DNA from: Rhodothermales bacterium
GTDB lineage: Bacteria; Bacteroidota; Rhodothermia; Rhodothermales; JANQRZ01
Assembly: GCA_028284265.1 (NCBI GenBank)
Contig: JANQRZ010000015.1
Location: 16,808-80,807, forward strand
Reading direction: 5' to 3'
Length of the DNA stretch: 64,000 nt
Shown: positions 1 through 64,000 of the stretch, one piece after another
Layout: each line of letters begins with the position of its first letter
How positions within the stretch are numbered: position 1 is the stretch's first letter
Notes under the pieces: generated by a model
The model's input: only the letters and a program-made list of their open reading frames with translations
The model's database searches: none
Told to the model about the DNA's origin: nothing
Made by a program: the position numbers and the translations under genes

Positions 1-240
1 TGGGACGAGGCATGGGAAGATGCCGAGGAAGACCTAGTCGATGCGCTCGACGACATCCGCGATGAACTCGCTGACCTCGAAGAAGAGCTTGCTGAGGGGG
101 ACCTCCAGGGCGTGACCGAGCGCCAGTTGCGCGAGGCCAAGGCCGCTCTGCGCCAAGCCGAGCGCGACTTGGAGCGAGGCCTTCGTGACGCGCGCCACCA
201 TCGTCATGCTCTTGATGACGATTGCGAGGATGATCAATAG
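1..240 (+). CDS. 3' end of a gene starting upstream of the window; acidic, helical/coiled-coil-like C-terminus
   Basis: Frame +1 is open from base 1 to TAG at 238-240: WDEAWEDAEEDLVDALDDIRDELADLEEELAEGDLQGVTERQLREAKAALRQAERDLERGLRDARHHRHALDDDCEDDQ*. GC3-rich codon usage. Not in the ORF track because it has no start in the window. Confidence 0.7.
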   Translation, partial: WDEAWEDAEEDLVDALDDIRDELADLEEELAEGDLQGVTERQLREAKAALRQAERDLERGLRDARHHRHALDDDCEDDQ

Positions 241-343
241 GATCGTGCCGAGCAACGCCGATAGCTCTCCTACGTCTTACGGGCAGACGTCCTCTCTGGG
301 GCTTCCTGCAGTCTCGCCCTCCACCTGCACCCACATCTGACCG

Positions 344-2989
344 ATGACGTTGATTCTGACCTTCGCCGCTTTCTTTCTGACCGTCGGTACGGCGCTCCAA
401 GATGACGATGCGCCGCCGAGCGTCCGCGCCGTCCGCGTGGAGGCGGCGGCCAAACCCACACTTGACGGTCGGCTTGACGAGGCGGCGTGGGCCGGGGCCG
501 AAGTAGCGACTGGGTTCAAGCAGTTGCGACCGAACGCCGGGGAGCCTGCCACGCAGCGCACCGAGGCCTTCGTCCTCTACGACGAAGACGCACTGTGGGT
601 CGGCTTCCGATGTCACGATACCAACCCCGATGAGGTCATCGCGCAACTCGCCCGGCGGGACGACTGGAATATCAGCGACAAGGTCTTTGTCTCTCTCGAT
701 TCCTACGGCGATGGGCGGACGGCTTTCGGGTTCGGCGTCAACGCGGCGGGTGTGAAGTACGACATCCTCACCTACAACGACAACAACGAGGACATGAGTT
801 GGGATGCCGTATGGGACGTGGCAGTCGCCCGCACCGATGACGGCTGGACCGCCGAGTTTCGCATCCCGTTCTCCCAGCTTCGCTATCAGACCGGTGCAGC
901 CGCTAGGACGTGGGGTGTGCAGTTCCAGCGCGACATCGCTCGGACGGACGAAAAAACGTTCTGGGCACCCATCCTGCCAGAGGTCGATGGGTTCGTCTCG
1001 CGCTTTGGCACGCTCGAAGGACTCTCCGGCTTGTCTTCGCCGCGCCGCCTTGAAGTCCAGCCCTACCTCGCCAGCCGCCTCACGCGCGAGCCGGGTGATG
1101 CCGACAACCCGTTCTACAGCGAAAATGATTTCATCGGTTCGGTTGGGGCGGACGTCAAGTATGGCCTCACCAGCAACCTCACGCTGTCTGCCACCATCAA
1201 CCCGGACTTCGGACAGGTGGAGGCGGACCCGGCGGTGGTCAACTTGTCTCAGTTTGAGGTCTTCTTTCAGGAGCGTCGCCCGTTCTTTGTCGAGGGTGTG
1301 GATGTGTTCCAGTTTGGGCGCACGCGGGCCTTCAACGTGAACTTCCGTCCGACGTTTTTCTACTCGCGCCGGATCGGGCGACGCCCGCAGCGTGGCCTGA
1401 GCGGGGATGAATTTGTTTACACCGACTCGCCGGACCAGACAACGATTGCAACCGCTGCGAAGGTGAGTGGCAAAGTCGGCGACTGGTCCATCGGTGTGCT
1501 CGACGCGGTCACGATGGAAGAGCAGGCGCAGTATCTCGACCCAGACGGGCAGCGGCTCGAAACGCCCGTCGAGCCGCTGACGAACTATGCGGTCGGGCGT
1601 GTCAAGCGCGACTTTCGCGAGGGGCAAACCGTCATCGGCGGTCTGTTCACCGCGACCAACCGGAGTCAGAGCGAGCCGCTCTTCGCGGACATCACGCCGG
1701 ATAATGCCTACGTCGGTGGCCTCGACTTCGAGCACGCTTGGGGTAACCGCGCGTGGACCGTCAGTGGGGTTGTCGCTGGGAGTATCGTCAATGGTTCCGA
1801 AGGGGTGATTGATGATCTCCAGCGTGCGCCGCAACGCTACCTCCAGCGTCCCGATGCCAATCACCTCAGCATCGATGAGGGGGCGACGAACCTGAGCGGC
1901 GTCTATGGTGAGTTCTCCGTTGCCAAGACCAGCGGCAAACTCATCGGCTCGCTCACGGCGAACCACGTCAGTCCGGGCTTCGACGTGAACGACCTTGGCT
2001 TCCAGTTCCGCTCCGATGTCTATTCGCACTCCGGCATCGTGATCTACAACGAGAACGACCCCGGCTCGGACTTGCTACGGCGCTGGGGCGGTAACGTCAA
2101 CTGGAACGTGGCCCTCAACGGTGACGGGCAGACGATCAACCGGCGACTCAACTTCAACTCGAACGTTCAGTTCGCGAACCTCTGGGGAGCCGGTCTCTAC
2201 GTCGGCGGCAACATCGGCGAGACCTATAACGACCGCCTCACGCGCGGAGGCCCCGTTGCCACGAGGCCAGCCGACATCAGCACGAACCCGTGGTTTTATA
2301 CCGACAGTCGGAAGGCCGTCTCTGCCGAGGCCTATTCGTTCCTGCGCACAGAGTTCGTTGACAACCCCGAGTATGACCTCAGCCTCGGTGTGGACCTAAG
2401 CATTCGCCCCAGTTCCTCCCTTGAGTTCACCGTTAGTCCTGACTTCTCGACCGAGTTCGACACAGACCAGTACCTGACGGCGGTAGATGATGAGGCGGCC
2501 GAGGCGACATTCGGTACGCGCTACGTGTTCGGCGACATCGAGCAAACCTCATTCTCGCTCGGCCTCCGCGCTAACTGGACCTTCACGCCCGATCTCACGC
2601 TCCAACTCTTTGCCCGGCCTTTCATTACAGCGGGACGCTACTCGGGCTTCAAGCAACTCAGCGAACCCGGCACCTACGACTTCGATGTCTATGGCCGCGA
2701 TACGGGCACGCTCATTGAGCGCGAGGACGAGTTTGAGGTCATCCCCGGCGACGGAGGCGAGGTATTCTCGTTCGACAAGCCGGACTTCAACTTCCGGTCG
2801 CTGCGTGGCAGCGCCGTCGTGCGTTGGGAGTACCGCCCCGGCTCAGCGATCTTCTTCGTCTGGCAGCAGCAGCGCGATGGCTTTGAGCCATTCGGCGACT
2901 TTGATCTCGACCGCGACTTTGGGGCCATCTTCCGCGAGGATGTGCAGAACATCTTCCTGGTCAAGGCGACGTACTGGCTGGGTATCTAG
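344..2989 (+). CDS. DUF5916 family protein with N-terminal CBM9/DOMON-like domain, probably outer membrane
   Basis: Signal peptide; PTLDGRLDEAAW and WTAEFRIPFSQLRY (CBM9-like); ATINPDFGQVEADP..NLSQFEVFFQERRPFF and FYSRRIG (DUF5916); barrel-like C-terminus LVKATYW. Confidence 0.85.
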   Translation: MTLILTFAAFFLTVGTALQDDDAPPSVRAVRVEAAAKPTLDGRLDEAAWAGAEVATGFKQLRPNAGEPATQRTEAFVLYDEDALWVGFRCHDTNPDEVIAQLARRDDWNISDKVFVSLDSYGDGRTAFGFGVNAAGVKYDILTYNDNNEDMSWDAVWDVAVARTDDGWTAEFRIPFSQLRYQTGAAARTWGVQFQRDIARTDEKTFWAPILPEVDGFVSRFGTLEGLSGLSSPRRLEVQPYLASRLTREPGDADNPFYSENDFIGSVGADVKYGLTSNLTLSATINPDFGQVEADPAVVNLSQFEVFFQERRPFFVEGVDVFQFGRTRAFNVNFRPTFFYSRRIGRRPQRGLSGDEFVYTDSPDQTTIATAAKVSGKVGDWSIGVLDAVTMEEQAQYLDPDGQRLETPVEPLTNYAVGRVKRDFREGQTVIGGLFTATNRSQSEPLFADITPDNAYVGGLDFEHAWGNRAWTVSGVVAGSIVNGSEGVIDDLQRAPQRYLQRPDANHLSIDEGATNLSGVYGEFSVAKTSGKLIGSLTANHVSPGFDVNDLGFQFRSDVYSHSGIVIYNENDPGSDLLRRWGGNVNWNVALNGDGQTINRRLNFNSNVQFANLWGAGLYVGGNIGETYNDRLTRGGPVATRPADISTNPWFYTDSRKAVSAEAYSFLRTEFVDNPEYDLSLGVDLSIRPSSSLEFTVSPDFSTEFDTDQYLTAVDDEAAEATFGTRYVFGDIEQTSFSLGLRANWTFTPDLTLQLFARPFITAGRYSGFKQLSEPGTYDFDVYGRDTGTLIEREDEFEVIPGDGGEVFSFDKPDFNFRSLRGSAVVRWEYRPGSAIFFVWQQQRDGFEPFGDFDLDRDFGAIFREDVQNIFLVKATYWLGI

Positions 2990-3013
2990 CGAGTCAGTCG
3001 CTAGCTCATAAAC

Positions 3014-3046
3014 AAAGCCGGGGTGACCAACTGGTCGCCCCGGCTT
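3014..3046. terminator. Probable bidirectional intrinsic terminator between convergent genes
   Basis: AAAGCCGGGGTGACC-aact-GGTCGCCCCGGCTTT hairpin flanked by A and T runs. Confidence 0.75.
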
Positions 3047-3083
3047 TTAGTTTGTCATTCTGACTGGTCAGGCTGCTGTCCGG

Positions 3084-4247
3084 TCAGGCTGCCGTCGTAG
3101 CCGGTGTGGCAGGCGGTACATCCGCCGACTCCCCGACGGGCTGCCGCTCGAGCCAGAACACTAGAATGTCATCGGAAAAACGAGGCTCGGCGCTCCGGCG
3201 GAGCAGGGTCTTGAGCAAAGCCTGAACGGGCTGGTCGGTGCTGAGGGCCTCGGTTGCCGACGCGGCCACGCCCTTTTCTCCAAACTGCTCACCGTTCTCA
3301 GCTACCTGCTCGATCAGGCCGTCTGTGTAGGTGATGAGCGCACTGCCGGGCGGCAGCTGGAAGCTCCGGTCGGTGTACTCTTCTTGCTTGTCGAGTCCGA
3401 GGATGAGTTCCGAGTGCTCGACGATGCCAGAGCGGTCCGGAGTCACGAAGATGGGGCGGCAGTGTCCGGCGTTCGCGTAGGTAATCGTATTCGTCTCGGT
3501 GTCCCACCGCATGATGAGAAGCGAAGCGAACGTCTCTTCCAGCAACTCGTCGCGGACCAGCATCTCATTGACGCGGTGCATGAGCTTCGCTGGCGAATCG
3601 GTCTGCTCCAGCATCGCATGGATGGTGGAGCGGATATAGGATAGGAACGAGAAAGCGTAGAACTTGGCCTGGAGGCCCTTGCCCATGATGTCGCCGACCG
3701 TGAAGAGGTAGGAGCCGGGGCGCACCTCGGTCCAGTCAAACAAGTCGCCGCCGCCGTCGCCGAATGGCTTGTTGTAGAAGAAGGTGCGATACCCCGGCAC
3801 TTGGGGCATCGACTTGGGCAACAGGCGATCCGAGAAGTCACGCCCGATCCGGGCGCTGAGTTGTTGTTGGTGAACTTCGATCCGTTCGAGGATGCGCTCG
3901 ATACGCGTCAGCAGAAACTCGATGTCGAACGGCTTGGTGATGTAATCGTCAACGCCTTCGCCGAGACCCTTGAACCGGCTCGTGTCGTCGGTTTTGGCGG
4001 TGAGGAAGATGAACGGGATCGTCCGCGTGCGCTCGCCCTGCCGGAGGAGGGAGAAGAGCGCAAACCCATCCATCTTGGGCATCATGATGTCTGAGACGAT
4101 GAGGTCCGGGATGGACTCCTCGACAAGCACGAGCGCTTCCTCGCCATTCTGGGCGGAGCGCACCTCGTAGACTTTACCGAGGCGGTATTCGAGGAGACGC
4201 CGGAGCGTCTGGTTGTCCTCGACGATTAGGAGGGAGTGTCGAGACAT
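3084..4247 (-). CDS. Response regulator receiver fused to SpoIIE/PP2C phosphatase (RsbU/RsbY-like)
   Basis: REC motifs LIVEDN, SDIMMPKMDG, FLTAK, KPF; PP2C motifs GGDLFD, GDIMGKG, NAGH, YTDGL, DDI. Confidence 0.9.
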   Translation of the reverse strand: MSRHSLLIVEDNQTLRRLLEYRLGKVYEVRSAQNGEEALVLVEESIPDLIVSDIMMPKMDGFALFSLLRQGERTRTIPFIFLTAKTDDTSRFKGLGEGVDDYITKPFDIEFLLTRIERILERIEVHQQQLSARIGRDFSDRLLPKSMPQVPGYRTFFYNKPFGDGGGDLFDWTEVRPGSYLFTVGDIMGKGLQAKFYAFSFLSYIRSTIHAMLEQTDSPAKLMHRVNEMLVRDELLEETFASLLIMRWDTETNTITYANAGHCRPIFVTPDRSGIVEHSELILGLDKQEEYTDRSFQLPPGSALITYTDGLIEQVAENGEQFGEKGVAASATEALSTDQPVQALLKTLLRRSAEPRFSDDILVFWLERQPVGESADVPPATPATTAA

Positions 4248-4753
4248 GGCGTTGGGGTAGCGGAGATCCAAAATTCGAGTCGCTGCCGAGGCTCACTGGC
4301 GGCAGCGGGGAGGGGAAAGTAGCGCAGGTTGTCGGTGCCGTTGAGCATGATTAGCAAACCCCGGCCGCGCTCTGCCATCATCTCATCTGCGAGCTTGGCG
4401 CGTTGCGTGGTGAGCTGTTGCCCGAAGTCGAAACCGTTGGAGTTGTCCTCAATGATGCAGTGGACATCCTGCTCGTCAAGAGCGAGCGTGAGATCAATGA
4501 GGGGCGTGCGATTCTCAAAGTCCGCATGCTGGACTAGGTTGGCGATCCACTCATGGATTACCAGCTTCATCCGGTGCAGACGGATATCCTCAGTTGCTAG
4601 GGGGAGCGCCGCGTCGTGGCTCCACGCTTCAAGCAGGGGATGTACCTCGGCAATGATGGTGTCGAGGTTACTGAACCGGGACTGCACGCACGTCATGATA
4701 GGGAGCGAGCCGGGTGGTGGACCGGGTAGTAGAGCTGAGGGCGTGTTGCTCAC
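4226..4753 (-). CDS. Anti-sigma factor-type ATP-binding protein / Ser kinase (RsbW-like, HATPase_c_2)
   Basis: HEWIANLVQHA (N box), IEDNSNGFD (degenerate G1), ERGRGLLIM (G2); lies between STAS and PP2C genes. Confidence 0.75.
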   Translation of the reverse strand: MSNTPSALLPGPPPGSLPIMTCVQSRFSNLDTIIAEVHPLLEAWSHDAALPLATEDIRLHRMKLVIHEWIANLVQHADFENRTPLIDLTLALDEQDVHCIIEDNSNGFDFGQQLTTQRAKLADEMMAERGRGLLIMLNGTDNLRYFPLPAAASEPRQRLEFWISATPTPCLDTPS

Positions 4754-5124
4754 GCGGCACCAGCTCGGCTGCCACTGGCTGTGCGTCCCTGAAGCTGTTC
4801 GTGCGCGGCCTCGACGGTTGGGTACTGGCGGAAGACTTTATACGTTCGTGTAAGTTGCACGACCACTTGCACCGGGCGGCTCACGGCGGCGAACACGACC
4901 TGACCACCAAGCGGCGTCAACTGCCGGTAGAGCGAGAAAATGGCACCCAATCCGGTGGAGTCCAGAATACCCGTTCCGGAGAAATCGAGAACGAAATTCC
5001 GGGTGCCCTCTTGGATGTGGTCCTGACAGGCCGACTTGAATTCGGCCGCGTTGCGGAAATCGAGTGCCTTTCCGATGCGGACGACGGCGGTGTCGGGGGC
5101 GATGCTCTGGAAGGAAAAGCTCAT
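4750..5124 (-). CDS. STAS domain anti-sigma factor antagonist (RsbV-like)
   Basis: ATG at 5124; LDFRNAAEFK, VLDFSGTGILDSTGLGAI with conserved phospho-acceptor Ser. Confidence 0.88.
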   Translation of the reverse strand: MSFSFQSIAPDTAVVRIGKALDFRNAAEFKSACQDHIQEGTRNFVLDFSGTGILDSTGLGAIFSLYRQLTPLGGQVVFAAVSRPVQVVVQLTRTYKVFRQYPTVEAAHEQLQGRTASGSRAGAA

Positions 5125-5448
5125 GGGGGTTCTGGCAGGTGAAATCAAGGGTAGGGTTCGGACCGGGGGTACGGTGCGCCCGCGTTTGCCGTCTAATATC
5201 GTACCAGACAAGGCGATGGGGTTGGCGAGGCGTTGCGTGCGTGCGACAAAATACAGCGGCAAAGGCGAGGTGCCTGACGCCGTGTGAAGCCTCCTGTGGC
5301 TCCTATGCCTGAAAACGAAGGCATAGTTCCGATGAGGCCGCAGTGACACGAGGGTGCCCAATATGAGGCAACGCGAGGGTATCCTCGTAACACGATTCGT
5401 TCCTTTTGAAACGTTCGGAAGAGGGCTGCTGGAGGGCTACAGCGTATT

Positions 5449-6057
5449 TTGTCTTCGCCGCCATTTCTGTGCTCGTGTCCCTTGCTCGTGTTCTCTTTCG
5501 TTCGCGCCTCGTTGATTATGCTGGTCGCTGTGTGTCTGCTTGCAGGCTGCGTCCGGCGAGCTGATACGATTCCATCCGATGCACTGCTCGAAGAGACGCC
5601 CACCCAAGAGACGTGGGACGTGACTCTCGCCCTTGGGATGGGGGACCGGCCGCGTGCACTCGTCCGCGCGCCCTACCTCGCCCGCTTTGAGCGCGCCGAC
5701 AGCACCTTCGCACGGTTCGGCCCAGCGATGCCGGAGGACACAACGCGCGTCGAAGTAGGCGTCTTCGATGAGGACGGTACCCTCAGCGCAACCGTCGTCT
5801 CTGACCGGCTGCTCTACTTCGACAAAGAGCGGCGCTTCGTGGCTGAGGGGCGCGTGGTGGTTCAGACGGAGACAGGCAAGACGCTTCGCAGCGAGCAGCT
5901 TACATGGGATGAGGCCGGACGTAGCCTTCGCACCGATGGCTTCGTGCAGATCACAACGCCCGATGAGAACTTGCAGGGCTACCGGCTCGTCTCGGACGAG
6001 AACCTAGAGACCTACACTCTCGCCCAAATCACGGGGCAGGTGACGGTGGAGGAGTGA
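5449..6057 (+). CDS. lptC: LPS export periplasmic protein LptC (start uncertain)
   Basis: Lipobox LAGC; GRVVV..GKTLRSEQLTWDE..TDGFVQITTP typical of Bacteroidetes LptC; upstream of OstA and lptB. Confidence 0.8.
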   Translation: MSSPPFLCSCPLLVFSFVRASLIMLVAVCLLAGCVRRADTIPSDALLEETPTQETWDVTLALGMGDRPRALVRAPYLARFERADSTFARFGPAMPEDTTRVEVGVFDEDGTLSATVVSDRLLYFDKERRFVAEGRVVVQTETGKTLRSEQLTWDEAGRSLRTDGFVQITTPDENLQGYRLVSDENLETYTLAQITGQVTVEE

Positions 6058-6059
6058 GA

Positions 6060-7799
6060 ATGTCACTGAGCGATGGGGCGATGGGGCGATTGGGCGATTG
6101 GAGCGGAGAACTGGGGGGCTTGCTCCTCGGGTTGCTAGTTGCAATGCTGTGCAGCCCGGTCCTCGCGCAGGATACCGAGGCACGCATCGTTACGATTGTC
6201 AACGCCGACTCTGTGTCGGGGTCCATGGTGGACGGGGAGCGGATTCGCACACTCATTGGGAATGTGCATCTTATTCAGGACTCGACTGACCTCCGGGCGA
6301 GGCAGGCAACGCAGTTCCTCGACCGTGAGGAAATTCTCTTCGAGGGCGAGGTCGAGATCGCGGACGGCGTGGACACACTCAATGCTCGGACCGTGACCTA
6401 CGGCAGCCGGACCCGCATCGGTCGGGCCGAGGGCGACGTGCGGCTCGCCGACGATGAGGCTGAGTTGTTCTCGAACTCCGTCACCCATTACCGCTCCGAG
6501 GGACGCGCCGAGTTTGCCGAGCCAGTTCGCCTCGTGGAACGTGAAGGCACAGCGGTCCTGACGAGCGAGCGAGGTCGCTACCTCACGGACACCAAGGAGG
6601 CCTTCTTTCGGGACAATGTCCGGCTAGTGGACAGCCTCACGGTGCTCACGAGCGAGCAGGGGCGCTACGGCACTGAAGACAAGCGCGCTGACTTCTCTGG
6701 CAACGTCCGCCTTCAACACAAGCAAAGCACCCGCCTCGAAGCCGACTCGCTCACCCACTTCCGCGAGACCGAAGTCTCAACCGCTCGCGGCGATGTACTC
6801 GTCGAGCGCTTCGGTGGACGCGACGGTGACGAGACCGAGCCGGATACGACACGCCGGACCCTGCTCTTCGGAGGGCATGCTTTTCATGATGAGCGCGCTC
6901 GCTTCAGCCGCGTCGAGATCGACCCGCTGCTCATTCGTTTTCAGAGCGACTCTACGGAAACCGACACGCTCCTCGTCCGCGCCGAGATTCTCGAAGCCTC
7001 GCAGCCTGATTCGGTGGGCGGACGACCACCGCCGCCGGGCGGGGCATTTCAGCGCCTCGTCGCCCGGCGCGACGTGCGACTCTACGGGAACCAACTCGCT
7101 GCCATCGCTGACTCTGCTGTCTTCAACCGGGTCGAGTTTGAGGCCGACTCAACATTGGCGGACTCGCTGGCCCAACCGACGGAGGATGAGGTTTGGCTCT
7201 TCCGCGACCCTGTCGGGTGGATGAACGCGCGCGGCTCGGCGCTCATCACCGAAGTTTCTGGCGACTCGATCCGCGTCACGGCGCGAGGCGAAGCCGTGGA
7301 TTCGATCCGCGTCGTCGGGCGGGCGTTTGCGGCGCGGCCCGACAGCCTGCTCGGGCGGATCAACCAGATGCGCGGTCGGCAGATGCTGGCGCTCTTCGAC
7401 GCCGACAGCCTCCGCTGGATGAAGGTCTGGCCCAACGCCGAAGCTGCCTTCTTCCGTGCCGATAGCGTGGGCGTGCTTGAAGGAGCCGTCCAGCTTTCCG
7501 CCGACAGCCTCGCCTTCCGCTTCGACGGCGACACGCTCCGCCGGGTGCAGGGCGTGCGCGGCATCGAAGGAACCTACTACGACGTGGGCCTCGTACCGAA
7601 CCCGCTTCGCCTCGACGGATTTCGCTACGCGCCGGAGCGTCGCCCCACCCGTGCCTCGCTCCTCGCCGATGATCCGCTGGAGCGCAACCGGGCGCGGCCC
7701 AATCCGCCGTCGGAACCCGCCGATGCACCGAAGCCTATCGTTATCCCAGCGGAGCCACTCCGCGACATCATTCAAGACGAGCAGGCACAGGAGCGCTAG
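6060..7799 (+). CDS. lptA: OstA-like / LptA family protein with repeated beta-jellyroll units
   Basis: NADSVSG..LIGNVHLIQD and repeated GxV-L units; position between lptC and lptB. Confidence 0.75.
   Translation: MSLSDGAMGRLGDWSGELGGLLLGLLVAMLCSPVLAQDTEARIVTIVNADSVSGSMVDGERIRTLIGNVHLIQDSTDLRARQATQFLDREEILFEGEVEIADGVDTLNARTVTYGSRTRIGRAEGDVRLADDEAELFSNSVTHYRSEGRAEFAEPVRLVEREGTAVLTSERGRYLTDTKEAFFRDNVRLVDSLTVLTSEQGRYGTEDKRADFSGNVRLQHKQSTRLEADSLTHFRETEVSTARGDVLVERFGGRDGDETEPDTTRRTLLFGGHAFHDERARFSRVEIDPLLIRFQSDSTETDTLLVRAEILEASQPDSVGGRPPPPGGAFQRLVARRDVRLYGNQLAAIADSAVFNRVEFEADSTLADSLAQPTEDEVWLFRDPVGWMNARGSALITEVSGDSIRVTARGEAVDSIRVVGRAFAARPDSLLGRINQMRGRQMLALFDADSLRWMKVWPNAEAAFFRADSVGVLEGAVQLSADSLAFRFDGDTLRRVQGVRGIEGTYYDVGLVPNPLRLDGFRYAPERRPTRASLLADDPLERNRARPNPPSEPADAPKPIVIPAEPLRDIIQDEQAQER
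6070..6101 (+). repeat. Four tandem 8-mers GCGATKGG
   Basis: gcgatggg gcgatggg gcgattgg gcgattgg. Confidence 0.8.
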
Positions 7800-7836
7800 C
7801 GAGGCGTAGACTCCGCTCGTCATCCAACCCGGCACC

Positions 7837-8604
7837 GTGGAATCACCCCAACCCGATACTCCACTCATTCTTCGCGCCGAGGGCCTCACCAAGCGCTACC
7901 GCAAACGCACCGTCGTGGACGGCGTGGGGCTGACCGTGAAACAGGGCGAAGTTGTCGGGCTGCTCGGGCCAAATGGGGCGGGGAAGACGACGACGTTTTA
8001 CATGGTGGTCGGGATGGTGCGGCCGGACGGCGGGCAGGTCTGGCTCGGCGAGGAGGACATCACGCGACTTCCGATGTACCGTCGTGCTCGGCGCGGCATC
8101 GGATACCTCGCCCAAGAGGAGAGCATCTTCCGCAACCTCACCGTCGAGGAAAACCTCCACGCCGTGCTCGAATTCCAGCCGATCCCGAAGGAAGAGCGCG
8201 AGGCCCGCGTCGAAGAACTGATCGGTGAATTCGGGCTAGGCCGGGTGCGCGACTCGAAGGGGTACGTCCTCTCCGGTGGCGAGCGGCGGCGTACCGAGAT
8301 CGCCCGTGCCCTCGCCACGCGCCCCAAGTTCATCCTCCTCGACGAACCCTTCGCCGGGATCGACCCGATTGCCGTCGAGGACATCCAGCACGTCGTCGCC
8401 GGGTTGCAGGGGCGGGGGATCGGCGTCCTCATCACGGATCACAATGTCCACGAGACCCTCGCTATTACGGACCGCGCCTACTTGCTCTACGAAGGGCACA
8501 TCTTCCAGCAAGGCACCGCCGAAGAACTGGCTGAAGACGAAGAGGTGCGCCGCCGCTACTTGGGCGAGCAGTTCACACTGGAGCGGTACCAGCGCCGCGA
8601 CTAG
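7837..8604 (+). CDS. lptB: LPS export ABC transporter ATP-binding protein
   Basis: [55 protein letters not shown]. Confidence 0.95.
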
Positions 8605-8612
8605 CCGCTGCG

Positions 8613-9221
8613 TCACCCGAACGCTGCTTGGAATCCGTTGACGAGCATCTGCACGGCGATCATGATGAGCAGCATCCCCATTAGTCGCTCCAACGCCGAA
8701 AGGCCGCGCTGCTTGAGCAGTCGGTAGAGCAGCGGGGCCGCCGAGAGCACGGCTGCGGATGCCGCCCACGCGATGAGGAGTGCGAGCGTCCACTTACCCA
8801 TCGCGTCCGGCTCGCTGCGGACCATCAGGATGAGGGTGGCGAGCGCCGACGGTCCGGCAACGAGCGGAATTGCTAGCGGGACGATGAACGGCTCGCCATC
8901 GCCCGTGTCGCCCATCACGCCCTCGTGGGTCGGGAAGATCATCCGCAGCCCGATGATCATGAGCACGATGCCGCCTGCAATCGTGACCGATTCCTGCTCG
9001 AGCGCGAGGAGGTTCAGGAGGGCTTGGCCGCAGAACAGAAACGTCAGCAGGATCGCCAGTGCGATCAGAAGTTCGCGGACGATGATGAACCGCCGCCGCT
9101 TCGGGTCTAGGTCCTTGAGCAGCGAGAGGAACAGCGGGGCATTGCCCAGCGGGTCCATCACGAAGAAGAGGACGATGGCGGCAGAGAGGGCGGACGTTCC
9201 TGGCTCGAACACGGGCGTCAC
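8613..9221 (-). CDS. MarC family membrane protein (YhgN-like)
   Basis: MDPLGNAPLF, IAGGIVL, VPLAIPLVAGPS, ERLMGMLL. Confidence 0.92.
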   Translation of the reverse strand: MTPVFEPGTSALSAAIVLFFVMDPLGNAPLFLSLLKDLDPKRRRFIIVRELLIALAILLTFLFCGQALLNLLALEQESVTIAGGIVLMIIGLRMIFPTHEGVMGDTGDGEPFIVPLAIPLVAGPSALATLILMVRSEPDAMGKWTLALLIAWAASAAVLSAAPLLYRLLKQRGLSALERLMGMLLIMIAVQMLVNGFQAAFG

Positions 9222-9275
9222 AGGTAGGGAAAGAGAGCCGCAAGATAAACGCCCCGCGAACGCTATTTTGCGGGT

Positions 9276-9848
9276 ATGAACACCAACCCCGATCCTTTCG
9301 ACGAAGCGCTACCTACTCTCGATACCGAGCGCCTCCGTCTCCGGCATCCGCGCCCGACGGACGCTGATGCCGTGCTCGCGATCTTCGGCAATGCGGAGGC
9401 GACGCGCTACTGGAGCCATGAGCCACTGCCCACCCTCGATGGAGCACGGACCTACCTCGCTGGCATCGACACCGGCTTTGCCGAGCGCGACTTCTTCCAG
9501 TGGGCTATCACCGAGCAGGAGGAGGACGGGCTGATTGGGACGGTCACGCTCGCGGACTGGAGCAAGCAGAATCGCCGCGCCGAGATCGGGTTTATGCTGC
9601 ATCCGTTGCACTGGGGGAAAGGCTACGCGGGAGAGGCCGTCTGCGCCGTGCTCGCTTTTGCTTTCGGGCCGTTCGACCTTCACCGTATCGAGGCCGACGT
9701 GGACCCGCGCAACGCTGCGTCGGTGCGTCTGCTTGAGCGTCTCGGCTTCCAGTACGAGGGTAGGTTGCGTGACCGCTGGTTCACTTACGGCGAGTGGAGC
9801 GACAGCCTGCTCTACGGGCTGCTCCGCGCGGACTTCGATGCGGCGTAG
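9276..9848 (+). CDS. GNAT N-acetyltransferase, RimJ/RimL family
   Basis: [43 protein letters not shown]. Confidence 0.9.
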
Positions 9849-9883
9849 CTTGTGTTCCCTACTCACCGAGTGCTGTTATTGCA

Positions 9884-11467
9884 ATGAAAGAAACCGACGC
9901 TGCCGAGCGCACCACCTCTAGCGGCATCCCCGTCCAGCCCGTCTACGACCGTGCTGATCTGCCCGACGACTTGGACGACCGCCTCGGCGCGCCGGGCGAG
10001 GCTCCATTTACGCGCGGCGTCTATCCCGAGATGTACCGCCAACGCCTCTGGACTATGCGCCAGTACGCGGGCTTCTCGACCGCCGAAGAGTCCAACGCCC
10101 GCTACCACTATCTCCTCAGCCAAGGCGCGCGCGGATTGAGCGTTGCCTTCGACCTTCCGACGCAGATCGGGTACGACTCCGACGACGCCATGGCCGAGGG
10201 CGAGGTGGGCAAAGTCGGCGTGGCGATTGACTCGCTCGAAGACATGCAGCGGCTCTTCGACGGGATCACGCTCGAAGGGGTCACGACGAGTATGACGATC
10301 AACGCCACCGCGCCGGTGCTGCTCGCGCTCTACGTCGCGGTGGCGAAAGGACAGGGGGCCGACCTCAAGAAACTCGGCGGGACCATCCAGAACGATATCC
10401 TCAAGGAGTACGCCGCACGCGGGACGTACATCTACCCGCCGCGCCCGTCGATGCGCTTCATCACCGACGTGTTCGCGTGGTGCGCGAACGAAGTGCCGCG
10501 CTGGAATACGATCTCGATCTCGGGCTACCACATCCGTGAGGCCGGGAGTACGGCGGCGCAGGAGTTAGCCTTCACGCTCGCCAATGGCATCGCCTACGTC
10601 GAGGCAGCGCAGGCGGCGGGGCTGGACGTGGACGTGTTTGGCAAGCGGCTCTCGTTCTTCTTCAACGCGCACAACAACTTCTTCGAAGAGGTCGCCAAGT
10701 TTCGGGCGGCGCGGCACCTCTGGGCGCGCATCATGAAGGACCGCTTCGGGGCGACTGAGCCGAAGGCGATGATGTGCCGCTTCCACACCCAGACCGGTGG
10801 TTCGACGCTGACGGCGCAACAGCCGAAGAACAATATCCCCCGCGTCACGCTCCAAGCGCTCGCCGCCGTCCTCGGCGGGACGCAGAGCCTCCACACCAAC
10901 GGCTACGATGAAGCGCTGTCGCTCCCGACCGAAGAGGCCGCCGGGCTGGCCCTCCGCACCCAGCAGGTCATTGCCCACGAGTCCGGCGTCACCGACACCG
11001 TGGACCCGCTCGCAGGCTCGTTCTTCGTCGAAAGCCTCACCGCCGAGTTGGAGGCCGAGGCCGAGCGTCTGATCGAGAAGATCGACGAGATGGGCGGGGC
11101 AGTCGCCGCCATCGAGCAGGGGTTCTACCAAGACGAGATCGCGCAGGCAGCCTACGAGGCGCAGCTTGCCGTCGAGCGCGGCGAGCAGATCGTAGTCGGG
11201 GTCAACAAGTACGAGGAGGGCGATGTGGAAGTGCCGGAACTGCTGAAGATCGGCGACGAGATTCGAGACCGGCAGGCTGAACGTCTGGCCGCCCTCCGCA
11301 CCCGTCGCGACGAGGCCGCGTGGTCCGACGCCCTCAACCGGATCGAACGAGCCGCCCGCGCCGACGAGAACCTGATGCCGCACGTCCTCCACGCCGTCGA
11401 GCAGTGGGCGACGGTCGGCGAGATCTCGCACCGGCTCCGCTCGGTCTGGGGCGAGTACGGCGGGTAG
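9884..11467 (+). CDS. Methylmalonyl-CoA mutase family, substrate-binding large subunit without B12-binding domain
   Basis: [53 protein letters not shown]; ends TVGEI..LR.VWGEY with no DxHxxG domain. Confidence 0.92.
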
Positions 11468-11562
11468 CGTGAAGGCACGACGGTGGTCCGGCGAACTCTG
11501 CGTGAGCGCGACACCTACGCGGGCACGAGACGTAGCATGGTAGCCACCAATCCGCTGCCGCC

Positions 11563-12027
11563 ATGTCGCCTCTCGCCCGTCGCTTCGACACTATTGACAC
11601 CCGCATCGCTGCCTTCATGACGCGCCACGGAGTACGGGCGCTTCGGTGGGCCATCGGGATCGTATTCGTCTGGTTCGGGGCGCTGAAGCTTTTTCCGGGG
11701 ATGAGTCCCGCCGAGGCACTGGTCAAGCAGACAGTCTATTTCTTCGATCCGGCGTGGTTCTTCCCGGTGCTCGGCGTGTGGGAGGTGCTGATCGGCCTGT
11801 TCCTCCTCATCCGCCCGCTGGTTCGGGTGGCGATTTTCCTGCTCGCGCTGCAGATGCCGGGGACGTTCTTGCCGCTCGTGCTGCTGCCCGAGGTCTGCTT
11901 CACGGCGTTCCCGTTCGGATTGACGCTGGAGGGGCAGTACATCATCAAGAACCTCGTCATCATCGCCGCTGCGCTCGTCGTCGGCGGGACGGTGCGGATG
12001 CGGCAGACGCCCGAGCAGCGAATCTAG
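11563..12027 (+). CDS. DoxX/DUF417-like membrane protein
   Basis: LRWAIGIVFVWFGALKLF, GVWEVLIG, GQYIIKNLV. Confidence 0.8.
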   Translation: MSPLARRFDTIDTRIAAFMTRHGVRALRWAIGIVFVWFGALKLFPGMSPAEALVKQTVYFFDPAWFFPVLGVWEVLIGLFLLIRPLVRVAIFLLALQMPGTFLPLVLLPEVCFTAFPFGLTLEGQYIIKNLVIIAAALVVGGTVRMRQTPEQRI

Positions 12028-12578
12028 TCGGTTGTCTTGCACTGAGCGATGAGGCCGAACGCCGCAATGCCTGCCGCGACGGCGACGTTGAGCGAGTGCT
12101 TCGCGCCGTACTGCGGTATTTCGAGCGCGAGGTCGCAGCGGTCGAGGATATCCTGTTGCACCCCTTTGACCTCGTTGCCGAGGACGACCGCGAGGGGAAA
12201 CTCTGCCGGGGTGATTGCTCCGATCTCAGTCGGTGTGTCGGTTTGTTCGAGGGCAGCAAGGGTGAAGCTGTCGGCGCGGAGTCGGTCGAGCAGCGCCAGC
12301 GGATCGGGGGCGTGTGACCATGGGACAGTATGTTCGGCTCCGAGGGCGGTTTTGGCAACCCGAATGTGATCGGGTGTCGGCGTGTAGCCCGTGACGTAGA
12401 CGTGCGCGAGGCGGGCCGCGTCGGCAGTGCGAAGGATCGAGCCGACGTTGTAAGCTGAGCGGATGTTGTCGAGCACAACCGCGACAGGGTGGCGGGGTAG
12501 CGCCAGGAGCGTTTCGGGCGAGGGGCGGTCGAGTTCGTCGGGGCGGAGTTTTCTCACGATGAGGCGTAGCGTAGGCAC
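12024..12578 (-). CDS. SpoU/TrmH family RNA methyltransferase
   Basis: LDNIRSAYNVGSILRTADA, VLGNEVKGV, IPQYGAKHSLNVAVA. Confidence 0.92.
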   Translation of the reverse strand: MPTLRLIVRKLRPDELDRPSPETLLALPRHPVAVVLDNIRSAYNVGSILRTADAARLAHVYVTGYTPTPDHIRVAKTALGAEHTVPWSHAPDPLALLDRLRADSFTLAALEQTDTPTEIGAITPAEFPLAVVLGNEVKGVQQDILDRCDLALEIPQYGAKHSLNVAVAAGIAAFGLIAQCKTTD

Positions 12579-12652
12579 GGCAGGGCGGTTGGATGATACC
12601 TTACCGGCGTGTATCTCATCTCACCTCCTCCACAACCTCATCGATTCCTGCC

Positions 12653-13249
12653 ATGCACCGCATCCACCACGCCGCTTCGACCCTCGTCCTTATTCTGCTA
12701 CTCATCCCATTCCTCGCCTCATGTGCGGCGCTGCAGGAGATCGCCAACCTTCGCAATGTGGACTTCGCCATCGATGGCGTGACCGACACCAACCTCGCCG
12801 GAGTGGACGTCCAGAGCCTACAGGGATATGACGACCTCAACGCTTTGGAGATCGGTCGTCTCGGTGTGGCGCTGGCGCGCGGCGAGATGCCGCTCTCGTT
12901 CACGCTCAACCTCGGTGCGAGCAACCCGGAGACGAACTCCGTCAATGCCCGCCTCGTGCAACTTGACTGGACGCTGCTCCTTGATGACACCGAGACCATC
13001 AACGGCATTTTCAACGACGAGCGCGTGATCCCGCCCGGTGCCGACGTGCTGATCCCGATCTCGATGGAGCTGGACCTAATCCAGTTCTTCGGGCGCAACC
13101 TCGAAGACATCGTAAACCTCGCCGCCGCGATTGCCGGGCAGGGCTCGTCCGAGATCGCCCTCCGCGCTCGCCCGACGGTCACGACGCCCATCGGCCCGAT
13201 TACCTACCCATCGGAGATCACCATTGTGAGCCAGCAAGTCGGAAACTGA
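12653..13249 (+). CDS. Lipoprotein with LEA_2/WHy-like domain
   Basis: Lipobox LASC; ASNPETNSVNA..LDWTLLLD (N-P-N WHy-like motif). Confidence 0.7.
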   Translation: MHRIHHAASTLVLILLLIPFLASCAALQEIANLRNVDFAIDGVTDTNLAGVDVQSLQGYDDLNALEIGRLGVALARGEMPLSFTLNLGASNPETNSVNARLVQLDWTLLLDDTETINGIFNDERVIPPGADVLIPISMELDLIQFFGRNLEDIVNLAAAIAGQGSSEIALRARPTVTTPIGPITYPSEITIVSQQVGN

Positions 13250-13448
13250 GTCGTGTGCGGGGAACGCCGTTCAAGCAAGGGATGGTAGCTCGCATGGTGT
13301 AGCGGGTCAGGTCTCTTCGGAGGGCTGCCCCGTATTCGTTTCAGGCCAAGCGGGCTGTGCCGTGAATAGGCCGTTAACGCTTGGAGGGAACAATAGGTGG
13401 ACGTATTTTGCCAATTCTGTCCTGTCCCCATCCATCCTCTAGCCTCGC

Positions 13449-14189
13449 GTGATCGTAGCCATCGACGGTCCAGCCGGTTCCGGCAAGAGCACTACTGCGC
13501 GTCGCGTCGCCGACGCGGTGGGATGGCTGTATCTCGACACCGGGGCCATGTACCGCACCGTCGCCCTCGCGTTCCTCGATCGGGGGATCGCATTCACGGA
13601 CGAAGCCGCTGATGGCCTGCTGTCCTCGCTCAACCTCGATCTCCGGATGGGGTTGGACGGGCTGCAGGTCATGCTCGACGGTCAGGACGTCACAGACCGC
13701 ATCCGCACACCCGAGGCCACCGAAGCGGCCAGTCGGGTTAGCACCCTGCCGTCGGTTCGTCACCGCCTCGTTGAGGAGCAGCGCCGCATGGCGCGCCAGC
13801 AGACGGCGGACGGACTGGGCGTTGTGATGGAAGGCCGGGACATCGGCACGGTTGTCTTTCCCGACGCCGACGTAAAAGTGTACATGGTCGCCAACCCGGA
13901 GGCGCGCGCCGAGCGCCGCCACCGCGAACTGACCGACCAAGGCAAAACGGTGTCGCTCGATGCCGTCGCCGAAGACATCGCTGAGCGCGACGCCCGCGAC
14001 GCCACGCGCGCGGTCTCCCCGCTCCGGCAGGCCGAAGACGCCGTCGTTCTCGACACGACGGGCCTCGACATCAGCGATCAGGTCGAGCGCGTCGTCGAAC
14101 TCATCCGCGCGCGGCTTCGCGAACGCGACGCTGCCACGCCTGTGAAATCAGACTCTGCCGCTCCGGCGGCCCATTCTCCATCTTCCTAA
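13449..14189 (+). CDS. cmk: Cytidylate kinase
   Basis: IDGPAGSGKST, YLDTGAMYR, EGRDIGTVVFPDA, RDARD; canonical cmk-rpsA order. Confidence 0.96.
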   Translation: MIVAIDGPAGSGKSTTARRVADAVGWLYLDTGAMYRTVALAFLDRGIAFTDEAADGLLSSLNLDLRMGLDGLQVMLDGQDVTDRIRTPEATEAASRVSTLPSVRHRLVEEQRRMARQQTADGLGVVMEGRDIGTVVFPDADVKVYMVANPEARAERRHRELTDQGKTVSLDAVAEDIAERDARDATRAVSPLRQAEDAVVLDTTGLDISDQVERVVELIRARLRERDAATPVKSDSAAPAAHSPSS

Positions 14190-14310
14190 AGAAGCCCGGA
14201 TGATGAGCGTACGAGACGCTCGTCCCTCGGGGAATCCTCAACCAAAACCCACGCAATCGGCTACCTCTCGACCGCCTCCTGCGGAGTGGCCGTGCCCTAT
14301 CACCAATCAC

Positions 14311-16680
14311 ATGGCCGAAGAGCTGGACACCAAGAACCCGAACGAAGAACAGGACGCGACTGCCGAGCAGGACGCCCCGATCACCGACGAGGCAACGCCC
14401 ACCGAACCCGAGACAGTCGAAGAAACCGCTGCCGAGGAAGCCACCGAGGCTGTCGAAGCCGTCGCTGAGGAAGCAGAAGACGTCGCGGAGGAGGCCAAGA
14501 GCCTTCTCGATGAGGCTGTCGATACGGTCAAGGAGACCGCCTCGGACGCGGTCGAAGCCGTCGCCGACGCCTCCGAACCCGTCATTGAGCGCATCACGGG
14601 CAGCACCGAAGCGGTCGATCCCGAGGCCCCCGTGGCCGTCGAGAGCGCCGACGACCTCTCGCCTGATGCCGGACGCTTCGGTTACACCGGCGAGATTCAA
14701 GGCAAGGTCATCTCGCTTGCTGACCTCGAAGAATACGAGAACCGCGTCGACCCCGACGAGCCGGAGGTCAAGGACGAGGCGCTCATGGAGCTCTACGAGA
14801 AGTCGATGACCTCCGTCACCGAGGGCGAGATCGTCCACGGGCGCGTCGCGTCCATCGGCGAGAAGGAGATCGTGATCGACATTGGGTTCAAGAGCGATGG
14901 CATCGTCTCGCGCAACGAGTTCGACGACACGCTCGAAGTCGGCGAGGAAGTGGATGTCTTCCTTGAGCGGCTCGAAGACCGCCACGGCCAGCTTATCCTT
15001 TCCAAGCTCAAGGCCGACGACCTCCGCCGCTGGCAGACCATCGAAGAGGCCCACGAGAACGAGGGCATCATCGAGGGCACGATTATCCGCCGCATCAAGG
15101 GCGGTATGATCGTGGACCTGCTCGGGGCCGAAGCCTTCCTGCCGGGGTCGCAGATCGATGTCCGCCCGGTGCGCGACTTCGACGCCTACCTCGAGAAGAC
15201 GATGGAGTTCAAGGTCGTCAAGCTCAACCCGGCCAACGGCAACGTCGTCGTCAGTCACAAGGCGCTCATCGAGAAGGACCTCGAAGCGCAGCGCGACAAG
15301 ATCCTCGACACGATGGAGGTTGGTCAGGTGCTGCAGGGTCAGGTCAAGAACATCGTCGACTTCGGTGTCTTCATCGACCTCGGCGGCGTGGACGGCCTGC
15401 TCCACATCACCGACCTCTCGTGGGGCCGCGTCGGCCACCCGAGCGAAGTCGTCGAACTCGACCAGGAGCTTAACGTGGTCGTGCTCAACTACGAGAAGGA
15501 GCGCCAGCGCATCTCGCTCGGCCTCAAGCAGCTTCAACCGCACCCGTGGGAGAACATCGAGGAGCGCTTCGGCGAGGGCAAGACCGTCCAAGGCCGCGTC
15601 GTCTCGATCACCGATTACGGTGCGTTCGTCGAGCTTGAGAAGGGGATCGAGGGCCTCGTCCACATCTCCGAGATGAGCTACACCGAGCACATCAAGCATC
15701 CCACCCAGAAGGTGCAACTCGGCCAGATGGTCGATGTCAAGATTCTCAACATCGACCAAGACGATAAGAAGATCTCGCTCGGTATGAAGCAGCTCGAAGC
15801 CGACCCGTGGGAAGGCATCCTCGAGCGCGTCTCGGTGGGCCAGACGGCGATGGGCATCGTGCGCAACATCACGAGCTTCGGAGCCTTCGTCGAGATCGAG
15901 CCGGGCATCGACGGGCTGGTGCACGTCTCGGACCTCTCGTGGACGAAGCGCATCAAGCACCCGTCGGAGGTGGTCAAGAAGGGGCAGGAACTGGAAGTGC
16001 AGGTGCTCGACATCGACGTGGCGCAGCGCCGCCTCTCGCTCGGGCACAAGCAGGTCCAGACCGATCCGTGGCAGCAGTACGCCACGGCCTACGCCGAGGA
16101 CACGGACACGACAGCGACCGTCACCGAGGTGATGAGCGACGGCCTGCAGATCGAGCTTCCGCTCGAAGCTTCGGGCTTCGTCCCGGCCAGCCATCTTGAG
16201 CGCACCGGCTCTCCTGAGGAGGCCTATGCGGTCGGCGACACGCTGGAGCTTCGCGTGATCCGGCTCGACCGGAACAGCCGCGATATCATCCTCTCGGAGA
16301 CCGCCCGGCGCATGGCCGCCGAGCGCGCTGAGAAAAACCAAGAGCGTGCTGAGAAGGCCGCCGAGCGCCGCGAAGAGCAGCGCGCCGTGCGCGACTTCCA
16401 GTCGCAGTCGCGCGGCCCGGCCACCATCGGTGAGCTGAGCGGCCTCGAAGCCCTCAAGGCCAAGATGGAGGCGCAGGAAGAAGAAGCGGAGGCGGCAGAA
16501 GCCGAAGCAGAAGTCGAGGTCACGCCCGAGAACGCCAGCGCGGACACCGACGCGGCGATGGTCGAGGGTGAGGCGGGTGAGACGCCTGAGATGATGGAGC
16601 AGCCTGCTGATGAAGCGGTTGCCGATCAAGCAGAGGAAGAGGCGGAAGAAGAACCTGCCGAAGAGGAGAAGGAAGGCTAG
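14311..16680 (+). CDS. rpsA: 30S ribosomal protein S1 with long acidic N- and C-terminal extensions
   Basis: S1 repeats (DIGFKSDG, FLPGSQID, DGLLHITDLSW, EGLVHISEMS, DGLVHVSDLSW); ATG at 14311. Confidence 0.96.
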   Translation: MAEELDTKNPNEEQDATAEQDAPITDEATPTEPETVEETAAEEATEAVEAVAEEAEDVAEEAKSLLDEAVDTVKETASDAVEAVADASEPVIERITGSTEAVDPEAPVAVESADDLSPDAGRFGYTGEIQGKVISLADLEEYENRVDPDEPEVKDEALMELYEKSMTSVTEGEIVHGRVASIGEKEIVIDIGFKSDGIVSRNEFDDTLEVGEEVDVFLERLEDRHGQLILSKLKADDLRRWQTIEEAHENEGIIEGTIIRRIKGGMIVDLLGAEAFLPGSQIDVRPVRDFDAYLEKTMEFKVVKLNPANGNVVVSHKALIEKDLEAQRDKILDTMEVGQVLQGQVKNIVDFGVFIDLGGVDGLLHITDLSWGRVGHPSEVVELDQELNVVVLNYEKERQRISLGLKQLQPHPWENIEERFGEGKTVQGRVVSITDYGAFVELEKGIEGLVHISEMSYTEHIKHPTQKVQLGQMVDVKILNIDQDDKKISLGMKQLEADPWEGILERVSVGQTAMGIVRNITSFGAFVEIEPGIDGLVHVSDLSWTKRIKHPSEVVKKGQELEVQVLDIDVAQRRLSLGHKQVQTDPWQQYATAYAEDTDTTATVTEVMSDGLQIELPLEASGFVPASHLERTGSPEEAYAVGDTLELRVIRLDRNSRDIILSETARRMAAERAEKNQERAEKAAERREEQRAVRDFQSQSRGPATIGELSGLEALKAKMEAQEEEAEAAEAEAEVEVTPENASADTDAAMVEGEAGETPEMMEQPADEAVADQAEEEAEEEPAEEEKEG

Positions 16681-16706
16681 ACCTCTTCTCGGTCAGTAGC
16701 ACACAC

Positions 16707-16747
16707 GGGGCGGCGATCCAAAGCGGATCGCCGCCCTTTTTGTTTTT
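16707..16747 (+). terminator. Intrinsic terminator after rpsA
   Basis: GGGCGGCGATCC-aaagc-GGATCGCCGCCC followed by a T tract. Confidence 0.9.
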
Positions 16748-16865
16748 CTCGTTGGCTGGTTTGGGAGTGGCCGCCTCTTTCGCGTCTCGTCAGATGAAGG
16801 CCCCACGCGGCCTCCCCAAACCAACACTGCATCTACCTACCAACGAAACACTACTCTACTCCGTC

Positions 16866-17612
16866 ATGACACACACACACACACGAAAGCAGCGACCGCT
16901 TCAGGTCTTCCTCGTCTTTGGCCTCCTGCTGATGCTCGGCCTGAGCACTAACCGCGCCGACGCTCAGGACCTAAGTCTCGACCTCGCGTTTATGACCCAC
17001 CTCGATATGGAACTGCCCGAGCAGGACGTCTACATCGAGCGCGAGCCGGGTAGCGGCACCGTCTACCGCGTCACACCCGGCGATCATAACATGAACGCCC
17101 CGCTCTATGCCACTGCCGAAGGCGTACCGCACGACCCGTTCAATCCCGATGCCATCGGACCCTACGCGAAGGGCCAGCCGCTCGGTATGACCCTCGGCGA
17201 GTGGCTTCGTCACAGCGGGACCGGCACATATAGCTGCCAGAATAGGACCGGCACGCTCGATCTCAGCTTCTCGGGCCTTGTCCCGAACGGGGTCTACACG
17301 ATGTGGCACGCTTTCATGGCAATCCCGCCGCCCGTCCCGTTCACCGGCACGCTGGACTTGCCGCTCGGCGCGCGCGATGGCTCGGAGAGCGTCTTCACGG
17401 CCAGCGCGGACGGCACAGCGCAGTTTGAGCACACGTTCCAGCCCTGCCTCCAGATGTCGGATACGTGGACGACCTCCATGCTGGCGATCAACTACCACAG
17501 CGACGGCCTGACCTACGGCGGGCACCCCGGCTCGTTCGGCGATGTCGCCCACATCCCGCTGTTCGTGATGTTGCCGCTGCGCGACGGCGTGGACCAGACC
17601 GCGAGCAACTAA
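16866..17612 (+). CDS. Secreted hypothetical protein, His/Met/Cys-containing
   Basis: Signal peptide ending ADA-Q; GLVPNGVYTMWHAFM and NYHSDGLTYGGHPG; directly upstream of the di-heme peroxidase. Confidence 0.75.
   Translation: MTHTHTRKQRPLQVFLVFGLLLMLGLSTNRADAQDLSLDLAFMTHLDMELPEQDVYIEREPGSGTVYRVTPGDHNMNAPLYATAEGVPHDPFNPDAIGPYAKGQPLGMTLGEWLRHSGTGTYSCQNRTGTLDLSFSGLVPNGVYTMWHAFMAIPPPVPFTGTLDLPLGARDGSESVFTASADGTAQFEHTFQPCLQMSDTWTTSMLAINYHSDGLTYGGHPGSFGDVAHIPLFVMLPLRDGVDQTASN
16869..16884 (+). repeat. (AC)8 microsatellite immediately after the ATG
   Basis: atg acacacacacacacac gaaag. Confidence 0.85.
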
Positions 17613-17688
17613 AGCATCGGCGGGGGAGGTCGCCTGCACGGCGGCCTCCCTGTCTGCTCTGCCTCTTCTCTTGAGTACCTCTGTCGCC

Positions 17689-19149
17689 ATGAAAACGCTC
17701 CTCGCTCTCTTCGCTCTGCTCATTGTCCTAGCAATGCGGCCTGATCCGTTCTGGAACGCCCTCCCGGCTCCCGTGACCGACGCTGACTACTACGATGACG
17801 GCACTCCGTTGCCGGACAAAGTGGAGCTTGGCCGGATGTTGTTCTTCGACAAGGTGCTCAGCGGCAACCAGAATATCTCGTGTGCAACGTGCCACCACCC
17901 TGACTTTGCCGGAGGCGATGGCGTAGCGCTCGGCTTTGGCGAGGGGCCACGCGGACTCGGCCCGAACCGTCGCGCTGGCGTGTCGTCCTATGAGGCTGTC
18001 CATGAGCGGGTGCCGCGCAACGCTCCGGCACTCTTTAACCTCGGTGCCCGTGAGTTCACGCGATTGTTCCACGACGGGCGCGTTGAGGTAGATACCGCCG
18101 GGTACTACGAGGGCGGCTTCATCACGCCTGCCCGCTGGAAATTCCCGACGGGTCTTGACAATGCCCTCGCCGCGCAGTCGCTCTTCCCCGGCACCTCGCC
18201 GACTGAGATGACCGGGCAGCGTGGGGAGAATCCGCTCGCCGAGGCGCGGGCGCTCAACAACGTAGCCGGGCCGGGTGGTGTCTGGGACCAACTCGCTGGG
18301 CGATTGCGGGCTATTCCTGCCTACGTCGAACTGTTCGAGGCCGCCTTTCCCGAGGAAGTCGCTGGGGCCGACGATATCACGATGGTCCTTGCCGCCAACG
18401 CCATCGCCGCCTTTGAGGCGACAGCCTTCCGCGCCGACAATAGCCCGTTCGACCAGTACCTCCGCACGGGCGAGGGGCTGAACACTGAGGCCGAGCGGGG
18501 CGCGCGCCTGTTCTACGGCTCGGCAGAGTGCAACACCTGCCACAGCGGGCCTTTCCAGACCGACCATGAGTTCCACGCCATCGCCATGCCGCAGATTGGT
18601 CCCGGCAAGTCAGATGGCTCGGACGACTCCTACTGGCGGGCGACGGGCCTCAGGGCGTTCCCTGAAGACTTCGGACGAGGCCGCGTGACGCGGCGCGACG
18701 AAGACCTCTACACCTTCCGCACGCCCTCGCTCCGCAACGTGGCGCTGACCGCGCCCTATGGGCACAGCGGGGCTTATGCCTCACTCGAAGCGGTCGTCCG
18801 CCACCACCTCGACCCCGTCGCCTCGCTCGATGTCTACGAGGTGCCCGAGGGGCTGCTCGCTCCGGTGGGGGAAGTGCTGGAGACGACCGCCCAAGGGCCG
18901 AAGCTCGAAACACGCGCCCTTAGCCCGGAGCGCCGCGAGGCCTTCCTCGAGCGCGACACATGGGTACAGCGGCAGCCCGAACTGCGTGCCCGCATCGCCG
19001 CCGCCAACGAGCTAGAACCGAATGCTCTCTCCGACGCCCAAGTAGACGACCTGCTGGCCTTCCTCGAAAGCCTCACCGACCCGGCCTCGAAAGACCTGAG
19101 CGGTCTCATCCCTGAGACCGTGCCAAGTGGCCTGCCGGTCGTGGACTGA
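17689..19149 (+). CDS. Di-heme cytochrome c peroxidase superfamily protein (MauG/CCP type)
   Basis: LGRMLFFDKVLSGN..SCATCH, RNAPALFN, second heme CNTCH, FRTPSLRNVALTAPYGHSG, LLAFLESLTD. Confidence 0.9.
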   Translation: MKTLLALFALLIVLAMRPDPFWNALPAPVTDADYYDDGTPLPDKVELGRMLFFDKVLSGNQNISCATCHHPDFAGGDGVALGFGEGPRGLGPNRRAGVSSYEAVHERVPRNAPALFNLGAREFTRLFHDGRVEVDTAGYYEGGFITPARWKFPTGLDNALAAQSLFPGTSPTEMTGQRGENPLAEARALNNVAGPGGVWDQLAGRLRAIPAYVELFEAAFPEEVAGADDITMVLAANAIAAFEATAFRADNSPFDQYLRTGEGLNTEAERGARLFYGSAECNTCHSGPFQTDHEFHAIAMPQIGPGKSDGSDDSYWRATGLRAFPEDFGRGRVTRRDEDLYTFRTPSLRNVALTAPYGHSGAYASLEAVVRHHLDPVASLDVYEVPEGLLAPVGEVLETTAQGPKLETRALSPERREAFLERDTWVQRQPELRARIAAANELEPNALSDAQVDDLLAFLESLTDPASKDLSGLIPETVPSGLPVVD

Positions 19150-19156
19150 CAGCGAC

Positions 19157-21337
19157 TCAGCGCTGATCGATATCGGCAATGAGGACGTCCATCTCAGGAA
19201 GCCCCATCTGGGCTACGAGGAGAACTGAGCCATCGGTCGATGCCGCGAAGGCCGGTGCCCATAAATCAAGATGAAGGCCGGTACCAAGCGTAGAGTCCGG
19301 GTGCCCATCCGTCCATCGGACTAGGGTGGCTCCGCCGTCGGTTTGACGAAGGTAGAGTAGCCCATCGCGTGTCAGAGACCATGCGGTGGTATGCTCAGGA
19401 TGCAGGTCTGGCAGTGCGAGCGATGGAGGATTCTCGGGCACTGGCTGTCCGTCGCTACCGAGCGGGAGCGACCAGAGGCCCGAAGCGTCGGCGCGGGTAT
19501 ACCACAGAGTCCGCCCATCGGGCGAGGGCGCGAGGACGACTGCATCGGGTACGACAACCACTTCTCTGCTTCCGTCAGCGGCGAGGTGTACGCCTTCCCA
19601 GTGGTTTACATGGCGTCGCCCGACGAACAGCGAGCGACTGTCAGGTGCCCAGCGCGGGTGAGTTTCGTCGGCGTCGGTGTTCGTGAGGCGACGAGGGGTG
19701 CCGCCTTCCGCCGGGATCGTGTAGAGATCGTCCTGTCCCTCGCCCCGCATCACGAAGGCGATGGTATGGCCGTCGGGCGACCACTGCGGGGTGCGTACCG
19801 CAGGCCCGGCGAACGAGGTCAGCGGGCGCGGGGGAGTGCCGTCGAGGTTGGCTGTCCAGAGTTCGGTGTACCCGCTTCGGGTGGAAACGAAGACGGCCCG
19901 CCGCGCATCAGGCGACAGGGCAGGCATCCGGTCCAGCCTGGTTGACGGAGCCAAGGCCACGCCCTCCGTCTCGGTGTCAGAGAGATCGTATAGCCGGAGT
20001 TGGATCGGCAAGTCCCACGACTCGACCACGGCACGGCTTCCGTCTGCGCTGAGTGCCGGACCGATGGGCATCGTGACTTCGAGCGGCAGTGGCATGGGCG
20101 AGGCGCCTGTCGTCGAGAACTGCCAGAGCCGGAACGTGCCGTCCCGGTCTGAGGAAGCCAAGAGGCGTTGGCTGTCGGGGAACCAGCTAAACCGGGCTAC
20201 TTGGCTCCGGTCTGTCGATACAGCCACCGGGTCGCCTCCGCCGATCGATATAACATGGAGGTCACCGGCCATGTCGTCCAGGCGCCGGACGAACGCGAGG
20301 CGCTCTCCGTCGGGAGAGAAGGTGGGGAAGATGTCGCCTGCGGTAGCGGTGGGCGGTGTCGTGAGGCGTCGCTGCTCGCCGGTGTCGAGATCGAGTAAGG
20401 CGAGATGAAACGGGTTCGTCTCTGTAGCCTGTCTGACGGTCGCCAGCGTTCGCCCGCCGGGCGACCATGCCAGCCCGGCGGGCTGCACGATGAGATCGGC
20501 GAGCAGGCGCTCGTCCGTGCCAAGCGCTGACACTCGGTAGGGCCGACAGCCCGTGGCCTCGCAGCGTAGGAACGCGATCTCCTGACCATCCGGGGAGAAG
20601 GTGGGGTAGGTGTCGGCAGGGCCTTCGGTGAGCCGAAGCGGCGTGCCACCTTCCGTCCCGACGATCTCGATGCGGCCCATTCGGCCGCCTTCCTCGAACC
20701 GAACATAGGCCACCCGGTCGCCGGTTGGGGAGAGCGCTGCCAACCCCTCGCTTCCGGTCTGCGCGGTCACCGGGCGTGGCGTACTCATCGTGAGAGCAGG
20801 TGGGGAAGGCGATGTCCAAGGTTGCCACAGTGCGATGCCGAGGGCCACCACGACAAACACCGCGAGGATACCCCAGCCGACCATAGGAGACCGGCGAGCA
20901 GCGGGCACGGTCTCGGCGGCGGGATGTGGCCCAGTGATCTCGGCCCATGCAGGCACGGCGTCGCCCGTCGAAAGCAGCGCTGGAGCCTCAACCGGCTCGG
21001 GGGGGACCAGCATTCGGTAGCCCGTCTTCGGGATTGTCTCGATCAGCGTCGGGGTGCGCGGGTCATCGCCGAGGGCGCGGCGGAGGTCGGAGACGCAGCG
21101 GCTCAGGGCATTCTCGGTCACAACCACGTCCGGCCACACAGCATCGAGCAGTTCATCGCGGGAGACCACGTTGCCCGCACGGGCAGCGAGGTGTGTCAGC
21201 ACGCCCATAACCTTCGGTTCGAGCCGCACGGTCTCGTCGCCCCGTTGGAGTTGCCCGGCCCGAGGGTCAACGGTCCAGTCGCCCAGCCGGAAGTGGCGAG
21301 GCAGGGGGAGGGGTTCTGTGGCGTGCGGGACAGGCAT
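19157..21337 (-). CDS. CadC/ToxR-like winged-helix regulator with TM helix and TolB/PD40 beta-propellers
   Basis: LEPKVMGVL..VSRDELLDAVW..LRRALGD..IETIPKTGYR; hydrophobic segment; repeated (F/W)SPDG motifs. Confidence 0.9.
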   Translation of the reverse strand: MPVPHATEPLPLPRHFRLGDWTVDPRAGQLQRGDETVRLEPKVMGVLTHLAARAGNVVSRDELLDAVWPDVVVTENALSRCVSDLRRALGDDPRTPTLIETIPKTGYRMLVPPEPVEAPALLSTGDAVPAWAEITGPHPAAETVPAARRSPMVGWGILAVFVVVALGIALWQPWTSPSPPALTMSTPRPVTAQTGSEGLAALSPTGDRVAYVRFEEGGRMGRIEIVGTEGGTPLRLTEGPADTYPTFSPDGQEIAFLRCEATGCRPYRVSALGTDERLLADLIVQPAGLAWSPGGRTLATVRQATETNPFHLALLDLDTGEQRRLTTPPTATAGDIFPTFSPDGERLAFVRRLDDMAGDLHVISIGGGDPVAVSTDRSQVARFSWFPDSQRLLASSDRDGTFRLWQFSTTGASPMPLPLEVTMPIGPALSADGSRAVVESWDLPIQLRLYDLSDTETEGVALAPSTRLDRMPALSPDARRAVFVSTRSGYTELWTANLDGTPPRPLTSFAGPAVRTPQWSPDGHTIAFVMRGEGQDDLYTIPAEGGTPRRLTNTDADETHPRWAPDSRSLFVGRRHVNHWEGVHLAADGSREVVVVPDAVVLAPSPDGRTLWYTRADASGLWSLPLGSDGQPVPENPPSLALPDLHPEHTTAWSLTRDGLLYLRQTDGGATLVRWTDGHPDSTLGTGLHLDLWAPAFAASTDGSVLLVAQMGLPEMDVLIADIDQR

Positions 21338-21537
21338 GGAAGGGAGATGCGGTTGTGCTCAGGCTACGCTGCGTCATCGACAGATGCAAGGCTATTCCTG
21401 CTCCACAGTCACCATTTCGCTGCATAATCGCCATCGTGGAGAATCCTCACGAGGTCCGAAGAAGACCCTCAGGCGAGCGGTAGGGCGGTCGGGCTAGGCT
21501 TGGAGCGTCACCATTCACTCGACCTCTTCGCGTTGCT

Positions 21538-22770
21538 ATGGCTCCTCAACGACCCGTGTTCCACCATGCTCTTCTCCTGTGCCTCCTGTCCGGTATTGCG
21601 ATAGCGAGCGCCGCCCAACCCGTCGTCACCACACTCACCGAGCCGTTCTCCGGTAGTGGTGGCATGACGCTTCACCCGACGATCGGTGCACTCTACGTCG
21701 CCGATTTTGGTGACGCGCTCGGATCGTCTGACCCGTCGGACTGGGGGCCGGATGTGAAAGAAGTCTCGACCGACGACGGCTCGTTCAGCGTCTTCGCCAA
21801 TGGGTTCTTCATCGCCACTGGCAACGACTTCGCTTCGGACGGCACAACACTACTCCAAGTCGAACTCGGGCGCGGCTTGGTGTTTCAGGTCTCGCCGAGT
21901 GGGAATCCGGTGCAGTGGGCTAGTGGGCTAGTCTCGCCTGTCGGTATTGCGGCGGCACCCGATGGCGGTGCCTTCGTGGCCGAGTGCGGAGGGAATACTA
22001 TCCAGCGGATCGCCCCCAGAGGGACCAAGGTGCTCTATGCCAGCGACCCTGAATTCAACTGCCCCAACGGCCTCACCATCGGGCCGGACGGTGTGCTCTA
22101 CACGGTCAACTTCAACGACGGGAAGATCTTCCGCATCGACACCGACGGGACCGTGTCGCTGCTTGCCACGGGACCGGGCGGAGGGAATGGGCACGTCGCT
22201 TACGCAGCGGGTCGTCTTATCGTCGCTGACCGGGCCGGGCACCAGATTCTCGGTGTGGGTTTAGACGGGACGGTCGAGGTGATTGCTGGATCGGGCGAGG
22301 CGGGGAACGCCGACGGCCCGGCGTCCGAGGCCACGTTCCGTTTCCCCAACGGCATCGCCGTGACGCCGGACGGCTCGACGATCTACGTCAACAGCAAGTT
22401 CTCCGACGTGGAGGGCGAGTTGAATCCGACGCTCGTGCGCGTCATCAGCGGCGTGCCCGTCGCCGGAGAGGAGGAGACGCCGGAGCGTGATCAGCAAGGG
22501 TTGTTGCCGGTCGCGCCCAACCCGAGCCGGGGCACGGCGACGATCCGCTACACGCTGGCATCGCCCGCCTCGGTCGAACTGGCGGTGTATTCGGTCACAG
22601 GGAAGCGCGTGGCGGTGCTGGAAGACGCGCTGCGTGGGGCCGGGGAGCACGCCGTCGTGTGGGATGGAACCGATGCCTCCGGCCAGTTGGTGGCGGCGGG
22701 CACGTACCTCTGTCGCCTTCGCACGGACGCGGGGCAGGTTGAGTCGCGGCTGCTGACGCTCGTGCATTGA
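21538..22770 (+). CDS. Secreted NHL/SGL-type beta-propeller protein with C-terminal FlgD-Ig/T9SS sorting domain
   Basis: Signal peptide; PNGLTIGPDG, AGSGEAGNADG..ATFRFPNGIAV; APNPSR..VYSVTGKRV..WDGTD..GTYLCRL. Confidence 0.85.
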   Translation: MAPQRPVFHHALLLCLLSGIAIASAAQPVVTTLTEPFSGSGGMTLHPTIGALYVADFGDALGSSDPSDWGPDVKEVSTDDGSFSVFANGFFIATGNDFASDGTTLLQVELGRGLVFQVSPSGNPVQWASGLVSPVGIAAAPDGGAFVAECGGNTIQRIAPRGTKVLYASDPEFNCPNGLTIGPDGVLYTVNFNDGKIFRIDTDGTVSLLATGPGGGNGHVAYAAGRLIVADRAGHQILGVGLDGTVEVIAGSGEAGNADGPASEATFRFPNGIAVTPDGSTIYVNSKFSDVEGELNPTLVRVISGVPVAGEEETPERDQQGLLPVAPNPSRGTATIRYTLASPASVELAVYSVTGKRVAVLEDALRGAGEHAVVWDGTDASGQLVAAGTYLCRLRTDAGQVESRLLTLVH

Positions 22771-22850
22771 GGTAGGCGTGAGGAATCCTGTTCATTTCGC
22801 GGCACTATTGCACGGAGGCCCTCGCGGAAGATGTATACTCCGGACGTCCC

Positions 22851-23981
22851 GTGGCCGATATTCCGGCCATCGCCCGTTCGCTTCTGTTCGCCGACGTGCC
22901 CTCCGTCTCCGACCCCCGGTCCAACAAGCACGATATCCTGCAGGCTGTCTACGAGGACAACCTGCACGCGACGACCCGCGCTCCGCAGCCACGGCGCACC
23001 CATCGCCCGGTGCGTCAGGCCCCGAAGTCGGCGTTGCCCTCGCCGTGGCGGATGGCCCCGGTCGTATTGCTCGCTGTGGTCGGTGTCCTTCTCATAGGTC
23101 TCATCACGCTGAACCTCCAGCCGGAGCCGCCTGCCCCGCGCAGCCAAGCGTCGCTGCGCCTCGCCGATTCGCCGCGCCTCACGCCAGTCGCCGAACCCAG
23201 CGCTCGCTTCGATGTGCCGGACCTCGACCGGCTGCCGATTGCGGAGCTGTTTAATCTTCAGGTCAACACCATCGTGATCGACCCCGGCCACGGCGGGCGC
23301 GACCCCGGCGCGCTCGGACCGGCGGGGGGGCAGGAGAAAGACATCACGCTCGATGTGGCGCTGCGGCTCCGCGACCGGCTCGCCCGTCGCCACGGGGCGC
23401 GCGTGCTGATGACGCGAGAGACGGATGTCGAGGTGGCACTCGGTGAGCGTGTTGCCTTTGCGAACGAGAACGATGCGGACCTCTTCGTCTCGCTCCACGT
23501 CAACTCTATCCCCGATGCCTCGGTCGCGCCGCTCGAAACCTACTACTTCGGCTTGCGGGCCGACGATCAGACGCTTCGCCTCGCGCACGGCGAAAACGGG
23601 GCGGCCAATTATTCCGTGGCTGAGTTCAACACGATGCTGCAACGGGCCGGAAATACGGTTAAATTCCAAGAGTCGAGGCACCTTGCGATGTCGGTCCAGC
23701 AGTCGCTCGTCGAGACGGTCCGCCAGACGAACGCCGAGGCGAGCGACTGGGGCGTCAAGGCTGGGCCGTTCGTCGTGCTTCTCGGCGTGGAGGCCCCCGC
23801 GATCCTCGCCGAGATGGCGGCGATCAGCAACCCCGACGAAGAGGCGCGCCTCGACACCGACGCCCACCGCGAAAGCCTCGCCCGTTCGCTTGAAGAAGGC
23901 ATTGCGGCGTACCTTCAGCACCGGCCGCTCACCAACGCACCTACCCTGATCCCCACCCACGATGGCGAAGAAGACCACTAA
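22851..23981 (+). CDS. Membrane-anchored N-acetylmuramoyl-L-alanine amidase (Amidase_3)
   Basis: IVIDPGHGGRDPGA, EKDITL, MTRETD, FVSLHVNS, PAILAE; N-terminal tail then a TM segment; LAHGEN regulatory-helix-like insert. Confidence 0.92.
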   Translation: MADIPAIARSLLFADVPSVSDPRSNKHDILQAVYEDNLHATTRAPQPRRTHRPVRQAPKSALPSPWRMAPVVLLAVVGVLLIGLITLNLQPEPPAPRSQASLRLADSPRLTPVAEPSARFDVPDLDRLPIAELFNLQVNTIVIDPGHGGRDPGALGPAGGQEKDITLDVALRLRDRLARRHGARVLMTRETDVEVALGERVAFANENDADLFVSLHVNSIPDASVAPLETYYFGLRADDQTLRLAHGENGAANYSVAEFNTMLQRAGNTVKFQESRHLAMSVQQSLVETVRQTNAEASDWGVKAGPFVVLLGVEAPAILAEMAAISNPDEEARLDTDAHRESLARSLEEGIAAYLQHRPLTNAPTLIPTHDGEEDH

Positions 23982-24999
23982 GTCCACCACGAAATCCACC
24001 GCCCCACTCCACATCGGTATCGACCTCGGCACGTCCCGCAGCGCGGTCGTCGCCTCGAACGGCAAGCGAACCTGGGTCGAGAGCTACGTCGCGTGGCCCA
24101 AGGACTTCGTCGCCAAGAAGATGCTCGGCGAGGCGATCCTTTTCGGTGAGCACGCGGTCGAGAACCGGATGTCGGTCGAGTTGGTGCGCCCGCTCGAAAA
24201 CGGCGTCATCCGCGACGGCACCGAGCGCGACGAAGAGGCCGTGCGCGAGTTGATCCACCACCTCATCGAGCAGGTGGAACCTAAAGAAGGACAGCGCATC
24301 CAGGCTGCTGTCGGTGTGCCTGCCGAGGCGCTCAAGGTCAACAAGCTCGCCATCCGCGATGCGGTGCAGGAATACGCTGACGCGCTGATGGTCGTCTCCG
24401 AGCCGTTCGCCGTCGCCTACGGCCTCGATGCGCTCTCGAACGCGATGGTGATCGACATCGGTGCGGGCACGGTGGACTTCTGCGTGATGCACGGCACGAT
24501 GCCGACCGAGGAGGACCAACGCACCCTCACGATGGCGGGCGACTTCGTGGACCGACAGCTTCAGGGCCTCCTCGCCGAGCGTCACCCCGAGGCCAAGTTC
24601 TCCGAGGTCGCTGTCCGTCACTTCAAGGAGCAGCACGGCTACGTCGGTTCCGCCAACGGCAAGCTAGAGATGAAGACGGCGGTCGGCGGCAAAGCCCTCA
24701 ATGTGGACGTATCGAAGGAACTCAAAGAAGCCTGCGAGGCCATCATCCCGGCCATCGCTGAGACCGCCATCGAACTCATCGCCCGCTACGAGCCGGACTT
24801 CCAGGAGGTGCTCCGCAAGAACATCTACCTCGCGGGCGGCGGCAGCCAGATCAAAGGCATCGCCGAGGCCATCGAGGACGCACTCAAGGAGTACGGCCCG
24901 TGCCGCGTCCATACCGTCGACGACCCGCTCTTCGCCGGAGCCGAAGGCGCGCTCGCGCTAGCGCAGGACATGCCCGAGGAGTTCTGGGAGGACATGTAA
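23962..24999 (+). CDS. MamK-like bacterial actin
   Basis: Actin-fold motifs GIDLGTS, VGVPA, VVSEPFAVAYGLD, DIGAGT, AGGGS; features recalled from MamK (PKD..K.LG, P..EDQ.TL..AG, ACEA..P, C-terminal GAL.LA..P..W). Confidence 0.85.
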   Translation: MAKKTTKSTTKSTAPLHIGIDLGTSRSAVVASNGKRTWVESYVAWPKDFVAKKMLGEAILFGEHAVENRMSVELVRPLENGVIRDGTERDEEAVRELIHHLIEQVEPKEGQRIQAAVGVPAEALKVNKLAIRDAVQEYADALMVVSEPFAVAYGLDALSNAMVIDIGAGTVDFCVMHGTMPTEEDQRTLTMAGDFVDRQLQGLLAERHPEAKFSEVAVRHFKEQHGYVGSANGKLEMKTAVGGKALNVDVSKELKEACEAIIPAIAETAIELIARYEPDFQEVLRKNIYLAGGGSQIKGIAEAIEDALKEYGPCRVHTVDDPLFAGAEGALALAQDMPEEFWEDM

Positions 25000-25020
25000 G
25001 CGAAGGTCATTGGTGCTTGC

Positions 25021-25479
25021 CTAGCGCCTAGGTTGTGCCACCAGCGTTCTCAGGGCTGCGTCGCCCGGTAGAATCTTGCGTACCTCCGACGACGGGTGTG
25101 CCATCGGCTCATGGGTGTACTCGGGAGAGTCGAAGATGGAGGCGAAGATGTCCTCTCGCTGTGCCCAAGCGGTCGAGTCGGCGTACTCCGTCATCAGCAT
25201 CACGTCCCAGCCTTGCATGGAGTCTGGCGAAGCCACAAGCGCCCGGTAGGAGAGAACCGCGCGGCGCTCCAGCGCAAGGTTGCGTGCCTGCGCCCAGTTC
25301 GCTTCGATGCTTCGAAGGTATTCGGCTTGCTGACCGGGTAGGGTGCGGACGAGGTCCACGGTCCATACGGACTGCGCAGTATCTGGGTCGATGGTAGCGG
25401 TCTGTTCAGTCGGCGCTTCGAGGCAGCCTGTCATGAGAAAGAGCAGGGTGATGACAAGCAGGAGAGCAGGATCGTGCAT
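25021..25479 (-). CDS. Hypothetical lipoprotein, possibly dimeric alpha-beta barrel/NIPSNAP-like
   Basis: Lipobox MTGC; PGQQAEYLR..NW and WDVMLMTEY motifs. Confidence 0.6.
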   Translation of the reverse strand: MHDPALLLVITLLFLMTGCLEAPTEQTATIDPDTAQSVWTVDLVRTLPGQQAEYLRSIEANWAQARNLALERRAVLSYRALVASPDSMQGWDVMLMTEYADSTAWAQREDIFASIFDSPEYTHEPMAHPSSEVRKILPGDAALRTLVAQPRR

Positions 25480-25574
25480 AGCAGACTGCGGGTGAGCAGG
25501 TGGGATAAAAGGACGAATCGGGGCACTTCACACGCTGGCGGAGTGCCCCGACTCCAAGCCCTCTAACTCTAGGT

Positions 25575-26621
25575 TCAGTTCTGGCCGCGGAGCTGGGCGA
25601 GGACGCCGTCAATGCGGGCATACTGCGCCTGCGGAGCCATCGAGCGGGCCTTCTCGTAGTGCTCGATGGCCTCGGCGGTGTTGTCCTGTGCGGCCAAGCC
25701 CTCGCCGTAGCTGTCCCAGACGTTCCACGACTCGGGGTGGTCCTCGGTGTTCTTGCGGAAGATGGCGACGGCGTCGGCGGTGCGCCCCTGGCCGAGAAGC
25801 TGGTAGCCGTAGGCGTTCATCTCGTTCTCCGTGGCGAGGCCCATCGCCTCGGCGCGCATCGTCTCGGCTTCCTGCGGCTGGCCGAGCTTGTCTTTGATGC
25901 TGGCGACCGTCATCACATTGGTGAAGTTGCGGTTCATCGAAACCGACTGCTCGGCCCAGCCGAGGGCGTCGTTGAGCCGGAGGTCGTTCTGCATAGCGAG
26001 GGTGGCGATCTGGTTCCAGCCCTGCCACGAGAAGCGCGGCAGGCTACGCATCTCGCGCTCCATGTTGGCGAGCACGACTTCCGGTGTGTTGACCGAGATC
26101 GGGATGGGCACTTCCACCCGCTCCCAGTGCATCACGGCGGTGACGGAGGTGTTGGTCGGGTCGTCGAAGCGGTAGAGAAGGCGCTCGTTCATCGAGGCCG
26201 TGCGCGGCGTGACGGAGACGCGAGCGGCGTCCTCAGACTCGTCGTAGCTGAAGCTGCCCCACGCCGAGTTGATCTCGCTGAAGATGGCGGTCCACGCACC
26301 GTTCTGGTTCGGGATCAGGTGGAAGCCGTAAGTCCCGGCGTCGAGTGGCTGCCCACCGACGGTAATCTCTGAGGTGGTCGTGAATGTCGTGTTCTCGTTG
26401 GCTCCGGCGCGCCAGACCTGGCCCCACGGCACAAGCGCGCCCCAGACTTCGCGGTCGTTGACGGCAGGCCGGTGGTAGTCGAACGTGAGATCGGTCAGCC
26501 CGACGCGCTGGGTGACGCTGGCATGTTGGCTGGCGCGGGGCACGGTGAGGTTTTGCTGGGCAACGGCGGTCCCGGCGAACAGCACGACGAGGCCGAGAAA
26601 AAGCGGGAAGCGAGAGCGCAT
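25575..26621 (-). CDS. DUF2911 domain protein with C-terminal TPR
   Basis: PRAS..VTQRVGLT..YHRPAV..WGALVPWGQVWRAGANENT; N.YGY.LL..NVWDSYGE TPR. Confidence 0.9.
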   Translation of the reverse strand: MRSRFPLFLGLVVLFAGTAVAQQNLTVPRASQHASVTQRVGLTDLTFDYHRPAVNDREVWGALVPWGQVWRAGANENTTFTTTSEITVGGQPLDAGTYGFHLIPNQNGAWTAIFSEINSAWGSFSYDESEDAARVSVTPRTASMNERLLYRFDDPTNTSVTAVMHWERVEVPIPISVNTPEVVLANMEREMRSLPRFSWQGWNQIATLAMQNDLRLNDALGWAEQSVSMNRNFTNVMTVASIKDKLGQPQEAETMRAEAMGLATENEMNAYGYQLLGQGRTADAVAIFRKNTEDHPESWNVWDSYGEGLAAQDNTAEAIEHYEKARSMAPQAQYARIDGVLAQLRGQN

Positions 26622-26847
26622 GGCGACGGAGATTTAGGCGGAGAAAGACGCAGAACGTAGGTTAGATACACAATACGGCACGAAGGAGCAGTGGGTACGC
26701 CGCGCAGCGCCGTCTTGCCGCGTAGCGGAGCCGCTTCGCGTCAGAACCGTAGGGGCCGCACGATGCCCTTTCCGCAGTTGATGTCGATTTATCGTTGCAG
26801 GAGTCATGGCTGCATCGTATCTAGTAGCGTCATAAACCCGTTGAGCT

Positions 26848-27987
26848 ATGGCTGTTACGATTGGCGTCCCCCGCGAAACCGCACCGGGCGAGCACCGCGT
26901 GGCCCTCACACCCGATGTGGCCGACCGGTTGGCGAAGATCGGTTACGAGATCATCGTCGAACGCGGGGCCGGTGCGTCGGCCTATTTCCCGGACGCCGAC
27001 TACGAGGCCGTCGGTGCCCGCCTCGCCGAGCGGAGCGATGCGCTTGGGGCTGATCTCGTCGCCACCATCACGCCACCGGAAGATGAGTTGGGTGCGCTTC
27101 AGTCGGGGGCGACGCTGGTCGGGTTCTTGCAACCGCTCGACCGGCCCGACCTTAGCGCGAGCCTTGCCGCGCAGGGCGTGACAGCGTTCTCGATGGAGAT
27201 GGTGCCGCGCATCACACGAGCGCAGAAGATGGACGCGCTCTCGGCGATGAGCACGGTGGCAGGGTACAAGGCCGTCCTCCTCGCCGCCGATACGCTGCCC
27301 AAATTTTTCCCGCTCCTCACCACCGCTGCCGGGACGATTCGTCCGGCCCAAGTCCTTATCCTCGGTGCAGGCGTGGCTGGACTTCAGGCCCTCGCCACGG
27401 CGCGACGGCTCGGGGCCGTGACGAGCGCCTACGACATCCGGCCCGCCGCCCGCGAACAGGTCGAGTCGGTCGGTGCAAAGTTCGTCGAACTCGACCTCGA
27501 CACAGCGGATGCTGAAGACAAAGGCGGGTACGCGAAAGCCCTCGCCAAAGACCAGCAGGCGCGGCAGGTTGAGTTGCTGGCTCGGCACATCGCCAAAGCC
27601 GATGTCGTCATTTCGACAGCGCTGATCCCCGGTCGCGCTGCGCCGGTGCTCATCACCGAGAGCGGGGTGGAGGGGATGTCCTCCGGCTCCGTCGTCATCG
27701 ACCTTGCGGCGGCCAACGGCGGTAACTGCGCGGTCACGAAGCCCGACGAGCGCATCGTCCACAACGGGGTCCAAATCCTCGGTCCGACCAACCTCCCGGC
27801 GTCGATGCCGCTGCACGCGAGCCAGATGTACGCCCGCACCCTCGCTGCGCTCGTCACCGAGTTCACCGATGAGGGTGCGTTTACCCCGAACTTCGACGAC
27901 GAGATCGTGCAGGGGGCGTGCGTCGCGCACGGCGGCGAGGTCGTCCACGAGCGCGTGAAGTCATTGACTGATTCGCTGAATGGGTGA
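26848..27987 (+). CDS. pntA: NAD(P) transhydrogenase alpha subunit part 1 (dI)
   Basis: GVPRET..EHRVALTP, PRITRAQKMDALS, GAGVAGLQA, GGYAK, TALIPG, GGNC. Confidence 0.95.
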   Translation: MAVTIGVPRETAPGEHRVALTPDVADRLAKIGYEIIVERGAGASAYFPDADYEAVGARLAERSDALGADLVATITPPEDELGALQSGATLVGFLQPLDRPDLSASLAAQGVTAFSMEMVPRITRAQKMDALSAMSTVAGYKAVLLAADTLPKFFPLLTTAAGTIRPAQVLILGAGVAGLQALATARRLGAVTSAYDIRPAAREQVESVGAKFVELDLDTADAEDKGGYAKALAKDQQARQVELLARHIAKADVVISTALIPGRAAPVLITESGVEGMSSGSVVIDLAAANGGNCAVTKPDERIVHNGVQILGPTNLPASMPLHASQMYARTLAALVTEFTDEGAFTPNFDDEIVQGACVAHGGEVVHERVKSLTDSLNG

Positions 27988-28077
27988 TTTGCTGATTAGT
28001 CTCAACCCTTCATCCTGTGTCGCCTTCACCTATCGAAGCGTCCCAATCACTCAATCACCAAATCACTCAATCCTCCA

Positions 28078-28422
28078 ATGGATATTGCTCTGATCGTCGT
28101 CTTCGTGCTCGCCGCGTTCGTCGGGATGGAGGTCATCTCGAAGGTGCCCGCGACGCTGCACACCCCACTCATGTCCGGTTCGAACGCCATCAGCGGCATC
28201 ACCATCGTCGGGGCCCTCGTGGTCGCTGGAATGGTCGGGACGCCGTGGGCGAAGTGGCTCGGCTTCGCCGCCCTCGTGATGGCGACGGTGAACGTCGTCG
28301 GCGGCTTCCTCGTCACCGACCGGATGCTCCAGATGTTCAAGAAGAAAGACCGCAAGCTGCCCGCCGCGAAACCCGATGTGGTCTCGACCGATGGGGCGAC
28401 TCGCGAAGCCGTGAAGGTCTGA
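28078..28422 (+). CDS. NAD(P) transhydrogenase alpha subunit part 2 (membrane)
   Basis: KVPATLHTPLMSGSNAISG, NVVGGFLVTDRMLQMF. Confidence 0.95.
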   Translation: MDIALIVVFVLAAFVGMEVISKVPATLHTPLMSGSNAISGITIVGALVVAGMVGTPWAKWLGFAALVMATVNVVGGFLVTDRMLQMFKKKDRKLPAAKPDVVSTDGATREAVKV

Positions 28423-28499
28423 TCGTGAATCGCCCATCGTGAATCGCCCATCGTGAATCGCCCATCGTGAATCGCCCATCGTGAATCGCCCATCGTGAA
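28422..28499 (+). repeat. Perfect 14-bp tandem repeat (ATCGTGAATCGCCC) x5 plus partial
   Basis: Five identical units at 28422-28491 followed by ATCGTGAA. Confidence 0.95.
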
Positions 28500-28536
28500 C
28501 GTTCCTGCCGTCTCTCCCTGACCTTCTGATCCGACG

Positions 28537-30036
28537 ATGAAAGAGACCCTCATCACGCTCGCCTACCTCGTCGCAGCCTCGCTGTTCATCATCGGGCTGA
28601 AGCGGCTCTCCTCGCCCATGACCGCGCGCGGCGGGAATCAGCTTGCCGCCGGGGGCATGCTCTTGGCCGTCATCGCGACGCTGTTCATGCAGCAGATTCT
28701 AAGCCCCATCGAGATGGTCGCGGGCCTTGTGGTCGGGGGGGCGATTGGGACGTGGCTGGCAAGAACGGTCGAGATGACGAAGATGCCGGAGTTGGTGGCG
28801 GCCTTCAACGGCTTTGGCGGCGGGGCGAGTGCGTTGGTGGCGGCAGCAGAGGTGGCGCGCTACGCCGAGTGGAACATCGACCCCGTCGCCTCAATGCAGG
28901 CGATGGCGTCGCTTCAACCCCTCCCGACGGACGCCGCTGTCGTGCTGGAGCCGTTCACGGGCCTCACGGCGTTCACGGTGGCGCTCTCGGTGCTGATCGG
29001 TGCAGTCACCTTCTCGGGCAGCTTCGTCGCCTTCGGTAAGCTGAGTGGCAAAATCAGCGGCAACCCCGTCTCATTCCCCGGCCTCCGCCTGCTCTCCATC
29101 GTGATCGGCCTCGGCGTGATCGCCGCGACGGTGTGGGTGGTGATGGGGGCGGCGGACTTTGCCGTCATCAAGGACCCGGTGGTATGGGGGCTGACGGCGC
29201 TTGCGGCGCTCGCACTCGTACTCGGCATCTTACTCGTCGTCCCGATTGGCGGGGCAGATATGCCGGTGGTCGTTGCGCTCCTCAACTCCTACTCGGGCCT
29301 TGCAGCGAGCGCGGCAGGGTTCGTGCTGGGTAACTACGCACTCATCATCAGCGGGGCGCTCGTGGGGGCGAGTGGGCTGATCCTGACCCGGATCATGTGC
29401 GACGCGATGAACCGCTCCCTCGCCAACGTGCTCCTCGGCGGTTTCGGTGGAAGCAGCAGCACAGGCGATGGCGGTCCGGCGGTGTCCACCGAGGGCCTGA
29501 CCGTCCGTGAGACGACGCCCGACGACGCGGCAATCCTGATGAGCTATGCGCAGAAAGTCATCATCGTCCCCGGCTACGGCCTCGCGGTGGCGCAGGCGCA
29601 GCACCAGGTCCGCGAGATGGCCGACCTGCTCCAGAGCGAGGGCGTTGAGGTGAAGTACGCGATCCATCCCGTCGCCGGGCGGATGCCGGGCCACATGAAT
29701 GTGCTCCTCGCCGAGGCCAATGTGCCCTACGACCAGCTCTTTGATATGGACGATGTCAACGCCGACTTCGAGACGACCGACGTGGCGCTCGTCGTCGGGG
29801 CAAACGACGTGGTCAACCCAGCGGCCCGCACCGATCCAAGTTCGCCGATCCACGGGATGCCAATTCTGAACGTGGACAAATCGCAGAACGTGATCGTCCT
29901 CAAGCGCTCGATGCGCCCCGGCTACGCGGGCGTCGACAACATGCTCTTCTACGCCGACAACACGCAGATGCTCTTCGGCGATGCGAAGGATTCCATCTCC
30001 GAAGTCATCTCCGAGTTGAAGGCCCTGCAATCGTAA
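28537..30036 (+). CDS. pntB: NAD(P) transhydrogenase beta subunit
   Basis: MTKMPELVA, GGADMPVV, LNSYSG, AMNRS, PGYGLAVAQAQ, HPVAGRMPGHMNVLLAEA, GANDVVNP. Confidence 0.97.
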   Translation: MKETLITLAYLVAASLFIIGLKRLSSPMTARGGNQLAAGGMLLAVIATLFMQQILSPIEMVAGLVVGGAIGTWLARTVEMTKMPELVAAFNGFGGGASALVAAAEVARYAEWNIDPVASMQAMASLQPLPTDAAVVLEPFTGLTAFTVALSVLIGAVTFSGSFVAFGKLSGKISGNPVSFPGLRLLSIVIGLGVIAATVWVVMGAADFAVIKDPVVWGLTALAALALVLGILLVVPIGGADMPVVVALLNSYSGLAASAAGFVLGNYALIISGALVGASGLILTRIMCDAMNRSLANVLLGGFGGSSSTGDGGPAVSTEGLTVRETTPDDAAILMSYAQKVIIVPGYGLAVAQAQHQVREMADLLQSEGVEVKYAIHPVAGRMPGHMNVLLAEANVPYDQLFDMDDVNADFETTDVALVVGANDVVNPAARTDPSSPIHGMPILNVDKSQNVIVLKRSMRPGYAGVDNMLFYADNTQMLFGDAKDSISEVISELKALQS

Positions 30037-30062
30037 ACGTCTAAACAGAAACGACCTGAATC

Positions 30063-30317
30063 ATGGCTACGAACCCGACTCCTCCGACACGCCCTGGATC
30101 GCAGCACCCGCTCCTAGCACCGGGCGTGTTTGCTGGCGTCGCTCTGCTCCTTCTGATCCTAGGCCAGAATGCCTATGCGTTTGCCTCGCTTCTGCTCGCG
30201 CTCGGGCTGTTGCTCTACCTGATGGGTAAGACGCGACGCTGGAAAGGTGCCCCGCAGGCCGGGATGGTCGTGATGGGCGCGGCGGTCATCATTGCCCTGA
30301 CCGTTCTCCTCGGCTGA
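30063..30317 (+). CDS. Small hypothetical membrane protein
   Basis: 84 aa with about three hydrophobic segments, co-oriented just after pntB. Confidence 0.55.
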   Translation: MATNPTPPTRPGSQHPLLAPGVFAGVALLLLILGQNAYAFASLLLALGLLLYLMGKTRRWKGAPQAGMVVMGAAVIIALTVLLG

Positions 30318-30414
30318 GGCGTCAGCTTGCATGGCTCTAACCCTCCAAGGTTGTCGTTGCAATGAATCCTGGAAGGGAGCGGCAATTTCGTGGGCACCAT
30401 ATGCTCTTGCCATC

Positions 30415-30453
30415 CTGCGAGATGGCCACGTCGCTGCGCTCCTCGCAATGACA
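30415..30453 (-). repeat. REP-like element, left copy flanking the GIY-YIG gene
   Basis: ctgcgagatggccacgtcgctgcgctcctcgcaatgaca; matches the reverse complement of 30788-30826 at 36 of 39 positions. Confidence 0.85.
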
Positions 30454-30464
30454 GGGAGTAGAGG

Positions 30465-30770
30465 ATGCGAAAGCGCTACTACGTCTACATCCTCACGAAC
30501 CAGAGGTGTACGGTGCTCTACACCGGCGTCACGAACAATTTGAAGCGACGGCTCGGGGAGCATCAGCAAGGTGATGGCAACGGGTTTGCGACGCGCTACA
30601 AGGCAAACCGGCTCGTCTACTACGAGACCTTCGAAGACGTTCATTCCGCCATCGGACGCGAGAAGCAGATCAAGAGTTGGCCGCGCCTCAGGAAGATAGA
30701 GCTGGTGGACACTGTGAACCCTGAGTGGCGCAACCTTGCTGCTTCCTTCGATGCACTCGGCAGGGTTTGA
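30465..30770 (+). CDS. Small stand-alone GIY-YIG nuclease family protein
   Basis: YYVYIL..VLYTGVTNNLKRRLGEH, F..RY..RLVYYE, AIGREKQIKSW.R..KIELV...NPEW. Confidence 0.92.
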   Translation: MRKRYYVYILTNQRCTVLYTGVTNNLKRRLGEHQQGDGNGFATRYKANRLVYYETFEDVHSAIGREKQIKSWPRLRKIELVDTVNPEWRNLAASFDALGRV

Positions 30771-30787
30771 CAGAAGCCCTTTCTTCT

Positions 30788-30826
30788 TGTCATCGCGAGG
30801 AGCGTAGCGACGTGGCGATCTCGCAG
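30788..30826 (+). repeat. REP-like element, right copy flanking the GIY-YIG gene
   Basis: tgtcatcgcgaggagcgtagcgacgtggcgatctcgcag. Confidence 0.85.
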
Positions 30827-30885
30827 ATTGCCAATCCTTTTGACCGGACGGCAACGCTCAGGGTTGCCACAAGGAAGACGTGGCC

Positions 30886-31242
30886 CTAGCTTGCCTCGAA
30901 CGCGACCGGGCGGATCGTGAACGCGCGCTGCGGGCGGCGGTCCTTAACGCGGATATGGTCCGAGACGCGGCGGACGCCGGGCAGCGAGCCGAGGTCGCCG
31001 AGGACGGCGTCGTGCTGCTCGTGCGTGAGGACGGTGCCGTATACGGAGACGGTGCCCTCGAAGACGTAGAAGTGCAGGCCCGAGACATCGCTGCGCCGTA
31101 GCCGCTCGAAGGCGACGAAGACACGGGTGGCGATGCGGCGGTCGTGCTCGGTTTGCTTTTGCCGCGTGCGAAGCGTCGTAAGCAGCGTCCGCACATCGGC
31201 GATGCGGGAGCCGCCCGGACGGGGGAGTGTGGGAAGGGGCAT
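30886..31242 (-). CDS. BON domain protein
   Basis: DRRIATRV..V.EGTVSVYGTV..LPGVRRVSDHIRV. Confidence 0.7.
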   Translation of the reverse strand: MPLPTLPRPGGSRIADVRTLLTTLRTRQKQTEHDRRIATRVFVAFERLRRSDVSGLHFYVFEGTVSVYGTVLTHEQHDAVLGDLGSLPGVRRVSDHIRVKDRRPQRAFTIRPVAFEAS

Positions 31243-31421
31243 GGCAGGGGTTGGGCAAAGGGTATGCCGGGCAGCGGGGGAGACCACCCGGCGGGCGCAG
31301 AAGATAGCGATACGGACCCAATCCGCAAACAGGAGATGCAAAAACGCTTGCCGCCTTCGCTCGGTCGCGGCCCGTGGGTTTACATCTCTACTCTGTCGCG
31401 TTACCGAAACACCTCACGGCC

Positions 31422-34214
31422 TCAAAGCCCGCCTGCGAGGTCGAACGTCCCGCGCACGTCGCTCTTCGGCACGTCGAACCGGAGCAAGTCGGCGAGCTGG
31501 CCGCTCTTGACGTAGATCGAGAAGCCGAACGACTTGAAGTCGCCGAACGGAATCCAGTTGAAGCTCATCTCCCAGCAGTGGAGGTCGCGCAGGATCGAGA
31601 GGTTGGTCGTGGTGATTTCATTCGCCTCGAAGTCATAGCCGGACTGTCCCGCGATCTTCCAGTTGTTCGTCAGGCTGAGATCGAACTGTGTTCCGAGCGT
31701 GGCGACTACCCGATTCTCTTGGTTCGGGACCGCCGTGTCGCGGTAGTTGAAGTTGAACGAGAGCGACCACGGAATGGCGAAGTCCACGTAGGCGAGGTCG
31801 CGCCGCCGGTAGTCATAGGGGAGTAGGCCGTAGGGATCGTCGGGGCTGGGGATGAGGTCGGGGTAGACCGGGACCGTGCGGCGTGGCGTGCGCGGTGTCG
31901 CGCCTCGGCGGGGTTGGCCGCGGAAGCGGGTCCTCGCAGAAAAGTCGAGTGAGAGAAACCGGAGCAAGCCGCCGGTCTCCTGATACTGAAATCGATTGAT
32001 TTCGCGTCCCTGCGCGTTGATCGCGTACGGTGAATAGCGGGCGGAGAGGTTGAGAGTGACGAGGCTTCCGATCTGCGAGCTGCCTCGAAGTGTGACGTCA
32101 TCGAACCGAAGCGAGTCGGCGGCGAAATTATAGTTCGACCTGAAGCTGAGGGTAAAGAGTTGGAGCGCGCGGCGTTGCACCTCGCCGGTCGAGTCGGTTC
32201 GGGCAATGCGGGTCTGGAAGGTGTTGTTGAGCGTGAAGGATAGCGACTGGGTCTCGCGGTCGCTGATCCCGCTGGCAATGGGGTACTCGACGACCTGCCC
32301 GGTCGAGTCGGTGTAGCTGCGGAAGTAGTTGAAGGGGGCCTTCGAGTAGTCCGGCGAAAAGGTATATCCAACGCTCGGCTCGACGATGTGTCGGAATCCA
32401 TCGAGCGGTCCGATGCGGACGGGGAAGGTGCCGTAGAACTTGCTGTTGGCGTTCAGTCCCCCGCTGATCTGCCGGATCGCCGTGAAGCCGTCCTCCTGCA
32501 CACGCTGAATCCGCCCGAGGCTGTCGAGAACGGCCACGCCGCTGTCGTCCGTGAGCACGCGCTCGGAGCGGAGGAACCAGTCCTCTTCATACCGGGCGTT
32601 CGGTGTGAGGTTGAGGTTGAACGGGATGGTCGTAAAGGGAACCCGCGTCAGGGCGAAGGTGGCGTTGATGGGGACGGAGTGGTTCGCCGTGGCGTCGAAG
32701 CGTTCCGTCTCGCCAGTTGCCGCTACGAATTCGTCGTAGCTCACGATGCCGTCGAGCCACGAGACGCCGTTGCTCCCGGCGAGCGAGGTGTCGGGAACGA
32801 AGCGGTAGGTGTTCTGAAGCCTGCCGCTATACGAATAGCCGATGCGTTCGTACCACCGCTGGTTCTGGGCGCTCGTCCCGGCGCGGCGGAGCGGGAAACG
32901 CTGGCTCTGGGTGAATGAGAGGTTGGGGAAGGTCAGGTCTGCCTGCCCCGTCGTGAGGTTCTGACTCTGGCGGAGAGTGACCGAAAGTGCGCGTCCACTG
33001 CGCCGCCAGTTCTTACTGAACTGGATCGAGGACTGGGTATTCTGTGTGACGCGGTCGTCGAAGTTTTCAGCGGTGGCGCGTGTACCGCTCGACCGGAGGT
33101 TGACGCTTCCGTTGAGCCTACCCGTGTTGTTGAAGAGTTGCTGCTGGTGCTGCCAGTCGATGCGGAAATTTTCCTGCACCTGAAAGCCGGGGTCTTGGCT
33201 CTCGCCTCGGCGGAGTCGCGAATAGGTCACGCCAAGGTTGCCGGAGAAGGCGTAGCGCTTGGCATAGCGGTAGGACGGGTTGATCTCGTAGCTGCCTTTC
33301 GTGTAGATCGCCCCGCGCACTTGGGCATCCATGTAGTCGGAGATCGCCCAGTACCAGCCTAGACCACGCAGGTAGAAGCCGAGTTGCGGGTCCTCGCCGT
33401 AGGTCGGCGGAAGCGGGCCGCTCCGTCGTCCCTCGGCGGCGGGGAAGAACCCGAACGGCAGCCACAGCGGGGTCGGGACGCCGAGGATGTAGAGTCGGGC
33501 CGGGCCGGTGTAGACCCACTCGCCATCGACGACTTTCATCTTACCCGCTCGCAGGCCGTAGTGCGGATGGTCGAGTTCGCAGGTGGTGTAGGTCGCATCT
33601 TGGGCGAAGGTGACGTGCGGCCCAACCTGCTTGACGATGCCGCCGAGCAAGTAACCATCCTCAATCGCCGTCCGTGCCCCGACGATTCGCCCGCGCTGGG
33701 TCGAGAGGTTGTAGGCTACCTCGCGCCCGGACAGCGTCTCGCTCCCGCGCTCGAAATACGGCGTCCCGATGGCTTGCCCGAGTGAGTCGGTGGCGGCATC
33801 GGCGGACGTGGGACCGCGTGCGCGCATTTCCTCGCGCCCGAACAAGAGGTCGATCTCGGCAGCGGTGAGGCTGGCGTCATCGTATCCCACTGTTGCGTCA
33901 CCGAACAGCGTGCCAAGGTCGCCGTCGCCGGACGCATCGTCCTCCTCGGCGAAGACGATGACGAGCGAGTCAGTCGCGGTAAAGTTGATCGGTTCCTCCA
34001 GCCCCTCGCCGTCCGGTTGAGGTTGGGGCGGAGCGGTGCGCTGAAACCCAACCTGTGCCGTTGTGATGAGGGGAAGCGAGTCCGATAGCACCAGCGAGTC
34101 CGCATCCACGAGCAGCTTCAGCACGTCGAGCGTATCGGTCTCTTGCGCGAGCGCCGTGCTTGCGCCGAGGAGTGCAGCAACAAGGCCTATTGCAAGAGTT
34201 GCCCGTGAGGTCAC
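31422..34214 (-). CDS. lptD: LPS assembly protein LptD, Bacteroidetes type; start re-assigned to GTG 34214
   Basis: Signal peptide ending TALAQ; YTTCELDHPHY, PTPLWLPFGFFP, GFYLRGLGWYW, RDLHCWEMSFNWIPFG; the longer N-terminus in the ORF track runs through a REP and the ROK gene. Confidence 0.88.
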   Translation of the reverse strand: MTSRATLAIGLVAALLGASTALAQETDTLDVLKLLVDADSLVLSDSLPLITTAQVGFQRTAPPQPQPDGEGLEEPINFTATDSLVIVFAEEDDASGDGDLGTLFGDATVGYDDASLTAAEIDLLFGREEMRARGPTSADAATDSLGQAIGTPYFERGSETLSGREVAYNLSTQRGRIVGARTAIEDGYLLGGIVKQVGPHVTFAQDATYTTCELDHPHYGLRAGKMKVVDGEWVYTGPARLYILGVPTPLWLPFGFFPAAEGRRSGPLPPTYGEDPQLGFYLRGLGWYWAISDYMDAQVRGAIYTKGSYEINPSYRYAKRYAFSGNLGVTYSRLRRGESQDPGFQVQENFRIDWQHQQQLFNNTGRLNGSVNLRSSGTRATAENFDDRVTQNTQSSIQFSKNWRRSGRALSVTLRQSQNLTTGQADLTFPNLSFTQSQRFPLRRAGTSAQNQRWYERIGYSYSGRLQNTYRFVPDTSLAGSNGVSWLDGIVSYDEFVAATGETERFDATANHSVPINATFALTRVPFTTIPFNLNLTPNARYEEDWFLRSERVLTDDSGVAVLDSLGRIQRVQEDGFTAIRQISGGLNANSKFYGTFPVRIGPLDGFRHIVEPSVGYTFSPDYSKAPFNYFRSYTDSTGQVVEYPIASGISDRETQSLSFTLNNTFQTRIARTDSTGEVQRRALQLFTLSFRSNYNFAADSLRFDDVTLRGSSQIGSLVTLNLSARYSPYAINAQGREINRFQYQETGGLLRFLSLDFSARTRFRGQPRRGATPRTPRRTVPVYPDLIPSPDDPYGLLPYDYRRRDLAYVDFAIPWSLSFNFNYRDTAVPNQENRVVATLGTQFDLSLTNNWKIAGQSGYDFEANEITTTNLSILRDLHCWEMSFNWIPFGDFKSFGFSIYVKSGQLADLLRFDVPKSDVRGTFDLAGGL

Positions 34215-34244
34215 AGTTCTGGCTGATGTTTCCAACCCAGAGGA

Positions 34245-34315
34245 GTCATCCCGGCTTCCGAGCCGGGACCCATCGGCCAGTAAGTCGTGTGGGTCCCCGC
34301 CTGCGCGGGGATGAC
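34245..34315. repeat. REP-like inverted doublet with GTCAT...ATGAC ends
   Basis: GTCATCCCGGCTTCCGAGCCGGGACCCA ... TGGGTCCCCGCCTGCGCGGGGATGAC. Confidence 0.8.
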
Positions 34316-34407
34316 GAGTGTAGAGGTGAGAGGCTTGGAACCGCACACCGGTATATCGACCGCTCTTTTTCACAACGCACTCGCCGTCACACTTCGTGCC
34401 GCTGCTC

Positions 34408-35385
34408 CTACGCGCCAATCTTCGACTCGGCGTCCTCGAACGCCAGCCGTGCCGCGCCAAGCACGCCGACCTCATTGCCCCGCGTCTCACGCACGAGTTC
34501 GAGGCCCTCGGAAAGACTCGGCATGACGGCCCCGTGCAAGGCCATGCGCGCCGGGTCGAGTAGGTAGTGGCCCGCCGCTGATACGCCGCCGCCGACGACG
34601 AGCTTACGAATATCGAGGAGGTTGACGACAGAGGCGAGGGCGACGCCGAGCTTGTGTCCAGCCCACGCGAGGACTTCGCGGGCGGGTTCGTCGCCTTGCT
34701 CGGCGGCTTGGTGGAGCATCTTCGGCGAGAGGCGGGCGAGGTCGCGTCCGGCCCACTCGTGGAGGATGCTCGGGCGGGTGTGCAGTTGGTAGCGGGCGTG
34801 GTGCGAGAGGTAGTGCAGGCCGAGGTACGCTTCGGTGGCTCCGGCCACGCCGCTCCGGGCATAAGGCCCCTCGTAGTCGATGGACATGTGGCCGAGTTCG
34901 CCTGCCCCGCCGGTCACGCCCCGGAACAACTTCTTTTCATGGATGATGGCTCCGCCGACACCCGTGCCGAGCGTGACCATGATGAAGGAGTCGAAGTCCC
35001 GTCCGGCACCCCACGTCGCCGACCCCAATCCCGCGCAGTTCGCATCGTTCTCGACGACCACACAGCCGGGTACGAGGTGCGCCAGCGATTTAGAGAGGTT
35101 GACCTCGTCCCAATCCGAAAAGTTGGGAGGTTTGATGACTGTCGTTCGGTCCATCGAAACCTTGCCCGGTGCGCCGATCCCGACGCCGCAGACCTCGGCT
35201 CCATCAGGGCGCTGCCGGAGCACCTGCCCGATAGCTTCGGCGATGCGACCGAGGACGTGGTCCGGTCCCCGATTGGCTTGGGTGCGAACGTGGGCGTCGC
35301 ATAGGATCGCACCGTCGGAGTCGACGAGGCCCGCCTTAATGTTCGTCCCGCCGAGGTCTATGCCGACAGCGACCTGCTTTGCCAT
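34408..35385 (-). CDS. ROK family sugar kinase (glucokinase-like)
   Basis: GIDLGGTN, GIGAPG, ENDANCA, TLGTGVGG, GELGH. Confidence 0.9.
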   Translation of the reverse strand: MAKQVAVGIDLGGTNIKAGLVDSDGAILCDAHVRTQANRGPDHVLGRIAEAIGQVLRQRPDGAEVCGVGIGAPGKVSMDRTTVIKPPNFSDWDEVNLSKSLAHLVPGCVVVENDANCAGLGSATWGAGRDFDSFIMVTLGTGVGGAIIHEKKLFRGVTGGAGELGHMSIDYEGPYARSGVAGATEAYLGLHYLSHHARYQLHTRPSILHEWAGRDLARLSPKMLHQAAEQGDEPAREVLAWAGHKLGVALASVVNLLDIRKLVVGGGVSAAGHYLLDPARMALHGAVMPSLSEGLELVRETRGNEVGVLGAARLAFEDAESKIGA

Positions 35386-35448
35386 GAAAGGGGGAGAAAG
35401 AGGGTGAGGAGGAGAGGGCGTAAGATAGCGGAGGGCGGGGGCGCTGCG

Positions 35449-35766
35449 CTACTCGTCCTCGTTCCCATCGCTCACTGGATAGACCGTCTCTCCGGGGCGA
35501 CGCATCCCGTACTGCTCCCGCGCTACTTTCTCGACCACCTCATCCGACAATCCGGCATTGAGGTCGCGGTGCAGCACCGCGTTCTCGGCTTGGAGCCGGG
35601 TGTTTTCCGCCGAAAGGGCCTGGGCGTCAGCATAGTATTGGACGCGCTGCAAGAGGCTGTGGCTGTCGAAGAACGCGAACCACACCGCCGCTACGACGAG
35701 GCCTGCGAGCATCAGCCGCCGTCGGAGGCGCGGGCTGGCGATAGCCTGTTGGATTCGACTCAGCAT
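35449..35766 (-). CDS. ftsB: Septum formation initiator FtsB/DivIC family
   Basis: TM plus coiled coil, VEKVAREQYGMRRPGE; directly downstream of eno. Confidence 0.85.
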   Translation of the reverse strand: MLSRIQQAIASPRLRRRLMLAGLVVAAVWFAFFDSHSLLQRVQYYADAQALSAENTRLQAENAVLHRDLNAGLSDEVVEKVAREQYGMRRPGETVYPVSDGNEDE

Positions 35767-35811
35767 GGGGCAGGAAGGACAGCGGAGTGGCAAAATAAGG
35801 TGCTTTCGCCC

Positions 35812-37119
<1,308 letters not shown>

Positions 37120-37297
37120 TTAGCGTAGGGCGATTCCTTGTGGTCGCCTTGTTTCGGGCATAGCACAGAACCGAAAGCTACGACATACGCCGGGTGTGCT
37201 GCTTAATCCGAGCTTGCGATATCGTTTGGCGGACCCGTTGCGGTCGGCGTGCGTAGCTTCCCCTCATCCGCCTTTTGCATCAACACTATCAACGCTC

Positions 37298-38251
37298 GTG
37301 GGTACGATTCTCGTTACGGGAGCCAGAGGCCAGATCGGGAGCGACCTCGTGGCGGAACTCCGCCGTCGGCACGGTCACGACGCCGTTCTCGAAACCGACC
37401 TTCACCCGCTGCCCAACGGTGGCCGTGCGCTTTATGAACCGCTCGATGTGCAGGACCGTGACCGGCTCGATGCGCTCGTCCGCACGCACCAGGTCGATAC
37501 GGTCTACCACCTCGCCAGCCTCCTCTCAGCGACGGGAGAGCAGAAGCCCGACATCGCGTGGGCCGTCAACGTCGAGGGCCTGCGAAACGTGCTGGAGGTC
37601 GCCCGAAGCCACGGCCTCCGGCTCTTCTGGCCGTCGTCGATTGCTGCCTTCGGTCCAGCGACGCCGCGCGAGGACACGCCGCAGGAAGGCCCGCTCGATC
37701 CAATCACGATGTACGGGACGACGAAGGTCACGGGGGAGTACCTCTGTCGTTACGCCTTCCTGAAAGACGCCGTCGATGTGCGGAGCCTCCGCTATCCCGG
37801 CCTCATCAGCCACGCCACCAAGCCCGGCGGCGGGACGACCGACTACGCGGTCGAGATTTTCTATGCTGCCTTGGAGGGTGATTCGTACACCTGTTTCCTC
37901 CGCCCAGACACACGGCTCCCGATGATGTACATGCCCGACGCCGTTCGTGCTACCATCGATCTGATGGAAGCCGACGCGGAAGACATCTCGGTTCGGACCT
38001 CGTACAACATCACGGCTCTCAGCTTCTCCGCCGAAGAAATTGCGGCGGCGCTTCGGAAGCGCTTCCCGGCCTTCGAGGTGCGCTACGAACCTGACTTCCG
38101 CCAAGCCATCGCCGACTCGTGGCCCGCCAGCGTCGATGACAACCAAGCCCGTACCGATTGGGGCTGGCAGCCCGCCTTCGACCTCGACCGGATGGTGGAC
38201 GACATGATCGACCACCTCGCAGCGAAGCTCAAGGTCGCGGAGCCTTCCTGA
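37298..38251 (+). CDS. tdh: L-threonine 3-dehydrogenase, SDR/epimerase type
   Basis: [54 protein letters not shown]; upstream of kbl. Confidence 0.88.
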
Positions 38252-38283
38252 GGGGGTATGTCATTTACTCCTCTGTTTCCTCA

Positions 38284-38375
38284 GTCATCCCCGCGAACCG
38301 AAGGACGGCGAAGCCAACGCGGGGACCCACCGGGCTTGCAATACCTGTGGATTCCCGATCAGGGTCGGGAATGAC
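38284..38375. repeat. REP-like inverted doublet with GTCAT...ATGAC ends between tdh and kbl
   Basis: GTCATCCCCGCG...CGCGGGGACCCA ... TGGATTCCCGATCAGGGTCGGGAATGAC. Confidence 0.8.
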
Positions 38376-38438
38376 TGGATTCTTTGCTTCGTAGGAAGAC
38401 CCAAACACCCTACTTCATTCTATCTTACTGCCTCAGCC

Positions 38439-39635
38439 ATGTCTACCACCGCCACCGCTCTCTACCGCGACATTCTCGACGACATCCGCGAAGCGGGTCT
38501 CTACAAAGAGGAGCGTGTCATTACCTCGCAGCAGGCTGCTGACATCGAGGTCGGTGAAAACGGGCAGGCCGCCGAGGTCATAAACTTCTGCGCCAACAAC
38601 TACCTCGGTCTCGCCAATGACCCCGACCTGATGCGGGCCGCGCAGGAGGGGATAGAGAAATACGGCTTCGGCCTCGCGTCCGTGCGGTTTATATGCGGGA
38701 CGCAAGACATCCACAAAGAGCTGGAACACCGCCTCGCCGCCTTCCATGGCAAGGACGATGCGATCCTCTATGCCGCCTGCTTCGACGCGAACGCGGGCCT
38801 GTTCGAGACGCTCCTCGACGCAGAGTGCGCGGTGATCTCCGACGCGCTCAACCACGCGAGCATCATCGATGGGGTGCGGCTGTGCAAGGCGCGGCGCTAC
38901 CGCTTCGCCCACGCCGATATGGGCGAACTGGAAGACGCGCTCAAGGACAGCCAAGACGCAAAGATCCGCCTCATCACCACCGATGGCGTGTTCTCGATGG
39001 ACGGCGACGTAGCGAAGCTCGACGAAATCTGCGCCCTCGCCGAGCAGTACGACGCGCTCGTCCACGTCGATGAGTGTCACTCGACGGGCTTCTTCGGGCC
39101 AACCGGTAAGGGCGCGGCGGAGTACCGGGGCGTACTCGACAAGGTGGACATCATCACGAGCACGCTCGGCAAGGCACTCGGCGGGGCATCGGGCGGGTTC
39201 ACGGTGGCGAGCCAAGAGATTGTAGACCTGCTCCGGCAGCGCTCGCGGCCCTACCTATTCTCCAACTCCGTCGCCCCGTGCATCGTCTACACCTCGATCC
39301 GCGTCCTCGACCGGCTGGAGGAGACCGCCGACCTCCGGCAAACGCTCGAAGACAACACGCGCTACTTCCGCGAGCAGATGACCGCTGCCGGGTTCGATAT
39401 CAAGCCCGGCGAACACCCCATCGTCCCGATCATGCTCTACGACGCTAAGCTCGCGCAGGGCGTCGCGGCGGACTTGCTCGATGAGGGCATCTACGTGATC
39501 GGGTTCTCATTCCCTGTCGTGCCGAAGGGCGAGGCGCGCATCCGCGTGCAGGTCTCTGCCGCCCACACGCGCGAGCACCTCGATCGCTGCGTCGCTGCCT
39601 TCACCGCTGTCGGCAAGCGGCACGGCGTGGTTTAA
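38439..39635 (+). CDS. kbl: Glycine C-acetyltransferase (2-amino-3-ketobutyrate CoA ligase)
   Basis: [64 protein letters not shown]. Confidence 0.95.
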
Positions 39636-40750
39636 CGCTGCGTAAATGTCTGCATCGGACTCGTGCGGTGCTTGGTGGCGCGCACGGTGAGGTCGGGGAA
39701 GCGCTCAGCCAGCCAGCCGACGAGGAGGCGCTCGGTGATCCACTCGGTTTCGTAGTGCCCGGCGTCGATGAGCGCCATGCGTGGCGTGCCGTCCGGGGCG
39801 AGGGGCTGGAAGAACGTGTGGTAGGTGATGTCCGCCGTCACGAACGCATCGGCCCCCGCCGCCATTGCCGTCGAGACGAGCGAGGACCCTGCGCCGCCGC
39901 ACACGGCGACGGTCGAAACCATCGCTTCGGGATCGCCGACGTAGCGTAGCGATCCGGCCTCTAGCTTCTCCAATATCACTTCGAGCCATGCTTTAAGTGG
40001 CATCGGCTCATCTACTGTGCCGATAGCCCCAAGTCCGGCTTGCGTGGATGGTTGCTCGACGGGGTAGAGGTCGTAGGCGACCTCCTCATAGGGATGCGCC
40101 TGCTTGAGCGCAGTGACGATGCGCCCCACGTCCCATCGCGCCACTTCCATCTCAATCCGTACTTCGTCCGCCGACTCCAACGTACCGGGTGTGCCGGTGT
40201 GGGGATCGGTATCATCGCCCGGTCGGAAGTGGCCGGTGCCGGTTGTCGTGAAGGCGCACTCCGAATAGTCGCCGATCCGCCCGGCCCCGGCCTCAGCGAG
40301 CGCAGCACGAACGGCCTCGGTGTGGTCCGGCGGGACGAAGGTGACGAGCTTCATGAGCGACTCGGTCATCCCGTCGAGGAAGCGCACGTTGTTCAGACCG
40401 AGGTGCTCGGCGAGGGCGAAGGAGACGCCGCCGGGGGCCGCGTCGAGGTTGGTGTGGATCGCGTAGTAGGCAATCCCCGACTGCGCGAGCCGGTACGCCA
40501 ACCCACTCACGAAGTCGGTTGGGACGAGTCGCTTGATGGGTTTGAACAGGAGTGGGTGGTGGGTGACGACGAGGTCGGTTCCCATCGCCTCGGCCTCATC
40601 CACAACGGCAGGGGTCAGGTCGAGCGCGACGAGCACGGAGGCCACGTCCTTCGCCGGGTCGCCGACTTGGAGGCCGACGTTGTCGTAGGAGAGCTTCGAG
40701 CCGGGCGGTGCCCAGCGTTCGAGGGCGGCGGCGATGTCGCGGACGGTCAT
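39632..40750 (-). CDS. Nif3/DUF34 dinuclear metal-centre protein with PII-like insert
   Basis: [46 protein letters not shown]. Confidence 0.93.
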
Positions 40751-40762
40751 GAGCGTACCGAG

Positions 40763-42097
40763 TTATGCGTTGCGTCCCGCGAGCCGGATGCCCTCAGCTT
40801 CGTTCACGCGGGTCAGGACCAGCGCGCCGATGGCGAAGAGCACGAGGACAATCGAGACGCCTGCGCGCTGCGTGCCGAACACGTCGGTCAGGATGCCGAG
40901 CATGAGCGGGCCGATGAACGCGGTGGCCTTGCCGGAGAACGCGAAGAAGCCGAAGAACTCCGTCTCCTTGTCGTCCGGCACAAACCGCCCGAGGAGCGAC
41001 CGGCTCGACGCTTGGTTCGGCCCGATGGCGATGCCGACGAGGATGCCCGAGGCCCAGAAGACCGCCTTGCTCGTCGTGAGAATGGCGAGGAGCGAGGCGA
41101 CGGTGAGGAGGGCGAGCGAGATGAAGATGACGGTCCGCCCGCCAAGCTTGTCATCGAGAAACCCGAACCCGAACGCCCCGAGGCCCGCCATCACGTTGAG
41201 CACGATGCCGAAGAGCAGTACCTCTTCGATGGTGAAGCCGAGCGTGCCCTGCGCGTAGATGCCGCCGAAGGCGATGAGGGTCACGAGGCCGTCGTTGTAG
41301 AACAGGCGGGCGACGAGGAGGCGGACGATCTCGCGATAGCGCTTGAGTTCACGCGCCGTCTCCATCAGTTCGCCGAAGCTCGCCTTGAGGAGCGCGCCGG
41401 GTCGAGGCTTGTCCTCGGCAGGCACCTCGCGCAGAATCAGAAAGGTCGGGATGCTGAACAGCGCGAACCACGCGGCGACGAGGAGGTTGGTCGCCCGGAC
41501 GTGCTCGCCTGTTGCCTTGTCAAGTCCGAATGGCGGCACATCGATCTGCACGAACACGACGAGGGCAATCGCCATGCAGAGTAGCCCGCCCACGTAGCCC
41601 AGCGCCCACCCGTAGCCCGAGACGCGCCCGATCGCGTCCGGCGGAGCGATCTCGGGGAGGTAGGCGTTGTAGAACACCGCGCCCATCTCGAAGGCGATGT
41701 TGGCGAGGATGAACCAGAACAGCGCATGGACCACCTCGCCCGGCTCGGCAAAAAACAGCATCGCCGTCCCAGCGACGCAGATCGCGGTTGTGGCGACGAG
41801 AAACCGCTTGCGGCTTCCGCTCCGGTCGGCGAGGGCACCGAGGAAGGGCGAGAGGAGGGCGACGCAGATCGCCGTGATCGCCACGCCGCGCGACCAGAGG
41901 ACCGTGCCGAGTTCGGGGTCGGGCACACGCGCCCCCGTCACATCGGAGGTGAGCGCCATGTAGCCGGTGAAGTACGTCCCGTAGATGAATGTGACGACGA
42001 GCGTGGTGAACGACGAGTTGGCGAAGTCGTAGAGTGACCACGCCCAGACAGTGCGGCGGTCGAGTCGGCGAGTCGCGGGCTGGCGAGCGGGTTCCAT
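40763..42097 (-). CDS. MFS transporter, Atg22/UMF1-like
   Basis: WSLYDFANS, SPFLGALAD, YNAYLP, RVSGYGWALGYVGG, QASSRSL, EFFGF. Confidence 0.9.
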   Translation of the reverse strand: MEPARQPATRRLDRRTVWAWSLYDFANSSFTTLVVTFIYGTYFTGYMALTSDVTGARVPDPELGTVLWSRGVAITAICVALLSPFLGALADRSGSRKRFLVATTAICVAGTAMLFFAEPGEVVHALFWFILANIAFEMGAVFYNAYLPEIAPPDAIGRVSGYGWALGYVGGLLCMAIALVVFVQIDVPPFGLDKATGEHVRATNLLVAAWFALFSIPTFLILREVPAEDKPRPGALLKASFGELMETARELKRYREIVRLLVARLFYNDGLVTLIAFGGIYAQGTLGFTIEEVLLFGIVLNVMAGLGAFGFGFLDDKLGGRTVIFISLALLTVASLLAILTTSKAVFWASGILVGIAIGPNQASSRSLLGRFVPDDKETEFFGFFAFSGKATAFIGPLMLGILTDVFGTQRAGVSIVLVLFAIGALVLTRVNEAEGIRLAGRNA

Positions 42098-42168
42098 GTG
42101 CGAGGAGTGGAGAGGCGACGGTGAGCGCAAGCTAGCGCCTGGCGTGTTGCCATGTGCCTGCGCCCGTG

Positions 42169-43446
42169 TTATTTCCGCAAGTAGGGGCGGAGCGCCTCCA
42201 GCGTCGGGGCGATGGGGGCAACGAAGGTTGGTCGATTGGTAAGGGCAGCCAGCGCGGGCGGCGTCTCGGGCGCGAAGCCGAGGGCACGCTCGACAGCCTC
42301 GGGAAACTTGGTCGGGTGGGCGGTGGACAGGACGATGGCAGGTGTGGTGTCACCCGTGGCTTGGCGGTAGCGTCGGACGCCTTCGAGGCCGACCGCGGTG
42401 TGCGGGTCGGCGAGGTAGCCCGTCGCCTCGTACACGGCACGCATCGAGGCCAGTGTCTCGTCATCGGTGACACTGGTACCCCAAAGACGGTCGCGTAGCG
42501 TCTCACCGGGTAAGAGCGCCTGCAGCCGCTCGAAGTTGCTCGGCGCGCCGACGTCCATCGCGTTGGAGAGCGTGCGGACGGAGGCGGGGAAGTCGTCTGC
42601 CCCATAGTCGAGGTAGCGGGGGAAGAAGTCGTTGGCGTTGTGCGCGGCGATGAAGCGGCGAATGGGCAGCCCCGCTCGCGCTGCCATCACCCCGGCGGTG
42701 AGGTTGCCGAGGTTGCCGCTCGGCACGCATACCACCGCTTCGTCTAGATCGCTCTGTGCGAGCGCCCATGTGTAGTAGAGCATCTGTGGCAGCAGCCGCC
42801 CCACGTTGATCGAGTTGGCCGACGAGCGCCGCTCGCCCTCCGGCACCGGCTCGCCAAAGGCGGCCTTCACGAGCCGCTGGCAGTCGTCGAAGGTGCCTTC
42901 CACAGCGAGCGTCTGCACACCGGGACGCTCGACGATCAACTGCCGCTCCTGTACCGGGCTGACCTGTCCCTTCGGATAGAGCAGGACGACGCGCACGCCC
43001 GGCTGTCCGGCGAACCCGTCGGCCACCGCGCTGCCCGTGTCACCGGAGGTAGCGACGAGAATGGTCAGCCGCTCACCGTGCAAGGCCTCGGCGGTGAGGC
43101 GCGCCATCGTGCGGGCACCGACATCTTTGAACGAGAGCGTCGGGCCGTGAAAGAGTTCGAGGACGTATAGATCGTCGCCCAAGGGGACCAGCGGGATCGG
43201 GAAATCGAGCGCGTCGGCGAGGAGCGGACGCAGCCTGTCTGGGGCGAAGTCGTCCGCGAGCCACGGATGGAGCACCTCGAAGGCGAGGTCCGGTAGAGAC
43301 GCCGCGTCGCGCCAGTCGGAGGGAAGAGGAGGAATGCGGTCGGGGAGATACAGGCCGCCGTCGGGTGCGAGGCCGTTGAGGAGGGCCTCGGCGAAACCGA
43401 CAGCGGGGCTGCTGTCGCGGGTGCTGATGTACTGGGGAGTCGTCAT
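42169..43446 (-). CDS. thrC: Threonine synthase
   Basis: GLAPDGGLY, ELFHGPTLSFKD, ATSGDTG, FDDCQ, NSINVGR, PSGNLGN. Confidence 0.95.
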   Translation of the reverse strand: MTTPQYISTRDSSPAVGFAEALLNGLAPDGGLYLPDRIPPLPSDWRDAASLPDLAFEVLHPWLADDFAPDRLRPLLADALDFPIPLVPLGDDLYVLELFHGPTLSFKDVGARTMARLTAEALHGERLTILVATSGDTGSAVADGFAGQPGVRVVLLYPKGQVSPVQERQLIVERPGVQTLAVEGTFDDCQRLVKAAFGEPVPEGERRSSANSINVGRLLPQMLYYTWALAQSDLDEAVVCVPSGNLGNLTAGVMAARAGLPIRRFIAAHNANDFFPRYLDYGADDFPASVRTLSNAMDVGAPSNFERLQALLPGETLRDRLWGTSVTDDETLASMRAVYEATGYLADPHTAVGLEGVRRYRQATGDTTPAIVLSTAHPTKFPEAVERALGFAPETPPALAALTNRPTFVAPIAPTLEALRPYLRK

Positions 43447-44396
43447 GCAGAGTCGAGGAGGCAAACGCCTTCGAGGTCGAGGTCGAGGAGCCAATCGTCA
43501 GCTTCGATGCCGGACGCGAGGCAGGCCGTCTGCATCGCATCGAGAACAGGTTGAGCGTCGCCGGTGTCGGAGAGGAAAGCAAACATCGCGGGGCCGGAGC
43601 CAGTCAGCGCGCACCCGACTGCGCCCGCGTCGAGGGCAGCCGTTCGGATGGCTTCGTAGGGTGGGACGAGTCGGGCGCGGAACGGCTCGGCGAGACGGTC
43701 GCGCATCAGGTAGCGCCCAACCGTTTTCCAGTCGCCTGCTCCCAAGGCGTGGAGTAGAAACGCGAGGTTGGCGGCTTGCGCACTCGCGTCACGCAGTGGG
43801 ACCGTCTCTGGCAGAATCGCCCGCGCCTCGCGAGTGAGAACGGTGACGTGCGGAAGGACGAGCGGGATCGGTGGGAGCGTGGGGAGGTCGAGGCGGCGGT
43901 AGTCCGTTGGATCAGAAGGCGAGACGAGCACAAGGCCGCCGAGGAGCGAAGGCAGCACGTTGTCGCCGTGCTTAGCTCCTGCCGCGACGGACTCGCCTTC
44001 TAGGACCGCCGGAATCAGCGCTTCTTTGTCGAAGGGAGCGTCGAGCAGCGCGTTTGTGGCCCATGCTCCGGCTACGGCGCTCGCCGCTGACCCTCCGATG
44101 CCAGAGCCGAGTGGAATGCCTTTGTGGATAAGGAGATGCACACCGAAGTCGGCACTCGCCTGTTCGAGGACGACCTCGGCGGCACGTCCTGCTGTGTTCT
44201 TGCCGGGTGCTGTCGGGATCGAGGCATTGCCACCTACCATCTCTACGGTGACACCAGACCGGTTCGTTCTCCATGCCTCGACACGGTCCCCGATGCCCTG
44301 CACGGCGAGACCGAGAGCGTCGAAGCCGGGGCCGAGGTTCGAGAGCGAGGCGGGGGCAAACGCGACGGCGTCGGGTGTACGGTCGGGCGCGCTCAT
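43443..44396 (-). CDS. thrB: Homoserine kinase
   Basis: PASLSNLGPGFD, IPLGSGIGGSAAS, HGDNV, LTGSGP. Confidence 0.95.
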   Translation of the reverse strand: MSAPDRTPDAVAFAPASLSNLGPGFDALGLAVQGIGDRVEAWRTNRSGVTVEMVGGNASIPTAPGKNTAGRAAEVVLEQASADFGVHLLIHKGIPLGSGIGGSAASAVAGAWATNALLDAPFDKEALIPAVLEGESVAAGAKHGDNVLPSLLGGLVLVSPSDPTDYRRLDLPTLPPIPLVLPHVTVLTREARAILPETVPLRDASAQAANLAFLLHALGAGDWKTVGRYLMRDRLAEPFRARLVPPYEAIRTAALDAGAVGCALTGSGPAMFAFLSDTGDAQPVLDAMQTACLASGIEADDWLLDLDLEGVCLLDSA

Positions 44397-46870
44397 GGCA
44401 TCAACTCGGCGGCTTTCACGAGGTCAGCGAGAAGACCAGCCGCCGTGACCTCTGGCCCGGCCCCCGGTCCCTGCACCACGAGCGGCGTCTCGCAGTATCT
44501 GTCTGACTGGATGAGGATGACGTTGTCTGTCCCGCGCTGGCCGCCAAACGGCGGTCCCGGTGGTGCGGCGTGGACGCCGACGCGCAGGCCGTTCTCGTCG
44601 ATGCGCCCGACGTAATAGAGCCGGTGGCCTACGGCCTTCGCTTCTGCGATGCGTGCGGCCCAAGCCTCGTCCTGCTCGTTGAGCCGGGCCATGTATTCTT
44701 CCCGCGACACATCGCGCAGGGAATTCGGAACGAGGCTCTCGACCGTCACGTCCGCACGTTCAACGTTGCGACCGGTTTCCCGTGCTAGGATGAGCAGTTT
44801 GCGGGCTACGTCTTCCCCCGCGAGGTCGTCGCGCGGGTCGGGTTCGGTGTAGCCCTTTGCCTTCGCCTCGCGCACGGCCTCTGAGAAAGGTGCGCCTTCG
44901 GCGAGGCGGTTGAAGAGGAAGGCGAGCGTGCCGGAGAAGACTCCCTCGATGCTGGCAATCTGGTCGCCGGAGCGGAGCAGATCGCGGATGGTGAACACGA
45001 CGGGGAGGCCCGCCATCACGGTTGTTTCGTAGTGGTACGACACCTCGCGCCGCCGGGCCGCCGCGCGCAGCCGCTGGTAGTAGTCAAGGTCCAGCGTGTT
45101 TGCCTGTTTGTTGGGCGTGACGACGCCGACGCCGCTTTCCAATAGCTCGACGTAGCAGCGGGCGACGTCGGGTGAGGCCGTGGCGTCTACGAATAGGCGA
45201 CGCTCCAGTCCACGTCCCGACAAGCGTTCGATGAATGCGTCGAGGTCAGCGGTGTCGCCGCTAGCTTCAAGGTCGTCGAGTGCCGTGTCGAGCGATAGCC
45301 CATCGGGGTTCCATTGCATCCGGCGTGAGTTCGAGAGGCCAACGAGGCGGAGGAGGATGCCGTGCTCGTTGAGCAGCCTTGGTGCGTACTCGGCGAGAAT
45401 GTCGAGCAATGTTTTGCCGACCGTTCCTGTCCCGACCACGGCGACATGGACGCGCGTGCGGCGGAGGGGAAAGGCTTCGTGCAACGCGCTGAGGGCTTGC
45501 TTCACCTGCTCGCCGAGGACGACGGCAGAGATGTTGGTTTCGGCGGCACCCTGTGCGATGGCGAGCACATTCACCCCGGCCCGTCCAAGTGTCGCAAAGA
45601 GGCGACCTGCCAGCCCCGGCTGGTGGCGCATCCCGTCGCCGACCGCCGAGACGATGGCGCAGTCCGGGAGCGCGTAGACATCGCGCACGTCTCCTCGCTC
45701 CATCGCTACGCTGAAGGCGGCACGGAGTGCCACGACCGCCGCGTCCGCGTCCGCGGCATCCACGACGAGGCAGATGCTCTGCTCGCTCGACGCTTGGGCC
45801 ACCATCCTGACGTTGACGCCGGAGGCCGCCAGCGCATCGAAGGCGCGCGCTGCCGTGCCCGGCACGGCTAGCATTCCTGCTCCCTCCACCATGACGACCG
45901 CCACGTTTGGAATCGAGGAGATCGCTTTGACGCGGAGGTCCACCGCGTCCGTCTCAGCCGAGATGAGCGTGCCTTCGGCTTCCGGCTCCATCGTGCTCTT
46001 GATGACGAGCGGGATATCACGACGTTCGACGGGTCGCATCGTGCGCGGGTGAAGCACATGCGCACCAAAGTAGGCGAGTTCGGCGGCTTCGCGATACGAG
46101 AGACGGGAGAGTGGCACGGCTTCGGGGACGAGGCGCGGGTCGGCGGAGTAAACACCTGCTACATCGGTCCAGATGGTGCAGCGCTTGGCACCGAGAGCGC
46201 CAGCGAGAATCGTTGCCGTGTAGTCAGAGCCTGAGCGTCCGAGCGTCGTCGACACGCCGTTGGCCGTCGCACCGATGAAGCCGGTGACGATGGCGACGTG
46301 ATCGGCGGGCAAGGCCTCGAAAGCCTCGCGGATGCGTTGATCGGTTACTGCGAAGTCGACCCGCGCATTGCCGAACGTGTCGTCGGTGCGGATAAAGGCG
46401 TCTGCTTCGAGAGCTACGGCGGCGTGCCCAGCAGCGCGGAAGGCTGCAGCAATGAGCGGGGCCGAGAGCCGCTCACCCATGCCGAGTACGGCGTCGCGCG
46501 TGCGCGGCGTGCACTCACGGAGGAGGTAGACGCCGTCGAGCAGTTCACCGAGAGCCTCGAAGTGTCCAGCCAGCCGGGTGCGAACCGTATCGTGCTCGTG
46601 CGATGCGACGATTTCGGACAGCACGCCCTCATGGCGGTCTCGGAGAGCGGCCAGTACGTCACGATGCGTGCTTCTCCGCTCCAGTGCGTCGTCCAAGGCA
46701 CGGATCAGGTCGTTGGTTACTCCGCCCAGAGCCGAGACGACGACGATGTGTCGGCCCACGGCTCCATCGGAGTAGACAAGGGGCGGAAGGGATCGGATGC
46801 GATCAACTGTAGCAACGGATGTGCCTCCAAACTTGGAGACGTAGACGGGCAGGATGGAGGGCGAAGTCAA
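44393..46870 (-). CDS. thrA: Bifunctional aspartate kinase / homoserine dehydrogenase
   Basis: KFGGTSV, TLGRSGSDY, ADPR, ACT domains, GTGTVG, TPNK, YETTV, GYTEPDPRDDL, GPGAG. Confidence 0.95.
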   Translation of the reverse strand: MTSPSILPVYVSKFGGTSVATVDRIRSLPPLVYSDGAVGRHIVVVSALGGVTNDLIRALDDALERRSTHRDVLAALRDRHEGVLSEIVASHEHDTVRTRLAGHFEALGELLDGVYLLRECTPRTRDAVLGMGERLSAPLIAAAFRAAGHAAVALEADAFIRTDDTFGNARVDFAVTDQRIREAFEALPADHVAIVTGFIGATANGVSTTLGRSGSDYTATILAGALGAKRCTIWTDVAGVYSADPRLVPEAVPLSRLSYREAAELAYFGAHVLHPRTMRPVERRDIPLVIKSTMEPEAEGTLISAETDAVDLRVKAISSIPNVAVVMVEGAGMLAVPGTAARAFDALAASGVNVRMVAQASSEQSICLVVDAADADAAVVALRAAFSVAMERGDVRDVYALPDCAIVSAVGDGMRHQPGLAGRLFATLGRAGVNVLAIAQGAAETNISAVVLGEQVKQALSALHEAFPLRRTRVHVAVVGTGTVGKTLLDILAEYAPRLLNEHGILLRLVGLSNSRRMQWNPDGLSLDTALDDLEASGDTADLDAFIERLSGRGLERRLFVDATASPDVARCYVELLESGVGVVTPNKQANTLDLDYYQRLRAAARRREVSYHYETTVMAGLPVVFTIRDLLRSGDQIASIEGVFSGTLAFLFNRLAEGAPFSEAVREAKAKGYTEPDPRDDLAGEDVARKLLILARETGRNVERADVTVESLVPNSLRDVSREEYMARLNEQDEAWAARIAEAKAVGHRLYYVGRIDENGLRVGVHAAPPGPPFGGQRGTDNVILIQSDRYCETPLVVQGPGAGPEVTAAGLLADLVKAAELMP

Positions 46871-46985
46871 GGCTGTTCGCGTGATAGGGTGAAAAGAGAA
46901 GGGAAGCTAGTACAAATAGAGCACCGCCATGCAGCCCGTCGGCGCTATCCATGTCGCTCGGTGAAACGGCCTATCTTGCTATTCC

Positions 46986-47058
46986 GCCCTCGTAGCTCAG
47001 GGGATAGAGCGTCGGTTTCCTAAACCGCAGGTCGCAGGTTCGATTCCTGCCGAGGGCA
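46986..47058 (+). tRNA. tRNA-Arg(CCT)
   Basis: Acceptor GCCCTCG/CGAGGGC-A, D arm GCTC/GAGC, anticodon loop TT-CCT-AA, T arm GCAGG-TTCGATT-CCTGC; CCA not encoded. Confidence 0.95.
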
Positions 47059-47346
47059 CGTTGTGGAGATGTATTAAGTTGATTCCGTCTTTAGATACGT
47101 TAGTTTGACGGGAATAGGCTTTGGCCTCGTAACGCTAGGCAGCCAATAATTCGAGGGAACGTGCTTGCCCCCCTCCACGCGGTAAAGGGGCGATTTCGTA
47201 GAGGCGATTAAGGGAACAGTCGCTGGCCTGTACGGGCCATCAGGCGCGATCGACTGCCGTGTGCATCGGTCTCCACCACCACTCTGGCCCATGCTTGGGT
47301 CTCCGGGAGCGTCCGCCTACCGCTCAGGCAACCCCACCATGAATTG

Positions 47347-48597
47347 ATGCGTCTTCCCCTTTTTGCTATTGCTCTTCTGTTACTATTCATTGCTGGGTGT
47401 GACTCTCAAGTACCTGTAAGCTCTGGCTCGCCAGAGGCGCGGGGTCTTGAGGGGGTTCCTCATACTCCCTTCAGTAGTACCTCATCATGGCAGTGGATCG
47501 GCCCTGCAGAGGTGCATCCAAAGCCGGGTACGATAGACGATATCGGGCTACGCTGCCGCGATGGGAGCGCGACAGGCTTCTCCTACCGACCGGGGACTCG
47601 ACCCTATCTGCTTCTCTTCCTGCGCGGCGGTGGAGCGTGCCAAGACGAGGCGTCGTGTCTCGAAGCCAATCGAGATCGGGCCGATATGAGTGAGTTCCAA
47701 GACTCGTTCATCGCCACCGGGCGCGATGAGAACGGCGTCTTCTCGATGACGAACCCCAACAACCCTTTCCGGGACTGGCATATCATCGTCGCGCCGTACT
47801 GTACAGGGGATGTCCACTGCGGAAGCAATGCGAAGGGTGTCATTCCGGGGGGCAAGCTTGGAACACAGATGTTTGTCGGGTTTGATAACGTCTCGATCAT
47901 CGCCCGCTACGCGGCGTCGATACTGGATGTGGAAGGGGTGGTGTTGGCTGGGACGAGTGCGGGTGGCTATGGGGCCGTCGGGAACTGGGCGCAGGTGCAG
48001 GAAACGTTCGGTGATATACCCGTGGATATGCTCTCGGATGCTGCCCCTATCCATCCGAGCAACCGGGTTATGACAGAGTCGCTCGAGCATCACTGGCGCA
48101 CGATGTGGGGCATGGACCAGATCGTGCCAGAGGACTGTCTGGAATGCAAGCAGAAGGGAGAGGATGGCAAGGAAGTCGGGCTGGAGCATGTGCTCGCCTA
48201 TCAGGCGCGCCGGAATCCCGACCGTGTTTTTGCCGTCATCAGTTCAACAGGGGACTGTACGATGCGAGGGTTCCATCGCTTACGCAATCCCTATGGTGCG
48301 CGCATTGACGCCGAATGCTGGGGAACCGAGCGGGCTAGGATATTGAACGTCTCGCGGACCGACTATCGCAACAGTGTCTACCATCTACGCGATAACACCT
48401 ACGCCGACCTGCCGAATGTGGCGATGTTTATTCCCGACAACGTAGACCATGGCCATCTACCGAACCGATACTTCTACCAGCGCTCTGCTGGCGGCGTCAT
48501 GCTGTATGATTGGCTCTCCGATCTCACGGAAGGCGACGTCTACACGACCTATGACGAGCCAGAAGCACCTACCGAGGTGTGGACGGTAGGAGGCTAG
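47347..48597 (+). CDS. Pectinacetylesterase/Notum-like alpha/beta hydrolase lipoprotein
   Basis: Lipobox IAGC; CRDGS..G, FLRGGGAC, NPFRDW, PYCTGDVH, GTSAGGYG nucleophile elbow. Confidence 0.85.
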   Translation: MRLPLFAIALLLLFIAGCDSQVPVSSGSPEARGLEGVPHTPFSSTSSWQWIGPAEVHPKPGTIDDIGLRCRDGSATGFSYRPGTRPYLLLFLRGGGACQDEASCLEANRDRADMSEFQDSFIATGRDENGVFSMTNPNNPFRDWHIIVAPYCTGDVHCGSNAKGVIPGGKLGTQMFVGFDNVSIIARYAASILDVEGVVLAGTSAGGYGAVGNWAQVQETFGDIPVDMLSDAAPIHPSNRVMTESLEHHWRTMWGMDQIVPEDCLECKQKGEDGKEVGLEHVLAYQARRNPDRVFAVISSTGDCTMRGFHRLRNPYGARIDAECWGTERARILNVSRTDYRNSVYHLRDNTYADLPNVAMFIPDNVDHGHLPNRYFYQRSAGGVMLYDWLSDLTEGDVYTTYDEPEAPTEVWTVGG

Positions 48598-48636
48598 ATA
48601 TACGGGGCTTAGCGCTAAAGTAGGAGGTTTGTTTGC

Positions 48637-49629
48637 TTAGGGGTGGTCGGCAAAGACGGCTTTGGTGAGGTGCATCGCCACAAGGACGTGGGGGACATCC
48701 ACCACCTCGGCGATCTTGAGGTCGCCCGCGAGTGAGACGAGGGCGTAGGCGTCGTAGCGGTCAAGTCCGTGCGTCTCGACCAAGTAGTCAATCATGTAGC
48801 GCGTGGCCTTCTGGGCGGCTTCGTCGAGGGTTTCGGCGAAGGCAGTGACGGCGTAGTAGGCGTCGGTCTCGTACTCTGGCTCGGGGATGGACCGGCCGCC
48901 CTTGACCACGTTCACCTCATACACGATTCGCATGGGCGCTTCGATGGCGGTGCCGCAGACCTCGCCTGCGCCCTGTGCTGCGTGCGCGTCGCCAATCGAG
49001 AACAGCGCACCCTCGACGAATATGGGGAAGTAGACCGTGGTTCCTTCGACGAGGTGTGGGTCGTCCATGTTGCCGCCGTTGGCACGGGGCGGAATCGTCG
49101 AGAGCATCTCGTCGGTGGCCGGGGCGACGCCCATCACGCCGGGGAAGGGAGCGAGGGGAACAGAGATGTCATCGCTGAAGCGGGCGACGGTCTGCCCCTC
49201 CTCGAAGGTGAACGTCTTGAGGTACGGCTCGGGAAATTCGTCGGCGAGGAAGCCGAAGCCGGGGACGACGGCGGTCCATCCGTAAGCCCCTAGCTCGATC
49301 TCATGGAGTGTGACGGCCAGCACGTCGCCCGGCATCGCGCCCTCAACGTAGACGGGGCCGGTGAGCGGGTGGATCGGGTCGAAGTCGAGCGAGATAACAT
49401 CTTCGACCGTGGAGCTTGCCGTGATCTGCTCGTCGGATGCTTCCTCGGTATAGGCTTCGATGACCGCCCCCGAAGGAACCGACAGGACCGGTGGGATTGC
49501 GCTACTGAACCGATTGTGAGTTTGGTCTTTTGTCAGGCGGTATTCCGGTGCGGGTGTGTCTTGAGCACGAGCGGGTGCGATAGAAAGAAGGCCAACGAGA
49601 AGAGTGAGTCCGAGCCGGAAGAGGGGCAT
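48637..49629 (-). CDS. Acetamidase/formamidase (FmdA/AmdA) family with signal peptide
   Basis: HPLTGPVYVEGAMPGDVL, PFPGVMGVAP, NGGNMD, GDAHAAQGAGEVCGTAIE. Confidence 0.9.
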   Translation of the reverse strand: MPLFRLGLTLLVGLLSIAPARAQDTPAPEYRLTKDQTHNRFSSAIPPVLSVPSGAVIEAYTEEASDEQITASSTVEDVISLDFDPIHPLTGPVYVEGAMPGDVLAVTLHEIELGAYGWTAVVPGFGFLADEFPEPYLKTFTFEEGQTVARFSDDISVPLAPFPGVMGVAPATDEMLSTIPPRANGGNMDDPHLVEGTTVYFPIFVEGALFSIGDAHAAQGAGEVCGTAIEAPMRIVYEVNVVKGGRSIPEPEYETDAYYAVTAFAETLDEAAQKATRYMIDYLVETHGLDRYDAYALVSLAGDLKIAEVVDVPHVLVAMHLTKAVFADHP

Positions 49630-49834
49630 AGCTTTGTGGTTTGATAGGGGATCAATAAGATCGCTCTGCAAGAGGAATTGATGGAGCTTCACTAGCGCCC
49701 GCTTGCTAACGCTAGTACTTTAAAAAGTATCGGTGGCTTGGCTCGGCTGCCGGTGGCAGGTCAGGCAACGATTTAGCTCAAGGAATGCCCTGCCGATTTC
49801 TGATACGCCTAGACTCTGAAAACCCACGCTTCCC

Positions 49835-50503
49835 ATGCTCTGGCTCCGCGATCTGCTCATCGTCTTGTTCTTGGGGTACATCTACTACCTCGGGCAGATT
49901 ACCATTCACAACTGCGTACACTACACGCTCTTCAAGCGGAAGCAGTGGAACAAGGTCGTCGGCTACGTGCTGTGCTCGATCCAGCTCACGCACTTTGAGG
50001 GATGGCGCATCGCGCACATGATGCACCACAAGCACACCAATACCGAGCGTGACCCGCACCGCGTGGACCGGCACCTCCTGCCGTACCTCGCCACGCACTA
50101 TTTCCGCGTGTCAAAGTCGGTGTGGGAGCCTAGGCTTTACGCGCTCGCTGTGCTGCCGCCGATTCTTATTGCTGTTGCTGTTATTGCATCGCAAGCCTCG
50201 GTAGGGGAGCCGCTGCGTGGCGTTCGCTGGGTCAGTATGTACTGGCTGCTACCGCTCATCATCAGCCACCTCCTCGTGGCGCACTTCAACTTCATCACGC
50301 ACGCCGAGATGCCCTATGGGCGGGGGCACGATACCCGGAGTTTCAACGACGGCATTTGGCGCGTCATTAACTTTTTTACGTTCAACTTCTATCTGCACGC
50401 GGAGCACCACTTTGCGCCGGGCGATGCCATCCCCAAGTTCGACCCGAGGTTCCACAAGCCGCTGGACGATGCCTCTGAGGCGGTGGGGCACCGCGAGGCG
50501 TAA
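49835..50503 (+). CDS. Short fatty acid desaturase-family membrane di-iron protein
   Basis: Three His boxes HNCVH, HMMHH, HAEHH. Confidence 0.8.
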   Translation: MLWLRDLLIVLFLGYIYYLGQITIHNCVHYTLFKRKQWNKVVGYVLCSIQLTHFEGWRIAHMMHHKHTNTERDPHRVDRHLLPYLATHYFRVSKSVWEPRLYALAVLPPILIAVAVIASQASVGEPLRGVRWVSMYWLLPLIISHLLVAHFNFITHAEMPYGRGHDTRSFNDGIWRVINFFTFNFYLHAEHHFAPGDAIPKFDPRFHKPLDDASEAVGHREA

Positions 50504-50563
50504 GTGAGGTCAACACGACCAGTAGGCCACGAAGCCTTGTTTCAAAGTGACCGTTTCAGAAAA

Positions 50564-50603
50564 AAAGAGCGCCCCGGCCTGACCTCAGGCCGGGGCGCTC
50601 TTT
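50564..50603. terminator. Bidirectional intrinsic terminator
   Basis: AAAGAGCGCCCCGGCCTGA-cc-TCAGGCCGGGGCGCTCTTT between convergent genes. Confidence 0.85.
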
Positions 50604-50628
50604 CTGGATCGAAATCCAGAGGATGAAC

Positions 50629-52524
50629 CTACTTCGTGAGGACCACCCGGTGGGTGCGGGTTTCATCGCCGACTTGGAGTCGGTAGAGGTAGGTGCCCGC
50701 CGCGAGGTCGCGTCCGTCGAACGAGACACGGTGGGTGCCTGCGTCCTGTACGCCCTCGACGAGCGTTGCTACGGTGCGACCTGTAAGGTCGTAGACCTTG
50801 AGCGTCACAGAGCTAGCCTCTGTCACTGTGTATTCCACTGTCGTTTCGGCGTGGAACGGATTCGGGTAACTGGTGAGCAATGCAGGCTGCGGAGCCGCGG
50901 TCGTGCTCTGGGCAACCGGAGTCTTCAGCCAGTCGATGACGTCCACTTCCTCGCCGGTCTCGGCATCGAGAAGCATGATGTCGTTGCCAGAGGCCGGGCG
51001 CGGGTTGCCGTCGTCGAGCTTCGTCCAGAAGAAGCCGTCCTGGGCCAGCACGTCAGGGAAGAGACCCACTGCACCGCCGCAGAAGTACTCACCGGACATA
51101 GCGCCCGATCCGATGCGGAACTTCAGCGTCCGCATGAACATCTCGCCCGGTTCGAGGGTGATGTCGATGGGGCCGCGCGCCGGGTTGAGGGTGACGCCGT
51201 TCGGCAGCTCTTCGATCAGCCAGCCCTGGATCGGGCACACGTCGTTGTCATCGTTGTTGGTGACGGTGACCTTGAAGGTGATGAAGCCACCATCGGCTGG
51301 GAGTGTCGTGCTGCCGATCGGCATGAGTTCGACGTCGAAGTCCTCGCAGATGCGGTCCTCGCACTCGAAGTCAAGGCCAGTGATAGCACCGCTGGAGGAG
51401 AACGCAACTTCGAGTCGGCGCACGCCCTCTGCATCGAGCGTGACGATCTGCGCGCTGTTGTTGCCGAGCGCGAGAGCGGCAACGGACGTGATCTCGTTGC
51501 CATCCCCGTCGAAGGCCGTGATAACGGCTCCTTCATCACTGTCGATATCGAGGACGCCGACAGATGCCACGCCGACTTCCTGCTCGAATGAGAAGATGAT
51601 CGTACCACCAGCAGCATCATCATCCGGGTCTGAGGTGTCGCCGTCCTCCGAAATGATGAGTACGTTGCCAAGTGGTGTGTCGTTGCCCGGACCGGAGCCG
51701 GGTGTGCCGAGGTCAGAGTCGCCGCCGGTCGGGTTGGCCGTATCAAAGATCATGGCCGGGTGGTTGACCGGGTCGTTCGTGGTGACGCTGATGCCATAGG
51801 CCGCGTACTCGTTGTCGACGATGGTGCCAGCGGGGAGGTGAAAGCCGTCAGCGTTCGCTTCAAAGTCGATGTCTTCGGCGTCTTCGCAGACGAACTCTTC
51901 TTGCTCCTCACAGTCGAGGTCGACGTCCGTGATGGCACCGGGGCCGGAAAAGCAGACCTCGAGACGGTACACACCTGAGGCGTTGAGCACGACGCGTTGG
52001 ATGCCGTTCTCGCCAATGCCATGTACGGCCACTTCCTCAATCACATTGCCGTACTCGTCGAAGGCCGTCACCACGACTTCTGTGTCGCTGTAGACGCCGA
52101 GGAGGCCAACGGAGGCGACGTCTTTTGCGCTGTCGAAGTTGAAGACAATGGTGCCGCCATTCAGGTTGTCATCTGGGTCGGAGGAGTCATTGTCTTCCGA
52201 GATAATGAGCACCTTGCCGAGCGGCGTATCGTTGCCCGGTCCATAGCCCGGTGTGGCGAGGTCGTGGTCGTCGCCAGTGGGGTGGGCCGTATCGAAGATC
52301 ATGGCCGGGTGGTAGTGCGGGTCGAGCGTCGTTACGCTGATGCCGTAGGCGGCAAACTCGTCGTCGATGACGGTGCCTTTGGCGAGCGGGTGCCCCTCGG
52401 CGTTGGTCTCAAAGTCGAGATCGTCGCAGAATTGAGCCATCGCGTCCGGCGTCAAGCCCGCAACCATCAGCCCGAGGGCTGCCAAGAGCGCAACACGGCG
52501 CAGGAGTGTAGTTGGTTGAGTCAT
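50629..52524 (-). CDS. Secreted acidic protein with two tandem ~175-aa domains and a T9SS type A sorting domain
   Basis: Signal peptide; duplicated DFE..G..L..GT..D.E.AAYGISVTT..HPAMIFDTA.PTG.D.DL.TPG.GPGNDTPLG.VLIISED.D.SDPDD; C-terminal YPNPF..VYDLTGR.V..GTYLYRL. Confidence 0.88.
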   Translation of the reverse strand: MTQPTTLLRRVALLAALGLMVAGLTPDAMAQFCDDLDFETNAEGHPLAKGTVIDDEFAAYGISVTTLDPHYHPAMIFDTAHPTGDDHDLATPGYGPGNDTPLGKVLIISEDNDSSDPDDNLNGGTIVFNFDSAKDVASVGLLGVYSDTEVVVTAFDEYGNVIEEVAVHGIGENGIQRVVLNASGVYRLEVCFSGPGAITDVDLDCEEQEEFVCEDAEDIDFEANADGFHLPAGTIVDNEYAAYGISVTTNDPVNHPAMIFDTANPTGGDSDLGTPGSGPGNDTPLGNVLIISEDGDTSDPDDDAAGGTIIFSFEQEVGVASVGVLDIDSDEGAVITAFDGDGNEITSVAALALGNNSAQIVTLDAEGVRRLEVAFSSSGAITGLDFECEDRICEDFDVELMPIGSTTLPADGGFITFKVTVTNNDDNDVCPIQGWLIEELPNGVTLNPARGPIDITLEPGEMFMRTLKFRIGSGAMSGEYFCGGAVGLFPDVLAQDGFFWTKLDDGNPRPASGNDIMLLDAETGEEVDVIDWLKTPVAQSTTAAPQPALLTSYPNPFHAETTVEYTVTEASSVTLKVYDLTGRTVATLVEGVQDAGTHRVSFDGRDLAAGTYLYRLQVGDETRTHRVVLTK

Positions 52525-52931
52525 GAGAAGGTGGGTCTAGAAGGAAAAAGAGTGAGCCAAGCACAACCTCGCGGGTGTGCAGATACGGTTAATCTAGCTA
52601 CCGGGGAATCAGGTAGTTCGGTAGAGAGAAGAGCCACAGGCTTACTCTCTATGCGCCAACAGGAGCAAAGTGGATGCGCCACTAGGCGCGTGGACTTCCG
52701 CCGACAGCTGTATGCACGGGGCAATCCCTCTTAATTAGGCTGGATTCAAAGGTTAGTATTCGTTACATAGCCTATACATCTGTCTGCAGTAAAGGAATGT
52801 GTCGTGATCGACTCTCCTGCGTTTCTCGACTCGACAACAAGCCAGCGTCCAGCGTCAGTGTGCTCTCCATGAGGAGGGGACTAAACCCCGCGACGTGGGA
52901 TCGGTAGTCCGTGATGGAGGTAGAATCAGAC

Positions 52932-55193
52932 ATGCCCATCACCAAGCCGACGACTGCGCCACTTGTTTCCGCGCCTGCCCGACTGGCGCTTCCCATCGAG
53001 GGAATGGAATGCGCCGCGTGCGCAGTGCGGATCGAGAAGCGACTCGGCAAGCAGACGGGGGTCCAGTCGGCGAGCGTGAACTATGCCACCGGCGAAGCGC
53101 TCGTTGAGTACGACGCAGACGAGGTCCGCGTGGACCAGCTTGTGGCAGCAGTCGAGCAGACCGGCTATGGGGTTCGCTTGGAGGCTGCCGACGAGGAGGG
53201 TGTCGTTCACGAGCAGGAGGCGCGCTATCGGGCGATTCGCCGCCGGACCATCGCTGCCGCTGTCCTCTCGCTACCGGTTGTCGTGCTCTCGATGGCGCAC
53301 GGGGCGCTGGACTTTCCCGGCATGCGTTGGCTCCTGTTGGCACTCACGACGCCAGTGGTAGTGTGGGCCGGGGCGGGGTTCTTCGACGGAGCATGGCGCG
53401 CCTTTCGTCACCACGCCGCCGACATGAACACGCTCGTCGCGCTGGGTGTCGGGACGGCCTACGGGTACAGCGTGCTCGCCACCGTGGCACCGGGGTTGTG
53501 GGCGGCAACGGGTCAGAGGCCAGAGGTCTACTTCGAGGCGGCGGCGGTGATTGTCACGCTCATCCTGCTCGGGCGATTGCTGGAGGAACGAGCGAAGGGC
53601 AAGACAGGGGCAGCGATTCGGCGGCTGATGGACCTCCAGCCCGATACGGCCCGTGTCGTCCGCGATGGGCATGAGGTGGAGGTGCCCGTCGCAGACGTGT
53701 CGGTGGGAGAGATGGTCGTTGTGCGCCCCGGCGAGCGCGTGCCTCTCGATGGAACGGTGATTGACGGGGCCTCGGCAGTGGATGAAAGTATGCTGACCGG
53801 CGAACCGCTGCCAGTCGAGAAAGGACTGGGCGATGCCGTGACCGGAGCGACCGTCAACCGGACGGGCGCGTTCACGCTGCGCGTCAGCCGAACGGGCGCG
53901 GGCACGACGCTCGCGCAGATCGTCCGGCTCGTCCGCGAAGCGCAGGGCCGCAAAGCCCCCATACAGCGCCTCGCCGATATCGTCGCGGGCGTCTTCGTCC
54001 CGACGGTGCTCCTCATTGCCATTGCCACCTTCGTCGTCTGGTTCGACTTCGGGCCGGAGCCGCGCCTCGCCTATGCGCTGCTGACGTTCGTGAGCGTCCT
54101 CATCATCGCGTGCCCCTGCGCGCTCGGCCTCGCCACGCCGACGGCCATCGTGGTGGCGACAGGCAAAGCCGCCGAGCACGGCATCCTCCTCAAGGGTGGC
54201 GATGCCATCGAGCGCGTCCGCGAGGTGGAGGTGGTGCTGCTGGACAAGACGGGAACGCTCACCGAAGGCACCCCCCGACTCACGGACGCAGCGCCGGTCG
54301 GTGGATGGGATGAGGCGAGTCTCTTGGCACTCGCGGCGGCAGCCGAGATGCGGAGCGAGCACCCCATTGGTGAAGCCATCGTCGCCGAGGCTGAAGCGCG
54401 TGGCCTAGCGCTGCCTCCTCTCGAAGCGTTTCAGTCGCAGACCGGGTTAGGCGTTGAGGCAACGGTAGCGGGGCGCACCGTACTGATCGGCAACCGCGAT
54501 TTTCTGGATGAGCACGGCATCGAGCAGGACGTGCTCGATTCTATAGCGATTGATCTCGCGCAGGCAGGCAAGACCGTTGTGCGCGTCGCCGTCGATGGCA
54601 AGGCGGCGGGCGTCCTCGCGGTGGCCGATACCGTCCGGGCTTCGTCGAAGGCGGCAGTGCAGGCGCTCCGCAATCTTGGTTTGGAGGTGGTGATGGTTAC
54701 AGGCGATGGGGAGGCGTCAGCGCAGGCGGTCGCCGAAGCGGTTGGGATCGAGCGCGTCGAGGCGAACGTTCGGCCCGCCCAGAAAGCCGAGGTCGTCCGG
54801 CGGTATCAGCGCGAGGGGCGCGTCGTCGCGATGGTGGGCGATGGGATCAACGATGCGCCTGCCCTCGCCGCCGCCGATGTCGGCGTGGCGATGGGGGCAG
54901 GCACCGACATCGCCATCGAGGCCAGCGACGTAACCTTGATGCGCGACAGCCTTGCCGTCGTCGCCGAGGCCTTCCGCCTGTCGAACCGGACGCTGCGGAC
55001 GATCAAACAAAACTTGTTCTTCGCATTCGTCTACAACGTGCTCGGTATCCCCATCGCCGCCGGGCTACTCTACCCCTTCTTCGGCATGCTCCTCTCGCCG
55101 GTCATAGCGTCCGCCGCGATGGCGCTCTCGTCGGTCTCGGTCGTCACCAACAGCCTGCGGCTGCGCGGGTTCAACCTCGGGGAGACGGCGTGA
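52932..55193 (+). CDS. copA: Copper-translocating P1B-type ATPase
   Basis: [50 protein letters not shown] and MALSS (Cu+ signature). Confidence 0.93.
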
Positions 55194-55294
55194 TGGACAC
55201 CGCTTCGTGGATTGTGACGCTCGCCGGGATCGCTGCTGCCGCGTGGGTGGTGTGGTACTTCTGGCTCTACGAGGACTCAGGCGGCGAAGCGTAG
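55193..55294 (+). CDS. 33-aa single-TM peptide coupled to copA (not in ORF track)
   Basis: TGATG stop/start overlap at 55191-55195; [33 protein letters not shown]. Confidence 0.6.
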
Positions 55295-58200
55295 CACGTC
55301 CTCGGCCAGCACACGGTCAAGGGTGTCAGCGAGGCGGTCGGCATCGGCCATGCTGAAGACGAGGGGCGGCTTGATCTTGATGACATTGTGGAGCGGGCCA
55401 TCGGTGCTGAGGAGGATGCCGTGATCCTTCATTCGCTCGACGAGGTAGGTGGCCTGCTCCGGTGCCGGTTCCAGCGTAGCGCGGTCAAGCACGAGTTCGA
55501 TGCCGAGGAACAGGCCGAGGCCACGTACATCGCCGATGATCGCGTGCTGCTCGACGAGGGCTTCGAGGCGGCGCTTCAGGTGGGCACCGACCGTCGCCGC
55601 ATTCTCGCGTAGCCCCTCGCTCTCGATCACATCGAGCACCGCGAGGCCGACGGCGCACGAGACGGGGTTGCCGCCGTAGGTGTTGAAGTATTCCATCCCG
55701 TTGGCAAACGAAGATGCAATCTCCGGTGTCGTTACGACCGCTGCGAGCGGGTGGCCGTTGCCAATGGGCTTGCCGAGCGTCACGATGTCCGGCACTACGC
55801 CCTGCGTCTCGAAGCCCCACCAATAACTTCCGACGCGCCCGAACCCGACCTGCACCTCGTCGGCGATGCACACGCCTCCGGCATCACGGGTGTGCCGGTA
55901 GGCCTCGGCGAGGAACCCGTCCGGCAGCACGATCTGTCCACCGCAACTCAGGATCGACTCCGCGATGAACGCCGCGATGTGCCCGTCGGCCTGCCGGATC
56001 GCCTCGGCCACGTAGTCAGCGTAAGGCTGCACGCCGCCGCGATACGTGTCGGGCATCGGGACGGGATGGACGTAGTCCGGCGGGCCGCTGCCGCCGGGGC
56101 CGTCGTGCTTGTACGGGCTGATCTCGATGAGCGACTGGGTGTGGCCGTGGTAGGCTCCGTCGAGCGCGATCACATCCTGCTCGCCGGTGTGCGTCCGGGC
56201 AAGACGAAGAGCTAGGTCGTTGGCCTCGCTGCCGCTGTTAACGAAGAAGCAGACCGAGAGCGAGTCCGGCATGAGGGCGGTCAGCCGCTCGGCGTAGGCG
56301 ATGATGTTGGGGTGGAGGTAGCGCGTGTTGGTGTTGAGCGTTGCCATCTGCCGACTCGCCGCCGCGACGACGCGCGGGTGTGTGTGCCCGACATGGCAGA
56401 CGTTGTTGACACAGTCGAGGTAGGGCCGTCCGGTTTCGTCGTAGAGCGTGGCTCCGACGCCGCGCACGATGTGGAGCGGACGCTGATATGACACACTCAG
56501 CGACGGTCCCAGTTGTTGCTGCCGGGCTGCGAGTAGGTCGCGCTTCGTAGGGCCGGTCGGAGGAAACGCCTCTGCCGGGATGCGGAGCAGCAGGTTTGGG
56601 TCGGGACAGAGCGAACGCCACACGGCGCGCTCGTCGGCGGTCCCGACGCCGGGGAAGTCGCCGCGCTTGCCGAGAGGGTCGGCGATGATTTGCAAATGGA
56701 GGTGCGGTGCCCAGCCGCCGTTTTCCTCTGGTGCGCCGAGGGTTCCAATGGGTTGGCCTCCTCGGACGACATCGCCCTCGGCGAGTCCATCGAGCGAGGC
56801 CCGGCTGAGGTGACCGTAGAGCGTCCAGAACGTCGGTCCATCATTTGGCCGGTGTTCGAGGATAATCGTCGGTCCGTAGTCAAGCGGGAGGGTGTTGTCG
56901 GCGACGCTGTGGATCGTGCCATCGAGCGGAGCGAAGACGGGCGCGCCCGCCGGTTGGAACAGGTCGATGCCGAGATGGATCGTGCGCGTGTGGCCGGTCG
57001 CCTCGTGGAACTGCTCGCCAGTGTAGACCAGCCGCGCCTCGTCATAGCGCCCCACACCGACCTCGGCCTCAGCTTCGACCATGCGCTCCACGATGGTATC
57101 GGACGCGAGCATCGGGACGCTTAGATTGTCTGTATCCCACTCGGCGCTACCTACGCTGAAGTCGAACACCACAACGGGCGACGTGCTTGGGTCGGGCGCG
57201 ACGAACGGGGCGAAGGCGCTCTGGTGCGCTTTCAGCCAGTCGATGAGCGCCGGTGTTTGGGGACACGGTTCGAGGCCACATGCGGCGCGGATGCGATAGG
57301 TCGCCCAGCGAGGGTGAATCGTGTCGAGCCGTTCGAGCGCGGTCCACGCAGCGGCTTCGCTGATTGAGAGGTAGGCGTCGTCCGGTTCATCGCGCTTCCG
57401 ATACGCTGACATCGCCACGCTCAGGCACAGCCGCAGCGTGACGAGCGAGAAGAACGCTTCGAGTTCGTCCTCGGTGAGCGGGTGCTCTGCATGGAAGCCC
57501 GCCGCCACCTCCGCCATCGCTCCGACCGGATCGGGCTTGTCGAGCAGGGCATAGGCCGCCGCAATCGCCGGGTCCGCGACGGTGTAGGACCACGTCGCAT
57601 CGCCGAAGTCGATCAGCCCGGCGATCCGGCGCTCCGTCGAGATCGGCGGCGAGACGAGGATGTTGTAGTCATTCGCATCGCCGTGAATGAGACTCCGACG
57701 AAGCGTGTCGAGATGGGGTGCTGTCTCACGCTCGAACCGGTCGAGGAAGCGCTCGACGAGGTCTTGACGTTTGAGATCGACAATGTGCTGGAGTCGCTCG
57801 CGGATCACTGCCGGTGCGCGGCTCATCTCCCAGTCGAATGCACGGTGCGCGGCGGCGTGGTCAAACCCATCGAGGCAGACGGCGAGCCGACCGAGCGTAG
57901 CGCCGAGGTCATGGAGAAGAGGGGCGGTGTGCGGGTTGACCTCGGCGAGCGGGACGCCCTCGAGATAGGATACCGCCCAGGCAAGATGTCGCTGTCCATC
58001 GCCCTCGACGGTCGTGATGGCGTCGCCCGACGTGTCGAGGCGAAGCGATGGGCAGGGCACGCCGCTCGCTGCGAGGCATTGCAGCATCTCGACCTGCATC
58101 GTGAGCACGCCTTGGTCCTCGGTGGCACTCGCTATCTTGAGGACCCATGCCGGTTCGCCGTCTATGCGGAGCAGCCAGTTCTGGTCACGGTCGCTCGGCA

Positions 58201-58300
58201 GCGCCGACGCAGCAGCAGCGAGGCCGAAGTGAGTGCGGGCAATTCGCTCCGCATCAGCAGGGGAGAAACGAGGGCGAGCAGAGGCGAGAGTCAGCTCCAT
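55277..58300 (-). CDS. Fusion of APH/choline-kinase-like phosphotransferase, peptidase M23 and class-III aminotransferase/phospho-lyase
   Basis: IHGDANDYN and IDFGD (kinase); HLGIDL and PHLHLQ (M23); [35 protein letters not shown] (AGXT2L-like). Confidence 0.9.
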
Positions 58301-58349
58301 CGGGCAGCGGGAAACGTGGAGCCGAAAACTACGCGATCTGGCTCATCGG

Positions 58350-58796
58350 CTAGTGCTGGGCGAAGACGGCGGCTCGTCCGTCGCGCGTAAACATCAGCAC
58401 GTCATACCGCTGTGCCGGGCGGCCCTCGATCTCCATCCCCGGCGAGCCAATTGGCATGCCCGGCACGGCGATACCGATGGCCTCGGGCGGTGGTTCGGCG
58501 AGGAGCCGCCGCACATCCTCTGCTGGAACGTGGCCCTCCACGACGTAGTCGCCGACGACCGCCGTGTGACAGGACGCCAACTCATCCGGCACACCGAGGC
58601 GGGCGCGGGTGTCGGCGGTGTTGGAGACCTCAATGGTCTCGACCTCGAACCCGGCTTCGACCATGTGATCGACCCAGAACCCGCAGCAGCCGCACGTCGG
58701 CGTTTTGTAGACCGTCACAGTCGGCGTCTGGGCTTGGGACTGGCAGCCGGAGAGGACGAGCAGTGTGACGGTCAGTAGGGAGATAGGGAGGCGCAT
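58350..58796 (-). CDS. DUF411 / CopG-like metal-binding lipoprotein
   Basis: Lipobox LSGC; YKTPTCGCC..W..H, SCHTA, EGHVP, PGMPIGSPGME. Confidence 0.9.
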   Translation of the reverse strand: MRLPISLLTVTLLVLSGCQSQAQTPTVTVYKTPTCGCCGFWVDHMVEAGFEVETIEVSNTADTRARLGVPDELASCHTAVVGDYVVEGHVPAEDVRRLLAEPPPEAIGIAVPGMPIGSPGMEIEGRPAQRYDVLMFTRDGRAAVFAQH

Positions 58797-58807
58797 CGTC
58801 TCAGAGG

Positions 58808-59344
58808 TTAGTTCGTGTAGCCACGCAGTCGGTTGTAGGCAGCGGTTTGTTCGGGCGTCAGGGCGGCCCGCATGGCGACGTGGGCCTTCAGGTGAACGGC
58901 GCGGAGCCGGCCTTTCGTTTCGCCGATGTGAGAGGTGATACGCGCCACGGCGTCCGAAGTCGCCTCGCCGCGTGCAAAAAGGGTATCAAGGTGGCGTTCC
59001 ATCTCGACGAGCTGGGTGCCGAGGGCACGGGCTGCGGTCTGTACCTCGTCGTAGAGGTGTTGGGCCTCGACGTGTTGCTCGGCGGAGAGGTTCAGGCTGT
59101 CAGCCAGTTCGAGGACGTGGAGCGGGCCGGGGTAGCCATTGAGTTCGGCGGCCATCGCCAGCCCGAGGCCGCGCCCTTCAAGCAGACCGGTCATCTCCTG
59201 TTCGGATAGCGCCTTGATGCTGCGCTCGGTGTCGTCAACATACGGCGAATGGATGTGGTGATCGCCGTGCTGAGCAGTAGCGGAAGAGACTACCGCGAGA
59301 AACAGAAAGAAGAAGAGAAGGCGCAGGGGCATCGAATGGGGCAC
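58808..59344 (-). CDS. Periplasmic Spy/CpxP-like, possibly heavy-metal-binding protein
   Basis: Signal peptide, His-rich start HGDHHIHSPY, AELNGYPGP.HVLEL, C-terminal LTPEQ. Confidence 0.75.
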   Translation of the reverse strand: MPHSMPLRLLFFFLFLAVVSSATAQHGDHHIHSPYVDDTERSIKALSEQEMTGLLEGRGLGLAMAAELNGYPGPLHVLELADSLNLSAEQHVEAQHLYDEVQTAARALGTQLVEMERHLDTLFARGEATSDAVARITSHIGETKGRLRAVHLKAHVAMRAALTPEQTAAYNRLRGYTN

Positions 59345-59595
59345 TCCGGGTGCCTGTTTGGTGGGTGTGCCCCGTCAAACTACGAAGCACGGTGGTGGAC
59401 ATATGGCAAGGTCGCGCTATCGCCTGCGGTGAGGCATGAGGATATTTGGTCAACCTGTGCCTACCTGTAATCTTCAGCCGCACGAAGGCGTTGTCTCTTC
59501 ATTAAGAAGTAGCGCGCTTGCGCTGATTCATACGATATGCCCGCTCCCGAACAGGGCGCAGACATCAATGCACCTAGCACCATTTCGATAGTTTC

Positions 59596-61173
59596 ATGGA
59601 GTTTGCAGTAGACGCTCATACGCTTGCTGATTCGCTGACCGACGGAGGAGATACCCGGCTCCTGCTCGACGACAATGGGTTGAGCAAGTATGGCTGCACA
59701 CCGTTTCCCCGCAATACGATTCCCTTCGGGAGCTGTACTGCGTCCACCATGTCGCTGCGGGCATGGGAGGCGGCACAGGCGGGAGCTATACGGATACGAG
59801 AAATGCTTAGGGATCAGTCACCCGCCGAGGTAGCTGATGCGCTGTGTGCCGAGATTCGGGAGACACTCGCTGGCCTACTTGGGCTGGCCGAGGTTCCAGG
59901 AGGCGAACTGGTTCTCACCCCGTCGGGGACGGACGTGGAGCTGATTGCTTTGCTGCTGGCAGGGCGAGAAATGGGCCGTGATATTTTGAACATTGTAGTC
60001 GGGCCGAACGAGGTGGGCAGTGGGACCACACTGGCTGCCGGAGCGCTTCATTTTGACCATCAAGTACCAAGTGGTGCCCAGCGCGAGGTAGGGCAGGCGG
60101 TTGATGAAGCCCTCGCGGCGCGGGTCACGGTTGAGACGGTATCGCTCCGCACAACCGACGGATCGATGCGGCTACCGGCTGAGATCGACCGGGCGGTTGA
60201 GCAGTTGGTTGAGGCTGGAATCGAGGCTGGGCAAAGAGTGATCGTCCATGTCGTCGCCCACAGCAAAACCGGGGTTCATGCTCCCACGCTCGGCACGGTC
60301 AACCGGCTCGTTGAGCGCCACGGGGACCGCGTCGTAGGCCTGATCGACGCGGCACAGGGGCGCATCAGCCGCCGGGGACTTCGGGCCTATCTCCAGCGCG
60401 GTTACCTCCTCATGCTCACGGGGTCGAAGTTCTACGGCGGCCCGCCGTTCTCCGGCGCGCTCCTCGTCCCGGACCGTCTCGCCAACGCAATGCAGGAGAC
60501 GCGTTTTCCCGAGGGCTTCAGTGACTACTTCACGGCCGCCGAGATGCCTGAGGCGTGGGCAACGGTTCGAGATCACCTGCCCAAGCGTGCCAACTGGGGG
60601 CTTCTCCTACGCTGGTTCGCGGCGCTTGAAGAGATGCAGGCGTACTACCTAAGCTCACCCGAAGCCCGCCTTGCTGTCCTCCGCCATTTTGAGCGGGAAG
60701 CGCCGCGTGTACTGAAGGCGAATCCCGTTGTGGATTTGCTCCCAGTCTGGCCTCCGGTTCTCTCCGATACGGCTGAGCGGGTACTAGAATCAAAGACGAC
60801 AGTCTTCAGCTTTAGGGTCAGCATAGAGGGCCATGTCGGGCCGCTGTCCAAGCTCGCTCTGAAGCAGTGGGTGCAGCTTCTCAATACCGACCTCACGGAG
60901 CGCCTTGCCATCAAATCTTCCTCAGCTGACTATGAAGCAGCACGCCAACCCTTTCAGATAGGCCAGCCAGTGGGCTTGGGAGATAGCGGTCTTGCCATCG
61001 TGCGTATTGCTCTCGGAGCGAGTTTGATTACGAGCCTGGCCGAAGATGATGCGTACGGGGCAACGCTTGACGAGCGTCTTGGCTGGCTGGATCGGCACCT
61101 TGCCCTTCTTTCAGAGAAAATGACGGTCATGGCTGAGCGATGGACCGATCTACACACAACGCATGATGACTGA
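59596..61173 (+). CDS. Hypothetical protein with PLP-dependent transferase (fold type I)-like motifs
   Basis: TPSGTD, LIDAAQ and TGSKFYGGPPFSGALLV resemble class-V aminotransferase DxxQ and SxHKxxGPxGxG motifs. Confidence 0.65.
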   Translation: MEFAVDAHTLADSLTDGGDTRLLLDDNGLSKYGCTPFPRNTIPFGSCTASTMSLRAWEAAQAGAIRIREMLRDQSPAEVADALCAEIRETLAGLLGLAEVPGGELVLTPSGTDVELIALLLAGREMGRDILNIVVGPNEVGSGTTLAAGALHFDHQVPSGAQREVGQAVDEALAARVTVETVSLRTTDGSMRLPAEIDRAVEQLVEAGIEAGQRVIVHVVAHSKTGVHAPTLGTVNRLVERHGDRVVGLIDAAQGRISRRGLRAYLQRGYLLMLTGSKFYGGPPFSGALLVPDRLANAMQETRFPEGFSDYFTAAEMPEAWATVRDHLPKRANWGLLLRWFAALEEMQAYYLSSPEARLAVLRHFEREAPRVLKANPVVDLLPVWPPVLSDTAERVLESKTTVFSFRVSIEGHVGPLSKLALKQWVQLLNTDLTERLAIKSSSADYEAARQPFQIGQPVGLGDSGLAIVRIALGASLITSLAEDDAYGATLDERLGWLDRHLALLSEKMTVMAERWTDLHTTHDD

Positions 61174-62470
61174 CTCGCCTCTTTCCCACACGTGGACGAC
61201 CAGACCAGCCACACCTGACTTAGCGAGCGTTCTGCGCCGCGCCTTGCACGAGGGCACACTCGACGATCTCCCCGCTGCGGTCTTCCACGACCTCGGCATG
61301 ATGCGGGCGAAGGTGCAGACGCTCCAACGCCTCTTCCCCGACGGTACCCTCCATGCCGTCGCCATCAAGGCCAACCCCCTCATCGAGGTCCTCGGAGAAA
61401 TCGTCGCGCTCGGCGCGGGCCTCGAAGCCGCCTCGATGGAAGAGGTCCACTGCGCCCTCGCCGCCGGATGTCCGCCTGAGCGGATCGTCTACAACTCTCC
61501 TGCGAAGCGAGTAGATGACCTTGCCGATGCACTCCGCCTCGGCCTCCATATCAACGCTGATACCCTCGACGAACTCGACCGCATCGACACCCTACTCGGC
61601 TCGATGGATACGACGAGCACGGTCTGTCTCCGCATCAACCCCCTCGTCGGCAGCGGGGCGATTGCCATCACGAGCGTCGCCAACCGAACGTCCAAGTTTG
61701 GAGTTCTACTGGAAAGCGAACAGTCTATCGTAGATGTGTTCCGCCGTTACTCGTGGTTGAGCGGTCTGCACCTCCACGTCGGCAGTCAAGGGTGCGAGGT
61801 CGAGATGCTCGTTGAGGCAGCGCGCATCATACTGGACTTACGCGTCCGCATCCACGAGGCCACCGGACGCACACAGATCACGACGCTCAACATGGGCGGC
61901 GGCCTGCCGTGGGCCTACCGGGACGAAACTAGCCCGCCTTCGCCGGAAAACTACGTTGAGTTGCTGAAGCGCGAGGTCCCCGAACTGTTCGAGAACGACC
62001 TCACGCTCATCACCGAGTTTGGGCGCTCGGTGCAGGCCGGGTGCGGCTGGGCTGCGAGCCAGGTAGAATACGTTAAGGAGGACCGCGACCCGCACATGGC
62101 CGTCATCCACCTCGGCGCGGACTTCCTGATGCGAACGGCCTACCACCCGGACGACTGGCCGCACCGGCTCTCGGTGCTCAACTCCGAAGGCGAAGTCAAG
62201 GACGGCGACCTCGTGCCGCAGACTATCGTTGGTCCGCTGTGCTTCTCGGGCGACATCATCGCACGGTCGCGCCTGCTGCCCCGCATTGAGCCGGGCGACT
62301 GGATTGTGATCCATGACACAGGGGCATACACGCTAGGGATGTGGACCCGGCATTGCAGCCGGGGGATGCCGCTGGTGTTGGGCTATGGCGAGGGTGTGGT
62401 TGAGGCCGGGTTCAAGACGCTCCGGCGACGCGAAACCCCGGAAGACATCGCCGCCTTCTGGAGCGCCTGA
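61163..62470 (+). CDS. Fold type III PLP decarboxylase, diaminopimelate/ornithine decarboxylase family
   Basis: AIKANP (PLP Lys), EAAS..E, RINP, SKFG, HVGSQ, MGGG, EFGR, GPLCFSGD, TGAY. Confidence 0.88.
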   Translation: MMTDSPLSHTWTTRPATPDLASVLRRALHEGTLDDLPAAVFHDLGMMRAKVQTLQRLFPDGTLHAVAIKANPLIEVLGEIVALGAGLEAASMEEVHCALAAGCPPERIVYNSPAKRVDDLADALRLGLHINADTLDELDRIDTLLGSMDTTSTVCLRINPLVGSGAIAITSVANRTSKFGVLLESEQSIVDVFRRYSWLSGLHLHVGSQGCEVEMLVEAARIILDLRVRIHEATGRTQITTLNMGGGLPWAYRDETSPPSPENYVELLKREVPELFENDLTLITEFGRSVQAGCGWAASQVEYVKEDRDPHMAVIHLGADFLMRTAYHPDDWPHRLSVLNSEGEVKDGDLVPQTIVGPLCFSGDIIARSRLLPRIEPGDWIVIHDTGAYTLGMWTRHCSRGMPLVLGYGEGVVEAGFKTLRRRETPEDIAAFWSA

Positions 62471-64000
62471 CTATGGACTCACACCCTTGGGAGAAGCAGC
62501 GAAGTCGCGGGCAAGACGAAGCCAACGCTCAGCGGTGACGAGGCGTCCGATAACCTGAGCGTGGTTGCGCGCACCCTCCGTATGCTCCTGCACGAGTAGC
62601 TCGACGGCTTGGCGTCCGAGCAGCGTGACCGAGAGGCTGTCTGGTCGGGTGAGTTCGTCTCGAATAGGGGCAGACAACGGTCCCGCGAACATGTCAGCCT
62701 GGGCCTGCTCGTGTCCTTTGGCTGCTCGTCCATCCGCGGCTGGGGCTATCCGGGACTTGACCTTGCCGGTTATTGCCCGAAGACGGCGGTCCACGCGGGC
62801 AAGTAGGGGGGCGTCGTGCAGAGGCAAGAGCCTCTCGTGGTTGATACGGATCCAGTATGCCCAGGGGAGCGATTGGCGGATCAACGTTCTATGTATGTGC
62901 GCGTACGTACTGATGGGAGCAGGGAACTCGAACCCCAGGCGCAGCATGCGGCGATCCTTGAACGGTGTCCAAAACGCTGTTGGTGTCCATGTGAATCGGT
63001 CCTTGATCGAATCCCAGATCGAGAAGTACTCGTGGACCGAGTATAGGTCGAGGATGTCGTAGCCATTTGGTGAGAAGCTCGCGTAGTGCTCTACGGTCGC
63101 TGCTATCCGTTGATGCAACTGCTCCGTGACTTGGGGATCGGCAAAGGTTAGCTTCCGACGGAAGTTTTTAGCATAGATATGCTCGATAGCTTCCTCCAAC
63201 CCGAGGGGGCGGCCACCCGCCGAGTTGTAATAGATGCCGCGATAGATCCCGCCCGTGCCGCCCCATGAGAGGGCGTTTACCCGCTCGGCATAGACGCGGT
63301 TGACCTGTGGTGCCCGTTTGGCGTTCGTGTCCCCATTCATCGAGAAAGCGAACAGGTCAGCGACCTTCATGAAGCCCTCGGGCGATGGAGCCTGAGGCTC
63401 AGTAAGCTGGAAGCGTAGTCTGTAGTGCTTCGCGAGCCGCCGCGCCGTTCGGACGTCCGGGCTGTCTGGATAGCCCGTCGTCTGGACGAAGGTGCGCTCC
63501 CGGTCGAGGGACGGCAGAATGGCCGCCAGAGCGGCGCGGCTGTCGACCCCAGCGGTGAGTTGGATCCCCGTAAGCGGCCATTGCTCTGCGAAAGCACGTG
63601 CCCCATCGCGGGCCACGTCTGCCATGGCATCGAGTTGCTCCCGTATCCGTTTCTGGTCTGCGGGGTCGATGCGCCGGTCAGGAACGAGCAGCGGCGCATC
63701 CTCGCGTGCCAGCGCACCGCTTTGCCAGTGCACTCGCTCATCGGGACGACTCGTAGCGATGTCTTTGAGGAGGCTACGCCCATTGAGCGACCAACCGGCC
63801 ATGGCCATGCTGGCGAACGAGACGAGGTCCAGCGACAGGTCGACGAAGCCAGAGGCGAGCAGCGTCAAATCGTGCGGCGAGGCCAGAATGAACTCCTCCG
63901 TGGCAGCATAGCGAAGTGCGCGCCCGCCGATACAGTCCGTTACTAGGCTGACCTTCCCAGTCGGGCGATCCACGACCACAGATCCGAAGGAGCCGTCTAG
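62471..64000 (-). CDS. Asparagine synthase-like protein (GATase-like plus ATP-pyrophosphatase domain), 5' end outside window
   Basis: Frame open to window edge: LDGSFGSVVVD..LVTDCIGGRALRY; LTAGVDSR (PP-loop variant), GGTGGIYRG.YY, PFKDRRML. Confidence 0.7.
   Translation of the reverse strand, partial: LDGSFGSVVVDRPTGKVSLVTDCIGGRALRYAATEEFILASPHDLTLLASGFVDLSLDLVSFASMAMAGWSLNGRSLLKDIATSRPDERVHWQSGALAREDAPLLVPDRRIDPADQKRIREQLDAMADVARDGARAFAEQWPLTGIQLTAGVDSRAALAAILPSLDRERTFVQTTGYPDSPDVRTARRLAKHYRLRFQLTEPQAPSPEGFMKVADLFAFSMNGDTNAKRAPQVNRVYAERVNALSWGGTGGIYRGIYYNSAGGRPLGLEEAIEHIYAKNFRRKLTFADPQVTEQLHQRIAATVEHYASFSPNGYDILDLYSVHEYFSIWDSIKDRFTWTPTAFWTPFKDRRMLRLGFEFPAPISTYAHIHRTLIRQSLPWAYWIRINHERLLPLHDAPLLARVDRRLRAITGKVKSRIAPAADGRAAKGHEQAQADMFAGPLSAPIRDELTRPDSLSVTLLGRQAVELLVQEHTEGARNHAQVIGRLVTAERWLRLARDFAASPKGVSP

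What the first reader, a model, noticed from the sequence alone, without database searches (positions are those of the whole stretch)
22851..24999. MamK-like actin coupled to a membrane-anchored peptidoglycan amidase, with no magnetosome genes nearby
Seen: a 345-aa actin-fold ATPase (GIDLGTS, SEPFAVAYG, DIGAGT, AGGGS) starts 20 nt before the stop of an Amidase_3 gene. The amidase keeps its Zn/catalytic motifs and has an N-terminal tail plus TM anchor. The window contains no mreC/mreD and no mam/mms genes. Known: by recalled motifs the protein is closer to MamK (PKD..K.LG, P..EDQ.TL..AG, ACEA..P, LA..P..W) than to MreB, and MamK positions magnetosome chains. Inference: this may be a two-gene cytoskeletal module in a probably non-magnetotactic lineage, where a MamK-type filament positions a wall hydrolase through its cytoplasmic tail for local wall remodelling.
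Basis: partly seen in the sequence, partly recalled or inferred. Interest (0 to 1): 0.85.

Follow-up and report, generated by a model that had tools for sequence, protein, structure and literature searches.

The report
Actin filament gene paired with wall-cutting amidase
A bacterium that makes no magnetic organelles carries a relative of the magnetosome actin MamK coupled to a membrane-anchored cell-wall amidase, and the amidase's short cytoplasmic tail is predicted to dock onto the actin, which suggests an unstudied way for an internal filament to direct where the wall is cut.

Summary
A 376-aa membrane-anchored Amidase_3 gene (22851-23981) overlaps by 20 nt a 345-aa actin gene (23962-24999).

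- **The actin.** It meets the NCBIfam MamK model (415 bits, cut-off 400). It aligns without gaps to solved MamK, and its model superposes on the MamK filament subunit (TM 0.96).
- **Its clade.** It sits in its own clade (100/99 support), apart from magnetosome MamK.
- **No magnetosome system.** The 97.9%-complete genome has no magnetosome genes over cut-off. It has a separate mreB-mreC.
- **The pairing.** An amidase lies directly upstream in 36 of 36 Rhodothermales loci and in all 71 informative loci of 74. These include Gammaproteobacteria, Nitrosomonadales and Syntrophobacteraceae. None of 30 magnetosome-type mamK loci has one. One in-clade exception lacks the amidase.
- **The tail.** The amidases share a cytoplasmic helix motif (…ILxxVYEDN…) before the membrane helix. 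It occurs nowhere else in this genome.
- **Predicted binding.** A complex model places the motif in the actin's cleft (ipSAE 0.81; best control 0.00).

Best reading: a two-gene module in which a MamK-type filament holds or moves an AmiA/B/C-like amidase. The binding is predicted and the function is inferred. I found no description in the papers searched.

The parts
22851..23981 (+). Membrane-anchored N-acetylmuramoyl-L-alanine amidase, 376 aa. It may start at the in-frame GTG at 22896.
   Evidence: ORF. Pfam Amidase_3 scores 154.6 bits. Orthologues lie upstream of the actin in 36/36 and 71/71 informative loci. The alternative start is seen.
22923..22970 (+). Conserved cytoplasmic tail motif (residues 25-40, NKHDILQAVYEDNLHA), the predicted actin-docking helix.
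   Evidence: N37 is invariant and L30 and V33 are at least 90% conserved in 40 orthologues from three phyla. It is helical in the model. It supplies all the confident contacts in the complex model. A motif HMM hits only this ORF in the six-frame genome (E 3.3e-7; next best 1.2).
23055..23114 (+). Single transmembrane helix (residues 69-88), preceded by a basic stretch.
   Evidence: Helix 69-88 in the AlphaFold2 model. The hydrophobic run and the basic residues before it are read. The N-in topology is inferred from the positive-inside rule.
23115..23255 (+). Disordered periplasmic linker rich in Pro and Ala, variable in length among orthologues.
   Evidence: pLDDT is below 50 at residues 97-119. 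The alignment shows length variation and no conservation.
23271..23906 (+). Amidase_3 catalytic domain (residues 141-352) of the AmiA/AmiB/AmiC type.
   Evidence: Pfam. Full-length sequence alignment only to E. coli AmiA 8c2o, Bartonella AmiB 3ne8 and E. coli AmiC 4bin. Best Foldseek match is AmiA (TM 0.85 by target). H147, E162, H216 and E321 are invariant.
23553..23720 (+). Insert within the catalytic domain (about residues 235-290). It aligns with the regulatory-helix region of AmiA/B/C.
   Evidence: Amidases without this insert (CwlV 1jwq, 4rn7, 5emi) align only up to about residue 240. Helices 239-249 and 256-266 appear in the model. A245, E248 and N249 are invariant. The autoinhibitory role is recalled from the AmiB and AmiC literature.
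23962..23981 (+). 20-nt overlap of the amidase stop region with the actin start, which fits translational coupling.
   Evidence: Overlaps or gaps of a few bases are seen in most orthologous pairs. The exceptions are L065 (284 nt) and L066 (1691 nt).
23962..24999 (+). MamK-family actin-like ATPase, 345 aa, of the amidase-linked clade.
   Evidence: NCBIfam NF040964 scores 415.1 bits against a cut-off of 400. It aligns without gaps to MamK 5ljw at 286 bits. The AlphaFold2 model has pLDDT 89.0. Its best match is the MamK filament subunit 5ljv_A, TM 0.91/0.96, rmsd 1.4 A. Clade support is 100/99.
24958..24996 (+). C-terminal helix and tail of the actin (residues 333-345), part of the predicted docking cleft.
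   Evidence: Interface residues 333, 336-338, 341 and 344-345 come. D336 and M337 are conserved in the amidase-linked clade and are E and L in magnetosome MamK.

Best explanation
This is a dedicated two-gene cytoskeleton-hydrolase module.

The second gene encodes a MamK-family actin that most likely polymerises with ATP in the cytoplasm. The first gene encodes a bitopic inner-membrane protein. Its N-terminal tail of about 50-65 residues is cytoplasmic and carries one conserved amphipathic helix (…ILxxVYEDN…). Then come one transmembrane helix and a long floppy periplasmic linker. The protein ends in an AmiA/B/C-type peptidoglycan amidase, which removes stem peptides from glycan strands.

The tail helix docks into the hydrophobic cleft of the actin, formed by strand 142-145, Y153, L158, 178-180 and the C-terminal helix 333-345. 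The filament therefore gathers, aligns or moves the amidase in the membrane, and wall cleavage is confined to where the filament lies.

Shown: the gene pair, the family assignments, the separate clade, the absence of a magnetosome system, and the conservation of the pair and of the motif. Predicted: the tail-actin contact. Inferred: filament formation in this organism, that positioning is the purpose, and which process is served (cell separation, shape or other). The enzyme probably still needs a periplasmic activator, because it keeps the regulatory insert of AmiA/B/C.
For: **Family.**
- MamK model 415.1 bits against a cut-off of 400; BeeR 226.8 against 530; MreB 88.8 against 293.
- Gap-free alignment to solved MamK.
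- The model matches the MamK filament subunit (TM 0.96 by target, rmsd 1.4 A).
- S146, E147, P148 and F149 and the phosphate loops are invariant in 40/40.

**Own clade.** In the IQ-TREE careful run on 70 rows, the 17 amidase-linked rows form one side of a branch (100/99). The 10 magnetosome rows do the same (100/99). FastTree on 126 rows agrees.

**Pairing.**
- Amidase directly upstream on the same strand in 30/30 loci and 6/6 further loci of the order.
- The same in 71 of 74 loci from the search for related loci. The other 3 start inside the actin gene.
- 6 of 7 Gammaproteobacteria genomes with an in-clade actin, in an even sample of 400.
- 0 of 30 magnetosome-type loci.

**Inherited as a unit.** Pairwise identities of the two proteins correlate (r = 0.87 over 780 pairs), and both trees give the same Rhodothermales versus Gamma/Syntrophobacteraceae split.

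**Tail motif.** It is conserved across phyla, while its flanks and the linker are not. It is unique in the genome. It is duplicated in tandem in L043 and L050.

**Complex model.**
- ipSAE was 0.82, 0.81 and 0.81; the best of 3 controls was 0.00.
- The runs share at least 52% of contacts, and the partner pLDDT is at least 52.
- This mark was reached by 58 of 80 solved complexes and 2 of 110 mismatched pairs. My own alignments were used, so those counts hold only roughly.
- Every confident contact on the amidase side lies within the motif (residues 25-40).

**Not magnetosome-related.** MamI gave no match. MamB-like scored 107.7 against 350, MamQ-like 87.9 against 250 and MamE-like 143.9 against 800. 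ORFs of two real magnetosome clusters, validated, hit only scattered generic paralogues.

**Accessory system.** The genome also has mreB-mreC and a second Amidase_3.
Against: - No experiment and no RNA data exist for this locus, and no RNA holder was listed.
- The complex score is the model's own confidence. Amphipathic helices in the actin cleft are a known theme (ParM-ParR, WH2-actin; recalled), so part of the score could come from likeness.
- Most cleft residues are shared with magnetosome MamK (M143, V145, Y153, L158, G178, L333, P338). Only 3 of 19 interface positions are among the 24 clade-discriminating positions, so specificity is not demonstrated.
- In ParM and F-actin the equivalent cleft is used inside the filament (recalled). 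The tail might therefore bind only monomers or filament ends.
- One in-clade actin (G1186, L166/L173) has no amidase upstream. Its genome's only detected Amidase_3 lacks the motif.
- The loci counted are kin and partly the same genomes in two tools. The independent lineages number about three.
- The long disordered linker allows only loose spatial coupling.
Confidence: 0.6

Rival explanations
1. The dependence runs the other way. The amidase protein is mainly the membrane and cell-wall anchor or nucleator of the filament, and the filament's real job is something else, such as organising membrane, chromosome or another cargo. The amidase activity is secondary.
For: The predicted docking site is the cleft that end-binding adaptors use in ParM (recalled). 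Tandem motifs in L043 and L050 resemble nucleators with repeated actin-binding helices. One in-clade actin exists without the amidase. In Gammaproteobacteria a conserved tail-anchored coiled-coil protein lies nearby in 12 loci.
Against: The catalytic and metal-binding residues are invariant in 40/40, so enzyme activity is under selection. No third gene is conserved across the phyla. The motif occurs on no other protein of this genome, so no other cargo with this adaptor exists here.
Confidence: 0.14
2. The actin regulates the amidase rather than placing it. ATP-dependent binding of the tail would control the enzyme's activity, stability or membrane insertion, as the cytoplasmic ATPase FtsEX controls periplasmic amidases.
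For: The amidase keeps the regulatory insert of AmiA/B/C. The genes are translationally coupled. The tail contact is predicted.
Against: The link between the membrane helix and the catalytic domain is disordered, unconserved and varies from about 40 to 170 residues. It is a poor conductor of a conformational signal. The genome has five Peptidase_M23 (LytM) proteins over cut-off that could act as activators.
Confidence: 0.1
3. The two genes are only co-transcribed neighbours, with no physical contact between their products.
For: Binding has not been measured, and prediction scores can mislead.
Against: The pair is conserved across three phyla while all other neighbours change. The start and stop overlap is conserved. 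The cytoplasmic motif is conserved on a periplasmic enzyme. The complex score is 0.81 against 0.00 in controls.
Confidence: 0.08
4. The gene is a remnant or part of a magnetosome system, or a phage or plasmid module (an endolysin with a partition actin).
For: The MamK model passes its cut-off. PHROGs label the amidase domain as endolysin-like and weakly match the actin to a partition protein.
Against: No magnetosome genes over cut-off were found in a 97.9%-complete genome. The clade is separate from magnetosome MamK. The best phage and plasmid matches to the actin are 24-31% identical, which is MreB level. The neighbours are housekeeping genes. In one Rhodothermales subclade the pair sits between thyA and folA.
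Confidence: 0.03

Closest known systems
MamK, the magnetosome actin of magnetotactic bacteria (solved: 5ljv, 5ljw, 5jyg)
   Same: Same NCBIfam family (415 bits against a cut-off of 400). Gap-free alignment over 330 residues. 41% identity, and the model superposes on the filament subunit at 1.4 A. The ATPase motifs are kept.
   Different: It forms a separate, fully supported clade and scores 375-434 bits where magnetosome MamK scores 480-548. It is never beside mam genes and always beside an amidase. 0 of 30 magnetosome mamK loci have an amidase. The host genome has no magnetosome genes.
MreB-guided wall enzymes (MreB with RodZ, PBP2 and RodA; MreBH with the hydrolase LytE in Bacillus subtilis; recalled)
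   Same: An actin homologue under the membrane determines where a periplasmic or extracellular wall enzyme acts, through a transmembrane link.
   Different: The actin here is not MreB (88.8 bits against a cut-off of 293), and the genome keeps its own mreB-mreC. The enzyme is an amidase that carries its own docking tail, encoded in the same operon.
FtsEX-EnvC-AmiA/AmiB, the cell-division amidase control system of E. coli (AmiA 8c2o; AmiB-EnvC 8c0j)
   Same: The catalytic domain is the closest solved relative of this amidase, including the regulatory insert. A cytoplasmic ATPase is coupled to a periplasmic amidase.
   Different: There is no ABC transporter and no LytM partner in the locus. The amidase is itself membrane-anchored, with no AMIN domain detected. 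The cytoplasmic partner is a filament-forming actin.
Membrane-anchored Amidase_3 enzymes with dedicated partners: LytH-ActH (7tj4) and CwlD-GerS (7rag)
   Same: An N-terminal membrane anchor is followed by an Amidase_3 domain, and the enzyme depends on a partner encoded nearby. Both appear among the structural matches.
   Different: Those partners act outside the cytoplasm on the catalytic domain. Here the partner is cytoplasmic and is predicted to bind the tail. The CwlD model scores 125 bits against a cut-off of 221.55.
ParM-ParR (plasmid partition; recalled, PDB 4a62), and WH2 helices on eukaryotic actin
   Same: A short amphipathic helix of an adaptor lies in the hydrophobic cleft formed by the strand after the phosphate-2 loop and the C-terminal helix. 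That is the site predicted here.
   Different: There is no sequence similarity and no DNA cargo. The adaptor here is the tail of a transmembrane enzyme. Whether it binds along the filament or only at its end is unknown.
Other MamK relatives outside magnetotactic bacteria: BeeR of Verrucomicrobiota (PMC11929497), saltatorellin (bioRxiv 10.1101/817700), and mamK homologues of Thiomargarita beside a flotillin-like gene (bioRxiv 10.1101/2022.04.11.487978)
   Same: All are MamK-like actins in organisms without magnetosomes, with unknown or only proposed functions. I read passages of these papers.
   Different: None of those passages mentions an amidase partner. BeeR scores only 226.8 against 530 here. 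The clade described here comes with a conserved, predicted binding partner, which gives a testable function.

Membership tests
MamK family (NCBIfam NF040964) | Score at or above the curated cut-off of the family model | tested here: met
   415.1 bits against a cut-off of 400; 416.2 in the genome search. This is just over the line. Magnetosome MamK scores 480-548.
MamK family (NCBIfam NF040964) | Collinear sequence and the same fold as solved MamK | tested here: met
   Gap-free alignment of residues 15-344 to residues 11-340 of 5ljw, 286 bits. Foldseek best hit 5ljv_A, TM 0.91/0.96, rmsd 1.4 A, 41% identity.
MamK family (NCBIfam NF040964) | Actin-fold ATPase motifs retained, including the catalytic Glu | tested here: met
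   G19, D21, G23 and T24; S146, E147, P148 and F149; D165, G167, G169 and T170; G292, G293 and S295 are all invariant in 40/40. That E147 equals MamK E143 follows from the alignment offset. The role of E143 is recalled.
Magnetosome MamK (functional sense) | Encoded within or with a magnetosome gene cluster | tested here: not met
   No MamI match. MamB-, MamQ- and MamE-like hits fall far below cut-off, at the level of non-magnetotactic control genomes. ORFs of validated clusters hit only scattered paralogues.
Magnetosome MamK (functional sense) | Groups inside the clade of MamK from magnetosome clusters | tested here: not met
   The two groups are separate clades, each with 100/99 support. Identity to 30 magnetosome-type MamK is 38-43%.
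Magnetosome MamK (functional sense) | ATP-dependent polymerisation into filaments | not testable with these tools
   The only indirect hint is that the model is closest to the filament-state subunit.
MreB | Score over the curated MreB models, and linkage to mreC and mreD | tested here: not met
   PRK13927 scores 88.8 against 293 and TIGR00904 scores 71 against 365.75. The genome's true MreB (447 bits on PF06723) lies next to mreC on contig C8.
BeeR | Score over the curated cut-off | tested here: not met
   226.8 bits against 530. The BeeR structure 8r2n is only the second-best relative.
Amidase_3 (N-acetylmuramoyl-L-alanine amidase) | Pfam domain present with conserved metal-binding and catalytic residues | tested here: met
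   PF01520 scores 154.6 bits. H147, E162, H216 and E321 are invariant in 40/40 and align with AmiA and AmiB. Their roles are recalled from the AmiB and AmiC literature.
AmiA/AmiB/AmiC-type division amidases | Regulatory (autoinhibitory) helix insert in the catalytic domain | tested here: inconclusive
   The insert aligns over its full length only with AmiA, AmiB and AmiC. The best structural match is autoinhibited AmiA 8c2o at rmsd 2.5 A, against EnvC-bound AmiB 8c0j at 6.7 A. A245, E248 and N249 are invariant. Occlusion of the active site was not measured.
AmiA/AmiB/AmiC-type division amidases | Secreted periplasmic protein (signal peptide, AMIN domain in AmiB and AmiC); equivalog score | tested here: not met
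   AmiC scores 99.5 against 700, AmiA 98.6 against 400 and AmiB 79.7 against 532. No AMIN domain was found. There is a cytoplasmic tail and a membrane helix instead.
CwlD (spore cortex amidase) | Score over the curated cut-off | tested here: not met
   TIGR02883 scores 125.1 against 221.55, in two stretches.

The most novel reading that the evidence does not exclude
The filament is cytomotive, as MamK is. The amidase tail is an end-tracking or side-binding adaptor of the ParR or WH2 kind. Polymerisation in the cytoplasm would then drive a transmembrane amidase along the membrane and write a line or zone of stem-peptide-free glycan into the wall. This would be a cytoplasmic motor steering a periplasmic cutter directly, with no synthase complex in between. 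This wall-linked role could also be the older use of the MamK family, from which the magnetosome filament was later recruited.
Probability: 0.2. Interest if true: 0.9.

Novelty: new variant of a known kind. Interest (0 to 1): 0.74.

Why it matters
- **A role for MamK relatives outside magnetotactic bacteria.** These proteins are known (BeeR, saltatorellin, the Beggiatoaceae homologues), but none has an established partner or role in what I read. This clade comes with a built-in partner, a conserved docking motif and a predicted interface. The question of what a MamK-type filament does without magnetosomes therefore becomes directly testable.
- **A new kind of link to the wall.** It would be the first case I know of in which a bacterial actin is hard-wired to a peptidoglycan amidase by the enzyme's own cytoplasmic tail. 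That differs from MreB-guided synthesis and from FtsEX-EnvC control of amidases.
- **Breadth and access.** The module occurs in about a third of the Rhodothermales genomes sampled and in several proteobacterial and Syntrophobacteraceae lineages. It is present in a cultured species, Roseithermus sacchariphilus (L043).
- **A caution for surveys.** mamK alone is not a safe marker for magnetotaxis.

Tried and rejected
**Rivals tested and rejected**
- **MreB identity** was rejected.
- **A magnetosome island elsewhere in the genome** was rejected.
- **A phage or plasmid module** was rejected. PHROGs gave only generic endolysin and partition hits. The best phage and plasmid tblastn matches were 24-31% identical.
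- **An amidase-actin fusion as a Rosetta stone.** 10 of 10 long MamK-like representatives examined had no Pfam domain in their N-terminal extensions, so none is such a fusion.
- **A conserved third gene.** None is shared across phyla. My greedy ORF picking in high-GC DNA sometimes chose antisense ORFs, so the cluster counts are floors.

**Searches that gave nothing useful**
- **Promoter and terminator scan:** nothing informative.
- **Interface specificity:** only 3 of 19 interface positions are clade-discriminating, against 24 of 330 overall. This is not significant.
- **Word-based search with the amidase tail (residues 18-90):** it found only 4 close relatives and says nothing about distribution.
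- **RNA evidence:** no RNA holder was listed, and read laying was not used.
- **Literature.** Searches for MamK with amidase returned 0 papers. 'Bacterial actin' with amidase returned 3 papers, seen as a listing only, none of them on this pair. MamK with Rhodothermales names returned nothing relevant.
- **Papers and supplements I could not see.** Subscription papers are not searched, including the Lefevre 2013 paper that one preprint cites for MamK homologues outside magnetotactic bacteria. PMC5127371 is not held. Supplements are closed, so the Roseithermus transcriptome tables (PMC7409140, seen as listing and abstract only) could not be checked for expression of the pair.

**Rows dropped from the trees**
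- Of 150 representatives, 73 with fewer than 300 aligned residues were left out.
- Locus rows were thinned at 85% identity (amidase-linked) and 75% identity (magnetosome type).
- The 70 rows of the careful tree were picked by hand from the 126 rows.
Full report
**What is there.** Two ORFs lie on the + strand. The first runs 22851..23981 (376 aa, GTG start). The second runs 23962..24999 (345 aa, ATG start). They overlap by 20 nt, and one search shows the ATG inside the last codons of the first gene. The upstream neighbour is an NHL-repeat protein with a secretion-type C-terminal domain. Downstream lie a convergent 152-aa ORF with no family match and a DUF2911-TPR protein. None of these neighbours is conserved with the pair elsewhere.

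**The actin.**
- Pfam sees only a generic MreB_Mbl match (97.6 bits).
- NCBIfam places it in the MamK family at 415.1 bits against a cut-off of 400. BeeR (226.8 against 530) and MreB (88.8 against 293) fall far below their cut-offs.
- Against solved structures it aligns without a single gap to Magnetospirillum MamK (residues 15-344 on 11-340, 286 bits). BeeR follows at 159 bits and MreB at 64.
- An AlphaFold2 model built on 40 orthologues (pLDDT 89.0) superposes best on the subunit of the MamK filament, 5ljv_A (TM 0.91/0.96, rmsd 1.4 A, 41% identity).
- It fits less well on the non-polymerising monomer 5ljw (TM 0.72-0.86), on BeeR and on MreB.
- The nucleotide-binding motifs and the SEPF segment are invariant in 40 of 40 orthologues.

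**Not MreB and not a magnetosome gene.**
- The genome (3.70 Mb, 24 contigs, 97.86% complete) has a true MreB on contig C8 (447 bits on PF06723), with mreC next to it.
- To test for a magnetosome island I first found real ones. A sample of 401 Pseudomonadota genomes held 59 with strong MamK matches, scoring 480-548 bits.
- Two such loci (L140/L141 and L147) were fetched. They carry best hits to MamH, MamI, MamE, MamK, MamM, MamO, MamQ, MamB and MamA.
- The ORFs of these clusters hit the window's genome only as scattered, low-identity generic paralogues on eight different contigs.
- The curated models gave no MamI match. MamB-like scored 107.7 against 350, MamQ-like 87.9 against 250 and MamE-like 143.9 against 800. 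Non-magnetotactic control genomes reach the same level.

**Phylogeny.**
- I combined four sets of rows. These were actins from amidase-linked loci, MamK from magnetosome-type loci, the full-length members of the best 150 representatives from a search of 1.84 billion proteins (77 of 150 had at least 300 aligned residues), and the genome's own MreB as outgroup.
- FastTree on 126 rows and a finished IQ-TREE careful run on a hand-picked 70 rows (LG+C20+F+G4) agree.
- The 17 amidase-linked rows are one side of a branch (ultrafast bootstrap 100, SH-aLRT 99). So are the 10 magnetosome rows (100/99).
- Both lie in a wider MamK superfamily with several further clades of unknown context. The order of these clades is unresolved, and the root rests on one very long outgroup branch. 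I therefore make no claim about which clade is older.

**The pairing.**
- In the order of the window's genome, 55 of 151 sampled genomes have a MamK-family match of 373 bits or more, spread patchily over families. One more has a partial match at a contig end.
- In all 30 loci delivered, own locus included, an amidase orthologue lies directly upstream on the same strand. The same holds for 6 of 6 further loci.
- In a phylum-wide sample of 401 genomes, 13 have such a match, and all 13 belong to that one order.
- The search for related loci returned 74 loci. By their record titles they come mainly from Rhodothermales, with others from uncultured Gammaproteobacteria, Thiogranum, a Nitrosomonadales MAG and Syntrophobacteraceae.
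- 71 of the 74 have the amidase upstream. The 3 without it begin inside the actin gene and hold no upstream DNA.
- The genes overlap or lie a few bases apart in most loci. The exceptions are L065 (284 nt) and L066 (1691 nt).
- In an even sample of 400 Gammaproteobacteria, 14 genomes have a MamK-family match. Seven of these carry an actin 52-62% identical to ours, and 6 of those 7 have the amidase. The 9 loci with actins 39-44% identical have none.
- None of 30 magnetosome-type loci has an amidase within 1.5 kb.
- These sets overlap in genomes, and the genomes are kin. The independent lineages number about three.
- The two proteins evolve together. Pairwise identities correlate at r = 0.87 over 780 pairs, and the amidase tree gives the same Rhodothermales versus Gamma/Syntrophobacteraceae split (support 88).

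**The exception.** G1186 (L166/L173) has an in-clade actin preceded by a large signalling protein. By my reading of the translation this protein carries GGDEF and EAL motifs; I did not scan it. The genome's only detected Amidase_3 has a Tat-like signal and lacks the tail motif. In that actin the interface residues D336 and M337 are replaced. This is a single case in an assembly of unknown completeness.

**The amidase.**
- The AlphaFold2 model (pLDDT 79.4) shows a helix at 23-42, a hydrophobic helix at 69-88 preceded by a basic stretch, a disordered segment at 89-129 and a confident catalytic domain at 140-356.
- The catalytic domain aligns over its full length only with E. coli AmiA (8c2o), Bartonella AmiB (3ne8) and E. 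coli AmiC (4bin).
- Amidases without the regulatory insert align only up to about residue 240.
- The best structural match is AmiA (TM 0.85 by target, rmsd 2.5 A). EnvC-bound AmiB fits worse (rmsd 6.7 A).
- H147, E162, H216 and E321 are invariant, as are A245, E248 and N249 in the insert.
- The enzyme is therefore very probably active and probably autoinhibited. The autoinhibition mechanism is recalled from the literature and was not tested here.
- The genome has a second Amidase_3 on contig C15 and five LytM-domain proteins over cut-off. This amidase is thus an accessory one, and candidate activators exist.

**The tail.**
- Alignment of orthologues from all three phyla shows a short block, …[KR]xx[ILV]L[RQ]xVYEDN[LQ]…, lying 15-35 residues before the membrane helix.
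- N37 is invariant, and L30 and V33 are at least 90% conserved. The sequence around the block and the periplasmic linker are not conserved.
- Conservation in frame across phyla shows that the tail is translated. The hydrophobic helix is therefore an anchor and not a cleaved signal peptide.
- The block is present twice in tandem in L043 (Roseithermus sacchariphilus) and in L050.
- A profile of the block, searched against all six-frame ORFs of the genome, finds only this gene (E 3.3e-7; next best 1.2).

**Predicted contact.**
- The actin (alignment A1) was folded with amidase residues 16-66 (alignment A2). The scores were ipSAE 0.82, 0.81 and 0.81, and the best of three controls was 0.00.
- The runs share at least 52% of contacts, and the partner's pLDDT is at least 52.
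- The mark was reached by 58 of 80 solved complexes and 2 of 110 mismatched pairs in the tool's calibration. Those counts hold only roughly here, because my own alignments were used.
- The model supports binding; it does not show it.
- All confident contacts on the amidase side fall in residues 25-40, which is the conserved block.
- On the actin they are residues 129, 132, 142-145, 153, 158-159, 178-180, 333, 336-338, 341 and 344-345.
- In the actin model these are the strand at 141-146, the helix that follows it, and the C-terminal helix 322-336 with its tail.
- From recalled knowledge of actin and ParM, this corresponds to the hydrophobic cleft between subdomains IA and IIA, where ParR binds ParM and WH2 helices bind actin. 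A pass by likeness to such complexes cannot be excluded.
- Most cleft residues are shared with magnetosome MamK. L129, R132, L142, D336, M337 and the last two residues differ between the clades. This enrichment is weak.

**How it most likely works.**
- The filament lies under the membrane and is tied to it by many amidase tails. Alternatively it carries amidases at its ends.
- The enzyme's catalytic domain hangs on a floppy linker long enough to reach the wall. Cleavage of stem peptides is thereby confined to the filament's position.
- The disordered, variable linker argues for placement rather than conformational signalling.
- Which process is served (daughter-cell separation, local shape change or marking of the wall) cannot be told from sequence.

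**Comparison and novelty.**
- MamK relatives outside magnetotactic bacteria are known. I read passages on BeeR (PMC11929497), saltatorellin (bioRxiv 10.1101/817700) and mamK homologues in Thiomargarita (bioRxiv 10.1101/2022.04.11.487978).
- One preprint cites earlier work for such homologues (10.1101/682252).
- NCBI already labels some of the present proteins 'MamK family actin-like protein'.
- No paper in the searched library joins MamK with an amidase.
- I file this as a new variant of a known kind, cytoskeleton-guided wall remodelling, carried out by a new clade of the MamK family with a new kind of direct link.

Noticed in passing
Proteins P0130, P0133, P0134, P0136, P0137, P0139, P0143-P0145, P0147, P0150, P0151, P0154, P0155 (representatives): A tight clade of 14 MamK-like domains (99 support in FastTree) is fused to N-terminal extensions of 170-900 residues. 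In the 10 proteins scanned, the extensions hold no Pfam domain. Their organisms and function are unknown.
   Followed up: partly
L065-L104 subset (for example L083:8073-8963 and L087:6707-7234): In one Rhodothermales subclade the pair sits between thymidylate synthase (20 loci) and dihydrofolate reductase (22 loci). The pair looks as if it was inserted into a thyA-folA pair (Pfam confirmed).
   Followed up: partly
L072, L073, L075, L076, L078, L086, L088, L090-L092, L099, L108 (for example L090:5499-6356, - strand): In 12 proteobacterial loci (11 Gammaproteobacteria and one Nitrosomonadales MAG, L091) there is a conserved protein of about 285 aa, rich in coiled coil, with a C-terminal membrane helix. 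In 11 loci it is encoded divergently about 1.3 kb upstream of the amidase; in L091 it lies downstream of the actin. It has no Pfam family. It could be a lineage-specific third component.
   Followed up: partly
L043:8813-9988 and L050:8720-9937: The amidase tail carries the docking motif twice in tandem in Roseithermus sacchariphilus and in one related MAG. This recalls actin nucleators with repeated binding helices.
   Followed up: no
L173:6042-9832 (G1186:C166): This is the one in-clade actin without an amidase. Upstream lies an 838-aa protein with GGDEF and EAL motifs, by my reading of the translation only. The actin's C-terminal interface residues differ from the clade consensus.
   Followed up: partly
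L144 (G372:C113:7338-26292), with L142 and L143 (G304) and L145 (G479): Some genomes carry two MamK-family genes; in G372 they are about 8 kb apart. The second copies form their own clade with representative P0152, apart from both the magnetosome MamK and the amidase-linked clade.
   Followed up: no
window 56684-56980, - strand (G000:C4:73491-73787): A Peptidase_M23 (LytM) domain lies within an open frame of about 1000 aa, some 32 kb downstream of the pair. It is one of five such proteins in the genome. It is a possible amidase activator and was not examined.
   Followed up: no
window 19157-21337 (- strand) and 21538-22770 (+ strand): Two neighbours were noted. One is a 726-aa protein that joins a winged-helix Trans_reg_C domain to PD40 beta-propeller repeats. 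The other is an NHL-repeat protein with an FlgD_ig/Por_Secre_tail-like C-terminus. Neither is conserved with the pair elsewhere.
   Followed up: no
(score distributions): The curated MamK cut-off of 400 bits splits the amidase-linked clade, which scores 374-434. Annotation pipelines will therefore name some members MamK family and others rod shape-determining protein, as the source names already show.
   Followed up: partly
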